From Pseudomonadota bacterium (lineage in GTDB: Bacteria > Bdellovibrionota_B > Oligoflexia > Oligoflexales > RGVZ01), in assembly GCA_026390495.1 (NCBI GenBank), contig JAPLFV010000309.1:1-43893 (forward strand): 43,893 nucleotides of DNA. Direction: 5' to 3'. The notes under the pieces are model-generated. The model worked only from the letters and a program-made list of their open reading frames with translations. It searched no databases and was not told the DNA's origin. Below are positions 1 to 43,893 of this stretch, in pieces. Each line of letters starts with the position of its first letter. Positions within the stretch are counted from its first letter, which is position 1. The position numbers were made by a program, and so were the translations under genes.

Positions 1-1
1 G

Positions 2-100
2 GAGGGATACAACAACGTCGCAAAGCTAATAAAAAAGAGAGCTTACGGATACAGGTCTTTCGAAAATTATAGACTTAGGTTATTAAACGCTTGTGCCTGA
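2..100 (+). mobile_element. 3' end of an ISL3-family transposase ORF; the rest lies upstream of the window
   Basis: Frame 2 reads EGYNNVAKLIKKRAYGYRSFENYRLRLLNACA*. The KRxAYG(F/Y)RxFxN(F/Y)xxR tail matches the conserved C-terminus of ISL3/IS1001-type DDE transposases. Confidence 0.6.
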
Positions 101-162
101 AGGGTTCTGACAGGGACCCACCATGAAGTGAGAAGAAAGTATAAAATGAAAAGATGCAAGTA

Positions 163-239
163 TGGTGGCGAAGGGGAGAGTCGAACCCCCGACCTGTGGG
201 TTATGAATCCACCGCTCTAACCATCTGAGCTACCTCGCC
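163..239 (-). tRNA. tRNA with CAU anticodon: elongator tRNA-Met, or possibly tRNA-Ile2 (lysidine). CCA is encoded.
   Basis: The reverse complement is GGCGAGGTAGCTCAGATGGTTAGAGCGGTGGATTCATAACCCACAGGTCGGGGGTTCGACTCTCCCCTTCGCCACCA. It forms a cloverleaf with a GGCGAGG/CTTCGCC acceptor stem, a GGTTCGA T-loop and a TTCATAA anticodon loop. Confidence 0.9.
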
Positions 240-283
240 GTAAAACCAGAAGTCCTCCTTTTTAGAAGAACCGAGCCAAAAAG

Positions 284-3200
284 TCAACGATATTGAGGCA
301 ATGAAATAGGTGTATGCTCAGATAAAAATTCCCTGTGATAATCAAGGGCTTGCACATAAGCGATCATTTTTTCCATGTTTGTAATCAACGAACAACCAAA
401 TCTCGTTGCTGCCTGGCGAATGGTCCTGCCGTGAGTTAACTCCGTTGACTGGAGATTTTTTGGGATATTCAATACAAAATCGACTTTCTTAGTCCTTATT
501 AGTTCTACGGGATCCAATCCCGGTTCACCTGGCCATGCCACAACTTGACAAGGAATATCGTGGCTTTTCAAAAAACTATGCGTTCCCTCTGTTCCATATA
601 GGGGGATGCCCAATGCATGTAGCTTTTTCGCCCAGGGCAAAAATTTATGTTTTTCTTGCTCCGGACCTGCGCTCACTAATACACCATTCTTCGGGGCAAA
701 AATTTTCGATGCTTCCATAGCCAGTAAATAAGCTGATTCAAAATCAGCACCAATACATCCAACCTCGCCGGTAGACGCCATTTCAACACCAAGCAATGGA
801 TCTACACCGGCAAGCCTCGTAAAACTAAATAAAGCAGCCTTTACTCCCACATGTGGCAAATCATCTTCATTGATACGCGCCAAGCGGGGAATGTTGCCGA
901 TCATAATATCTGTGGCAGCTTCAGCTAAATTGAGTCCAATGACTTTTGACACAAATGGAAATGATCTCGCAGCCCTAGCATTGCATTCGATCACTTGAAT
1001 ATGGTTCGAACGTGCCAGAAATTGAATATTGAAAGGTCCATTCAAATTTAGGCCTTTCGCTATTTTATGTGCGGCTCTTCGAATGCGCCTAACGGTCTCC
1101 ACATAGAGTCGCTGTGCTGGCACGACAGTGGTTGCATCACCTGAATGAACTCCGGCATTTTCAATATGCTCACTCACAATAGATGTTAAAATTTCACCGT
1201 TTATGGCGACACCATCCAACTCAATTTCACGCGCCCCTAGGAGAAATTCACTGACGACAATCGGATAATCCGGACTGGCCGTTTCGGCCATAGAAAGATA
1301 TTGATTCAAAGAATTTCGATCATAGGCAACATTCATAGCTGCGCCCGACAAAACATAAGAAGGACGAACTAAAACAGGAAAGCCGACACTTTCTATAAAT
1401 TCATCAATTTGCTTTTGGTGAGTTGCACCAATCCAACGTGGCTGATCAATGTTAAGTTGATCTAAAAGTGTTGAAAACTTACTGCGATCCTCTGCCAAAT
1501 CGACAGTATCGGCACTGTGACCTAGTAACTTAATGCCGACTTTAGCAAGTGGGCGGGCCAATCGGTTCGGTAGTTGCCCACCCATTGAAGCAACGACACC
1601 ATCGACCTTTTCTGCCTCAACCACGTCTAAAACACGCTCCAAAGTCATCTCGTCAAAATAAAGACTATCGCTGCTACTATAATCCGTGGAGACAGTTTCT
1701 GGATTGCAGTTGATGACGATGCTTCTAAGACCTTCTTTTCGCAATTTTTCGCTACAACTGACCGCACACCAGTCAAACTCCACACTCGTTCCAATTCTAT
1801 AACTACCACAACCTAAAACCAATGCAGACCGCTTATCTAAAGTTGGCTTTAAATTTGGATCATCAACTTGAGCATGATAAGTCATGTAAAGATAATTTGA
1901 CTTAGAAGGGTATTCTCCAGCTGTAGTATCTATGCGCTTTGCCTTTGGAGTTATATTTAAAACTTTTCGACGATCACGAATCAAATGACTCCATGAAACC
2001 AATTGAGTTTGAGAAAAACTCAATGAACTGTTTAAAGCGCGACTTGCATGCGTTGCAATTTGTTGGTCTGAAAATCCAGATTTCTTCCAAGACAATAATT
2101 TTTCTGCGGTCAAAAGCTCCAGCGAATCTTTAAACACATTTACGTTATTTTGGTCTGTCATTGGCTTCATTGATTGATATATCGATGAAAACAATGTTTC
2201 AATTTCTATCTCGGTTCGGATAATTTCTTGCACTTTGGATAAAAACCATTTGTCAATGGATGTGAGGTCATAAATTCGTTCAAAATCCCAGCCTAATCGT
2301 AAAGCTCTTATCACAGCATAGAAGCGTGAATCAGTTGGGGACCGAAGGGATTGCTCTAGCTCTTCATGAGTGCATTCACTTCGAACCATGACTGCCAATC
2401 CAGCATCATCTTCTGTCACCATTCTTACAGCTTTCTGCATAGCTTCTGGAAAGCTTCGACCGATTGCCATAATCTCGCCAACCGACTTCATGGTCGATCC
2501 TAGCTCACGAGAAGCGCCTCTAAATTTACCCAAATCCCATCGCGGAAACTTGATGGTCACATAGTCCAAAGCAGGTTCGAAGTAAGCACAGGTAATACCA
2601 GTTACTGGATTCTTAATCTCTAAAAGGTCGAAACCTTGGACAACTTTTGCGGCAATATAAGCAATCGGATATCCTGATGCCTTGCTTGCAAGCGCTGAGG
2701 AGCGAGACAATCGTGCGTTAACTTCTATAACCACAAAATCAAGACTGTTTGGACTTAAAGCATATTGAACATTGCACTCGCCAACCACACCACACGTGTC
2801 GATGATCTTAATCGCTGCATTTCGCAACATTTGATATTCATCATCAGACAAAGATTGACTTGGGCATACGACAATAGAATCGCCGGTATGAATTCCCAAC
2901 GGATCAAAATTTTCCATATTGCAGATTGTTATCGTATTCCCTTGAGAATCTCGCATAACTTCGTATTCAACCTCTTTCCAACCCTTAAGAGATTTTTCGA
3001 CGAGCACTTGAGGGGAGCTTGCCAATGCCGCCCTCACCAGATTTGACAGTTCGTCACGATTAGATGCGAATCCACTTCCAAGCCCTCCACAGGCATAGGC
3101 GGCACGCACAATCACAGGATATCCAACCTTGTCTGCTGCGTTCACGGCCTGAGCTTCGGTTTCACAAGCGACGCTGGCAGGGACAGGAATGCCAATCTCT

Positions 3201-3628
3201 CGCATCTTATTTGCGAACAAGTCTCGATCTTCAGTTAACTTTAAAGTTTCAACTGGCGTGCCAAGATTCAGCACGCGATGCTTCGCTAATATTCCTTGAT
3301 CTTCCAATGCCACCAAACAGTTTAATGCTGTTTGACCGCCAAACCCGGCGACTATTGCGTCTGGTTTTTCTATCTCAAAAATTCGCTCAACCCATTTTGG
3401 TTCGACCGGATACAAATAAATTTTTACATCTGGTTGAGGATTTGTCTGAACGGTTGCAATATTTGGATTGATGACAATGACTTCATTGCCGCACTCAATC
3501 AACGCTTTAATTGCTTGAGTGCCAGAATAATCAAATTCCCCAGCCTGACCAATAGTCAAACCACCAGATCCTAAGAGAACAATTTTTGGCTTACGATTCA
3601 ATTTTGCTAGGCACTCTAATTTAGGCAT
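284..3628 (-). CDS. carB: carbamoyl-phosphate synthase large subunit
   Basis: 1114-aa ORF with two ATP-grasp halves. Motifs are [20 protein letters not shown] and, in the second half, [16 protein letters not shown], plus a C-terminal MGS-like domain. It starts 3 nt after the carA stop. Confidence 0.97.
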   Translation of the reverse strand: [1114 protein letters not shown]

Positions 3629-3631
3629 GTT

Positions 3632-4789
3632 CTAAATCTCCTTCACAAATTGCTCTATAATCCAACCCGTGTCACGTGGCCCGCCCGCTGCTTCAGGATG
3701 AAACTGAACGCTTCGCTGAGGCTTAGTCACATGCCGCAAACCTTCGACAGTGAAATCATTTGCATTTATAAACCAGGGCACCCAGCCTTCTGGCAAAGTT
3801 TTATCTACAACCACATATCCATGGTTTTGACTGGTAATATAACCTTTACGTGTTCCTACCAATTGCACCGGTTGATTATGGCTACGATGACCATATTGCA
3901 TTCGTTCGGTTGAGGCGCCTATCGAAAGAGCCAATAGTTGATGGCCAAGACAAATACCTAATATTGGAATATTAGATTGAGTTAAATGTGAAATTCGTTG
4001 CCTTAAATCGCCTGTTTTAGTTGGATCACCTGGGCCATTTGAAAGAAGCCAGCCAGAGCAATCTACGTTAGCTAGATCTGTATCCCATGGAACCAACTCG
4101 ACCTCTGCTCCATGTTGCAGGACCTGGCGCACAATGTTCCACTTTACTCCACAATCCAAAAGTGCAATTCGCTTTGCCCGCTGTCCATTTCCTGTTTTTG
4201 GCAAAATGACACGTCGCTCTTTACAAGAAACAGCTGGCAAAACATTATGTGACGAAGGATCAAAAAAAACCGCCTCATTTTGGGGCGGCTTACTGATGAC
4301 TTCAATTTGACTCGTCAAAGGATTCTTAAATCCAAGAGATCTTTCAGGAATGACGCGCCCTAAAAGTCCGCCATGTTCGCGTATCAGGTGCACTAACTGT
4401 CTAGGATCTAAACAAGTAATACCGGGAACTCCCTGCTCCAAAAGCCATTTATCTAAAGTTTGATGACTGGTCCAATGAAATGCCTCAGCACTATCTATTG
4501 CTAAAATAACGGCAGAGGCGTGAACCTTATTGCTCTCAAAGCCTCTAGAATCCTCGATACTAATGCTAGGAGTCAATTTTGGAATTCCATAATTGCCAAT
4601 CAACGGATACGTAAATACTAAAATCTGACCGAAATAAGACGGGTCAGTTAAAGCTTCACTGTATCCAACCATTCCAGTCGTAAATACAAGCTCACCGGAA
4701 GTTTCAAATGGGGCACCAATTAACTGGCCTTGGAAGGATTGGCCGTTTGACAGGCTCAGGGTACACTTCGACTCTTGGGGTGTGGGCAT
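3632..4789 (-). CDS. carA: carbamoyl-phosphate synthase small (glutaminase) subunit
   Basis: Motifs [39 protein letters not shown] (catalytic Cys) and QFHPEA. I prefer the ATG at 4789, preceded by GAGGTG, over the TTG at 4810 used in the ORF track. Confidence 0.95.
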   Translation of the reverse strand: [385 protein letters not shown]

Positions 4790-5185
4790 GTTTGCACCTC
4801 GGGGTCTCAAATGTTAAAGAAAATTTCAAGGAATCGGCACACTTTATCTCAAGAATAATTTTTATGCCATTTTTATTTATATTTTAGAGATCAAAAACCG
4901 CATATTAGGCAGATCAAAGGTTAATCAAATATAAAATTCCATGAAATGATCGTATACATTAACTCAAATCAAAGTCTATCTGAGCCCCATACAGTCATTT
5001 AAGTTGTTTCTCGACTCCGAAGGCATAAGCAAAAAGTTTGGAAAAAAATTGGAAAATTCACCCTATAGACATGTAAGTTTGCCTATGATTTAGTGTAGAC
5101 GCAATTTTTGCGCTTTAGACGACGCATCGTATTTGACGATGAAAAGCGTTTATTTAAGACCTTTTGACCTAAAGGATTATTATCT

Positions 5186-6367
5186 ATGACATCACAACAA
5201 ACAGTCATTTTATACGCTGGGCGAACTGCCATAGGAAAGTTAAGTGGTGCCTTCGCGGGAACACCTGCACCTCAACTGGGGGCCGCGTTAGTTAAAGACG
5301 CTTTGAAAAAAACTGGTCTTGATGGCGAAAAGATCGATGAAATAATTATGGGTCAGGTTTTAACTGCGGGTGTTGGGCAAGCTCCTGCTAGGCAAACTGC
5401 TATTTACGGTGGACTACCAAAATCCGTCTGCGCCACGACTCTTAATCGAGTATGTGGTTCTGGTCTTAAATCTGTGATGCTTGCTGATCAAGCCATAAGA
5501 TTGGGAGATGCTGAAATCGTTTTAGCCGGCGGACAAGAAAATATGACCTTAGCGCCCCATCTATTACCTGGATCTCGAAGTGGATTTAAATTTGGAAGCG
5601 TTGAACTAAAAGATCATATGCAGTTTGACGGGCTATGGGATCCCTACTCAAACGTAGCGATGGGCAATTGCGGAGAGGAATGCGCTAAAAAATATTCCTT
5701 TTCGAGAGAAGCTCAAGATGAGTTTGCTTTAGAGAGCTACAAACGCGCACGAGAAGCGACCGAATCTAAAATCTTTGAAAAGGAAATTGTTCCATTTGAA
5801 ATCACTTCAAAAAAGGGGAGCACTTTAGTTGCGACTGATGAAGAACCCTTTGCCTCTGACCTAAATCGACTGAGAGAATTGCGACCGGCTTTTGATAAGA
5901 ACGGCACCATTACTGCAGGAAATGCTAGTTCGATCAATGATGGAGCAGCGCTGCTAATGCTTTCGAGCGAGAATGTCGCCAAGAAAGAGGGATTAAAGCC
6001 AATCGCAAAAATTATTGCCCAAGCTAGCCATGCACAAGAACCAACATGGTTTACTACAGCCCCAATTGCATGCATTGAAAAGGTATTGAAAAAGGCAAAT
6101 CTAAAGGTGTCTGACATTGACCTTTTCGAAATCAATGAAGCTTTTGCTGTTGTCACTATGGCCGCCATTAAAGATCTTGGCTTAAGATCTGATCAAGTCA
6201 ATGTGTTTGGTGGCGCTGTGGCTCTTGGACATCCAATCGGAGCCAGTGGTGCAAGAGTTGTCGTCACATTGCTAAATGCCCTAAGAGCAAAGGGCAAAAA
6301 AAGAGGAATAGCAACCCTGTGCATCGGCGGCGGCGAAGCAAGTGCTATTTTGGTAGAACTTCTTTAA
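5186..6367 (+). CDS. acetyl-CoA C-acetyltransferase (thiolase II)
   Basis: 393 aa with thiolase motifs NRVCGSGLKS (active-site Cys), NEAFA and GGAVALGHPIGASGAR, and CIGGGEA near the C-terminus. Confidence 0.95.
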   Translation: MTSQQTVILYAGRTAIGKLSGAFAGTPAPQLGAALVKDALKKTGLDGEKIDEIIMGQVLTAGVGQAPARQTAIYGGLPKSVCATTLNRVCGSGLKSVMLADQAIRLGDAEIVLAGGQENMTLAPHLLPGSRSGFKFGSVELKDHMQFDGLWDPYSNVAMGNCGEECAKKYSFSREAQDEFALESYKRAREATESKIFEKEIVPFEITSKKGSTLVATDEEPFASDLNRLRELRPAFDKNGTITAGNASSINDGAALLMLSSENVAKKEGLKPIAKIIAQASHAQEPTWFTTAPIACIEKVLKKANLKVSDIDLFEINEAFAVVTMAAIKDLGLRSDQVNVFGGAVALGHPIGASGARVVVTLLNALRAKGKKRGIATLCIGGGEASAILVELL

Positions 6368-6405
6368 AGAAGAATTCTAACCTTTCAATTTAGCTAGGAG
6401 ATATT

Positions 6406-7080
6406 GTGAAAACTAAGAAAAAGACGGTTGTATTGATAGACGATCATGAAGTCGTTCGAGCTGGACTTAGCACAATCATTTCTGCCGAAAACGACTTGAC
6501 TGTAGTTGCTCAAAAATCTGATGCAATATCTGGCTTAGATTGCATCAAAAGCCATTTACCTGATATTGCGGTGCTAGATATTAATATGCCTGGCGCTGGA
6601 TCTTTTGATATGGCTTCAAAGGCAATGTCAATTCATCCGGATTTGAAAGTGATATTTTTGACTGCTCACGATACAGATGCAAATTTAGAAATGGCGATTA
6701 AATCTGGTGCATCGGGATTTATCACTAAATCAGAATCTCTTACTTCTATCGTTGAAGGCATCAGACAGTCCCTATCGGCATCAATCCCTTATTTTTCAGC
6801 TGATATTCGTAAAAGACTTCTACAAAATCAGGTAATCGATGAAAAGGGTAATATTTTAAAAACAGATGTACTTCAAAAACATCAGATTCTGTCGCAAAGA
6901 GAAAAGGAAATACTTTTTCACGTCGCTTCCGGCAAATCTGCCAAACAAATTGCATCGACCCTACACATTAGTTCGAAAACTGTTGAAAGACATAAATCGA
7001 ATATTATGGCAAAACTTCAATTGCGCACTCAAGTCGAGCTCACGAAATATGCGATTAAAGAAGGAATTATTGCTGTATAA
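6406..7080 (+). CDS. NarL/FixJ (LuxR-type) two-component response regulator
   Basis: N-terminal receiver domain (VVLIDDHEVV ... VLDINMPG) and C-terminal LuxR HTH (LSQREKEILFHVASGKSAKQIASTLHISSKTVERHKSNIMAKL). GTG start preceded by AGGAG. Confidence 0.9.
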   Translation: MKTKKKTVVLIDDHEVVRAGLSTIISAENDLTVVAQKSDAISGLDCIKSHLPDIAVLDINMPGAGSFDMASKAMSIHPDLKVIFLTAHDTDANLEMAIKSGASGFITKSESLTSIVEGIRQSLSASIPYFSADIRKRLLQNQVIDEKGNILKTDVLQKHQILSQREKEILFHVASGKSAKQIASTLHISSKTVERHKSNIMAKLQLRTQVELTKYAIKEGIIAV

Positions 7081-7124
7081 TTCAAAATAAAACGCAAATC
7101 GTTAACCAGCTACTGGAGAAGGAT

Positions 7125-7361
7125 TTGAAAAAGTCGACAACTGATTCCAGTCAAAAATCGAATCCTGAAAAAGATTGTTCTAAGGCGGAACTATTAAGAC
7201 AAAATTCTCAGTCAAACAGGAACGATGATTCAGCCGATCACTACATTGATGCAGAAAGCGGATTTTTAGTTTTCACAAAATCCTACCACTTAAAAAGAGG
7301 GTATTGCTGCAAATCCATCTGCAGGCATTGCCCTTGGAATTATAAGGGTGAAATCAAATGA
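7125..7361 (+). CDS. small Cys-rich protein, DUF5522-like
   Basis: 78 aa with a TTG start after GGAGAAGGA. The C-terminal GYCCKSICRHCPWNY matches the CCxxxCRHCP(Y/W) signature I associate with DUF5522. Confidence 0.55.
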   Translation: MKKSTTDSSQKSNPEKDCSKAELLRQNSQSNRNDDSADHYIDAESGFLVFTKSYHLKRGYCCKSICRHCPWNYKGEIK

Positions 7362-7381
7362 TCTTTATATCCAAAAAAGAC

Positions 7382-9034
7382 TCAACCTTTGTGCACTGAA
7401 AGTACCGAACGTCCAGATGGATCATTAATTTTAAACGATGCATCCCATAAAAACGCCTCAGGGGAACTACAAGCTATGGTGGGCCCACCGGGTACAGTAT
7501 TGATGGCAGATGGAAGTTTAAAATGATTTTCAAACATTTGCCGATACATAAACGCCTCTTTGGACATTGGGGTATTCACAGGAAATATTTTATCAGCTTT
7601 GCTGAACTCTCCATCGGACACCACAGACTCAGCATGTTTTTTGAGTGAATCTATCCAAGAATATCCAACTCCATCAGAAAATTGTTCTTTTTGCCTCCAC
7701 AAAATCTCGTCGGGAATGAAACCCTTAAAAGCATCTCGCAAAATATGCTTTTCAATTCGCCCGTTGACACATAATTTCTCTTGAGGATTGATTGACATCG
7801 CAACATCCAAAAATCGCTTATCCAAGAATGGAACGCGTGCCTCTACCCCCCAGGCAGCCATTGCTTTATTTGCTCTCAAACAATCGAAAAGGTGCAATCG
7901 GTCAAGTTTACGAACGGTTTCATTGTGCAGCTCCTTTGCATTTGGCGCTTTGTGAAAGTATAGATATCCACCAAACACTTCATCGGCACCTTCTCCAGAC
8001 AAAACCATTTTAATACCCATCGCCTTAATCTTACGAGCCATTAAAAACATGGGTGTTGAAGCTCTAATTGATGTGACATCAAAGGTTTCAATGTGAAAGA
8101 TCACATCACTGAGCGCATCTAAACCTTCTTGAATTGTAAAATTCAACTCGTGATGGACAGATCTAATAAAGCTAGCCACTTTCTTTGCGGCGGCTAAATC
8201 CGGCGCACCTTTTAAGCCGACTGAAAACGTGTGCAATTGAGGCCACCAGGCTGCCGACTGATCGTTGTCTTCGACTCGGCGCTCTGCAAACTTCTTCGCA
8301 ATAGACGCAATCAAAGAAGAATCTAATCCCCCAGATAGCAAAACGCCGTAAGGAACATCAGTCATCAAATGATCTTTCACGGATGCCATGAGCGCAGGTT
8401 TAAGGTCGCCGAGTGAATTTTGACTCGATTCAACATGTTCATAACGCATCCACGGGCGAGTATAATATTTCTTTAGTCCATTCACAGAATCCATTTGGTG
8501 CCCCGGAGGAAACAAATCAACTGATTTACAGTGGGGTTCAATGGCCTTTAATTCAGAAGAAACCAAAAAATTCCCGTTCGCATCATGACCCGTATAAAGT
8601 GGAATGATTCCTAAGTGATCTCGGGCAATGAAATAATTCTTTTTGGTCTTGTCATATAAAATGAACGCAAACATCCCCTGCAACTTGTCTACAAAATTAA
8701 TTCCTTCTTCAAGGTAGAGCGCAATGATCACTTCACAATCGGATTTTGTTTTGAAGGGATAGGGATTCTTTAGACCCAATGCAAGTTCTTTATGATTATA
8801 AATCTCTCCATTGACGGCTAAAATAATGTTCTCATCTTGACTGGTCAGTGGTTGCGCGCCACTCTCGGGATCTACAATGGCCAGTCTTTCATGGGCCAAT
8901 ATGGCATTTGTGTCAGAATAGATCCCAGTCCAATCTGGACCACGGTGTCGTTGCACCTTACTCATCAACAAAGCTTTTTTTCTCAGCTCTGCAACATCGG
9001 TCTTAATATCTAAAATCCCTAGAATTGAGCACAT
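7382..9034 (-). CDS. asnB: asparagine synthase B (glutamine-hydrolysing)
   Basis: 550 aa. It has the N-terminal MCSILGILD Ntn-amidotransferase start (Cys2) and the SGGLDSS PP-loop, and resembles E. coli AsnB along its length. Confidence 0.95.
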   Translation of the reverse strand: MCSILGILDIKTDVAELRKKALLMSKVQRHRGPDWTGIYSDTNAILAHERLAIVDPESGAQPLTSQDENIILAVNGEIYNHKELALGLKNPYPFKTKSDCEVIIALYLEEGINFVDKLQGMFAFILYDKTKKNYFIARDHLGIIPLYTGHDANGNFLVSSELKAIEPHCKSVDLFPPGHQMDSVNGLKKYYTRPWMRYEHVESSQNSLGDLKPALMASVKDHLMTDVPYGVLLSGGLDSSLIASIAKKFAERRVEDNDQSAAWWPQLHTFSVGLKGAPDLAAAKKVASFIRSVHHELNFTIQEGLDALSDVIFHIETFDVTSIRASTPMFLMARKIKAMGIKMVLSGEGADEVFGGYLYFHKAPNAKELHNETVRKLDRLHLFDCLRANKAMAAWGVEARVPFLDKRFLDVAMSINPQEKLCVNGRIEKHILRDAFKGFIPDEILWRQKEQFSDGVGYSWIDSLKKHAESVVSDGEFSKADKIFPVNTPMSKEAFMYRQMFENHFKLPSAINTVPGGPTIACSSPEAFLWDASFKINDPSGRSVLSVHKG

Positions 9035-9058
9035 AATTCGAATCCTTATATTTTAAAA

Positions 9059-9113
9059 GTGCCAGTCGTACGGCACCGGTTTATAATTTCTACAGGTGCC
9101 GTACGACTGGCAC
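9059..9113 (-). terminator. 19-bp perfect-stem hairpin, probably an intrinsic terminator after the dioxygenase gene
   Basis: GTGCCAGTCGTACGGCACC (9059..9077) pairs perfectly with GGTGCCGTACGACTGGCAC (9095..9113), with a 17-nt loop. It sits between the dioxygenase stop (9126) and the asnB start (9034). Only a short TTTT run follows on the minus strand. Confidence 0.55.
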
Positions 9114-9125
9114 TTCTTAAGTTCA

Positions 9126-9950
9126 TCAATCCCCAAACCTGAATGCAGATACTGTCCAGCCCCCAAAGACATTTTCCTCATGATATATCAATCGCCCCTG
9201 TTCGTCCTCAGCAGCACCAACGGCAACCATCAATGGAATCAAGTGGTCTTCTCGAGGATGCGCAACTCTGGCGAATGGTGCGTCCTCCCACTTCGATAAT
9301 GCAACATTTCGATCATCGCCAGAGCGGTTAACCACAATGCCTTGAAGCCATTTGTCAAATGCCATCGACGGCTCTTTCGCCTTTGGACCCATCAAGCCTA
9401 AATTGTGAAAACTAAGTCCGCTACCGACAATCAGAATGTTCTCATCTCGAAGTTTCCTCAATGCTCGACCTAAACGAAGATGCTCATTAGGCGAAAAGGA
9501 TCGCTTTATCGACATTTGGATCACTGGCACGTCCGCATTCGGATACATGACTTGGGTGACACAAAAAGTTCCATGATCAAATCCCCGCACTTGTTGAACG
9601 TTAACTTTGACACCAACTTCATTGGCCAAATGTGCTACTTGCTCGCCGACAGCGCTCGAACCACGCGCAGGATAAACAACTTTGTAAGTATGAGGCGGAA
9701 ATCCTCCGTAATCGTAAATCATCCCAGGATTTTCATCGGTCGATACACAAAACTCAGATTCGATCCAATGGGCAGTAACGAGTAATATTGCCGCTGGCTT
9801 CATGGGCAATGATGCCGGTAAAGAAGTCAGTGAGTCAAAAAGCTTATCCCAAACTCCAGGCATTTCTTCCATCATCCATGGCCAAGGGCCTCCACCATGG
9901 GAGAGAAACAGCACTGGTTGTTTTTTATTCAGATGTTCGGGTAGTTTCAA
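9126..9950 (-). CDS. class III extradiol ring-cleavage dioxygenase (LigB/DODA-like family)
   Basis: 274 aa with motifs LFLSHGGGPWP, LLVTAHW and VGSGLSFHNL, which are typical of the LigB/4,5-DOPA-dioxygenase fold. Substrate unknown. Confidence 0.65.
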   Translation of the reverse strand: MKLPEHLNKKQPVLFLSHGGGPWPWMMEEMPGVWDKLFDSLTSLPASLPMKPAAILLVTAHWIESEFCVSTDENPGMIYDYGGFPPHTYKVVYPARGSSAVGEQVAHLANEVGVKVNVQQVRGFDHGTFCVTQVMYPNADVPVIQMSIKRSFSPNEHLRLGRALRKLRDENILIVGSGLSFHNLGLMGPKAKEPSMAFDKWLQGIVVNRSGDDRNVALSKWEDAPFARVAHPREDHLIPLMVAVGAAEDEQGRLIYHEENVFGGWTVSAFRFGD

Positions 9951-10150
9951 ACCAGCCTCATAGATGCAAATCTTAGGAATATTAAAGTAATTTTAATGAC
10001 ATTGTAGCATACCGGAACAATATGTCATGATTTGACTCATCATAAAATTAAAGTTCCTTGCGTTTAGGATTTTCATCAAAATTGAGAAAGAAATCATGAT
10101 ATTCCAATTTACTGCGCTCACAAGGACCTACCTTAAAGGTTTGAATTTCA

Positions 10151-11416
10151 GTGATTGATTTCATCAAAAAAAAATTCCTAACACTTGACCTTAAAGTAAA
10201 GATCTTTTGCCTCATGTTGATAGGCATGGGAATCATCGATGGTGCATTGGGATTTGGTTTACTTTTATATGGACACGGACTCATTGGCGCGGTCGTAACT
10301 TCTTTAGCAGTGGGCTACCTTCTCATATTTCTGCCATTAAGTTTTACAAGATTCCATTTTGCAAGCCGAGTTATATTGCCCTATTTTTCGGTCGCACTTC
10401 TATTCATTGCAGCGTCATATTACGGACCGGCATTGAACATACATTTCACCATTTTCATCGGGGCCATTTATCCTTTTTTAGTCTTTCAGGCAAAAGAGAC
10501 CAAGGGAATTTTGCTTACATTGCCAGCGCCTATGGTTTTCTTTTTTATCACAGAATTTTACGGCTATAACTCGCTGGATCTTTTTTTCGAAGGGCATTTT
10601 CATATTCCTCAAGTGGGTCCCGGATTGAGTCGGGTGATGCTTCTAACCACATATGCTATCATCTCAACCACCATGTATTTGTTTGTAAATCAAGCCGCGA
10701 AATTTCATGATAATCTTGAAATCGCAAATGAAAATCTCAATCTATTGATAAGAACCATTTCCCATGACATTAAGAATCCATTGATGGTTTCTTCATGGCA
10801 AGCAAGCTTTTTGCAAAAGACTATTCCTGATCACCACAAGCGAATCTCAGCCATTCAACGAGCAAATTCGCAAATTGATACCATTATACAAAATATCAAT
10901 GAGATGCAGAAAGCGAAGTCTGGAAAATTCAGACTCAATTGCGAACGATTTATTGCCAAAGATCTGATGGAAGAAAGCATCTTTATTATTCAAGCGAGAC
11001 TCGACGAAAAGCAAATCGAAATTGAAAAACATTGCTTTGACGACACCATGATATTTGGGAGCAAAGCAATTCTCGCACATTCAATTATCGCCAATATCCT
11101 TAGCAATGCCATCAAGTTTAGCCATATAGGTTCGAAAATTAAATTTACGATCACCAATGAAAACCAACAAAGAACTAAGATTATTATCGAGGATTTTGGG
11201 GTCGGCATTCCTGAGTCCATTCTGCGAATCATTTTTGATTCTTATAAACATACCACGCGCCCAGGGACTACCAATGAGCGTGGATCTGGATTTGGACTTC
11301 CCATTGCAAAGGCTTATCTAGAGGCCATGAATGGTTCCATTTCAATCCAAAGCCAATCTGTACCAAAAAAGGACAAACCAACTGGCACGCTCATAACTAT
11401 TGAGCTTCCTAGCTAG
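10151..11416 (+). CDS. membrane-bound sensor histidine kinase
   Basis: About 190 aa of multi-pass hydrophobic N-terminus, then an H-box (ISHDIKNPL) and HATPase_c N/G boxes (LSNAIKFS, DFGVGI, GSGFGLPIAK). The start codon (GTG) is uncertain. Confidence 0.85.
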   Translation: MIDFIKKKFLTLDLKVKIFCLMLIGMGIIDGALGFGLLLYGHGLIGAVVTSLAVGYLLIFLPLSFTRFHFASRVILPYFSVALLFIAASYYGPALNIHFTIFIGAIYPFLVFQAKETKGILLTLPAPMVFFFITEFYGYNSLDLFFEGHFHIPQVGPGLSRVMLLTTYAIISTTMYLFVNQAAKFHDNLEIANENLNLLIRTISHDIKNPLMVSSWQASFLQKTIPDHHKRISAIQRANSQIDTIIQNINEMQKAKSGKFRLNCERFIAKDLMEESIFIIQARLDEKQIEIEKHCFDDTMIFGSKAILAHSIIANILSNAIKFSHIGSKIKFTITNENQQRTKIIIEDFGVGIPESILRIIFDSYKHTTRPGTTNERGSGFGLPIAKAYLEAMNGSISIQSQSVPKKDKPTGTLITIELPS

Positions 11417-11443
11417 AAAGACATTATTGGACAAATGACTCCA

Positions 11444-12136
11444 TCAAGAATTTAAAAAGCTCCAAATCTCAGAATAAACGGAATCCAAGAATAGCGACCT
11501 GTTTTCAACGGTATCTTGAACGGTCGGAGGCAATTCATCCATAAAGGAGAAATGATTCGCATTTTCGACGATCCTAAAATCGACTAATTTTCTTCCACTC
11601 AACCTGTGCTCAATCATTGCAACTTGAGTTTTCGGGGTGATTTGATCCCTTAATCCAACCCACAACTGAATGGGAGTGATTACCTTTTCAAGAGCATCGG
11701 GAGCCTGAAAATATCCAGTTGCAGGTGCCATTAGAATTAATTTATGAAATTTCAATCCACTAGGACAATCCACTCTATGATTGGCATCCATCCACACCTG
11801 TCCTCCAGCCAAACCTAACAAGAGTGTCGCTCCAATGGAATGACCTATTCCTATCAATGGGAGTTTCGGATCGAGACATTCCCTAGCTGCAGAATGCAGG
11901 CCATCAAGACGAATTTTTAGCGATTCTGCGTTGGGTATAGATGTCGTCAATCGTTCAAAACATGGCGATGCAACATTACAACCATTTCTCACTAAAAATT
12001 CCAGTAGTTTGAGATGCCGAGAAGGATCGCCACCACTTCCTGGAGCAAGTAACACATTGTATTTTGGCGTTTCTGATTGTCCGACAAAAACACTTAAATT
12101 GCCGGCCTTACTTTGGACTGTTTTCGATTTGATCAT
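11444..12136 (-). CDS. alpha/beta-fold hydrolase
   Basis: 230 aa with the nucleophile elbow GIGHSIGA and a C-terminal NANHFSF histidine motif. Confidence 0.6.
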   Translation of the reverse strand: MIKSKTVQSKAGNLSVFVGQSETPKYNVLLAPGSGGDPSRHLKLLEFLVRNGCNVASPCFERLTTSIPNAESLKIRLDGLHSAARECLDPKLPLIGIGHSIGATLLLGLAGGQVWMDANHRVDCPSGLKFHKLILMAPATGYFQAPDALEKVITPIQLWVGLRDQITPKTQVAMIEHRLSGRKLVDFRIVENANHFSFMDELPPTVQDTVENRSLFLDSVYSEIWSFLNS

Positions 12137-12280
12137 TTATGAAACCCCCTAGTCACTCAACAAAGAAGTTTTGAAACTGTTCGGCATTCAAGCCGTATAA
12201 AATGCTCCGTTATTATTTTTTCACTAGCAAATTCGCGGACAGAATTCTTCCTCGACAGTCCTTTGCCATACATTTCAATC

Positions 12281-13285
12281 CTACTCAACTGGATAGGGTT
12301 CATTGGAAAACTGAACTGAATGGTATCCCTTAGATCCAGTCGATTTTGCGAGTTGACTCCTCGGATCTTCATTTCGTGAAAGTTTTCCAATTAAAAATTC
12401 GAAATCGTATTTAGGTTGCCACCCAAGCTCATTTCTTATCCGATCACTAACATAGACTCGGTCTATATGAGAAAAAATTTTCCACCCGCGGCGACTATAT
12501 TCAAATTCATAGCCTGGAATTATTCGCCTAAGTACCTTCAACGCGTCGTTCGCTAGGTCTGATAAATCACTTTTTTCAAAAGGTGTTTTAGCGCTAACGA
12601 TATACTTGCGAAATCCAATAGATAAAGCTTGTTTTGCTGCCAAAATATGAGCACTTACTACATCCTCAATCTCCACACGGCGATATAGGAATTCATTCAT
12701 TTTCAAGTTTTCATTTGAATACTCAGCACGAGAATCCTTATTGTCATCGTCTTCAGGAAAGAAGCGTGACGTGCGAAGAACTATGCAAGCAAGACCATTG
12801 TTTCTATGAAATAACTGGCAAAGATCCTCTGCAGCCAATTTAGTTGCTCCATAAATATTTTTTGGAATTGGACATAAATCTTCTGTCACCCAAACTGCAG
12901 GTGTTCCGTCCTTAGACGCCATTGCATCGCCAAAAACACTCGTGGTGCTTGTAAAAACAAAGGCATGTACTGATGCTTTTGTTGCTTCCTCTAAAAGATT
13001 TAGTGTGCCTGTGATATTTGTATCAATAAAATCTTGCTTGGTATGAGTCGCAATATGTGGCTTATGAAGCGTTGCAGCATGCAAAACGGTTTCAACACCT
13101 GTCATGCAAGATTTAACGAATTTTCGATTCACGATCGATCCTATATTCGTTGTAAAAGGTCCAGCAATCATGTCCACGCCAACAACATCCCGACCCAAAT
13201 CTTTTAACGTTCGCGCCAGAGCTTCACCAAGGTGCCCACTACTTCCTGTTACTAGAACTCGCGACAAATTTTCAACTCCATACAA
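12281..13285 (-). CDS. NAD-dependent epimerase/dehydratase (extended SDR)
   Basis: 334 aa with a Rossmann motif (VLVTGSSGHLG) and the catalytic YGATK (YxxxK). Confidence 0.8.
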   Translation of the reverse strand: MYGVENLSRVLVTGSSGHLGEALARTLKDLGRDVVGVDMIAGPFTTNIGSIVNRKFVKSCMTGVETVLHAATLHKPHIATHTKQDFIDTNITGTLNLLEEATKASVHAFVFTSTTSVFGDAMASKDGTPAVWVTEDLCPIPKNIYGATKLAAEDLCQLFHRNNGLACIVLRTSRFFPEDDDNKDSRAEYSNENLKMNEFLYRRVEIEDVVSAHILAAKQALSIGFRKYIVSAKTPFEKSDLSDLANDALKVLRRIIPGYEFEYSRRGWKIFSHIDRVYVSDRIRNELGWQPKYDFEFLIGKLSRNEDPRSQLAKSTGSKGYHSVQFSNEPYPVE

Positions 13286-13510
13286 TGAAAAAAATGCACA
13301 ACGATTTTATGGGTGCGCGTGAACCTACATTTGCAGATAAACTATGACTTACCAGCCATATCAAATATCAGTGTTTTATAAATCAAGTCAAAGAATGAGC
13401 AAATTTTTTTGGTGACCTTCTCAATGAAAATCTAAAATTATCAAAATACCTCCTAAATGCGGAATCTGTATTTTTCGTGCTGAATTGCAAATTTTCTTGA
13501 CTTGTTTTTA

Positions 13511-13534
13511 ATATGTGACTAAAAGGTCACATAT
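13511..13534. promoter_or_regulatory. 9-6-9 perfect inverted repeat, candidate ArsR-family operator
   Basis: ATATGTGAC-taaaag-GTCACATAT ends 1 nt before the GGAGG RBS of the ArsR-type gene, whose ATG is at 13544. Confidence 0.5.
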
Positions 13535-13543
13535 GGAGGCGCC

Positions 13544-13858
13544 ATGGATGACGTGTTTAAGGCACTAGCAGACTCTAACCGCAGGAAGATTTTGGACATA
13601 GTCAGAGATCAGCCAGGAATCAATGTAAATGACTTAAGCCAGTTTTTTGACTTCTCACGCTTTGCAACAATGAAGCATCTAAAGATTTTGCAGGAAGCCA
13701 AACTGGTTCTCAGTTCAAAGGATGGAAAAGAAAAAAACCTGTTCATCAACGCTGTTCCTATTCAAACGATTTACGAGCGCTGGATTAGAAACTACGAGGG
13801 GCATTGGGCCTCCTCGTTAATAAAATTGAAAGGTCGCATAGAGGAGGACAACTCATGA
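13544..13858 (+). CDS. ArsR/SmtB-family winged-helix transcriptional regulator
   Basis: 104 aa. FKALADSNRRKILDIV ... ATMKHLKILQEAKLV is a typical ArsR HTH. Its stop overlaps the next gene's start (ATGA). Confidence 0.85.
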   Translation: MDDVFKALADSNRRKILDIVRDQPGINVNDLSQFFDFSRFATMKHLKILQEAKLVLSSKDGKEKNLFINAVPIQTIYERWIRNYEGHWASSLIKLKGRIEEDNS

Positions 13859-14289
13859 ACAGTTTTCAGATCGAACAAGAAATCAAAATTAATGCAAATC
13901 CAGAAAAAGTGTTTGCGCATCTCACAAACGACGTTAGCTCCTGGTGGGACCACGGATTCATTCAAAATCCGAAAGCCATCATATTGGAACCAAAAATCGG
14001 AGGACGTTTCTACGAAGATCATGGAAACGGAAACGGTGCATTGTATTGCACGGTGATCTATGTTGAAGCTAACAAAAAACTCGTTATGCAAGGATCCATG
14101 GGAATGCGCGGAGCGGTCTTTGGAAACATTTCTTTTGAGTTGACCGTGCAAGGTGACTCAACTTTATTAAATCTATCTCACCGGGCATTTGGTGATGTTT
14201 CAGATGAGCACAAATCAATGTACTCAAAAGGATGGCAAGATTTATTGGGTAAGCGACTCAAGACTTTAGTCGAGAAGGGATCCCTTTGA
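13855..14289 (+). CDS. SRPBCC / AHSA1-like domain protein
   Basis: I prefer the internal ATG at 13855 (MNSFQIEQEIKINANPEKVF...). The ArsR + SRPBCC pairing is a common two-gene arrangement. The longer track ORF (13804) overlaps the ArsR gene. Confidence 0.7.
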   Translation: MNSFQIEQEIKINANPEKVFAHLTNDVSSWWDHGFIQNPKAIILEPKIGGRFYEDHGNGNGALYCTVIYVEANKKLVMQGSMGMRGAVFGNISFELTVQGDSTLLNLSHRAFGDVSDEHKSMYSKGWQDLLGKRLKTLVEKGSL

Positions 14290-14336
14290 ATTGCATTGGC
14301 AAGATCTTTGTTTGCCCGAAAGGGCATTCGAGAGAT

Positions 14337-14393
14337 CCTAACTTATTGCTATTACACTGGAAAGTAATGGCGTCCCCAAGGGGATTCGAACCC
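14337..14393 (-). repeat. attL-type direct repeat containing an orphan copy of the last 26 nt of tRNA-Glu
   Basis: 57 bp, matching 25983..26039 at 56 of 57 positions (single mismatch: 14357 C versus 26003 A). Positions 14368..14393 equal the 3' acceptor/T-arm of the tRNA-Glu gene, CCA included. Confidence 0.9.
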
Positions 14394-14649
14394 TAACCTT
14401 ATGATTTTACAAGATTATTCCAACAACCCTAAACCATTGAGATTCTTGCACTACTGATCGAATTGCTGACGTCTATGGAGTCCATTGAATCCATTTAATT
14501 CTCTTCATTGCTCTCCCCTTTTTTGTACTAATCTAGAACGGATTTCAAAAACATTGATCATAGAATCAGTGGTTGTTTATATTATGGGCAAACGGGCAGT
14601 TATTTTGCCTTGGTAAGTTATACTTCAATTGATACAAATATAAGTCAGT

Positions 14650-15927
14650 ATGACAATTCCGCAAGATATAGACAATCTGCTTTCAATACGCTCGGAGACC
14701 GAACGTTTGGAGTTTAAAGCAGCTCAAAACAAATTTAGTTTTGAGCTGCTAGTAGACTATTGCGTGGCATTAGCAAATGAAGGCGGAGGTCGAATCATAC
14801 TCGGTATAACCGATAAGTATCCTAGAAAAGTTGTGGGAACATCTGCCTTCGAAATCCCTGAAAGAACAGTCTCAGGAATTTACGAAAGAATCGGCATCAA
14901 GGTGTCCTTTGAGGAGATCCAGCATCCGAGCGGAAGGGTTCTCATATTTCACGCACCTTCTCGTCCCAATGGAGCACCTATTCATCATAATGGTCGCTAT
15001 CTGATGCGTGCAGGTGACTCTCTTGTGCCAATGTCGCAAGATCAGCTTAGGTCCATCATCAAAGAAGGGGAAATGGAATGGACTTCACAAGCGGCAATGG
15101 TTAATTGCAGTGGGGATCAAGTCGTCCTGCTCCTTGATACACAATGCTATTTTGACTTGATGCAGTTACCCTATCCTGCAACGAGAGAATCTGTGCTTAG
15201 CCGTCTAGCCAACGAAAAGCTGATTTTCCAATCCTCTGATACTTGGACCATATCCAACTTGGGCGCAATTTTATTTGCAAAAAAGCTAGAGCAATTTGAT
15301 GGTTTATACCGTAAAGCACCAAGACTGATTTTGTATGAAGGATCCGATAAACTTAAGACAAAGACAGACAAGTCTATTAACAAGGGATATGCCGTTGCAT
15401 TTCAGCCGTTTGTTGAGCAGATTACCTCCGTCATGGTTGAAATTTATCAAAACAGGATTGAAATCTCGAATCCTGGTACTCCATTTATTTCACCCGATCG
15501 ATTCATCGATGAATACAAATCTAGAAACGAGCGTCTCGCTGATTTAATGAGACGGTTGGGCATTTGCGAAGAAAAGGGTAGTGGTATTGATAAAGTCATC
15601 AATACAGTGGAGTTATACCAACTTGCAGCGCCAGATTTTCGACTCGGAGAAAGGCGAATGTCCGTGGTATTATTTTCACATACGAACATAGATGATATGG
15701 ATCGCAATGATCGAATACGAGCCTGCTATCAGCATTGCTGTCTACGGTATGTCACCAATTCTAGAATGACCAACCAAAGTTTGAGAGACCGATTCAGTTT
15801 GCCTGATAGCAAGAGTGCGACTGTGTCACAAATTATTTCTGCAACCGCTGAAGCTGGAAAAATTAAGCCTGTAGATAAAAATCAATCCTCCACTCGATAT
15901 CGTTCTTATGTGCCATTTTGGGCGTAG
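14650..15927 (+). CDS. AlbA_2 (Schlafen-like) domain protein with a RecG-C-like HATPase_c_4 region and a C-terminal wHTH
   Basis: The N-terminus (ETERLEFKAA ... ALANEGGGRIILGITDK) is the AlbA_2 signature. RIEISNPG ... SRNERLADLMRRLGICEEKGSGIDKV matches the HATPase_c_4 block. Confidence 0.7.
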   Translation: MTIPQDIDNLLSIRSETERLEFKAAQNKFSFELLVDYCVALANEGGGRIILGITDKYPRKVVGTSAFEIPERTVSGIYERIGIKVSFEEIQHPSGRVLIFHAPSRPNGAPIHHNGRYLMRAGDSLVPMSQDQLRSIIKEGEMEWTSQAAMVNCSGDQVVLLLDTQCYFDLMQLPYPATRESVLSRLANEKLIFQSSDTWTISNLGAILFAKKLEQFDGLYRKAPRLILYEGSDKLKTKTDKSINKGYAVAFQPFVEQITSVMVEIYQNRIEISNPGTPFISPDRFIDEYKSRNERLADLMRRLGICEEKGSGIDKVINTVELYQLAAPDFRLGERRMSVVLFSHTNIDDMDRNDRIRACYQHCCLRYVTNSRMTNQSLRDRFSLPDSKSATVSQIISATAEAGKIKPVDKNQSSTRYRSYVPFWA

Positions 15928-16391
15928 TTTTGTTTAAAATCAAAAGCTCAAAATAGGCTAAAATTTTCCTAATCTTGCCCCCTCCTTCAAAGGAGTTATG
16001 CACTCGCACTAAAACGTAAAGATAAGCTTGCGTTTGACAAGGGCCAAAAGTTGGGCAATCTGTAAGTAAATTTAACGACTTAATAGGATATCTCGCTTCT
16101 CTCCCAAGCTTCAAAAGAAATGACATGCCGGATTTGCTGTCCTTTGCTTCAGGTATACATGTTGGTAACAACTGATTAAATTTTAATTACTTGATACGCT
16201 TCGATACAACTATCGATAATAGTAACCCGATCAATCTCTATCAATCTGTCTATGGGGCGAGGTTTAATGCTTCAGCGCCGTGTCCTATAAATCCCTTTGT
16301 TAAAAATCGTTCAAACAGAGAGCTAAACAAAGCAGAATTTACATCACTTTCGGTGAAATATCCTTTGTCATCTCGATGACTGATACCGCAT

Positions 16392-17195
16392 TCACGACTC
16401 ATACTTCTTAATTTCGTCATGTAGAGCTTTACGACGAATTGGGGCCTCGTAAATTTCATCAAGAAGGTGACGAAACAGGGCCGAGGTTGCGCTATAAAGC
16501 TTTGCATCATATTCCAGTTGTTTAGGGAAATTAATCGGATTTGGATGTCCGGCATCGTTACCAAGGTTCCTAATCGTTTTAAACAACTCGGTATCTAAAT
16601 TCAGTGCCCATTTCGGCGCCGTGCCTTTCTTAATATCATTTTCAAGCATTGTGATTTTGTTACCGCACGTCCCTTTATTGTATCCATTGTCCGCCAAAAG
16701 CGCGTCTATCGCTGACCTATGCATAATAACAGCGGCACTATGAGCACCAATGTTGGCGCTACAAAATGCCTGATCCAAATAATATTTTACAACTTCAGGT
16801 GTATTCGATGTACCTGGACCTCCTCCATGTTCATACAATGTCAAAAGTGAGTGTCCTCTTTGTGAGCGATGGATCAGCATCACTACACGCGCATTACAAT
16901 TAAGACAATTTCCACGCAACCCAACATCGATAAAAGTTTCAATTATAAAATCACTTATAGATTTGCTCTTTTGTCCATTCAATTTAGCTAAAGATATGCT
17001 CTTTGAAAAATCCAACTGATTCTTATGAATACTTTGCCAACTTCCGATGCTTTGTTTGAATGAGTGACGTTGAATATTTTTGCATAAAGCGCAATGGAGT
17101 AAGCCACTAAAACTTTGGTCGTTGTTTAGTCCGCTGTTACATCGTTCGATCAAAATCTTTACCAATGAATCCAAAGAATCTATCTGTACTGACAT
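16392..17195 (-). CDS. DUF4145-domain protein with an N-terminal Cys-pair (Zn-ribbon-like) region
   Basis: 267 aa. The C-terminal part (AAVIMHRSAIDALLADNGY ... TIRNLGNDAGHP) fits the DUF4145 helical pattern ending in GNxxxH. The N-terminal CALC and CLNC pairs suggest a zinc ribbon. Confidence 0.6.
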   Translation of the reverse strand: MSVQIDSLDSLVKILIERCNSGLNNDQSFSGLLHCALCKNIQRHSFKQSIGSWQSIHKNQLDFSKSISLAKLNGQKSKSISDFIIETFIDVGLRGNCLNCNARVVMLIHRSQRGHSLLTLYEHGGGPGTSNTPEVVKYYLDQAFCSANIGAHSAAVIMHRSAIDALLADNGYNKGTCGNKITMLENDIKKGTAPKWALNLDTELFKTIRNLGNDAGHPNPINFPKQLEYDAKLYSATSALFRHLLDEIYEAPIRRKALHDEIKKYES

Positions 17196-17562
17196 GTTAA
17201 CCCACCTTAATCTGGCTGCCCAGTCATTGAAAACACGATTTTACGAAGATTCTAAAAAATGTGCAACAAAACACATAGGGCACGATTTACCAATCTTTGT
17301 TAGAAAAAAGGACTATATCAAGATTAAATGCACGTTAATGTCAACTGCCAGATATCGTAAAAATATGGCAGAAATCGCTATTCACATAATGGCAATACGC
17401 ATCTCGTTTTTAGTGAAGCCAAGTGAAAAATAGAATGATGCAATAATGAAAATTTTAAAATTTCCAAAATAGTGAATGTTGAATTTGAGGCCCTAGCATT
17501 TGGTCTCTTTTATGAATACTAGTGATTGGCTTGAGGGATTGAAGTTCACATCATTAAATACT

Positions 17563-19296
17563 TTATACTTCCCTACGTAAGGGTAACCCAGCAGCCCGCA
17601 AGGCAGCATTCCAGGAACCAAATTTTGCCCTGTACCAAGCCATTGGTGGGGCCCATTCCACAAAATTCCTGTAGTGACTTCCTTTGCCCAATAATGGCTT
17701 TCCGCTTTCGCGGTAAGCTAATTGCAATATCTCAATAGCCTCTTTTTTACTTAACTTTCGAGACCTGCCTGCATCTGGCCTTCGAGATTTCAAATTGCAC
17801 CACTTCAGCCAAATGGAATAGGTTCCTGCTCTCTTAACCAAAACACCCAAATTTGGGAAATTTTTTAATCCCCGAACTTCATTGGCTGCAGGTACCTTCC
17901 CTTTGCATTGCTTCTTTACATAGTTTTTAAACACAGAAATTAACTGTTTGTCAGTGAGTTGCCTCCAATAGGCACTTGGAATTAAACTTCCTACAGCGAT
18001 AAGTGCGTTGGAATAATTTCCAAAAACTCGAGCGTATATCGCAGATGACATCAATCCATTCACAGGAGATAATTCGCGCTGTTTTGGAAATCTCCCGTGT
18101 TTAGCTTTAAAACAACGCAAATCATCTAACAATTCCTTCTTAGTAGGCAAACCTGCCTCCCTACTTATAGAATCTGTCATGCGCAAAATCGCTCTAATCC
18201 TTCGCAAAAGGAACTTCTTTCTTCGTGAATTTGATTTTTCAATTCTTTCGACTAGTTCGTCTGAGTAAACAAACCGCACTCTAGAGTCGCTAAATGACCC
18301 TCTATTGAGGCACCAAAACTCAATTCGTTTAAATACCTTGCTTCTAAGAAAACGATTAAGTTGTGCATTTGTATGAGATTCGTGAAAATAGGAAGACAGC
18401 TTTGCATCTATACCTAACTTAATGCTAGGTATATAGATATCTATGGAATTCCCGCGACTTTTGAGGAATTGGATTTGTTTTAAAACATTTCCTTTGCCAT
18501 AAATTTCTACTGCAATTTCATAGCATGTCTTTTCCCAAACTTTCCATAAGCGTCCTCCAACGCCAGCCCTCGGCTTGAGACCTGCGGCCGTAACAGCCTT
18601 CGACCAGGAGCCTCCAAACAATTTTGATATTTGAGAACCTGAGGGCCACAGGTTTAAGTGATCGTAGATTTGACGAGATGGGGTGGTTCCCAGTTTCTCA
18701 GAGGCCAGGCGAATTGCCTCCAGAGACCGTTTTTTAGTCGCCACATTTAAGTCGATTCCAGCAAGCCGAAATGCATTTTTCTTCCCATTGAGGCGCTTCA
18801 TAATGGTTGAATAGTCAGGTCCATTTGAAAAATCTGAAAGAATTGGCGGCCTGCCAAGACCACTCGCCAAATCTTTCAAATACGCAATCAGATCCTCATC
18901 TGAATATCTTTTAAATGTGCATTTTCGACACCAAGAGCCTCCCTTGAATTTGCCAACTGGAACTTTCCATTTGTGACCCATGGCACAAACAATACTTAAT
19001 TTTGTATTGTTTCTAATTGGTGTTGGAAGTGGCCCTAAAAGTTTACCTTTTCTTTCGCGAACCATCTTTAAAACAAATTCAGCAGAAACCGGATCTCTCC
19101 TGGCACAGGTTGGGCACCCAGTGCCACCCCACTTAAGATTCCCAAACTTCGCTTCAAAGAGATGGTCTGATTTACATTTGACCTTAATTTTTGTGTGACA
19201 ATTTTTGTATTGTCCACGCAATTCAAAACCCCTCTTTTTAAGTACGCTTTCGACATCGCTTTGTGAAAGAGGTCTCAATTTTTTATCTACCTTCAA
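17563..19296 (-). CDS. zinc-ribbon + homing-endonuclease-associated-repeat (HEAR) protein with a central PD-(D/E)xK-like motif
   Basis: 577 aa. Two treble-clef-like ribbons: C41/H45...C61xxC64 and C104/H108...C123xxC126. At least four HEAR-like units end in FGGSWSKAVTAAGL, FGNYSNALIAVG, FGSWNAALRAAGL and NAFRLAGI. The central region reads E260...D286(IDIY)...D297-A-K299. Confidence 0.55.
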   Translation of the reverse strand: MKVDKKLRPLSQSDVESVLKKRGFELRGQYKNCHTKIKVKCKSDHLFEAKFGNLKWGGTGCPTCARRDPVSAEFVLKMVRERKGKLLGPLPTPIRNNTKLSIVCAMGHKWKVPVGKFKGGSWCRKCTFKRYSDEDLIAYLKDLASGLGRPPILSDFSNGPDYSTIMKRLNGKKNAFRLAGIDLNVATKKRSLEAIRLASEKLGTTPSRQIYDHLNLWPSGSQISKLFGGSWSKAVTAAGLKPRAGVGGRLWKVWEKTCYEIAVEIYGKGNVLKQIQFLKSRGNSIDIYIPSIKLGIDAKLSSYFHESHTNAQLNRFLRSKVFKRIEFWCLNRGSFSDSRVRFVYSDELVERIEKSNSRRKKFLLRRIRAILRMTDSISREAGLPTKKELLDDLRCFKAKHGRFPKQRELSPVNGLMSSAIYARVFGNYSNALIAVGSLIPSAYWRQLTDKQLISVFKNYVKKQCKGKVPAANEVRGLKNFPNLGVLVKRAGTYSIWLKWCNLKSRRPDAGRSRKLSKKEAIEILQLAYRESGKPLLGKGSHYRNFVEWAPPMAWYRAKFGSWNAALRAAGLPLRREV

Positions 19297-19388
19297 AAGA
19301 AATTACCTGATCAGAGATCGCCACTCTATTTAGTGTATCAATAAATTAGGCACCAATTCTATCTCGGTTAAAATTTGTTTATTCTGTA

Positions 19389-19610
19389 TTAATTAAAGAA
19401 ATTTGAAATCTCGGTATTTAGTGCAATGGCTAAACGATGAAGCGTTTGAAGATTCGGACTATATGTACCGCTTTCTAGTTTTTGGTAGTGCCGATAATTG
19501 AATCCGTAATCCGCCATATCTTCCTGCGTTAATCCACGTTCCAGACGAAGGCGCCGAATATTGCTAGATAGTATCTTTAAAATTTTCCCATAATCTCGTT
19601 GAATTCTCAT
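19389..19610 (-). CDS. XRE-family (HTH_3) transcriptional regulator
   Basis: 73 aa. IRRLRLERGLTQEDMAD ... YQKLESG ... LQTLHRLAIALN is a canonical Cro/C1-type HTH. It lies 92 bp upstream of, and co-directional with, the 577-aa gene. Confidence 0.85.
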   Translation of the reverse strand: MRIQRDYGKILKILSSNIRRLRLERGLTQEDMADYGFNYRHYQKLESGTYSPNLQTLHRLAIALNTEISNFFN

Positions 19611-19739
19611 TATTTAACTATGATTGACACGATCTATAAGAACCACGTCCTATAAATTTCGTGGTCTTAGTTCCGAAAAACCATTGGCCTTGGAGATGGA
19701 CTCCAAAAGATCAACTCCTACAAAAATTGGGCGGATACA

Positions 19740-20690
19740 ATGACCTGTAACAGGTATCTTAGAATGTTGAGTTTGTGCTTCATATTGTTACTTTCAATTC
19801 AAGCGCGTGCAGATATTGGCTATTCAGTTGATGAATTGAACGCAATTTATGCGGGGAATGAGTTTGCTGCAAATTCGAAATTCAAAGGCAAACAAACAAT
19901 TATACGTGGTGTCATTGACAATATATCCAGGGATGCTATTGGTGTGCCGACAGTCTATTTGAAATCAAACTCGCGAGGAATACTATCACGCGGAATTGCA
20001 TGTAAATTTCTCAAAAAGGCAGAATCTCAACTCGAAAAATTGTCTCCAGATCAAATAGCTTTTCTTAAAGGAAGATTGATTGGTAAGGCTCCTATTGGCG
20101 GAGACTTGGTTGCAAAAGACTGTGAGCTAGTCTCATTGAAGGGCGACTTCAAATTTTCCGATATCAAAAAAATCAAAAAGCTTCAAGGTAGTCCTTCTGC
20201 TCCTTTCGATCTCAAGTGGGGTATGAGTCAAGAAGATGCAAAGAAGCTACTTTCAGGAAAGCTTAATTTCACTGGAGTAGAAGCCAAAGACTCGGCAAAC
20301 ATGAATATGGTTGGCGACACAATACAAAATTTTGAAGGTGAATTTGCGGGTTTTCCCTCTACGCGATCCCAATTAGAATTCTCTGCAGACGGTCTGATTT
20401 CTGTTGGGATTGAGATAGAAAAAAGACCTGGCAACACCGCAAAGGACACATTTGAGAAAGTATTACAAATGATCACAGCTAAGTATGGTCGACCTTCGAA
20501 GGAAATCAATCTCCAAGCATTTATTTGGCGCTATAATTCACACATTTACCTCTTGAGTTTCAATGCTGGGAATGATTCAAGCAGTTGGTTCGCTATGGAA
20601 GAAAATACTTTTTTAAAATTAGAAAACGCTCAAGACAGAAACAGCAAAGAATTACAGAAAAATCCTAAAGATCAAACTAACGATTTTTAA
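19740..20690 (+). CDS. secreted protein with an N-terminal OB-fold (tRNA_anti-like) region
   Basis: Signal peptide LSLCFILLLSIQARA. ELNAIYAGNEFAANSKFKGKQTIIRGVIDNISRD resembles the tRNA_anti-like OB-fold family. I do not recognise the rest. Confidence 0.45.
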   Translation: MTCNRYLRMLSLCFILLLSIQARADIGYSVDELNAIYAGNEFAANSKFKGKQTIIRGVIDNISRDAIGVPTVYLKSNSRGILSRGIACKFLKKAESQLEKLSPDQIAFLKGRLIGKAPIGGDLVAKDCELVSLKGDFKFSDIKKIKKLQGSPSAPFDLKWGMSQEDAKKLLSGKLNFTGVEAKDSANMNMVGDTIQNFEGEFAGFPSTRSQLEFSADGLISVGIEIEKRPGNTAKDTFEKVLQMITAKYGRPSKEINLQAFIWRYNSHIYLLSFNAGNDSSSWFAMEENTFLKLENAQDRNSKELQKNPKDQTNDF

Positions 20691-20986
20691 TCTGTCTTTG
20701 AATCTGCTCCCACAAAAACAACCTTTATTTCGCTGGCCTCTGAAAAGTCTACGGTCTTATCAATTGTCTTTCTGCGAGCATCGCAATATTCCAACAGTGA
20801 CAAATGCGCTTTAACGCGATCCCTAGGATTTTCCAGCAATTCAATATCTTGAATGAGCCGTTCGATAATATCGTAATCAAGTTCACGCAATCGTTCCGCA
20901 ACTCCAAAGAATTCGGATCTTTTATTAGGGGTGCCTATTTTTCGGCCGCTGCCTTCCGGCTTGTTGCAACCCTTTGGTCTACCCAT
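20687..20986 (-). CDS. hypothetical small basic protein (phage-like GRPKG/GTPNK N-terminus)
   Basis: 99-aa ORF convergent with the previous gene, overlapping it by 4 bp. The N-terminus MGRPKGCNKPEGSGRKIGTPNKRS looks like a DNA-binding tail. No family recognised. Confidence 0.35.
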   Translation of the reverse strand: MGRPKGCNKPEGSGRKIGTPNKRSEFFGVAERLRELDYDIIERLIQDIELLENPRDRVKAHLSLLEYCDARRKTIDKTVDFSEASEIKVVFVGADSKTD

Positions 20987-21084
20987 ATCTTAATTTACCT
21001 ACTTTAGAAAAAGTTCTTATTGCTTCCACATCTCGATAATAATACATCCTATCAGGATCAGTAAGCTTCCCACAAGATCATGGA

Positions 21085-22062
21085 TTGGAATGGCAGATGA
21101 CTCCCAAAAACAAAGCTAATCTCGGTGCATCGGCATTTTTAATTACTTACAGCAATATGACAGTTGATGAATGCCAATTTTTTTGGAACTCCGGCCTTAA
21201 AGATTACTTCGATATCGGATTAAAATTGCTTGAAAAAAGACTTGGGAAACCGAATAGCAATGGATTTGACGGCCCACTTTTTTCGGCCAGTCAGTTGAAT
21301 GACCTTCATTTATATATAGAGGATATCTTAACCCTAATCGAGTCAGACCGTGTATCGTGTTTGATCAAGGCCTCAAATCAAGCCAAGGTTAGTACAGGCA
21401 ACTTAAGGAACTCCAAAAGACCTGTTGACCAAATTCACAAATCGTTTTTAAACCCACAAAATGCAGCTTCATTTCGCTCCAATTTGTATTTAGCTCGAAG
21501 AAACCACAAAAAAGATTTCCTAATGAAAAGGAAATCAGTCAATCTCGAACAATTTAATGCCAAACTCCAATATAAAGACATCCGACTTTTTTCGAATAAG
21601 GTTTTTCGCAATATTCCTGGCGAAAAAAAAGTGCGCTATGGTGCTAATAAATTCAATGAAAGCGAGACTAGAGGAATTGCTGTCTTGTATATGATCGAGC
21701 TAATCTGGATGAATATAAAGCCATTTGTTAAAGGTGGAATCGCGAGTGGAGACCAACTTTCCACCTTCATGTCCTTAGCTTTGCAACTTCCTTCACTTTT
21801 GGATGAGTCCAATCGATTTCTTGAAAATTCAATGTCAGGGAAACTGAAGCGCAAACAAGGTAAGGATCCGATCAAACAGTTTATCTCATCGGAATTGAAG
21901 AATAATTCTCGCGTTAATACCAGCGTTCTTGCCAAAAGAGTCCTTTCTCTGTTTGACGAATCATCTAGCGATTTAGAGGACACACCTAGCCAGAGATCTA
22001 TTGAGGATTTGATACGGAAAGTAAGAAAAAATTTACGCGGAACCGGTTCCTGTAAAAAGTAA
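21085..22062 (+). CDS. hypothetical protein, first gene of the island's plus-strand operon
   Basis: 325-aa ORF followed by tightly packed co-directional genes. No recognisable motif. Confidence 0.4.
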   Translation: MEWQMTPKNKANLGASAFLITYSNMTVDECQFFWNSGLKDYFDIGLKLLEKRLGKPNSNGFDGPLFSASQLNDLHLYIEDILTLIESDRVSCLIKASNQAKVSTGNLRNSKRPVDQIHKSFLNPQNAASFRSNLYLARRNHKKDFLMKRKSVNLEQFNAKLQYKDIRLFSNKVFRNIPGEKKVRYGANKFNESETRGIAVLYMIELIWMNIKPFVKGGIASGDQLSTFMSLALQLPSLLDESNRFLENSMSGKLKRKQGKDPIKQFISSELKNNSRVNTSVLAKRVLSLFDESSSDLEDTPSQRSIEDLIRKVRKNLRGTGSCKK

Positions 22063-22142
22063 TAATATAGGCTTCCCTCCATCAATGGCTGGGAAGGGTG
22101 GAATGGTTTCTTGTCTTTCCCAGCCTCCAATCGGGAGGCAAT

Positions 22143-22364
22143 ATGAATCTAGAAAAACTCAAAAACAATCTGGAATCTAAACAACTAGAGGTAATCGATT
22201 TTTACCGAGGAATCGTCTTAGATCTCCTACAGCAAGAACTGGAGGGATGTGACGACTGGCACTACCTCAGGAGTCGACTGCTGAAGGCATTTGGCGATCG
22301 CGGCCTAGCTGGACGACTTAAGCAAGTATTGATTGCAGAGTTTAGCGAGGCTTCCAATGGATAA
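22143..22364 (+). CDS. hypothetical small protein
   Basis: The ATG at 22143 is preceded by GGGAGG, and the stop overlaps the next gene's start. About 73 aa, helical and acidic. Confidence 0.4.
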   Translation: MNLEKLKNNLESKQLEVIDFYRGIVLDLLQQELEGCDDWHYLRSRLLKAFGDRGLAGRLKQVLIAEFSEASNG

Positions 22365-22680
22365 GCAAAATTCTAGTTTAGAAGTTCGACAGATCCCCTT
22401 TAAAGAAATTGCCGCTTTGGCTCAAAGCAGATGCCGCAATTTGATTCCTACTATTTTGCCAGAAGGAGTCGAAAAGTCTGGCGAATGGATATCAAGAAAT
22501 CCTCGTCGAAACGACAAATCATTGGGTTCATTTAAGTTCAATTTAAACACGGGACTTTGGGCTGATTTCGCTACGGGAGACTGTGGAGGCGACATAATCA
22601 GCTTGATCGCGTACCTGGATCAATCATCGCAATTGAATGCGGCAAGAAAACTTATGAAAATAATGGGAGACAGAATATGA
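22357..22680 (+). CDS. primase N-terminal zinc-finger-like domain protein with degenerate (Cys-less) metal ligands
   Basis: GEWISRNPRRNDKSLGSFKFNLNTGLWADFATGDCGGDIISLIAYL matches the pattern at the N-terminus of P4-alpha/TraC-type primases, where the usual cysteines are replaced. ATGA overlap with the next ORF. Confidence 0.55.
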   Translation: MDKQNSSLEVRQIPFKEIAALAQSRCRNLIPTILPEGVEKSGEWISRNPRRNDKSLGSFKFNLNTGLWADFATGDCGGDIISLIAYLDQSSQLNAARKLMKIMGDRI

Positions 22681-24293
22681 ATCAAACTACAAGTAAGCCG
22701 AGATTAACTGCAGAGAACCGCGACATACCACCTAGTGTTTACCATCATAAAGTTCATGGAAAGCCACAAATTTTAGCGCACTATGCAAATGAAAATGATG
22801 AGACAGTTTTTTATGTCGCGATTTGGTACCCAAAAGGTAAAGACAAAATAGTTCTACCTTTCTGCTATGAGGCACAAAATGGCGAAGCTATTTGGACATC
22901 CAATTGGCCAACTAAAGCCAGACCGCTTTATCACTTGCCAAGACTGATAAGCAGATCAGCCAAGCCAGTTCTAATCGTCGAAGGCGAAAAGACTGCTGAT
23001 GCTGCATCCTTGATCTTCACAGATCTTGTCGTGACAACAACATCAGGAGGATCCAATTCCGCTTCAAAAACTGATCTATTGCCTCTATGTGGACGCGACG
23101 TGATAATTTGGCCGGATAACGACAAGCCAGGGGAAAAGTATTGCAACAGGTTGACCGCACTTCTGTCCAAGATCGGCGTCAAATCAGTCCGTGTCGTTAA
23201 CGTCCCTAAGACATTCCCTACAAAGTGGGACTTAGCAGATCCTCTACCTACTGGCGTTCAAGAGACCGATCTTTACGAGCTTATACAAAAATCTGAATCA
23301 ATCGAAGTAATCGATACAGATCGCGAACTGAAGCTAACTAGCTTAGAGCACATCGTAGAAGAGCCAATTGAGTATATTTGGGAACCATACATTCCACGCG
23401 GAAATCTTACAATTTTTGATGGTGATCCCGGGACGGGCAAATCCACTCTGCTTTTAGCTCTAGCAAGTGCAATCAGCAATGGAGTTGGACTGTCACCAAA
23501 TCATTTTCCTAAGGTTGGAAAAACGCTGTTTCTATCATGCGAAGATAGTTTACCACAAAGAGTGGTCCCAGGACTGAAAGCATATCAAGCCAATATTGAA
23601 CAAATTCTTTGGTATGAAGATGCTTTCACTTTAGATCAAGAAGGGCTCCTGAAACTTAAATATACGGCGGAAAAATGGAAACCAGATTTAGTGGTTATCG
23701 ACCCAATTGTTGCCTACATTGGCGAAAAAGTTGACACCAACACAGCAAACAAGGTTCGAGGTATCATTGGCCCTTTAGCAAAATTAGCTAGGAGTTTGAA
23801 TTGTGCAATCTTAGCCGTTAGACATTTAAACAAGGATTCAAATGGCGGCTCGCTTTTGTATCGCGGTCAGGGCTCGATCGACTTTATTGCCGCAGCAAGG
23901 TCAGGAATGGCATTTGTGCAAAATCCAGAAATTCCGAATTCGAGAATTCTAGTTCACCACAAATCAAATTTATCTGCTTTGGGCCCCTCAATTGAATTTG
24001 AATTTCGAGAAGGCAAATTAAGTTACCTGGGAGCTAGCCAGTTGACCGCTAGAGATTGGGCAAACTGCAATCAAACGAATCGTCCTTTAAGAGAAATTGA
24101 GAAAGCCGCAAAAATTATCCAAGAAACTTTGGAAGAAGGGATTAGACCGTCTACTGAAGTGAAAGAGGTAGCCAAGAAGAATGGAATCACCGAAGGCACC
24201 TTTTGGAGGGCAGTCAAATCAGAGGGAATAATCCGTAAGAAAAGTGCTGGAAAGAATGGTTGCTGGACCATGCAAGCCCCAAAGGCTGACTAA
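22677..24293 (+). CDS. Toprim domain + RecA-like (AAA_25/RepA-type) ATPase: primase-helicase replication protein
   Basis: Toprim motifs LIVEGEKTADAA and IIWPDNDKPG. Walker A is DGDPGTGKST and Walker B is LVVIDPIVAY, followed by VRHLNKD. Confidence 0.8.
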   Translation: MNQTTSKPRLTAENRDIPPSVYHHKVHGKPQILAHYANENDETVFYVAIWYPKGKDKIVLPFCYEAQNGEAIWTSNWPTKARPLYHLPRLISRSAKPVLIVEGEKTADAASLIFTDLVVTTTSGGSNSASKTDLLPLCGRDVIIWPDNDKPGEKYCNRLTALLSKIGVKSVRVVNVPKTFPTKWDLADPLPTGVQETDLYELIQKSESIEVIDTDRELKLTSLEHIVEEPIEYIWEPYIPRGNLTIFDGDPGTGKSTLLLALASAISNGVGLSPNHFPKVGKTLFLSCEDSLPQRVVPGLKAYQANIEQILWYEDAFTLDQEGLLKLKYTAEKWKPDLVVIDPIVAYIGEKVDTNTANKVRGIIGPLAKLARSLNCAILAVRHLNKDSNGGSLLYRGQGSIDFIAAARSGMAFVQNPEIPNSRILVHHKSNLSALGPSIEFEFREGKLSYLGASQLTARDWANCNQTNRPLREIEKAAKIIQETLEEGIRPSTEVKEVAKKNGITEGTFWRAVKSEGIIRKKSAGKNGCWTMQAPKAD

Positions 24294-24390
24294 AGCTATA
24301 ACAATACAAAGAACCTGGGGGGGTGAACATAACAATCTTAGGCATCTTGCCAATCTTATAAGTATCAACATCCAACCAAAGGTTAGCAAG

Positions 24391-24417
24391 ATGTCGAAGT
24401 TGTCGAAGATGTTGAAG
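24391..24417. repeat. three tandem 9-bp iteron-like repeats, (A/T)TGT(C/T)GAAG
   Basis: ATGTCGAAG TTGTCGAAG ATGTTGAAG are contiguous, inside the 180-bp spacer between the helicase gene and the excisionase-like gene. The same spacer also has ATAACAAT x2 and CAATCTTA x2. Confidence 0.5.
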
Positions 24418-24473
24418 TTTTGCCCCCAGAAATCAAAACCCATACGAACTAACGCGATCAAGAAGGGGCTTTA

Positions 24474-24761
24474 ATGAACAATAAAGCGCTAAAGCAAGGC
24501 AATATTCATTTAAAAAATACTGGAAATCGAATATCTCAGAAACAATGGTCCTATATGGCCAAATCTGATTCCCAGCTCTTTGACAATCATTCTTGTTTAT
24601 TATCCGCAAAGGAGGTCTCTCGGCTTTTAGGTGTGGCAGAAAAATCTGTCTACCGATGGGCCAAGGACTACAGAATCCCATGTATAAACATTGGACGATG
24701 TGTGAGATTTAGACCAGAAGACATAGAGGCAATTCGATCAGGAATGCGAGGTCTCAGCTAA
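24474..24761 (+). CDS. excisionase/AlpA-type (MerR-like HTH_17) DNA-binding protein
   Basis: LLSAKEVSRLLGVAEKSVYRWAKDYRIPCINIGRCVRFRPEDIEAI, immediately upstream of the integrase. The true start may be the internal Met at 24552. Confidence 0.7.
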   Translation: MNNKALKQGNIHLKNTGNRISQKQWSYMAKSDSQLFDNHSCLLSAKEVSRLLGVAEKSVYRWAKDYRIPCINIGRCVRFRPEDIEAIRSGMRGLS

Positions 24762-24776
24762 CAACTGAGGAATCAA

Positions 24777-25898
24777 ATGAAGATTGAAAAAAGAAAACGA
24801 AAAACATGTGTGAGGTATCGCGCTCGCTTTATGATGAACAATTCAGAATTTAGGTCATCATGGCTTGATTCTGAAAAGCTCGCTAAAGACTGGGCCTCAC
24901 AAAAACGGACTGAGATATTGGCAGGGCAAGTGAATACTGGAGTGGCTATGCCGCTTTCAATGTTCGCAGCGCTCTGGATTGAAAAGCATGTTGAGCCAAA
25001 CAAAGAACACTCGGCAGGAATGAGAGACAAACAAGTCTTAAGACGGCATGTGTTACCTAAGTTAGGTCATGTGAAGTTGCGAAGCCTTAACACTCAGCAA
25101 ATTGAATTTCTATTGGCTGACATCAAGCGAAGTGGTTTGATTAAACCAAAGACGATCAACAATTTGCTCGGGACAGTAAAGAAAATGCTCAACGATGCAG
25201 TACGGTGGGGAATGATCCAACACAATCCTGCATCAGCAATTCGACCGCTCAAGATTCAGCGCCAAGAAGTAACGACTTTTACCAGTGAAGAGACTCGAGT
25301 TTTGCTTGGGCATACTCACCAGCACTTCATTGAGGAGTATAGACTTATCGTCTTTGCGTTGAACACTGGCTGTAGGTTAGGGGAGTGTCTTGGTCTCGAC
25401 TGGAGTAAGGTTGATCTTCAACAGGGTACCGCACTAATTGATTCCATATTTGATGGTAGCCTTCGGAAAGTCGTTATGAGAACCAAAGGCAAAAAGTTTC
25501 GCAAAATCCCTTTAAATGAATCCATTTGTAAAGTTCTTCGCGAAATGGCGCTTGATGGAAGAAAGGCTGAAAGCCCCCTGATCTTTTCAAGGATAGACTA
25601 CGAGTATCTTTCACACGAGAAATTTAAACGAATATTGAAAAGTGCTGGCTTGGAAATGGCGTTATCAAGACGGGCAACATTCCATTCACTCAGGCATACA
25701 TTCGCCAGTGAATTTATGAGGCAAAGTGGAAATTTATACGACCTTCAGCATATTCTTGGACATTCGACGATTACCCAAACGGAGAAATATGCGCATTTCG
25801 CACCAAGCCACATGTTTGGATTAACCAATCGTGTGACATTTGCAGCACCGGTAAGCAATCTAATTGCGATGACAAAACTAGAAACGAAAGTAATGTGA
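24777..25898 (+). CDS. int: tyrosine site-specific recombinase (phage-type integrase)
   Basis: 373 aa with the catalytic signature TGCRLGE (Arg), HSLRHTFAS (HxxR) and LGHSTITQTEKYAH (His and the Tyr nucleophile). RBS is GAGGA. The gene ends 85 bp from the att repeat. Confidence 0.93.
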   Translation: MKIEKRKRKTCVRYRARFMMNNSEFRSSWLDSEKLAKDWASQKRTEILAGQVNTGVAMPLSMFAALWIEKHVEPNKEHSAGMRDKQVLRRHVLPKLGHVKLRSLNTQQIEFLLADIKRSGLIKPKTINNLLGTVKKMLNDAVRWGMIQHNPASAIRPLKIQRQEVTTFTSEETRVLLGHTHQHFIEEYRLIVFALNTGCRLGECLGLDWSKVDLQQGTALIDSIFDGSLRKVVMRTKGKKFRKIPLNESICKVLREMALDGRKAESPLIFSRIDYEYLSHEKFKRILKSAGLEMALSRRATFHSLRHTFASEFMRQSGNLYDLQHILGHSTITQTEKYAHFAPSHMFGLTNRVTFAAPVSNLIAMTKLETKVM

Positions 25899-25982
25899 TT
25901 TTTGTGCTATTGACGCATAGCTAGATGAAAAGGAATGAACACAGTTTGCCCCAAAATTTGCCCCAAATGGGCAATTTCAAGA

Positions 25983-26039
25983 CCTAACTTATTGCTATTA
26001 CAATGGAAAGTAATGGCGTCCCCAAGGGGATTCGAACCC
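25983..26039 (-). repeat. attR-type direct repeat: 31 bp downstream of tRNA-Glu plus the last 26 nt of the gene
   Basis: Partner of 14337..14393, matching at 56 of 57 positions. Confidence 0.9.
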
Positions 26040-26089
26040 CTGTATCCACCGTGAAAGGGTGGTGTCCTGGGCCTCTAGACGATGGGGAC
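26014..26089 (-). tRNA. tRNA-Glu (anticodon UUC), CCA encoded
   Basis: The reverse complement is GTCCCCATCGTCTAGAGGCCCAGGACACCACCCTTTCACGGTGGATACAGGGGTTCGAATCCCCTTGGGGACGCCA, close to E. coli tRNA-Glu, with anticodon loop CTTTCAC. Confidence 0.95.
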
Positions 26090-26139
26090 AGGACGAACAG
26101 ATCTCTTGTTTAGGCGGTCGGGAAGATCGGGAAAAAAAG

Positions 26140-26212
26140 TGAGCCCGGATGGATTCGAACCATCGACCCGTACATTAAAAGTGTACTGCTCTACCAACTG
26201 AGCTACGAGCCC
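26140..26212 (-). tRNA. tRNA-Lys (anticodon UUU), CCA not encoded
   Basis: The reverse complement is GGGCTCGTAGCTCAGTTGGTAGAGCAGTACACTTTTAATGTACGGGTCGATGGTTCGAATCCATCCGGGCTCA. The anticodon loop is CTTTTAA, and the acceptor stem has two G-U pairs. Confidence 0.9.
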
Positions 26213-26243
26213 GTTCACCGTCCCTAAAACTTCGAGGGATCCG

Positions 26244-26273
26244 GTTGTACAAAATAGTCGGCTAAGGTGTCAA
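26244..26273 (-). promoter_or_regulatory. possible sigma70-type promoter for the tRNA-Lys/tRNA-Glu pair
   Basis: On the minus strand: TTGACA (26273..26268), an 18-nt spacer, then TACAAC (26249..26244), about 32 nt upstream of the tRNA-Lys 5' end. The -10 element matches only 4 of 6. Confidence 0.3.
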
Positions 26274-26420
26274 CCGCAATCTGACCCTTAAAGCGAATAA
26301 TCATAAATTCCTTTCACCTTGCCTTTTTCAGAGTCATTGATCCTAGCTGAATTGTTTGCAAATTTGCCCCACCTGACCTAGACTGGGCTTAATCAAGACA
26401 GCTTTAGGGAGGCATCCGGC

Positions 26421-26744
26421 ATGACAATTATCAAACGCGATCGTAAAGATAGCGCTCTTGACCTTGTTAATGCCATCGATAAGCTTAATCCATTGTTAGC
26501 CGAGCAAGGCGAACACGATGCTGTCGTTGACCTAAAGAAAATCGCGTCTAATTTAAGAAAATCCGCTTTGGGAACAGATTTGTTTAATGCTTCCATTAGC
26601 GATTTGATTGATGCCTTTGAAGGTGATCATGAGCTTATTGCTTACACTCATCAGCGCAAAGACTCCAGCGAGTGGACTCCTGCTGAAGAGTTAGCAATCG
26701 CGAGTTGCCGAGTACTGAATTTAGCTCGACGCATGAAAGTTTGA
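26421..26744 (+). CDS. hypothetical protein
   Basis: 107-aa ORF with an upstream GGGAGG RBS. No recognisable motif. Confidence 0.4.
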   Translation: MTIIKRDRKDSALDLVNAIDKLNPLLAEQGEHDAVVDLKKIASNLRKSALGTDLFNASISDLIDAFEGDHELIAYTHQRKDSSEWTPAEELAIASCRVLNLARRMKV

Positions 26745-26845
26745 TTTAACCAATGCTCGAAGTGCACAGCGGCACTTTCATTGATTAACATAGTTTCCAA
26801 AAATTTTATTTTTTTCATTATTTATTTAAAGGAACCGTAGCAGCT

Positions 26846-27901
26846 ATGGATCAATCAGATCAGCAAAAACAAGGGCCGTCCGAGAGCAGCCAGCCATCTG
26901 CAAAACAAAGAATTGAATTAGCCCGTGGAAAGAATGTTCCGATTGATTACTTTCTTTATTCTTGCTTAGAACACGAGCGCACACAACGCGCTCAATTTGG
27001 AGAAGATCAGCCTTCTGTTGGCCGTTGGCCATTTATGGTTGGGGTCACAGCCGAAAACCCTCCAGCCGATTTTGGCGTTCAACCACTTAAAACCTTACTC
27101 AATAGAATGTGTGGCTGGTATGCGGCACAGCATCCCGAAGTCGTCGAGGAAATCCCCCTAGACCACGAAGTACTAAATCAAATTGTGCCACCGTTTATGA
27201 AGTTCACTTTGGATTTGGCCGATTTAGTTTTACTTAAAACAGGAACTTCACTGCCGTCACACAACGCCAAAACAGACGAGAGTCGTGATTTGTGGGACGA
27301 AATTGCGACAATCCTCAAAGAGAGTTTTCCTGGGTACCACGGCTATTTTATTCGGTTTTTAAAATGGGCTTTTGCGGATATTGAGCCAGAAGAGTTTGAA
27401 CCAGGCAGTTGCCCTCCAGTTGGCAAACACATGCCAAATTTCCGCGCTATTGCGAACTCTCAAAACCACGCTAGCCAAACTCAAAATAGCCAGCCTAGAC
27501 ATGATCGCGGTGGGCATCAAAAAGGTGGACATCAAAACAACAATCGAGGCCCTAACCAAGGTCATCGTGATAGTCGCGGACCGCGCCAAAACCAACACGG
27601 TTCAAATCAGAACAACCCAAACCACAAAGGTGGAAGTGGAGCCAACTTCAATCGCCCCCGGCCAAACACTGGTGGACCCGGCCAGCCAGCAGATGCTGAT
27701 ATTGAAAAAGCTGCATTGGCTGCCGTTGACACTGCTATCGAACGAATCACTAAAGGCGAGACTGACGAAGTGTTTCTAAAACCTATGAATAGTTTCTACC
27801 GAAGAATCCAACATCAATACGCGGTCGATAAAGGCTTCGAGTCATGCTCGGTAGGAGATGGAAACGAACGTGGCGTGAAAGTTTCAAAAGCTATCAAATA
27901 G
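26846..27901 (+). CDS. R3H-domain nucleic-acid-binding protein with a long H/Q/N/G/R-rich low-complexity linker
   Basis: The C-terminus (FLKPMNSFYRRIQHQYAVDKGFESCSVGDGNERGVKV) fits the R3H pattern (R-x3-H). It is preceded by about 80 aa of NSQNHASQTQNSQPRHDRGGHQKGGHQNNNRGPNQGHRDSRGPRQNQHGSNQNNPNHKGG. Confidence 0.6.
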   Translation: MDQSDQQKQGPSESSQPSAKQRIELARGKNVPIDYFLYSCLEHERTQRAQFGEDQPSVGRWPFMVGVTAENPPADFGVQPLKTLLNRMCGWYAAQHPEVVEEIPLDHEVLNQIVPPFMKFTLDLADLVLLKTGTSLPSHNAKTDESRDLWDEIATILKESFPGYHGYFIRFLKWAFADIEPEEFEPGSCPPVGKHMPNFRAIANSQNHASQTQNSQPRHDRGGHQKGGHQNNNRGPNQGHRDSRGPRQNQHGSNQNNPNHKGGSGANFNRPRPNTGGPGQPADADIEKAALAAVDTAIERITKGETDEVFLKPMNSFYRRIQHQYAVDKGFESCSVGDGNERGVKVSKAIK

Positions 27902-27909
27902 GTTTTCAA

Positions 27910-28686
27910 ATGACATCTGTCACGACACATAAAACTATTGTCATAACAGGTGCCTCTTCAGGCATCGGCGCGGCAACTGCCAGATTGTTTGCTAAACAGG
28001 GATGGCACGTTGTTTTGGGCGCGCGTCGCACTGAGAAGCTTCAATCTCTTGTTTCAGATATTAATAAATTAGGTATAGGAAAAGCCACTAGCTTCCCCCT
28101 TGATGTGACATCAAGAAAATCTGTGGCCCTATTTTGTCAAGAGGCCATCACGGCGTGTTCCGGACAAATCGATATTCTCTTAAACAATGCCGGTCTAGCT
28201 CTTGGTATTGCAAAAGTTTCGGAAGGATCTCTCGATGATTGGGATGCCGTAATCGATACTAACGTTAAGGGTGTTCTCAATATCACGCGCTCCTTGTTGC
28301 CTCACATCATGAAGCAACCTTCCGGACATATCATTAATTTGGGAAGCATTGCAGGATTTCTGGTCTATGAAGGCGGAAGTGTCTATGCCGCTTCAAAGCA
28401 CGCCTTGCGCGCCATTACGAAGACTTTAAGGCTTGAGTTAAATGGTTTGCCAATTCGAGTTACCTCCATAGATCCTGGTATGGTGGAAACAGAGTTTTCT
28501 AACGTCAGACTCAAAGACGACGAGAAGGCCAAGGCCGTATACAAAGGACTAAAGCCACTGTCTGCGGAAGATATCGCTGAATGCATTTATTGGAGTGCCG
28601 CGCGGCCAGCACATGTCAATATTGAAGAAATCGTGGTGATGCCTATCGCACAAGCTGCTCCACACAAAGTCGCACGATCCAATTAG
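27910..28686 (+). CDS. classical short-chain dehydrogenase/reductase (YdfG-like, NADP-dependent)
   Basis: I prefer the start at the internal ATG 27910 (MTSVTTHKTIVITGASSGIGAA). Other motifs are NNAG and YAASKHAL (YxxxK). Confidence 0.85.
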   Translation: MTSVTTHKTIVITGASSGIGAATARLFAKQGWHVVLGARRTEKLQSLVSDINKLGIGKATSFPLDVTSRKSVALFCQEAITACSGQIDILLNNAGLALGIAKVSEGSLDDWDAVIDTNVKGVLNITRSLLPHIMKQPSGHIINLGSIAGFLVYEGGSVYAASKHALRAITKTLRLELNGLPIRVTSIDPGMVETEFSNVRLKDDEKAKAVYKGLKPLSAEDIAECIYWSAARPAHVNIEEIVVMPIAQAAPHKVARSN

Positions 28687-28730
28687 GACGATGCGACTGC
28701 CTTATTCATATCTCTAATATGCAAATCTCT

Positions 28731-29309
28731 TCAAAACGCATATCCAACTCTAAAGTAACCATTTCCAACGAGTTCTCTGTCTTTTGCGACCAAATTTCTT
28801 GCTGCTCCAAATCCTAAGCCTACGTTTAAGCCGCTATCCCACATCCAAGAGTATCCAAGCAAAAGCTGAGGACCAAACTCTGTTCGTCTCTTTCCGTCAT
28901 ATTTTAAGGTTCTATAAAGCATTCCTGTTTCTAACGAAATCCCTGTGTACGCCTTTTGAAAATATATCGGCACACTCAATGCAAACTCTGAAATACTGTC
29001 CGATTTACTTGCCTTCTTAGAGTCGCTGTCATCAGATGCATTCATTTGATAAGAGTAAGAACCATCAAGTTTGAGAGCAAAATTCTTGTGAAATGCATAG
29101 CTTCCAGAAATACTATAAATATCACCTAGTACTCCAAATGGATTTACTGCAACATTCCATCTTTTGTAATCCAATAGATATTCATGTCTGTCGCCATCTT
29201 TTACAATCTGACCACCAACTTCAGAAATTCCATTTTCCTCACTTGCAATTAAGTGATTTGAACTACCGAGATTCAACAATAGACTTGATATTAATACTTT
29301 GATTTTCAT
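28731..29309 (-). CDS. small outer-membrane beta-barrel protein
   Basis: Signal peptide MKIKVLISSLLLNLGSS. The sequence alternates aromatic and hydrophilic residues and ends in a C-terminal aromatic (GYFRVGYAF). Confidence 0.55.
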   Translation of the reverse strand: MKIKVLISSLLLNLGSSNHLIASEENGISEVGGQIVKDGDRHEYLLDYKRWNVAVNPFGVLGDIYSISGSYAFHKNFALKLDGSYSYQMNASDDSDSKKASKSDSISEFALSVPIYFQKAYTGISLETGMLYRTLKYDGKRRTEFGPQLLLGYSWMWDSGLNVGLGFGAARNLVAKDRELVGNGYFRVGYAF

Positions 29310-29818
29310 CTGTGCTCCTTGAAAGAAAAATGACTTACAAAAGCAGTCAGAGCAAAAGCCGGGCCAAAGAATTTTCTAACTCCTTTGGGACGCAGCCTAT
29401 GGGAAACCAAAGCATTCAACAGGCGTATCCATCGAAAAACCAAAGACAATTTCAAACTGCAACTCTTTGGCTCAGGGAAATCAATCGTAGATCTTTATAG
29501 CCTCTTGTCATCACGTCGCGACAACCGGACTTGAATGTGTCATCAGACGCCCGGCACTTCGTCTCTAACCTGAAAAACGAAACATAGGTCTAAGTCAAAT
29601 CAGTCGTGGCATAATTTTCAAATAAATTATCGCTTCAATATAAAAGTAAATTGTTGATGCAATTTCTGACTATTTAGCTAGTTAGATTTATTAATCCTCG
29701 ATGTATGAGACTACGGAAATTCAAACTAGGTGTTCACTTTTGTTATAGAACACTTTCAGAGATATAATATGACGACGGATCAATTGACTTCACATTTCTC
29801 ATTTCATCGGTTCTTTGA

Positions 29819-30628
29819 ATGGCGAATAATTTTACTAACACAGTTTTACTCCTCTTTCTTCACCTAGTGCAGCAAAAGATCTTTGCGGCCGCTAGTGATG
29901 CAGAGGCCATCATCAAAAGACTCGATGGTCGCTACGACATAAAATGCAACAATGGCTCTAGAGAAATCGCAACAGGTCAGCAATTAGACTCTGGTGAAAT
30001 ATGCTTAACAGGAAACAGCAATGGAAGGTTTCAGATAAAATGTGAAGGCAGCACAAGAATTGTATATCCAGTCCATGCATCTAGCGGAAGAAAATATGGA
30101 TCTGCAATGACGCCACCAGAATGCAACAAAGTTTCTCAAGCTGCCATCAATGGTGTGCTTTGTTCCCAGAAAGGAAATTGCAATTGGTTCTTAACCCGAA
30201 TGACAGATGGGCATACACTTGGCACCCATGGCGATTTTGAATCCTGTTTGGTGGCTTCGGTTTTTACGAGACAATCCATTTCATGCGTCCCACAATCAGC
30301 AGGTTGGAACATCATAAATATTGTCACTGAGTTGCCCATTGGAAGGCGAATGGATGAAAGTGAATGCTTTCAAGTCCTTCGCACTGCGCGTGAAGGAGTC
30401 GTTTGTAGTGATGTTGGTGGTGATCACTGGTCCGTAAGTCGTATTGCCGATGACGTTGCGATTGGCAATCCTTCAACACTTCAACGTTGCATTTATGCGA
30501 CCGACAATGCCTATGCAAAAAAAGTCTGTGTCCATGTTGGAGCAGATCGCTGGCAGGGAGTGGAAACAAACACCGAGACAGCCATTACCGATGTCATGTC
30601 ACTCGAAGCATGCATCACTCAGCTTTAA
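29819..30628 (+). CDS. secreted cysteine-repeat protein: about five ~41-aa C-x12-C-x7/8-W units
   Basis: Hydrophobic N-terminus. Cys pairs at residues 62/75, 102/115, 143/156, 183/196 and 224/237 (plus C265) recur with a 40-41-aa period. Trp follows at 123, 163, 204 and 245. Confidence 0.55.
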   Translation: MANNFTNTVLLLFLHLVQQKIFAAASDAEAIIKRLDGRYDIKCNNGSREIATGQQLDSGEICLTGNSNGRFQIKCEGSTRIVYPVHASSGRKYGSAMTPPECNKVSQAAINGVLCSQKGNCNWFLTRMTDGHTLGTHGDFESCLVASVFTRQSISCVPQSAGWNIINIVTELPIGRRMDESECFQVLRTAREGVVCSDVGGDHWSVSRIADDVAIGNPSTLQRCIYATDNAYAKKVCVHVGADRWQGVETNTETAITDVMSLEACITQL

Positions 30629-30714
30629 GAAGCATCTGAAAAGTAAAAAACTAACGCCCATCGACTACACCAATGGCACGTTAGAATTTTCCTTGAAAAA
30701 ATATCTCGATATAA

Positions 30715-31266
30715 TCAATGCACAATCGATGCAATCATCATCGTCAAAATATGCAATGAATAGTTGTAGCATGCTTGACCATCAAACTTGAAAGTCACGG
30801 ACTTTCCATCTGCTAGCTGAAGCACATATGTCGGTTTAATAAAGTGATTATTGGCAAAATCTTCTGATGTCACTAAACCTTTTACAACCGCGCCGTTCAC
30901 TTCAAAGGAATATTCATTTTTTTGACGGTCAAGCCTTGTGAACGCAATTTTTGTTTGACGTTTTCCTTCTGGACTCAAATGCTCCACGATTCCACCAAAA
31001 ACATTATTGGCCTTTTTGAAAATGGATTTTACATCCTGTCCATCACGACGCATAATCAATTCGCTAGTCCCAGTTTCTTCATTCACGCTTCCCCAAATGA
31101 CAAAGTCACGGATTGATCCTGCCATCGCATGATCAAAAGCTTTCAATTCAATTCCTTGTTCGCCTCGAATTGAGCCAAGTCCATGCCCTTCCTCTGCTCG
31201 AATATTTGTAGAACCAAGACTCATGACTGTTGCAATCGCGGCTGCACCGACCATTCGAATCACCAT
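30715..31266 (-). CDS. secreted hypothetical protein, candidate Fur-family-regulated gene
   Basis: The ATG at 31266 is preceded by GGAGG (the track starts 4 codons earlier). Signal-like MVIRMVGAAAIATVMSLGSTNIRA. No recognisable family. Confidence 0.45.
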   Translation of the reverse strand: MVIRMVGAAAIATVMSLGSTNIRAEEGHGLGSIRGEQGIELKAFDHAMAGSIRDFVIWGSVNEETGTSELIMRRDGQDVKSIFKKANNVFGGIVEHLSPEGKRQTKIAFTRLDRQKNEYSFEVNGAVVKGLVTSEDFANNHFIKPTYVLQLADGKSVTFKFDGQACYNYSLHILTMMIASIVH

Positions 31267-31298
31267 AATTTCCTCCATTAAAATTAGCTGGTTAAAAC

Positions 31299-31323
31299 TT
31301 TATTGAGAATCATTCTCAATAAA
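31299..31323. promoter_or_regulatory. perfect 25-bp palindrome resembling a Fur-family box
   Basis: TTTATTGAGAAT-C-ATTCTCAATAAA. The core TGAGAATCATTCTCA matches the 7-1-7 Fur consensus TGATAATNATTATCA at 13 of 15 positions. It lies 33 nt upstream of the 31266 start codon. Confidence 0.55.
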
Positions 31324-31361
31324 TTAGCATGAGAAAATGTGATTGGCAAATAGAAAGTAGC

Positions 31362-32003
31362 TTAACTTCTTCCCTCTAACATGACCAAAAGTCCGATGAA
31401 AGTCAAAGTATACAAAATGGAAAACAGTACTATGTGATCTTTTAAAAATTTCTCGATTCTTGATCCAATAATTTTTGCCAACCAAGCACTCGCTCCAAAT
31501 CGAATCGATCTTGAAATCATGACAAATGAAAAATATACAAACGCATTGAAATCAAATTTGACAGCTGCTTGAGTCCAGATTTTAAATTGCATAAATGAAA
31601 ATGCTTGGAATAAAACTCCAGCATGACCGTGCTTCGTGTATACACCGTCAACAAATTCAATCATTGACTGCTGGACGAATGGAGTCGAGTGAAGGATTTG
31701 TGCCATCCATTCTGGATAAAGCAGATTGAGACCATAGCTTAAAAGTCCGCCAACTAGTGAACCAAAAAGGGACGCCCTAACCAATATCAACCATGAAGCA
31801 GGAGCAATGACCACTAGCAGACCAATGATAAAATCGGGCGCGATAAACCAAAATGTTGCTTCAGCAATGGCCCATGTAAACACGATTACCTGCCCAGATT
31901 GACTCAAAGAAACAGTCTTGAGTCTTTCATGAACACGATGATTCAGTTCAGTGTATGTCATGAAACAGACTTTCAAAGTGGGTATCAGGCTTCCAATAGA
32001 CAC
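31362..32003 (-). CDS. multi-pass integral membrane protein of unknown function
   Basis: 213-aa ORF with about 5 hydrophobic segments. The start may be the Met at 31961 (MTYTELNH...). Confidence 0.5.
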   Translation of the reverse strand: MSIGSLIPTLKVCFMTYTELNHRVHERLKTVSLSQSGQVIVFTWAIAEATFWFIAPDFIIGLLVVIAPASWLILVRASLFGSLVGGLLSYGLNLLYPEWMAQILHSTPFVQQSMIEFVDGVYTKHGHAGVLFQAFSFMQFKIWTQAAVKFDFNAFVYFSFVMISRSIRFGASAWLAKIIGSRIEKFLKDHIVLFSILYTLTFIGLLVMLEGRS

Positions 32004-32074
32004 AGACCCTAATTTATAAAATCAGGGCACTATGGAAGAAAATAAAATCTAAAAGTGAAGAAATATTATGCGAG

Positions 32075-32926
32075 TTACTTGCCGCCCAACCTAAAATACG
32101 CAACGCCTTTTTCTACTTTTGAAGCATCGCTACCTACATTGGCACAATTGTTACTTACGCCTGGCCTGTCTTCCTCTTGGGTAAACCAGTTTCGACACCA
32201 ATAGTTGGACTGTATATATGTGGAACCCGTGTTAACAGACCTACCTCCTATAGTCTCGTTGGTGGCAGTGGTCAGGGTCGTATATTTTCCATTTATTGAA
32301 GTAATCTTCCAATGTTTTGTTCCAGACCAAAGGTTGGTATTAGGATTCCAAAAGTCAGCGTATAAATGAATAAAATAAAATTCGTTATTTGGCGCCCTCC
32401 ACAAACTGCTTACAGCAAATTTATAGGAATCATTGCCAGAAAGCTCCAAACCAGACCGAGCCATAGGGGAGTTCCCTGGTGCAGAATAATTTTCACAATT
32501 ACTGGCTAAAGAAGAGCTAAATCTAGAAACTGCTGCATCCACATATCGAATCGTATCTTTTGATCTGTCTGTAACGACTAAAATCTGACTATCTAGAACA
32601 TTACCAGCAAATTGCTTCCAATCTTCCTTTTCAAAACCATCAGGTGGCAATGAAAATTCGCCGACACTTTGTGCTCCCAATGTCTTGCAAGTTGAAGACG
32701 ATTCTATTGTATTTTGATCAGGATTACTTGCTGAAATGGGTGTGTCGTTATTGAAACAGCTTCTTAAACATACGAATTGATTATCCCGTGTTTTTGCTAA
32801 AAACTGATGGCCTTGGTCCGTAATTACGACAAGATCCTTTTCTTTTGAGGTCCCAGTCCTCGATTTGCAACCAAAACTAAAATTTAAAAATCCAATTGAG
32901 ACGACTAAAAAAATAATCTTATTCAT
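32075..32926 (-). CDS. putative lipoprotein or secreted protein
   Basis: The N-terminus MNKIIFLVVSIGFLNFSFGC looks like a signal peptide with a (non-canonical) lipobox Cys. No family recognised. Confidence 0.45.
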   Translation of the reverse strand: MNKIIFLVVSIGFLNFSFGCKSRTGTSKEKDLVVITDQGHQFLAKTRDNQFVCLRSCFNNDTPISASNPDQNTIESSSTCKTLGAQSVGEFSLPPDGFEKEDWKQFAGNVLDSQILVVTDRSKDTIRYVDAAVSRFSSSLASNCENYSAPGNSPMARSGLELSGNDSYKFAVSSLWRAPNNEFYFIHLYADFWNPNTNLWSGTKHWKITSINGKYTTLTTATNETIGGRSVNTGSTYIQSNYWCRNWFTQEEDRPGVSNNCANVGSDASKVEKGVAYFRLGGK

Positions 32927-33207
32927 TAACTTTTACCCCCAAAAATAAATCAACATGTACTCAAAAACTAGGCTGTTCAAGCTAAAACAAAAATAGAAAA
33001 AACCTAGCTTCATAATTGTATCTTATCAAACAGCTCAAAGTCTAGCATCCGCCTTGAGTGCAATTTAACTTACAATCACCGACTAGATTATAATGCAATT
33101 CGATTCACTAGGAGATAGTTGCCTGGCAACACTTCAAGGACGCATACAAATTTGTTCTGTTTAAAACCTTTGAGAAGAATTCTGATTAAAAAGAGCAATG
33201 TGAAAGC

Positions 33208-34278
33208 TCAATCGTTGATGAAATTCAACCCTCGCCTCTGTAGAGCCAAATGATCTTGAGCTAAGTGCCTCGCCCATTTCAAATTTTTGAGGTACCAATC
33301 CACTGTTTTTCGAAGGCCGGTTTCAAAGGTCTCTTCTGGCTTCCAGCCAAGCTTTGAGGCTATTTTAGAAGAGTCGATTGCATACCTAAAATCATGGCCT
33401 GGGCGATCTTTTACAAATGCAATATGCCTTGCATAGGTCTGACCGCTGGAGCAAGGTGCCAATTGATCCAAAATTCCACAGAGTTTATTCACAATATCAA
33501 TATTTCGAATTTCGTTGTTTCCGCCGATGGCGTAGGTTTCGCCAAGATTGCCTCTTTCAAAAACTGAAATGAGGCCTCTGACGTGATCATCGACAAAAAG
33601 CCAATCTCGAATGTTTGACCCATCGCCATATACAGGAAGATTCTTACCATCCAATGCATTCAATATCATGAGTGGAATCAATTTTTCTGGAAACTGATAT
33701 GGTCCATAATTATTGGAACAATTGGTTATTAAAATTGGTAGGCGGTAGGTTTCAAACCATGCCCTCACTAAGTGATCACTAGATGCCTTTGAAGCAGAGT
33801 ATGGAGAGTTTGGTTTGTACATGGAACTTTCACTAAACTTCCCAGTCGCTCCCAAGGAACCAAAAACTTCATCGGTTGAAATGTGTAGAAACCTAAACTC
33901 AGACTTCTTATTTGAACCTAGTGAACTCCAGTAGACTCTTGATGCCTCCAACAAATTAAACGTTCCCAAAATATTTGTTTTGATAAAATTCTCAGGTCCA
34001 TCAATGGATCGGTCAACATGAGTTTCAGCCGCTAAATGAATCACTCCCGTCGGTTGAAATTCGTTAAAGACTTCAACTACAGCAGATTTTTCACAAATAT
34101 CTATTTTCTTAAAACTATATTTTGGAGAGGTTGAAGACACGCTGTCCAGTGCCTGTAGGTTTCCGGCATAGGTTAATTTATCTATGTTTAACAGGTTCCA
34201 ATCCGGTCGTTTTGCAACCAGCATCCTAATGAGTGCAGATCCAATAAATCCAGCGCCACCTGTGACAATAACATTCAT
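33208..34278 (-). CDS. rfbB: dTDP-glucose 4,6-dehydratase
   Basis: 356 aa with motifs [26 protein letters not shown] and [11 protein letters not shown]. Confidence 0.9.
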
Positions 34279-34315
34279 AAAAAGCCTTTAAGTGAGACCA
34301 ATCAAACCAGCAAGA

Positions 34316-35221
34316 TCAACTTCCAGTTGCTTCCGCGGTCCATTCACCTTTTGGTAAAATCCTTTTTGCCAACCCAACAAGAACACGACCAGGGCCAATC
34401 TCCAGGTACTTGTTGACACCGGATCGACTTACGTTTTCGATGGTTTGAATCCATTTTACCGGGCTATCGATTTGTTTAATGAGATATTCTGGACCGTACT
34501 CAAGAGTTACTTCCGCCGTTAAATTTGGAACCATCGGATGTTTTGTTTGGTGAAATTTTGTAGCAGAAAGCAAAGGCGCCATTTCATCTCTGGCTGGGGC
34601 CATCATGGAGGAGTGAAACGGTGCTGAAACTTGCAACTTAATGAATTTCACCGACTCCTTTACAAATGTTTCCTCCAAACGCGCCACGGCTTTGGCATGC
34701 CCAGCGACGACAAGTTGCTGGGGGCTATTATAATTCACAATTTCGACTGGCTCTTTTTCCTTTGTTGCGTCTTTGCAATAGCCTTCGAGCAATTTTACGT
34801 CACAAGATAGAACCGCAGTCATGGCGCCGACGCCTTCAGGAACCGCACGTTGCATAGCAAGTCCTCGGTTTCGAACTAAAGAAATTGCATCCGAAAAGGC
34901 AAGCCGGCCCGCAGCAACCAGTGCAGAATATTCGCCTAGTGAGTGGCCAGCAAAAAAATCCGCTGTTTGTCCTTTCTCTTCGACCAATGCGCGCCAAGCC
35001 GCCACGCTGACTGTGACAATCGTTGGTTGCGTGTTTGCCGTTAATTTTAACTGATCTTCGGGACCCTCAAAGCAAAGTTTTCTTATGGATATTTTTGAAA
35101 AATCTTCGGCCTCTTCAAAAGTCTTGGATAAATAAGGAAAGTCACTAAGCAACTGCTTTCCCATCCCAACATACTGACTACCTTGGCCTGGAAACATCGC
35201 AAGCAGTTTAGAATCAGACAT
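34316..35221 (-). CDS. fabD: malonyl CoA-ACP transacylase
   Basis: 301 aa with motifs MFPGQGSQYVGMG and GHSLGEYSALV (active-site Ser). Confidence 0.95.
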   Translation of the reverse strand: MSDSKLLAMFPGQGSQYVGMGKQLLSDFPYLSKTFEEAEDFSKISIRKLCFEGPEDQLKLTANTQPTIVTVSVAAWRALVEEKGQTADFFAGHSLGEYSALVAAGRLAFSDAISLVRNRGLAMQRAVPEGVGAMTAVLSCDVKLLEGYCKDATKEKEPVEIVNYNSPQQLVVAGHAKAVARLEETFVKESVKFIKLQVSAPFHSSMMAPARDEMAPLLSATKFHQTKHPMVPNLTAEVTLEYGPEYLIKQIDSPVKWIQTIENVSRSGVNKYLEIGPGRVLVGLAKRILPKGEWTAEATGS

Positions 35222-35285
35222 AAAATCCCCTTTCTAATTTCAATGACATCAATTTTGCATTTACCATTCTCATTCGCAGCAAATA

Positions 35286-36230
35286 CTAAAAAACGAGTGC
35301 AAAGCCTACATTAAATCTCTTGTAACTATAGGGCTCGTATTTTGATTCATCTTCGAACGTTTTTGGGGGGCGCCCAAGGTATGTTTTCCACGTCTGGGAA
35401 ATATTAAACGCCAAATGACTTGCCATCGGAATGCTAATCCCAACATAGTAGAGGCTAAGTAGTGACGCTGAGTCGTCAAATTTTTTCTCGGCAATGGAGC
35501 GGGTCCATTTATCATACCCCAATCCAACACCAGCAAATGGCGTTATCGGAATTCGAGAAGGAATCCGTACGATCAGTGAACCTTCTGGACCATAGATTGT
35601 TTCCTTTTTATCGTCCCAAGCTTTTGTGTAGTAGGACCCAGAAATATTCCATCCAAGCCATCGATAAATGGGAAATGAAAAGCCTAGATTGGCAGAAAAT
35701 GATCGCCCGCCAAATCCCACTCCCGCAGAGATTCCAATATCGCCATCATCAACATCACCTGCGTGGTCTCGACCTGTATCTGCCGCTGCTTCGCCGTTAC
35801 CCTTTTTGTTTGTTCTCGGATCCCAGGCTTCAGGAGGTAAAGTCTTCGATGGAGGAGGAACGGGTTTAGCTTGGACCTCAGAATCGGAATCAGACATATC
35901 CGTTGGTGGTTCAGGAGGAAGGATCTTAACTGATTTTTTTGTAGAAGATCCACTTCCAGGAGTCGTTAAGTCTTCTTCGATAAATTCATTCTGCGAAGCT
36001 GGGGCCTGAATCGCGTTTGCATTAGGATTTACAGCTGAGTCGTTTGCGTATCTTTTTTTTCCTAGAATTCGTGCGGCAAAATCCTGAGCAAATAGGGGAG
36101 TCAGCTCTGTATTTACCAAAGCTGTACATCCAATAGCGACTATTATTAGTCTTTCATAAAAGAACATCCATGCTCTCCTAAATGAATTCATTGAGAAAAA
36201 AACAAAAACCAAATACCAAAACAGGCTCAA
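35286..36230 (-). CDS. hypothetical envelope protein: N-terminal TM/signal, Pro/acidic linker, C-terminal beta-barrel-like domain
   Basis: 314 aa. It has a PPEPPTDMSDSDSEVQAKPVPPPSKTLPPE linker and a Gly/aromatic-rich C-terminal half ending in FNVGFALVF. Its start overlaps the FAH gene stop (ATGA). Confidence 0.4.
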   Translation of the reverse strand: MSLFWYLVFVFFSMNSFRRAWMFFYERLIIVAIGCTALVNTELTPLFAQDFAARILGKKRYANDSAVNPNANAIQAPASQNEFIEEDLTTPGSGSSTKKSVKILPPEPPTDMSDSDSEVQAKPVPPPSKTLPPEAWDPRTNKKGNGEAAADTGRDHAGDVDDGDIGISAGVGFGGRSFSANLGFSFPIYRWLGWNISGSYYTKAWDDKKETIYGPEGSLIVRIPSRIPITPFAGVGLGYDKWTRSIAEKKFDDSASLLSLYYVGISIPMASHLAFNISQTWKTYLGRPPKTFEDESKYEPYSYKRFNVGFALVF

Positions 36231-37204
36231 TTCACGACTTTCTGAGAAATTTTACCGAAAATACTTGCACCAGACTGATCAAGCATTTCAATTTCAATGG
36301 TATCTCCTACCTTCATAAAGGGGGTGCTTGGCTTTCCTGTATCAATCGTTTCAATCATTCTCACTTCGGCAAGGCAACTTGATCCTCGAGCTCTATCTTC
36401 ATTTGAAACCGTACCACTACCCAAAATTGTCCCTGCTGTGTAGGCTCTAGTTTTACAGATATGCTCGATTAGCTCAAAAAAGCTAAAATGCATTTCTGGG
36501 CCTGCATTTGGATCACCAAATTTTTTGCCCTTGTAGTGCGTCACTAGAGGTAAATGTATACGGCCGTCTTTCCAGGCAGCACCCAATTCATCCGGAGTTA
36601 TAGCAAATGGACCAAAAGCTGAGGCGGGCTTGCTTTGAAAAAAACCAAAACCTTTCTCAAGTTCTGCTGGAATCAGATTCCTTAGGGAAACATCGTTAAC
36701 AATAGTAATAAGGCGAATGTATTTGTGGGCATCTTCTTTTTTTGTTCCTTGAGGTGTATCTGCTAAGATGACTGCAACCTCAGATTCAAAATCACATCCC
36801 CAGCTTTCGTCAGCTAAAAAGATAGGGTCCTGTGCACCGAGCATAACGCTTGATCCGCCTTGATAAATCAAAGGATCTGTTCGAAGTGTTTTGGGCGGCT
36901 CGGCATTGCGAGCCTTTCTTACCAATAGTACGTGGTTAATATACGATGACGCATCGATCCACTCGTAAGCTCGAGGTAGGGGTGCTGCCATTTGAGATAC
37001 ATCCACAGGAAGACCAGGGATTTTCTTCGAGTTTATATCATCAAAAAGTGTTTTTAATTTTGGCTCGACCTCTGCCCAATGATCAAGAGCCCACTGAAGA
37101 TTGGGAGCAATAGTTGAGGCATCGGCGTAGGATTTATTGTCTTTCGATACAACGACTAATTGACCGTCACGTTTATTTTTTGATTTGAGTGTTGCTAGCT
37201 TCAT
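36227..37204 (-). CDS. fumarylacetoacetate hydrolase (FAH) family protein
   Basis: 325 aa with the typical N-terminus MKLATLKSKNKRDGQLVVVSKD and an FAH-fold C-terminal region (GTILGSGTVSN, GDTIEIEM). Confidence 0.8.
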   Translation of the reverse strand: MKLATLKSKNKRDGQLVVVSKDNKSYADASTIAPNLQWALDHWAEVEPKLKTLFDDINSKKIPGLPVDVSQMAAPLPRAYEWIDASSYINHVLLVRKARNAEPPKTLRTDPLIYQGGSSVMLGAQDPIFLADESWGCDFESEVAVILADTPQGTKKEDAHKYIRLITIVNDVSLRNLIPAELEKGFGFFQSKPASAFGPFAITPDELGAAWKDGRIHLPLVTHYKGKKFGDPNAGPEMHFSFFELIEHICKTRAYTAGTILGSGTVSNEDRARGSSCLAEVRMIETIDTGKPSTPFMKVGDTIEIEMLDQSGASIFGKISQKVVN

Positions 37205-37236
37205 TTGGATCTCAATCCTATTTTTATTGAATTTTT

Positions 37237-38001
37237 CTAGTCGTTTTTATCAAGTTGAGTCGCAATTTTAAGCTGATGAATCTCATCTTTTGTTAATTGA
37301 CGATAATCACCAGGCATCAGCTTTTCAGTCAACCTTAATTCTCCAAAACCGATTCTGATCAACTTCACAACTTTTTTATCGAAATGTTCGAACATTCGCC
37401 TAACTAATCGATTACGGCCCTCATGCACCGTTACCATGTACCAAGCACCTTTACTTTGGCCCAAGTTCGTCTTGTGCACAAATGCGACTTTAATGTTTTT
37501 TACAGGACCATCCTCTAAGGTCAATCCCTGGCGCATTTTAGAAAGTTCTTCATCGGTGAGTGGCTCTGAAACCAATACTTGGTACTCTCGAGGAATATGA
37601 TACTCGGGGCGACATAATCGGTAATTTAACTCACCGTCATTGGTCAGTATCAACAGACCCTCGGTTCGATAATCAAGTCGCCCAACCGGAGAGACTAAAA
37701 ATTTTGTTTTTGCGATTTTAGGTAAATCATAAATGGTCGTTTTGTCATTGCCTTCGTCCGATCTGCCAGTGAGGACCATATCTGGTTTATGGAGTAGCCA
37801 GTAAACTTTAGGCGGAGCCGCATGAACAACAGACTTTCCATTCACGACGACCCTATCATTTTCAGGATCGATCTTTGTCCCTAATAATGTGACTTTGACC
37901 CCATTTACTGCGACGCGGCCTTCTTCAATCCATCGCTCAGCCTCGCGCCGAGACGCCATTCCAAGATCTGCAATATATTTTTGAAGTCGAATTTGGGGCA
38001 T
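37237..38001 (-). CDS. rluB: 23S rRNA pseudouridine synthase (RsuA/RluB family)
   Basis: S4 domain (RLQKYIADLGMASRREAERWIEEGRVAVNG) and the catalytic GRLDYRTEGLLILTNDG motif. It sits downstream of scpAB, as in many bacteria. Confidence 0.9.
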   Translation of the reverse strand: MPQIRLQKYIADLGMASRREAERWIEEGRVAVNGVKVTLLGTKIDPENDRVVVNGKSVVHAAPPKVYWLLHKPDMVLTGRSDEGNDKTTIYDLPKIAKTKFLVSPVGRLDYRTEGLLILTNDGELNYRLCRPEYHIPREYQVLVSEPLTDEELSKMRQGLTLEDGPVKNIKVAFVHKTNLGQSKGAWYMVTVHEGRNRLVRRMFEHFDKKVVKLIRIGFGELRLTEKLMPGDYRQLTKDEIHQLKIATQLDKND

Positions 38002-38076
38002 GAGGGTCTACTTTTCAAAATTACTTAAATTCATTAAATATCTGTCGAATCCGGGAATTACAATGTCTAACGTCTG

Positions 38077-39642
38077 TCAGTCACCAGAGTCACTCGATAG
38101 AATTTTTTCCTTAACCTCCAACGGATCTATAGGAAGATCTTCAGATGCATCCAAGTGATCCGCTGATTTTGGTTCAATAATTAACTCATCATTGAAACTG
38201 TCAATATCTTCTAAAGCGGCACTCGCTCCTACAATTGCTCTTTCTTCATCCATAGTCTCGTCACTATGGTCCAATTTTAAAGGGACTTCAAAAGCAACTT
38301 GGCCTTCATTGAGCCGATTCAGCAGGTCTCCGGCCAATTCTTCAATCAAATCTTTCGGAACCGCTTGATCTCGATCTCGAGATATTGCACTCATTCGATC
38401 CTCGTCGGTAATATCCTCTAAGGAATCACGAGCCATATCTGCCAATATATCCGCGGGAACTGCATCCATATCTGCCGTGTGCCGATCTGATAATTCAGTC
38501 GGGGAATTTGAAAGATCGATGACGTTATCACTTTGAGTTACCACCTCTGCTACCGCAAATGGCGTCGCCTCTAATGCAAGAACATCAAGATTTCCTTCAC
38601 CTAGATTATCCGTATACTCCTCGTCCCCAATAAATTCCTCTGGATCTACACCTTCTTGTTCGGCCTCAAACTGAGCAATTTTTTCATTTGCGGCCTGAAT
38701 CACATCGGAAGGAGTTTGAAAGCTTTCAAGAGGTGGTAAATCATTCAATGATCCCAATTGGAAGACCTTTAAAAACTCATCTGTTACACCAAACAGCATA
38801 GGACGACCTGGAATTTCCTTACGTCCAACGCAAGTTAATAAATTTCTCTCAATCAATGTTTTAAAGATGGACCCAGCATCGACACCTCGAATAAATTCGA
38901 CCTCAGCACGAGTCACGCCAGTCTTATTTGTCTTTTGACGATATGCGATGACGGCCAATGTTTCCAAAGACGCTCGGGAGAGTGGTCTAGGTCTCGATGA
39001 GAACTGCTTTTCCATTAAGGATTTTGCAGCCGTTGTCGTCTGAAACTGATAACCCATTCGTTTAATATATTTTAGATGAAAACCTCCAGCCCGATCTCGA
39101 TAATGCTCAATCAATTCATCAAGGGCATCTTGAACTTCTTTTAGATTGTGCCCCTGCTCATGCAGCAGTTCGTGAATTTCAACGGTTCTCAACGGCTTGG
39201 GTGACGCAAATATGATCGCTTCAATTTTACCTTGTATCGTTAACTCTTCTGAGAGGGTAAGTGCACCGGATTCATCAGACGCTTCAGCGCTATGATCTAC
39301 CGCACCTTCCAGACCTTGGCTATCCAAGTCCTGACCACCATTCTCGCCTTCAGATGTCAAATCGAGTGGAAGCTCCCTTTGACTATCAGCTGCTTCTAGT
39401 TCGGCTAAAAACTCTTGATTCAAATCGTCGTCCAATACATCGAGTGAGTCAGGGCCTGCATCGCTTATTTTATCACTCAATAATGACTCAAATGCTTGCA
39501 CCGCTTCAGTATCATGATTTTCAAAAACCGGCTCTCCGGTACTTTGATCTGTTTCTACAACAAAAGAAATCGACTCCACATCGGTGGCTTCAGTCTCATG
39601 ATTGCTGGGCTTAGGGTCCTGATTTTCTTGATCGATCGTCAT
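38077..39642 (-). CDS. scpB: segregation and condensation protein B with long acidic N- and C-terminal extensions
   Basis: The central part has the ScpB wHTH pattern (IEAIIFASPKPLRTVEIHELL ... LAVIAYRQ ... TRAEVEFIRGV). ATGA overlap with scpA. Confidence 0.85.
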   Translation of the reverse strand: MTIDQENQDPKPSNHETEATDVESISFVVETDQSTGEPVFENHDTEAVQAFESLLSDKISDAGPDSLDVLDDDLNQEFLAELEAADSQRELPLDLTSEGENGGQDLDSQGLEGAVDHSAEASDESGALTLSEELTIQGKIEAIIFASPKPLRTVEIHELLHEQGHNLKEVQDALDELIEHYRDRAGGFHLKYIKRMGYQFQTTTAAKSLMEKQFSSRPRPLSRASLETLAVIAYRQKTNKTGVTRAEVEFIRGVDAGSIFKTLIERNLLTCVGRKEIPGRPMLFGVTDEFLKVFQLGSLNDLPPLESFQTPSDVIQAANEKIAQFEAEQEGVDPEEFIGDEEYTDNLGEGNLDVLALEATPFAVAEVVTQSDNVIDLSNSPTELSDRHTADMDAVPADILADMARDSLEDITDEDRMSAISRDRDQAVPKDLIEELAGDLLNRLNEGQVAFEVPLKLDHSDETMDEERAIVGASAALEDIDSFNDELIIEPKSADHLDASEDLPIDPLEVKEKILSSDSGD

Positions 39643-40751
39643 GATTCGACCTCCGTTGTGTCAGAGTCAAGTTGTGGGGGCGACAAAAGATCTGCCGAGA
39701 GTGAGAAATCAGACTGATCTTCATCTTTTTTGCTATCTATGCCTTTAAAAAATTCATCGGAACCACTTAGATTTGTACCAGCAGCAGCCGAAATAGGAGT
39801 CACAATAACATATTCTTTACGACGCTCGGCCTCCGCATCATCTTCGTCTTTTTGATTTTGAAGCTCAATCTCACGCTGTCGATCGCGATCAAGCTCAGCG
39901 TTTTTTCGATATTTTCTCGTCGATTCAATGCGATCAACATCAATTGTTTGTGCTGAAGGATCTTCAGCATTATGAATTTGCATCGTCGCTGTCTTAACAG
40001 GAAGTAGACTCTCATCCAAATCTCCACGATAAACCCAAAGTGGGCCCATCATATCCTGCTGCAGAATTCGCGTGACACCTTGTTTGGATAGCTCGAGTAT
40101 TGCCATGAAATGTACAACCATGTCATAGCGACTGCGAAATTTATTGTAGAGCCCTTGAAACATTCCGTAACGAACTGTTTGAATGTACTCAGAAAATCGC
40201 TCTATCGTGGCTTCCAATGTAATCGAGTGGGTTTTTGCCTCGATCTTGCTTGCTTTTCGGTCTGCCAAATCTCTCAGAGTCTGTTCGTACATCACGATCA
40301 ATCGAGCAGGATCTCCCTCAAGTGGCGTGACAAGATCCTTAAATACTTCTGCCAACCTTTCGGGCTCATGACTGGTTTGAATTTCAACACCCATTTGGGG
40401 AGTTTGAGAAAACCAGTCTGCGGCTCTGCGAATCATTTCGTATTGAAGCAGCCGCTCTTGAAGCATTTTAACGGGATCTTCCTCTTCGCCATCTTCACCA
40501 ATGACTTTTCGCTCTTCGGAAGGCAGCAAACCTCGACTTTTAATCTCGATAAGCTGCGCACCCATGGCTATAAATTCACCTGCTTCCGCAAGATCATCAT
40601 AACGAACGAGTCGCAGGTAATTCAGATATTCTGAGGTCAAACGAAAAATATCGATCGCAAATATATCGATTTCGTGAACCCTAATAAGATGCAGCAGAAG
40701 GTCCAAGGGACCTTCAAACCGATCAAGTTTTACAAAATATTCAGACGACAC
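39639..40751 (-). CDS. scpA: segregation and condensation protein A (kleisin) with an extended C-terminus
   Basis: GTG start. LDRFEGPLDLLLHLIRVHEIDIFAIDI is the ScpA N-terminal signature. Confidence 0.88.
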   Translation of the reverse strand: MSSEYFVKLDRFEGPLDLLLHLIRVHEIDIFAIDIFRLTSEYLNYLRLVRYDDLAEAGEFIAMGAQLIEIKSRGLLPSEERKVIGEDGEEEDPVKMLQERLLQYEMIRRAADWFSQTPQMGVEIQTSHEPERLAEVFKDLVTPLEGDPARLIVMYEQTLRDLADRKASKIEAKTHSITLEATIERFSEYIQTVRYGMFQGLYNKFRSRYDMVVHFMAILELSKQGVTRILQQDMMGPLWVYRGDLDESLLPVKTATMQIHNAEDPSAQTIDVDRIESTRKYRKNAELDRDRQREIELQNQKDEDDAEAERRKEYVIVTPISAAAGTNLSGSDEFFKGIDSKKDEDQSDFSLSADLLSPPQLDSDTTEVES

Positions 40752-41051
40752 AAACCCACCGCCCCAAAAAAGGCATCACTGCAAATGTCAACAATTCCAT
40801 CTTTAAAGGAACAACGACATAAAACAAGTAGCCAGCGAATTTATTTGGACTTTCTCTTCAATCTTTAGTTATAACCGTCTGACGCTTGGCTGTCCATCCA
40901 ATTTCAATTAAAGCGCCGGTAAAATGAGGGACTTTCATCGACCTTGGATGGAAAACTGGTTGATCTGGATTTGGGATCAAAGATCGGTTTCAATAGATTT
41001 ACCTTGTTATGCCTGATTTAAAACTGCAACGGACCTTGGCGCCTTTAAAGT

Positions 41052-43349
41052 ATGCCTCAAAAAAAACCAATTGAACAAATTTTCACCAAAGCAACTTCCT
41101 TGAGCAGTGCGACTTTGCTGTGGAATTATATAATCAATACTGTGGATTGTTTCGCTCAACCTTTGAGCAGCACGCTTTTGAAGCAATTGGCAACTGTGGA
41201 TATTCGTGTGGAAAACTCATCAAAGCCCTATTGGGAGCTCATTTCCGAGGGTGTTAAACCTGATAAATATTTGCCAATTCGCAAATTTCGCAGCCAAAAT
41301 CCAATTTCATTGGCTACCCCAGAAACTAGTGAGACGCAGCTCGTTTTTCAATCAAGTGGCACCACAACCTCCGCTCATTTGCGATCGAAAAGTGGCTTTA
41401 GCGGGCAGGGTGCGGATTTTTACAGGCTCGCATGTTTGAAATCCTTTGAGGCCGTTTTGCGCCTGACCTCAGGCCATGAAGATTTTGTCGGCATTAGCGT
41501 TGTGCCGACTGTCAATCAATGGCCCGACAGCAGTTTAGCAAGGATGGTCCATTGGTTTTCCGAATTCTGGCCAATTGAATATGCTGATTATTTAGATGCA
41601 GATTCTCTTTTGAACATTATCAAAGGTTGTCATGAGACCACCAAGAAGCCTGTGTTTTTGTTTGGAACTGCATTTCATTTTATTGACATGATTGATCAAG
41701 CTGGCCTTCGCAAAATCCCCTTGCCAGAAGGCAGCCTCATATTTGAAACAGGCGGAACTAAGGGACGCACCAGGACAGTACATAGACCAGAACTTTATCA
41801 GATGCTGTCGTCCTTTTTTGTGACTCCAATTGATAAAATCGTTAGCGAATACGGCATGTGTGAACTTTCAAGCCAAGCATACGATTTTGTACCTTTGGGA
41901 AAAACGAAATCATTGGCCGATAGAACCTTTAAATTTCCAAATTGGTGCATGCCTATGGTGATGGACGATCCGTCCATGGCCTCAGAATCAGGCATAGGTG
42001 CGTTAACACTTTGGGATACGGCAAGAATCGATATTGGGATTCCTATTCAAACGGAAGATCTAGTTCATTTAAACAGCGATGGGTCGTTTCAACTGCTGGG
42101 AAGGATTGAAACAGCGCCCTTAAAAGGCTGCTCCTTAAAAGTCGACGAGGTTAAAGGTCAAATTGAGCAAAATGAAGGAGCACAAATCTCTTTAGCAAGG
42201 GAAGGAATAAACCTTACAGCGATTCCGAGCATTGATTTGATATTGGGATTCAGTCCAGAAAAATCTGCCAAAGTATTGCAATGGCTTCAGGGCCTGACAA
42301 AAAATCTCCACCTCTTTGATGCATTAAAAAAAGAATTGGGATCCCCCACACTTGCCGAATGGGCAATACACGATTTCAGTTGCGGCATTCCTCTGTCAAA
42401 TGCAGCTATGAAAATAGCCGCAGAAAAGGCCTTTGAAGGTCGAACAAAAATTGAATCGAGTTGGATGATCATACCACCTTCAAGCCACTCATTTGCTGCA
42501 ATTCATGCATTGGCGATACTTTGCTGCATTGACGTTCGAATAAAAATACGTCGGCCAAATATCCGCGGAGCTACACCCGAACAGTCATCATCATTCGATA
42601 TTATGATGAATGACGCACAAAAGTGCGGGATTACTGTCGATGTTTTGCCGACAGATTGGAGACTCACCTCAAAAACGCCGTCCAATGATGCTATCTTGTT
42701 TTTTGGAAGCAATGAAACAATCGAGTCGATCTCAACTTACTGCACGGGTACAAGGTATGGGATGGGCAACGCAATCTCAATATCAGTCACTACTGAAAAA
42801 GACTGGACTCATAAGTCCGAGGATTTCACAGTTAACTTAATCCGCGACCATTTTGCGCTCAGGCAAAGAGGCTGTATGGCAGGGCGCTTGGCAATCATTA
42901 TTGGCAATGTGGATCTAGAATTGATTCGCACTTTTCATCAAGATGTAAATTTACTGCTAGATGATTTGGATTCCCTGTCAAAGCAAGATAAATCAGGTCG
43001 CGCACTCGAAATCGTTAGATTGTCTCAGCTTGGTGGGAAATGGATTGGAGATTCAACAAATAAAATTACGACAGTAGTTTTTCAAGACTCTCCGTTTATC
43101 AGTGAGATGTTGCCAAGACATGAATTGGTTTTTGTCGTATTCAATAGTCCCAATCATTTTGGATTAACTAGCTTATTGCACGATTTAAATGGCGATCTGA
43201 AACAAATTTCAATGAGCCAAAACGTTGTCCCACCAAAGCTCACTTCAATCAAGACTGTTCCCTTAGGATGTTTAAATAGCCCTGTTTTAGACGGAACTCA
43301 TTTCGGCAAGAGTTATTTTGCCAGTGAATTGTCTGAAAATTCCAACTAA
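41052..43349 (+). CDS. fusion protein: LuxE-like acyl-protein synthetase/adenylating domain + LuxC-like acyl-CoA reductase domain
   Basis: 765 aa. In the first ~370 aa, FQSSGTTTSAH and ETGGTKGR resemble LuxE-family adenylation motifs. The C-terminal ~370 aa (including GCMAGRLAII) resembles LuxC-type reductases. Motif-level call only. Confidence 0.5.
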   Translation: MPQKKPIEQIFTKATSLSSATLLWNYIINTVDCFAQPLSSTLLKQLATVDIRVENSSKPYWELISEGVKPDKYLPIRKFRSQNPISLATPETSETQLVFQSSGTTTSAHLRSKSGFSGQGADFYRLACLKSFEAVLRLTSGHEDFVGISVVPTVNQWPDSSLARMVHWFSEFWPIEYADYLDADSLLNIIKGCHETTKKPVFLFGTAFHFIDMIDQAGLRKIPLPEGSLIFETGGTKGRTRTVHRPELYQMLSSFFVTPIDKIVSEYGMCELSSQAYDFVPLGKTKSLADRTFKFPNWCMPMVMDDPSMASESGIGALTLWDTARIDIGIPIQTEDLVHLNSDGSFQLLGRIETAPLKGCSLKVDEVKGQIEQNEGAQISLAREGINLTAIPSIDLILGFSPEKSAKVLQWLQGLTKNLHLFDALKKELGSPTLAEWAIHDFSCGIPLSNAAMKIAAEKAFEGRTKIESSWMIIPPSSHSFAAIHALAILCCIDVRIKIRRPNIRGATPEQSSSFDIMMNDAQKCGITVDVLPTDWRLTSKTPSNDAILFFGSNETIESISTYCTGTRYGMGNAISISVTTEKDWTHKSEDFTVNLIRDHFALRQRGCMAGRLAIIIGNVDLELIRTFHQDVNLLLDDLDSLSKQDKSGRALEIVRLSQLGGKWIGDSTNKITTVVFQDSPFISEMLPRHELVFVVFNSPNHFGLTSLLHDLNGDLKQISMSQNVVPPKLTSIKTVPLGCLNSPVLDGTHFGKSYFASELSENSN

Positions 43350-43527
43350 AAATTACACATTAGAAACGCTAAAAGATTTCGATAACTCGAATCTCGCCCG
43401 GATGCAACGATAAGCTACCGTTTTTTTGCTGCAGTCCCCTATTCTTTCGAACTAATGATCTATTACTAGACTCGGATAAGTCGGTTGTTTTAATGGTTAT
43501 TAGAGTAAACCATGTTGAACGGCTAAT

Positions 43528-43893
43528 TCAACTAGCAATGAGTAAATTAGATGACGCACGCAAAAAATACCATTCAGGCACTATATGCGCTGGTGTGTGC
43601 ATTGGGTCAGCAGGAATATAATTGTCTGGATGACCCAAGGTATTGGGGAAAAAGTAAACAAAAACAGCAAAAATGAAGACGAATACAAAAAAAGCGTATA
43701 AATCTTTAACGAAAAAATAAGGATAAAATGAAATTTTATCGCCACCGCTTTCAGCACCCAACGGATTTGTTGAACCATCTTTGTGTAATAAAGCTAAGTG
43801 AATGATTGTTAAACCAGCTATTACAAAAGGTAAAAAAAAATGTATACTAAAAAATCTATTTAAAGTAGCATTATTTACCGTAAATCCTCCCCA
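43528..43893 (-). CDS. cytochrome b (bc1-type), partial: the 5' part is outside the window and the ORF ends prematurely 10 codons after PEWYFL
   Basis: The reverse strand, read from the window edge, gives [46 protein letters not shown]...[10 protein letters not shown]...[25 protein letters not shown], then the unrelated [10 protein letters not shown]. The heme-ligand His residues and the PEWY motif are present, but helices F-H are absent. Confidence 0.7.

Follow-up and report, generated by a model that had tools for sequence, protein, structure and literature searches.

Three minus-strand genes in the cargo arm of a tRNA-Glu island

We analysed a window (the whole stretch of DNA, 43,893 nt) from an uncultured Oligoflexales bacterium. 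The ORF list places ORFs of 267, 577 and 73 aa on its minus strand (Table 1), as the preliminary description had it, and the island in whose cargo arm that description had put them is confirmed. The island spans 11.6 kb (about 14394-25982) at a tRNA-Glu gene and lies between att-type 57-nt direct repeats that are 98% identical (14337-14393 and 25983-26039); of these, the second overlaps the tRNA-Glu gene at its 3' end. Its other genes include an integrase, an HTH_17 excisionase and a Toprim/AAA_25 primase-helicase; the island contains no methyltransferase. The XRE gene stands divergent from the arm that carries the replication, excision and integration genes, and the gene divergent from it is a plus-strand gene of 316 aa.

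Table 1. Coordinates of the genes, domains and intergenic features in the window.
Feature	Coordinates	Strand	Details
Schlafen AlbA_2 / HATPase_c_4 gene, 425 aa	14650-15927	+	adjoins the 267-aa gene
267-aa ORF, putative divergent RAZR (PD-T7-4) family protein	16392-17195	-	ATG start
DUF4145/HEPN RNase-type domain, residues about 130-255	16431-16808	-	R160, R209-x7-H217, N219
Cys4 zinc-ribbon domain, residues about 31-104	16884-17105	-	C35-x2-C38 ... C97-x2-C100
Spacer between nuclease and RAZR-like genes, 367 nt	17196-17562	-	promoter-like site 17265-17238
577-aa ORF, modular nuclease gene	17563-19296	-	TTG start as listed
HEAR repeats 3-5, residues 385-572	17581-18144	-	Pfam HNH_repeat and phrog_22655
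Central PD-(D/E)xK nuclease domain, residues 243-380	18157-18570	-	E255, D286, D297, K299
HEAR repeats 1-2, residues 131-242	18571-18906	-	Pfam HNH_repeat; boundaries by eye
Two tandem treble-clef zinc fingers, residues 19-128	18913-19242	-	CapR/DUF4379 type
73-aa ORF, XRE-family HTH regulator	19389-19610	-	ATG start; Pfam HTH_3, E=1.8e-10
Divergent intergenic region, XRE gene / 316-aa plus-strand gene	19611-19739	.	candidate operator

The 577-aa protein joins zinc fingers and HEAR repeats to a PD-(D/E)xK domain

The 577-aa gene may really start at codon 7, a TTG at 19278, the point at which the alignment with its closest homologue (P0002, 46% identical) begins. Two treble-clef-like zinc ribbons had been described in the protein. 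The CapR homology domain scores 24.2 bits, exactly the Pfam cut-off, and the DUF4379 treble clef falls below the cut-off (E=0.015). The zinc ligands follow the pattern C-x3-H...C-x2-C (C41/H45/C61/C64 and C104/H108/C123/C126) and both sets are unchanged in P0002, which bears the description out. Residues 12-139 match the non-catalytic parts of phrog_559 ('HNH endonuclease') and phrog_681 ('endonuclease') with E about 1e-17. Phage homing endonucleases are known to bind DNA through zinc fingers of the CapR, DUF723 and DUF4379 types, one of which is domesticated in the PLE satellite (PMC10448857), and the tandem fingers presumably bind DNA here.

The HEAR repeat (Pfam HNH_repeat) was found in four stretches (E=9.4e-36), matching the minimum of four repeats counted previously. 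The best stretch covers residues 385-436, and phrog_22655 matches residues 446-575 (E=2.4e-22). A fifth repeat (residues about 447-503) was assigned by eye only, giving a total of four or five. We found no paper on the function of HEAR repeats and assume that they bind DNA; 43 of the 44 scanned proteins with the nuclease core carry them.

No Pfam, NCBIfam or PADLOC model covers the central domain, and PADLOC contains no member of the nuclease family. An exhaustive search of 1.84 billion proteins returned 46 representatives, and close-subfamily patterns found none in IMG/VR or in GTDB representative genomes. The central-domain family is rare and uncharacterised. Its consensus reads W..W(E/Q)...PD.Y.P...L.ID.(K/M)TS.Y...EFWC. 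The preliminary description had proposed a catalytic arrangement E260...D286...D297-x-K299. The PD-(D/E)xK motif is real: among 45 family members, D286 is kept in 44, position 297 is D or E in 44, and position 299 is K in 29 and M in 14. E260, however, is variable (E in 14, D in 11, K in 8), and the helix acid is instead E255 (E in 32, Q in 13). The 577-aa protein of the window has the full canonical residue set. The family also has signatures of its own, an invariant W254 and an EFWC motif with C329 (44/45).

AlphaFold2 predicted an alpha-beta-beta-beta-alpha-beta core (pLDDT 90.9, pTM 0.86). With Foldseek, the central domain matched viral PD-(D/E)XK nucleases and homing endonucleases with E-values as low as 3e-5; among the best matches were phage proteins annotated as homing endonuclease, a treble-clef zinc-finger protein and DUF559/Vsr proteins. 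TM-scores against known structures were 0.35-0.58; the PDB matches Ecl18kI, Cap4 and BamHI were weak (TM about 0.35, best E=5e-3). The family profile matched the PDB entry 3k93 ('phage related exonuclease', E=0.0087), aligned at the catalytic motif. Model, structural matches and profile agree on the nuclease fold that had been suspected. The protein probably cuts DNA at specific sequences, whether for selfish ends or against rival elements.

The 267-aa protein as a probable divergent relative of RAZR

The CxxC pairs and the DUF4145-type C-terminus reported for the 267-aa protein were both recovered. Residues 148-222 match Pfam DUF4145 with 28.6 bits (cut-off 23.1), a family of the HEPN group (PMC3710099). 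Among 58 family members, C38, C97 and C100 never vary, and C35 is kept in 57. The spacer between the two knuckles has 58 residues in the window protein (range 27-76, median 38 among the 58), and the ribbon weakly resembles the eL42 type (E=0.011). In the DUF4145 domain, R160 and H217 are invariant and N219 is kept in 57/58, while position 209, an R in the window protein, is K in 48 members and R in 7.

The PADLOC model for PD-T7-4 matched 30 of the 58 family members (best E=1.5e-9). The nearest relative of the 267-aa protein (P0007, E=4.5e-37) aligned through residues 32-250 with positions 4-190 of the 211 in the model (E=4.7e-5). The window protein itself stayed below detection by this model and matched no PDB chain by sequence, so its link to RAZR is transitive. 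It matched the phage family phrog_1305 over nearly its full length (E=5.4e-10). Its only structure model was unreliable (pLDDT 35). PD-T7-4 is RAZR, the ring-activated zinc-finger RNase of E. coli UMB1727; one gene suffices for abortive infection, the catalytic pair is R146/H154, and variation is greatest in the zinc-finger domain (Zhang et al., Nature 2026; PMC13017515). From these sequence relationships we read the 267-aa protein as a divergent member of the RAZR family that current defence models miss. The preliminary description had recognised no named system here. That does not hold for this gene, which we place in a divergent branch of PD-T7-4/RAZR, a system that has both a name and a solved mechanism. 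The defence flavour ascribed to the gene is borne out.

By analogy with RAZR, activation of the 267-aa protein would require its variable zinc-ribbon domain to bind a large phage protein that forms a ring, for instance a portal or recombinase; before that the protein would be inactive. The ring-bound protein would assemble into an active oligomer, and this oligomer would cleave RNA non-specifically, stop translation and thereby abort the infection.

The XRE regulator and the intergenic regions

The 73-aa protein is the XRE HTH regulator that it had been taken for. Beyond Pfam HTH_3, it matched the PADLOC models HTH_VI and the R-M 'Control_protein' (E=1e-7 to 2e-4) and a PHROG transcriptional repressor (E=8e-12). 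The divergent region upstream of the gene contains the direct repeats CACGATCTATAA / CACGTCCTATAA (19628-19655) and, overlapping them, a 20-nt imperfect palindrome (19640-19673), all of them short matches. These elements may act as an operator. The 73-aa protein probably autoregulates from them, and it may control the leftward transcript including the nuclease gene, or the whole island.

In the 367-nt spacer between the two large genes, the promoter-like site reads TGCACA-16-TAAAAT. Reading of the spacer sequence gave no minus-strand ORF of more than 14 aa, its RNA structure did not rise above that of shuffles (z=+0.88), and no Rfam family matched it.

The three genes as probably independent cargo

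The preliminary description had presented the three genes as a single cassette, in which the XRE regulator, the nuclease and the DUF4145 protein would cooperate in defence or addiction, for example as sensor and effector. The genes are indeed adjacent and co-directional in island cargo, both large proteins combine zinc-ribbon modules with nuclease-type domains, and no terminator-like site was found between the genes, so that the 577-aa and 267-aa genes could be co-transcribed here. However, the spacer with its own promoter-like site parts the two large genes, and RAZR acts as a single gene (PMC13017515). The families were not seen to travel together: across about a dozen short metagenomic contigs, a DUF4145 neighbour was found at 0/8 other nuclease-family loci and a HEAR nuclease neighbour at 0/4 distinct RAZR-like loci, which makes 0/12 other distinct loci for both families. 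Elsewhere the RAZR-like genes stand beside AbiH, an AlbA_2/HATPase_c_4 gene that has ToxN close by, genes of unknown function or integrase genes. The pairing with an XRE gene is not conserved at other loci either, and the flanks of P0002 show no similarity to the window island. Because the large-gene families did not co-occur at these loci, a single three-gene system is largely refuted and is the least probable of the readings considered. A smaller unit, a controller protein with its endonuclease, is unlikely too. Here the HTH protein would delay expression of the nuclease after the island enters a new host, and the nuclease would act as a restriction enzyme on its own, one that depends on modification or has a very rare site. 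The XRE gene lies 92 nt upstream of the nuclease gene with the repeat and palindrome upstream of it, PADLOC gave R-M 'Control_protein' matches (E=2e-4 to 6e-3), and the top PDB fold matches, Ecl18kI and BamHI, are type II restriction enzymes. Those 'Control_protein' matches are no better than the generic XRE ones, though, the island lacks a methyltransferase, a small XRE gene stands directly upstream of the nuclease at 0/8 other loci, and its position here would also suit a master repressor of the island. The AlbA_2 / HATPase_c_4 gene offers a further pairing, a two-gene module with the RAZR-like gene. The window holds both architectures as neighbours, and on three metagenomic contigs (L012-L014) another RAZR-like gene (P0057) has a co-directional AlbA_2 + HATPase_c_4 gene 11-38 nt behind it. 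These contigs count as one observation because their gene coordinates are identical around the match and differ only further downstream. But this domain pair is common in mobile elements, in the window the two genes converge across a gap of 465 nt, identity between the two AlbA_2 proteins is just 21%, and three other distinct RAZR-like loci lack the gene. With RAZR sufficient alone (PMC13017515), we consider such a module very improbable.

A selfish free-standing homing endonuclease is the most serious of the alternatives, a possible reading that we still hold to be less probable than not. The 577-aa gene would cut its cognate site where the gene is missing and copy itself in by repair, to no benefit of host or island, and its defence-gene neighbour would be incidental. 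Its layout of DNA-binding repeats and a nuclease is typical of such enzymes, the best fold matches named above point the same way, and its movement is not tied to that of its neighbours. In a phage-like element, the relative P0009 comes immediately behind the terminase genes, a classic position for a homing endonuclease, and a further relative has an IS element at its flank. Against this reading, which the preliminary description had foreseen in association with an intron or intein site, there is no intron, intein or interrupted gene. Close-subfamily patterns found no relatives in 2.9 million viral contigs. Several relatives lie not between conserved phage genes but in integrative-element cargo: elements with an integrase and HTH_17 house four nuclease-family loci, the window included, and neighbours elsewhere include AbiE, an HsdR_N-like gene, and a reverse transcriptase next to a HigBA-like pair.

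Taken together, these results lead us to favour, with some confidence, a reading of the region as the cargo arm of a tRNA-Glu integrative island with independently mobile, stand-alone genes, not one system: a RAZR-family 267-aa gene, a homing-type 577-aa nuclease gene and an XRE gene. The nuclease would recognise a long DNA site with its pair of CapR/DUF4379 zinc fingers and its HEAR repeats, four or five in number, and would cut that DNA with the central domain (E255, D286, D297, K299). Because the island lacks a methyltransferase, self-protection would rest on a host without the long target site. We favour for it the role of an island weapon against phages or rival elements. The ICP1-PLE conflict offers parallels in Odn, CapR and NixI, which derive from homing endonucleases. 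A purely selfish homing role is nearly as probable.

Comparison with known systems

The 577-aa protein resembles phage homing endonucleases (e.g. the T5orf172 proteins of ICP1) and the CapR of PLE in joining tandem CapR/DUF4379 zinc fingers to a nuclease (PMC10448857, PMC8096241), in its modular, repeat-rich architecture and in its satellite-like carrier with integrase, excisionase and primase. It differs in having a PD-(D/E)xK nuclease in place of T5orf172/GIY-YIG or HNH, positioned mid-protein between HEAR repeats, and in that CapR matches only at the cut-off. With the PD-(D/E)xK superfamily it shares the alpha-beta-beta-beta-alpha-beta core, with E...PD...(D/E)xK in the expected elements. 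Its closest detectable relatives there are viral PD-(D/E)XK, DUF559 and Vsr-type proteins, 3k93 and Ecl18kI/BamHI; the W254 and EFWC signatures set the family apart, as does the replacement of the catalytic K by M in about a third of it. Its four or five repeats make it a HEAR-repeat protein (Pfam HNH_repeat, PF18780), but the Pfam name links the repeat with homing endonucleases of the HNH type, and the partner here is PD-(D/E)xK.

The 267-aa protein resembles RAZR in its order of domains (Cys4 zinc ribbon at the N-terminus, then a linker, then DUF4145/HEPN at the C-terminus) and in its R-x7-H spacing (R209/H217 versus R146/H154). In both, a single gene with variable neighbours is found in defence or mobile contexts, and the zinc finger varies most. 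The 267-aa protein exceeds the 211 positions of the PD-T7-4 model by about 55 residues, and it has about 30 additional helical residues at the N-terminus as well as the 58-residue inter-knuckle spacer. Most of its subfamily have K at the position that appears to match R146, and its host is an Oligoflexales bacterium.

The three genes lie in a satellite-like integrative element

We found the three minus-strand ORFs exactly where the preliminary description had placed them. The 73-aa product, described there as an XRE HTH protein, matched Pfam HTH_3 (E=1.8e-10). PADLOC and NCBIfam scans returned nothing specific for the 267-aa and 577-aa proteins. The 577-aa ORF has a second TTG at 19278 (codon 7). 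Because the alignment of its homologue P0002 begins at this codon and a GAAGG lies ~11 nt upstream of it, the real nuclease may be 571 aa long.

Two copies of a 57-nt direct repeat (98% identical), the right one overlapping the 3′ end of tRNA-Glu, are att repeats that bound an integrative element of ~11.6 kb (about 14394-25982) at this tRNA gene. The element looks satellite-like: it has the PICI/PLE-like combination of an integrase with att repeats, an excisionase and a primase of its own. We recognised no gene for packaging or capsid redirection, with no terminase-small-subunit or capsid-related match in Pfam or PHROG, and the 99-, 115- and 325-aa island ORFs matched no Pfam or PHROG family. 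Among island ORFs of at least 95 aa, Pfam scans detected none with a methyltransferase domain. A search for sister islands that used the primase-helicase as bait gave only relatives of ≤48% identity, in unrelated taxa.

The island is flanked by housekeeping genes (carAB, thiolase, asparagine synthase). The CarB encoded in the window is 75–78% identical to CarB of uncultured freshwater Oligoflexales MAGs; the host is thus an uncultured member of the Bdellovibrionota. The best CarB match (78%) lies on contig L019 (CAZUYQ010000127.1), which is labelled 'uncultured Polynucleobacter sp.', and the next-best matches are all from Oligoflexales. The L019 contig is probably mis-binned.

Features of the integrative element, in window positions
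Feature	Position	Strand	Match
Left att repeat	14337-14393		
Schlafen AlbA_2/HATPase_c_4 gene	14650-15927	+	
Three genes under study (RAZR-like, nuclease, XRE)	16392-19610	-	
267-aa ORF (RAZR-like)	16392-17195	-	
577-aa ORF (nuclease), TTG start	17563-19296	-	
73-aa ORF (XRE)	19389-19610	-	
12-nt direct repeats and palindrome (candidate operator)	19628-19673		
316-aa OB-fold (tRNA_anti-like) protein, signal-peptide-like N-terminus	19740-20690	+	Pfam E=2.8e-9; phrog_13333, function unknown
Toprim/AAA_25 primase-helicase	22677-24293	+	Pfam/PHROG
HTH_17 excisionase	24474-24761	+	Pfam/PHROG
Tyrosine integrase	24777-25898	+	Pfam/PHROG
Right att repeat	25983-26039		
tRNA-Glu	26014-26089		
Short island ORFs without family match	several	both	

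The 267-aa protein as a probable divergent member of the RAZR family

DUF4145 is a family of HEPN RNases for which zinc-ribbon fusions are on record (Anantharaman et al. 2013, PMC3710099). The single-gene system PD-T7-4, renamed RAZR, consists of an N-terminal Cys4 zinc ribbon, a linker and a C-terminal DUF4145/HEPN domain with the catalytic residues R146 and H154 (Zhang et al., Nature 2026, PMC13017515). Around rings of phage portal or recombinase protein, RAZR forms a 24-mer; RNA is cleaved non-specifically and the infection is aborted. The zinc-finger domain, the most variable part of RAZR, determines its specificity (PMC13017515).

The 267-aa protein has the same arrangement, with a Cys4 zinc ribbon (C35-x2-C38 ... 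C97-x2-C100) in the N-terminal part and, as the preliminary description had proposed, a DUF4145-type C-terminus (PF13643, residues 148-222, 28.6 bits versus a cut-off of 23.1 bits). A search with the single sequence recovered one relative only, P0007 (E=4.5e-37), and a two-sequence profile recovered 71 clusters, mostly of 250–300 aa. In an alignment of 58 of these clusters, C38, C97, C100, R160 and H217 are invariant; C35 is conserved in 57 members, as is N219. The zinc knuckles are 27 to 76 residues apart across the family (58 in the window protein), in keeping with a variable specificity domain. By their spacing alone (R209-x7-H217, equal to that of RAZR R146/H154), R209 and H217 would be the equivalents of the RAZR catalytic pair. 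The window protein carries R at position 209, whereas most of its relatives differ from RAZR here (K in 48 and R in 7 of the 58 members).

Thirty of the 58 members match the PADLOC PD-T7-4 model (PDLC04109; best E=1.5e-9). For P0007 the match covers both domains (residues 32-250 on model positions 4-190 of 211, E=4.7e-5), but the window protein itself has no match at E≤1, so its membership in the RAZR family is transitive. We consider this assignment to a divergent branch of the family, made from sequence comparisons, well supported. A phage family, phrog_1305, matches the window protein almost end to end (E=5.4e-10). By homology, the protein may work as RAZR does, as an HEPN RNase switched on by a trigger to abort infection.

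The zinc ribbon (~35-100) repeatedly gave weak matches to the zinc ribbons of eL42/L44e (best E=0.011, family profile); the RAZR paper likened its zinc-finger domain to RPB9 (PMC13017515). Searches of the PDB with the 267-aa protein, the two-sequence profile and the 58-sequence profile gave only weak eL42 matches and no RAZR chain, which is either absent from our PDB copy or too divergent.

The 577-aa protein combines a PD-(D/E)xK core with homing-endonuclease modules

The 577-aa protein is rare. Among 5.8 billion clusters it has one close full-length homologue, P0002 (46% identity), and an exhaustive HMMER search of 1.84 billion proteins, run with residues 240-385 as query, yielded 46 representatives. 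A full-length nuclease profile run against GTDB genomes gave matches that share the N-terminal zinc-finger module only, and a seven-sequence alignment of the nuclease domain had no match in viral, genome and metagenome contigs.

The core family follows the consensus W..W(E/Q)...PD.Y.P...L.ID.(K/M)TS.Y...Q...EFWC. Across 45 members, W254 is invariant, E/Q255 is found in all 45, and D286, D/E297 and C329 are each found in 44. The preliminary description had read the catalytic arrangement as E260...D286...D297-x-K299. D286, D297 and K299 stood, but E260 is variable and the conserved acid of the helix is E255. The window protein carries the full set E255, D286, D297 and K299. For this reason we rejected the idea that it is a catalytically dead, domesticated CapR-like regulator, which is unlikely with all four canonical residues intact.

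Position 299 (nt 18400-18402 in the window gene) is K in 29 of the 45 members and M in 14 (ID-A-M-T), with D286 and D/E297 conserved. The M299 members may be inactive or domesticated, or another residue may fill the role of the lysine.

The nuclease fold expected from these residues was borne out by structure prediction. An AlphaFold2 model of the core, built from the 45-sequence alignment, reached pLDDT 90.9 and pTM 0.86 and has an alpha-beta-beta-beta-alpha-beta order (H9-27, E33-37, E45-50, E55-62, H67-80, E85-92). Foldseek searches of viral models (BFVD) matched it to PD-(D/E)XK nucleases (E=3.2e-5, prob 1.00) and to many more endonucleases, among them a treble-clef zinc-finger protein of a Listeria phage, proteins annotated as homing endonucleases in Staphylococcus, Bacillus and Rhizobium phages, and DUF559 and Vsr proteins. 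Against the PDB the best match was Ecl18kI (E=5e-3, prob 0.90), followed by the Cap4 nuclease and BamHI, all with low TM-scores. The family profile matched PDB entry 3k93, "phage related exonuclease" (E=0.0087), with the alignment centred on the motif (DIYVPSRKLIIDTK versus DIyipkkkliIDAK).

At least four HEAR repeats had been claimed for this protein, and Pfam HNH_repeat matched four stretches (E=9.4e-36). The two zinc ribbons read from its sequence were recovered as a CapR homology domain at the Pfam cut-off and a DUF4379 treble clef below it. HEAR repeats occur in 43 of 44 scanned relatives of the nuclease core; a few relatives also carry DUF4379, CapR or DUF723 zinc fingers, at either protein end. 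Free-standing homing endonucleases of phages bind DNA through such zinc fingers, and the repressor CapR of the PLE satellite is a domesticated example (PMC10448857). In agreement with the architecture rule for homing endonucleases (PMC10448857), the window protein combines two CapR/DUF4379 zinc fingers, HEAR repeats and a PD-(D/E)xK core. Over residues 12-139 it matches regions outside the catalytic part of the phage PHROGs "HNH endonuclease" and "endonuclease" (E ~1e-17). Our literature search returned nothing usable on the function of HEAR repeats.

The nuclease thus has a homing-endonuclease architecture and a catalytic core matched by no Pfam, NCBIfam or PADLOC model. The fold, motif and architecture are observed here; we infer that the protein cleaves DNA, and any target and biological role are likewise inferred.

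A remote match of the 577-aa protein, P0005 (554 aa), carries DUF4379/DUF723 zinc fingers and a GNAT domain. Its core EIDIYIPHLKIGFEYNG resembles SIDIYIPSIKLGIDAKL of the window protein in a weak local phmmer match (E=1e-6 against a small local set). There are hints here that the new core may be related to the E-x-N endonuclease cores that accompany these zinc fingers.

The two large genes were not found together at other loci

The preliminary description had treated the three genes as one system. We ran a co-occurrence check on about a dozen mostly short contigs, and the two large genes were not found together at other loci. None of the eight other nuclease-family loci has a DUF4145 neighbour, and no HEAR nuclease adjoins the RAZR-like gene at four other loci. 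The neighbours of RAZR-like genes vary over these four distinct loci, in agreement with a single-gene system: the relatives adjoin AbiH, AlbA_2/HATPase_c_4 with ToxN nearby, or unknown genes, or sit between integrase genes. The 367 nt between the two large genes of the window hold a promoter-like site and no ORF. This spacer has no terminator-like site either, so read-through from the nuclease to the RAZR-like gene is possible. Since the DUF4145 and HEAR-nuclease genes did not co-occur at these twelve other loci of the two families, we regard a three-gene system of XRE protein, nuclease and DUF4145 protein as highly unlikely.

Surroundings of other nuclease-family genes
Gene	Surroundings
P0002	flanks unrelated to the window island; downstream gene convergent
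P0008	no small co-directional downstream gene
P0009	behind terminase genes, in a phage-like element with primase
P0010	IS element and 239-aa XRE protein adjoin
P0011	HsdR_N-like gene and AbiE nearby
P0012	integrase/HTH_17/resolvase element; unrelated 237-aa gene next
P0017	small integrase/HTH_17 excisionase/TraG element (L121:387-7187); adjoins 658-aa reverse transcriptase and Gp49/HI1420 HigBA-like pair
P0021	metabolic genes adjoin

Three further candidates were rejected. The 237-aa gene downstream of P0012 is not a hidden DUF4145 partner (no similarity, no Pfam match), and genes flanking P0002 showed no similarity to the window island genes, although a 130-aa and a 99-aa ORF had looked alike by eye. 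Nor did the 367-nt spacer look like a regulatory RNA: it is not more structured than its shuffles (z=+0.88) and matched no Rfam family. The P0017 element is another compact cargo arm worth attention.

The XRE gene lies directly 5′ of the nuclease gene, 92 nt away, which would suit a controller-protein/endonuclease pair, and its product gave weak matches to PADLOC Control_protein (R-M controller) models. These matches are no better than generic XRE matches, however, the island has no methyltransferase, and none of the other eight loci has a small XRE gene directly 5′ of the nuclease. Such a pair is possible but improbable. The XRE gene is also divergent from the rightward island arm, which ends in primase, excisionase and integrase, and from the 316-aa OB-fold gene. 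In the 129-nt divergent region, a pair of direct repeats of 12 nt overlaps an imperfect palindrome, plausibly an operator. The XRE protein may act as island repressor, as nuclease controller, or as both. On the other side, the AlbA_2/HATPase_c_4 gene is convergent with the RAZR-like gene, 465 nt away. On contigs L012, L013 and L014, a gene of this kind (L012:6794-8305) follows the RAZR-like gene directly, co-directionally and at 11–38 nt, the one independent recurrence that argues for a pair. The AlbA_2 proteins of the window and of L012-L014 are only 21% identical, however, and the neighbour is missing at three other distinct RAZR-like loci. We consider a functional pair very improbable; the two genes may have become neighbours in defence islands by coincidence, or may be loosely associated.

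Discussion

Taken together, we favour with moderate confidence a reading of the region as two independent stand-alone cargo genes, a RAZR-type RNase and a long-site PD-(D/E)xK endonuclease that would derive from homing endonucleases. The nuclease could also be a purely selfish homing gene, as the position of its relative P0009 behind terminase genes would suggest. We found no intron, intein or split gene at the 577-aa gene, and it sits in island cargo. A purely selfish gene seems somewhat unlikely. Because of its cargo neighbours, we slightly favour a role for the nuclease as an island weapon against phages or rival elements.

Nothing in the region overturns expectations. It illustrates that co-directional neighbours in island cargo need a co-occurrence test before they are called one system. 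The PD-T7-4 model detects this RAZR branch only in part and misses the window protein, so RAZR-type immunity may be under-counted in environmental phyla such as the Bdellovibrionota. The highly variable zinc-ribbon inserts of the branch lend themselves to studies of the evolution of trigger specificity. The nuclease family, with its PD-(D/E)xK core paired with HEAR repeats, is rare and uncharacterised. If its members cut long specific sites, they would be candidates for the study of conflicts between elements and could also supply new rare-cutting enzymes.

A bolder and rather unlikely proposal is that the 577-aa protein represents an undescribed long-site nuclease family, its core set among HEAR repeats and zinc fingers, with homing endonucleases as its source. 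In this view, integrative islands and satellites would have taken the family over as a sequence-programmed weapon that needs no methylase and is aimed at particular phages or competing mobile elements. The weapon reading would make the family a general counterpart, outside Vibrio, of the ICP1-PLE conflict with its Odn, NixI and CapR.
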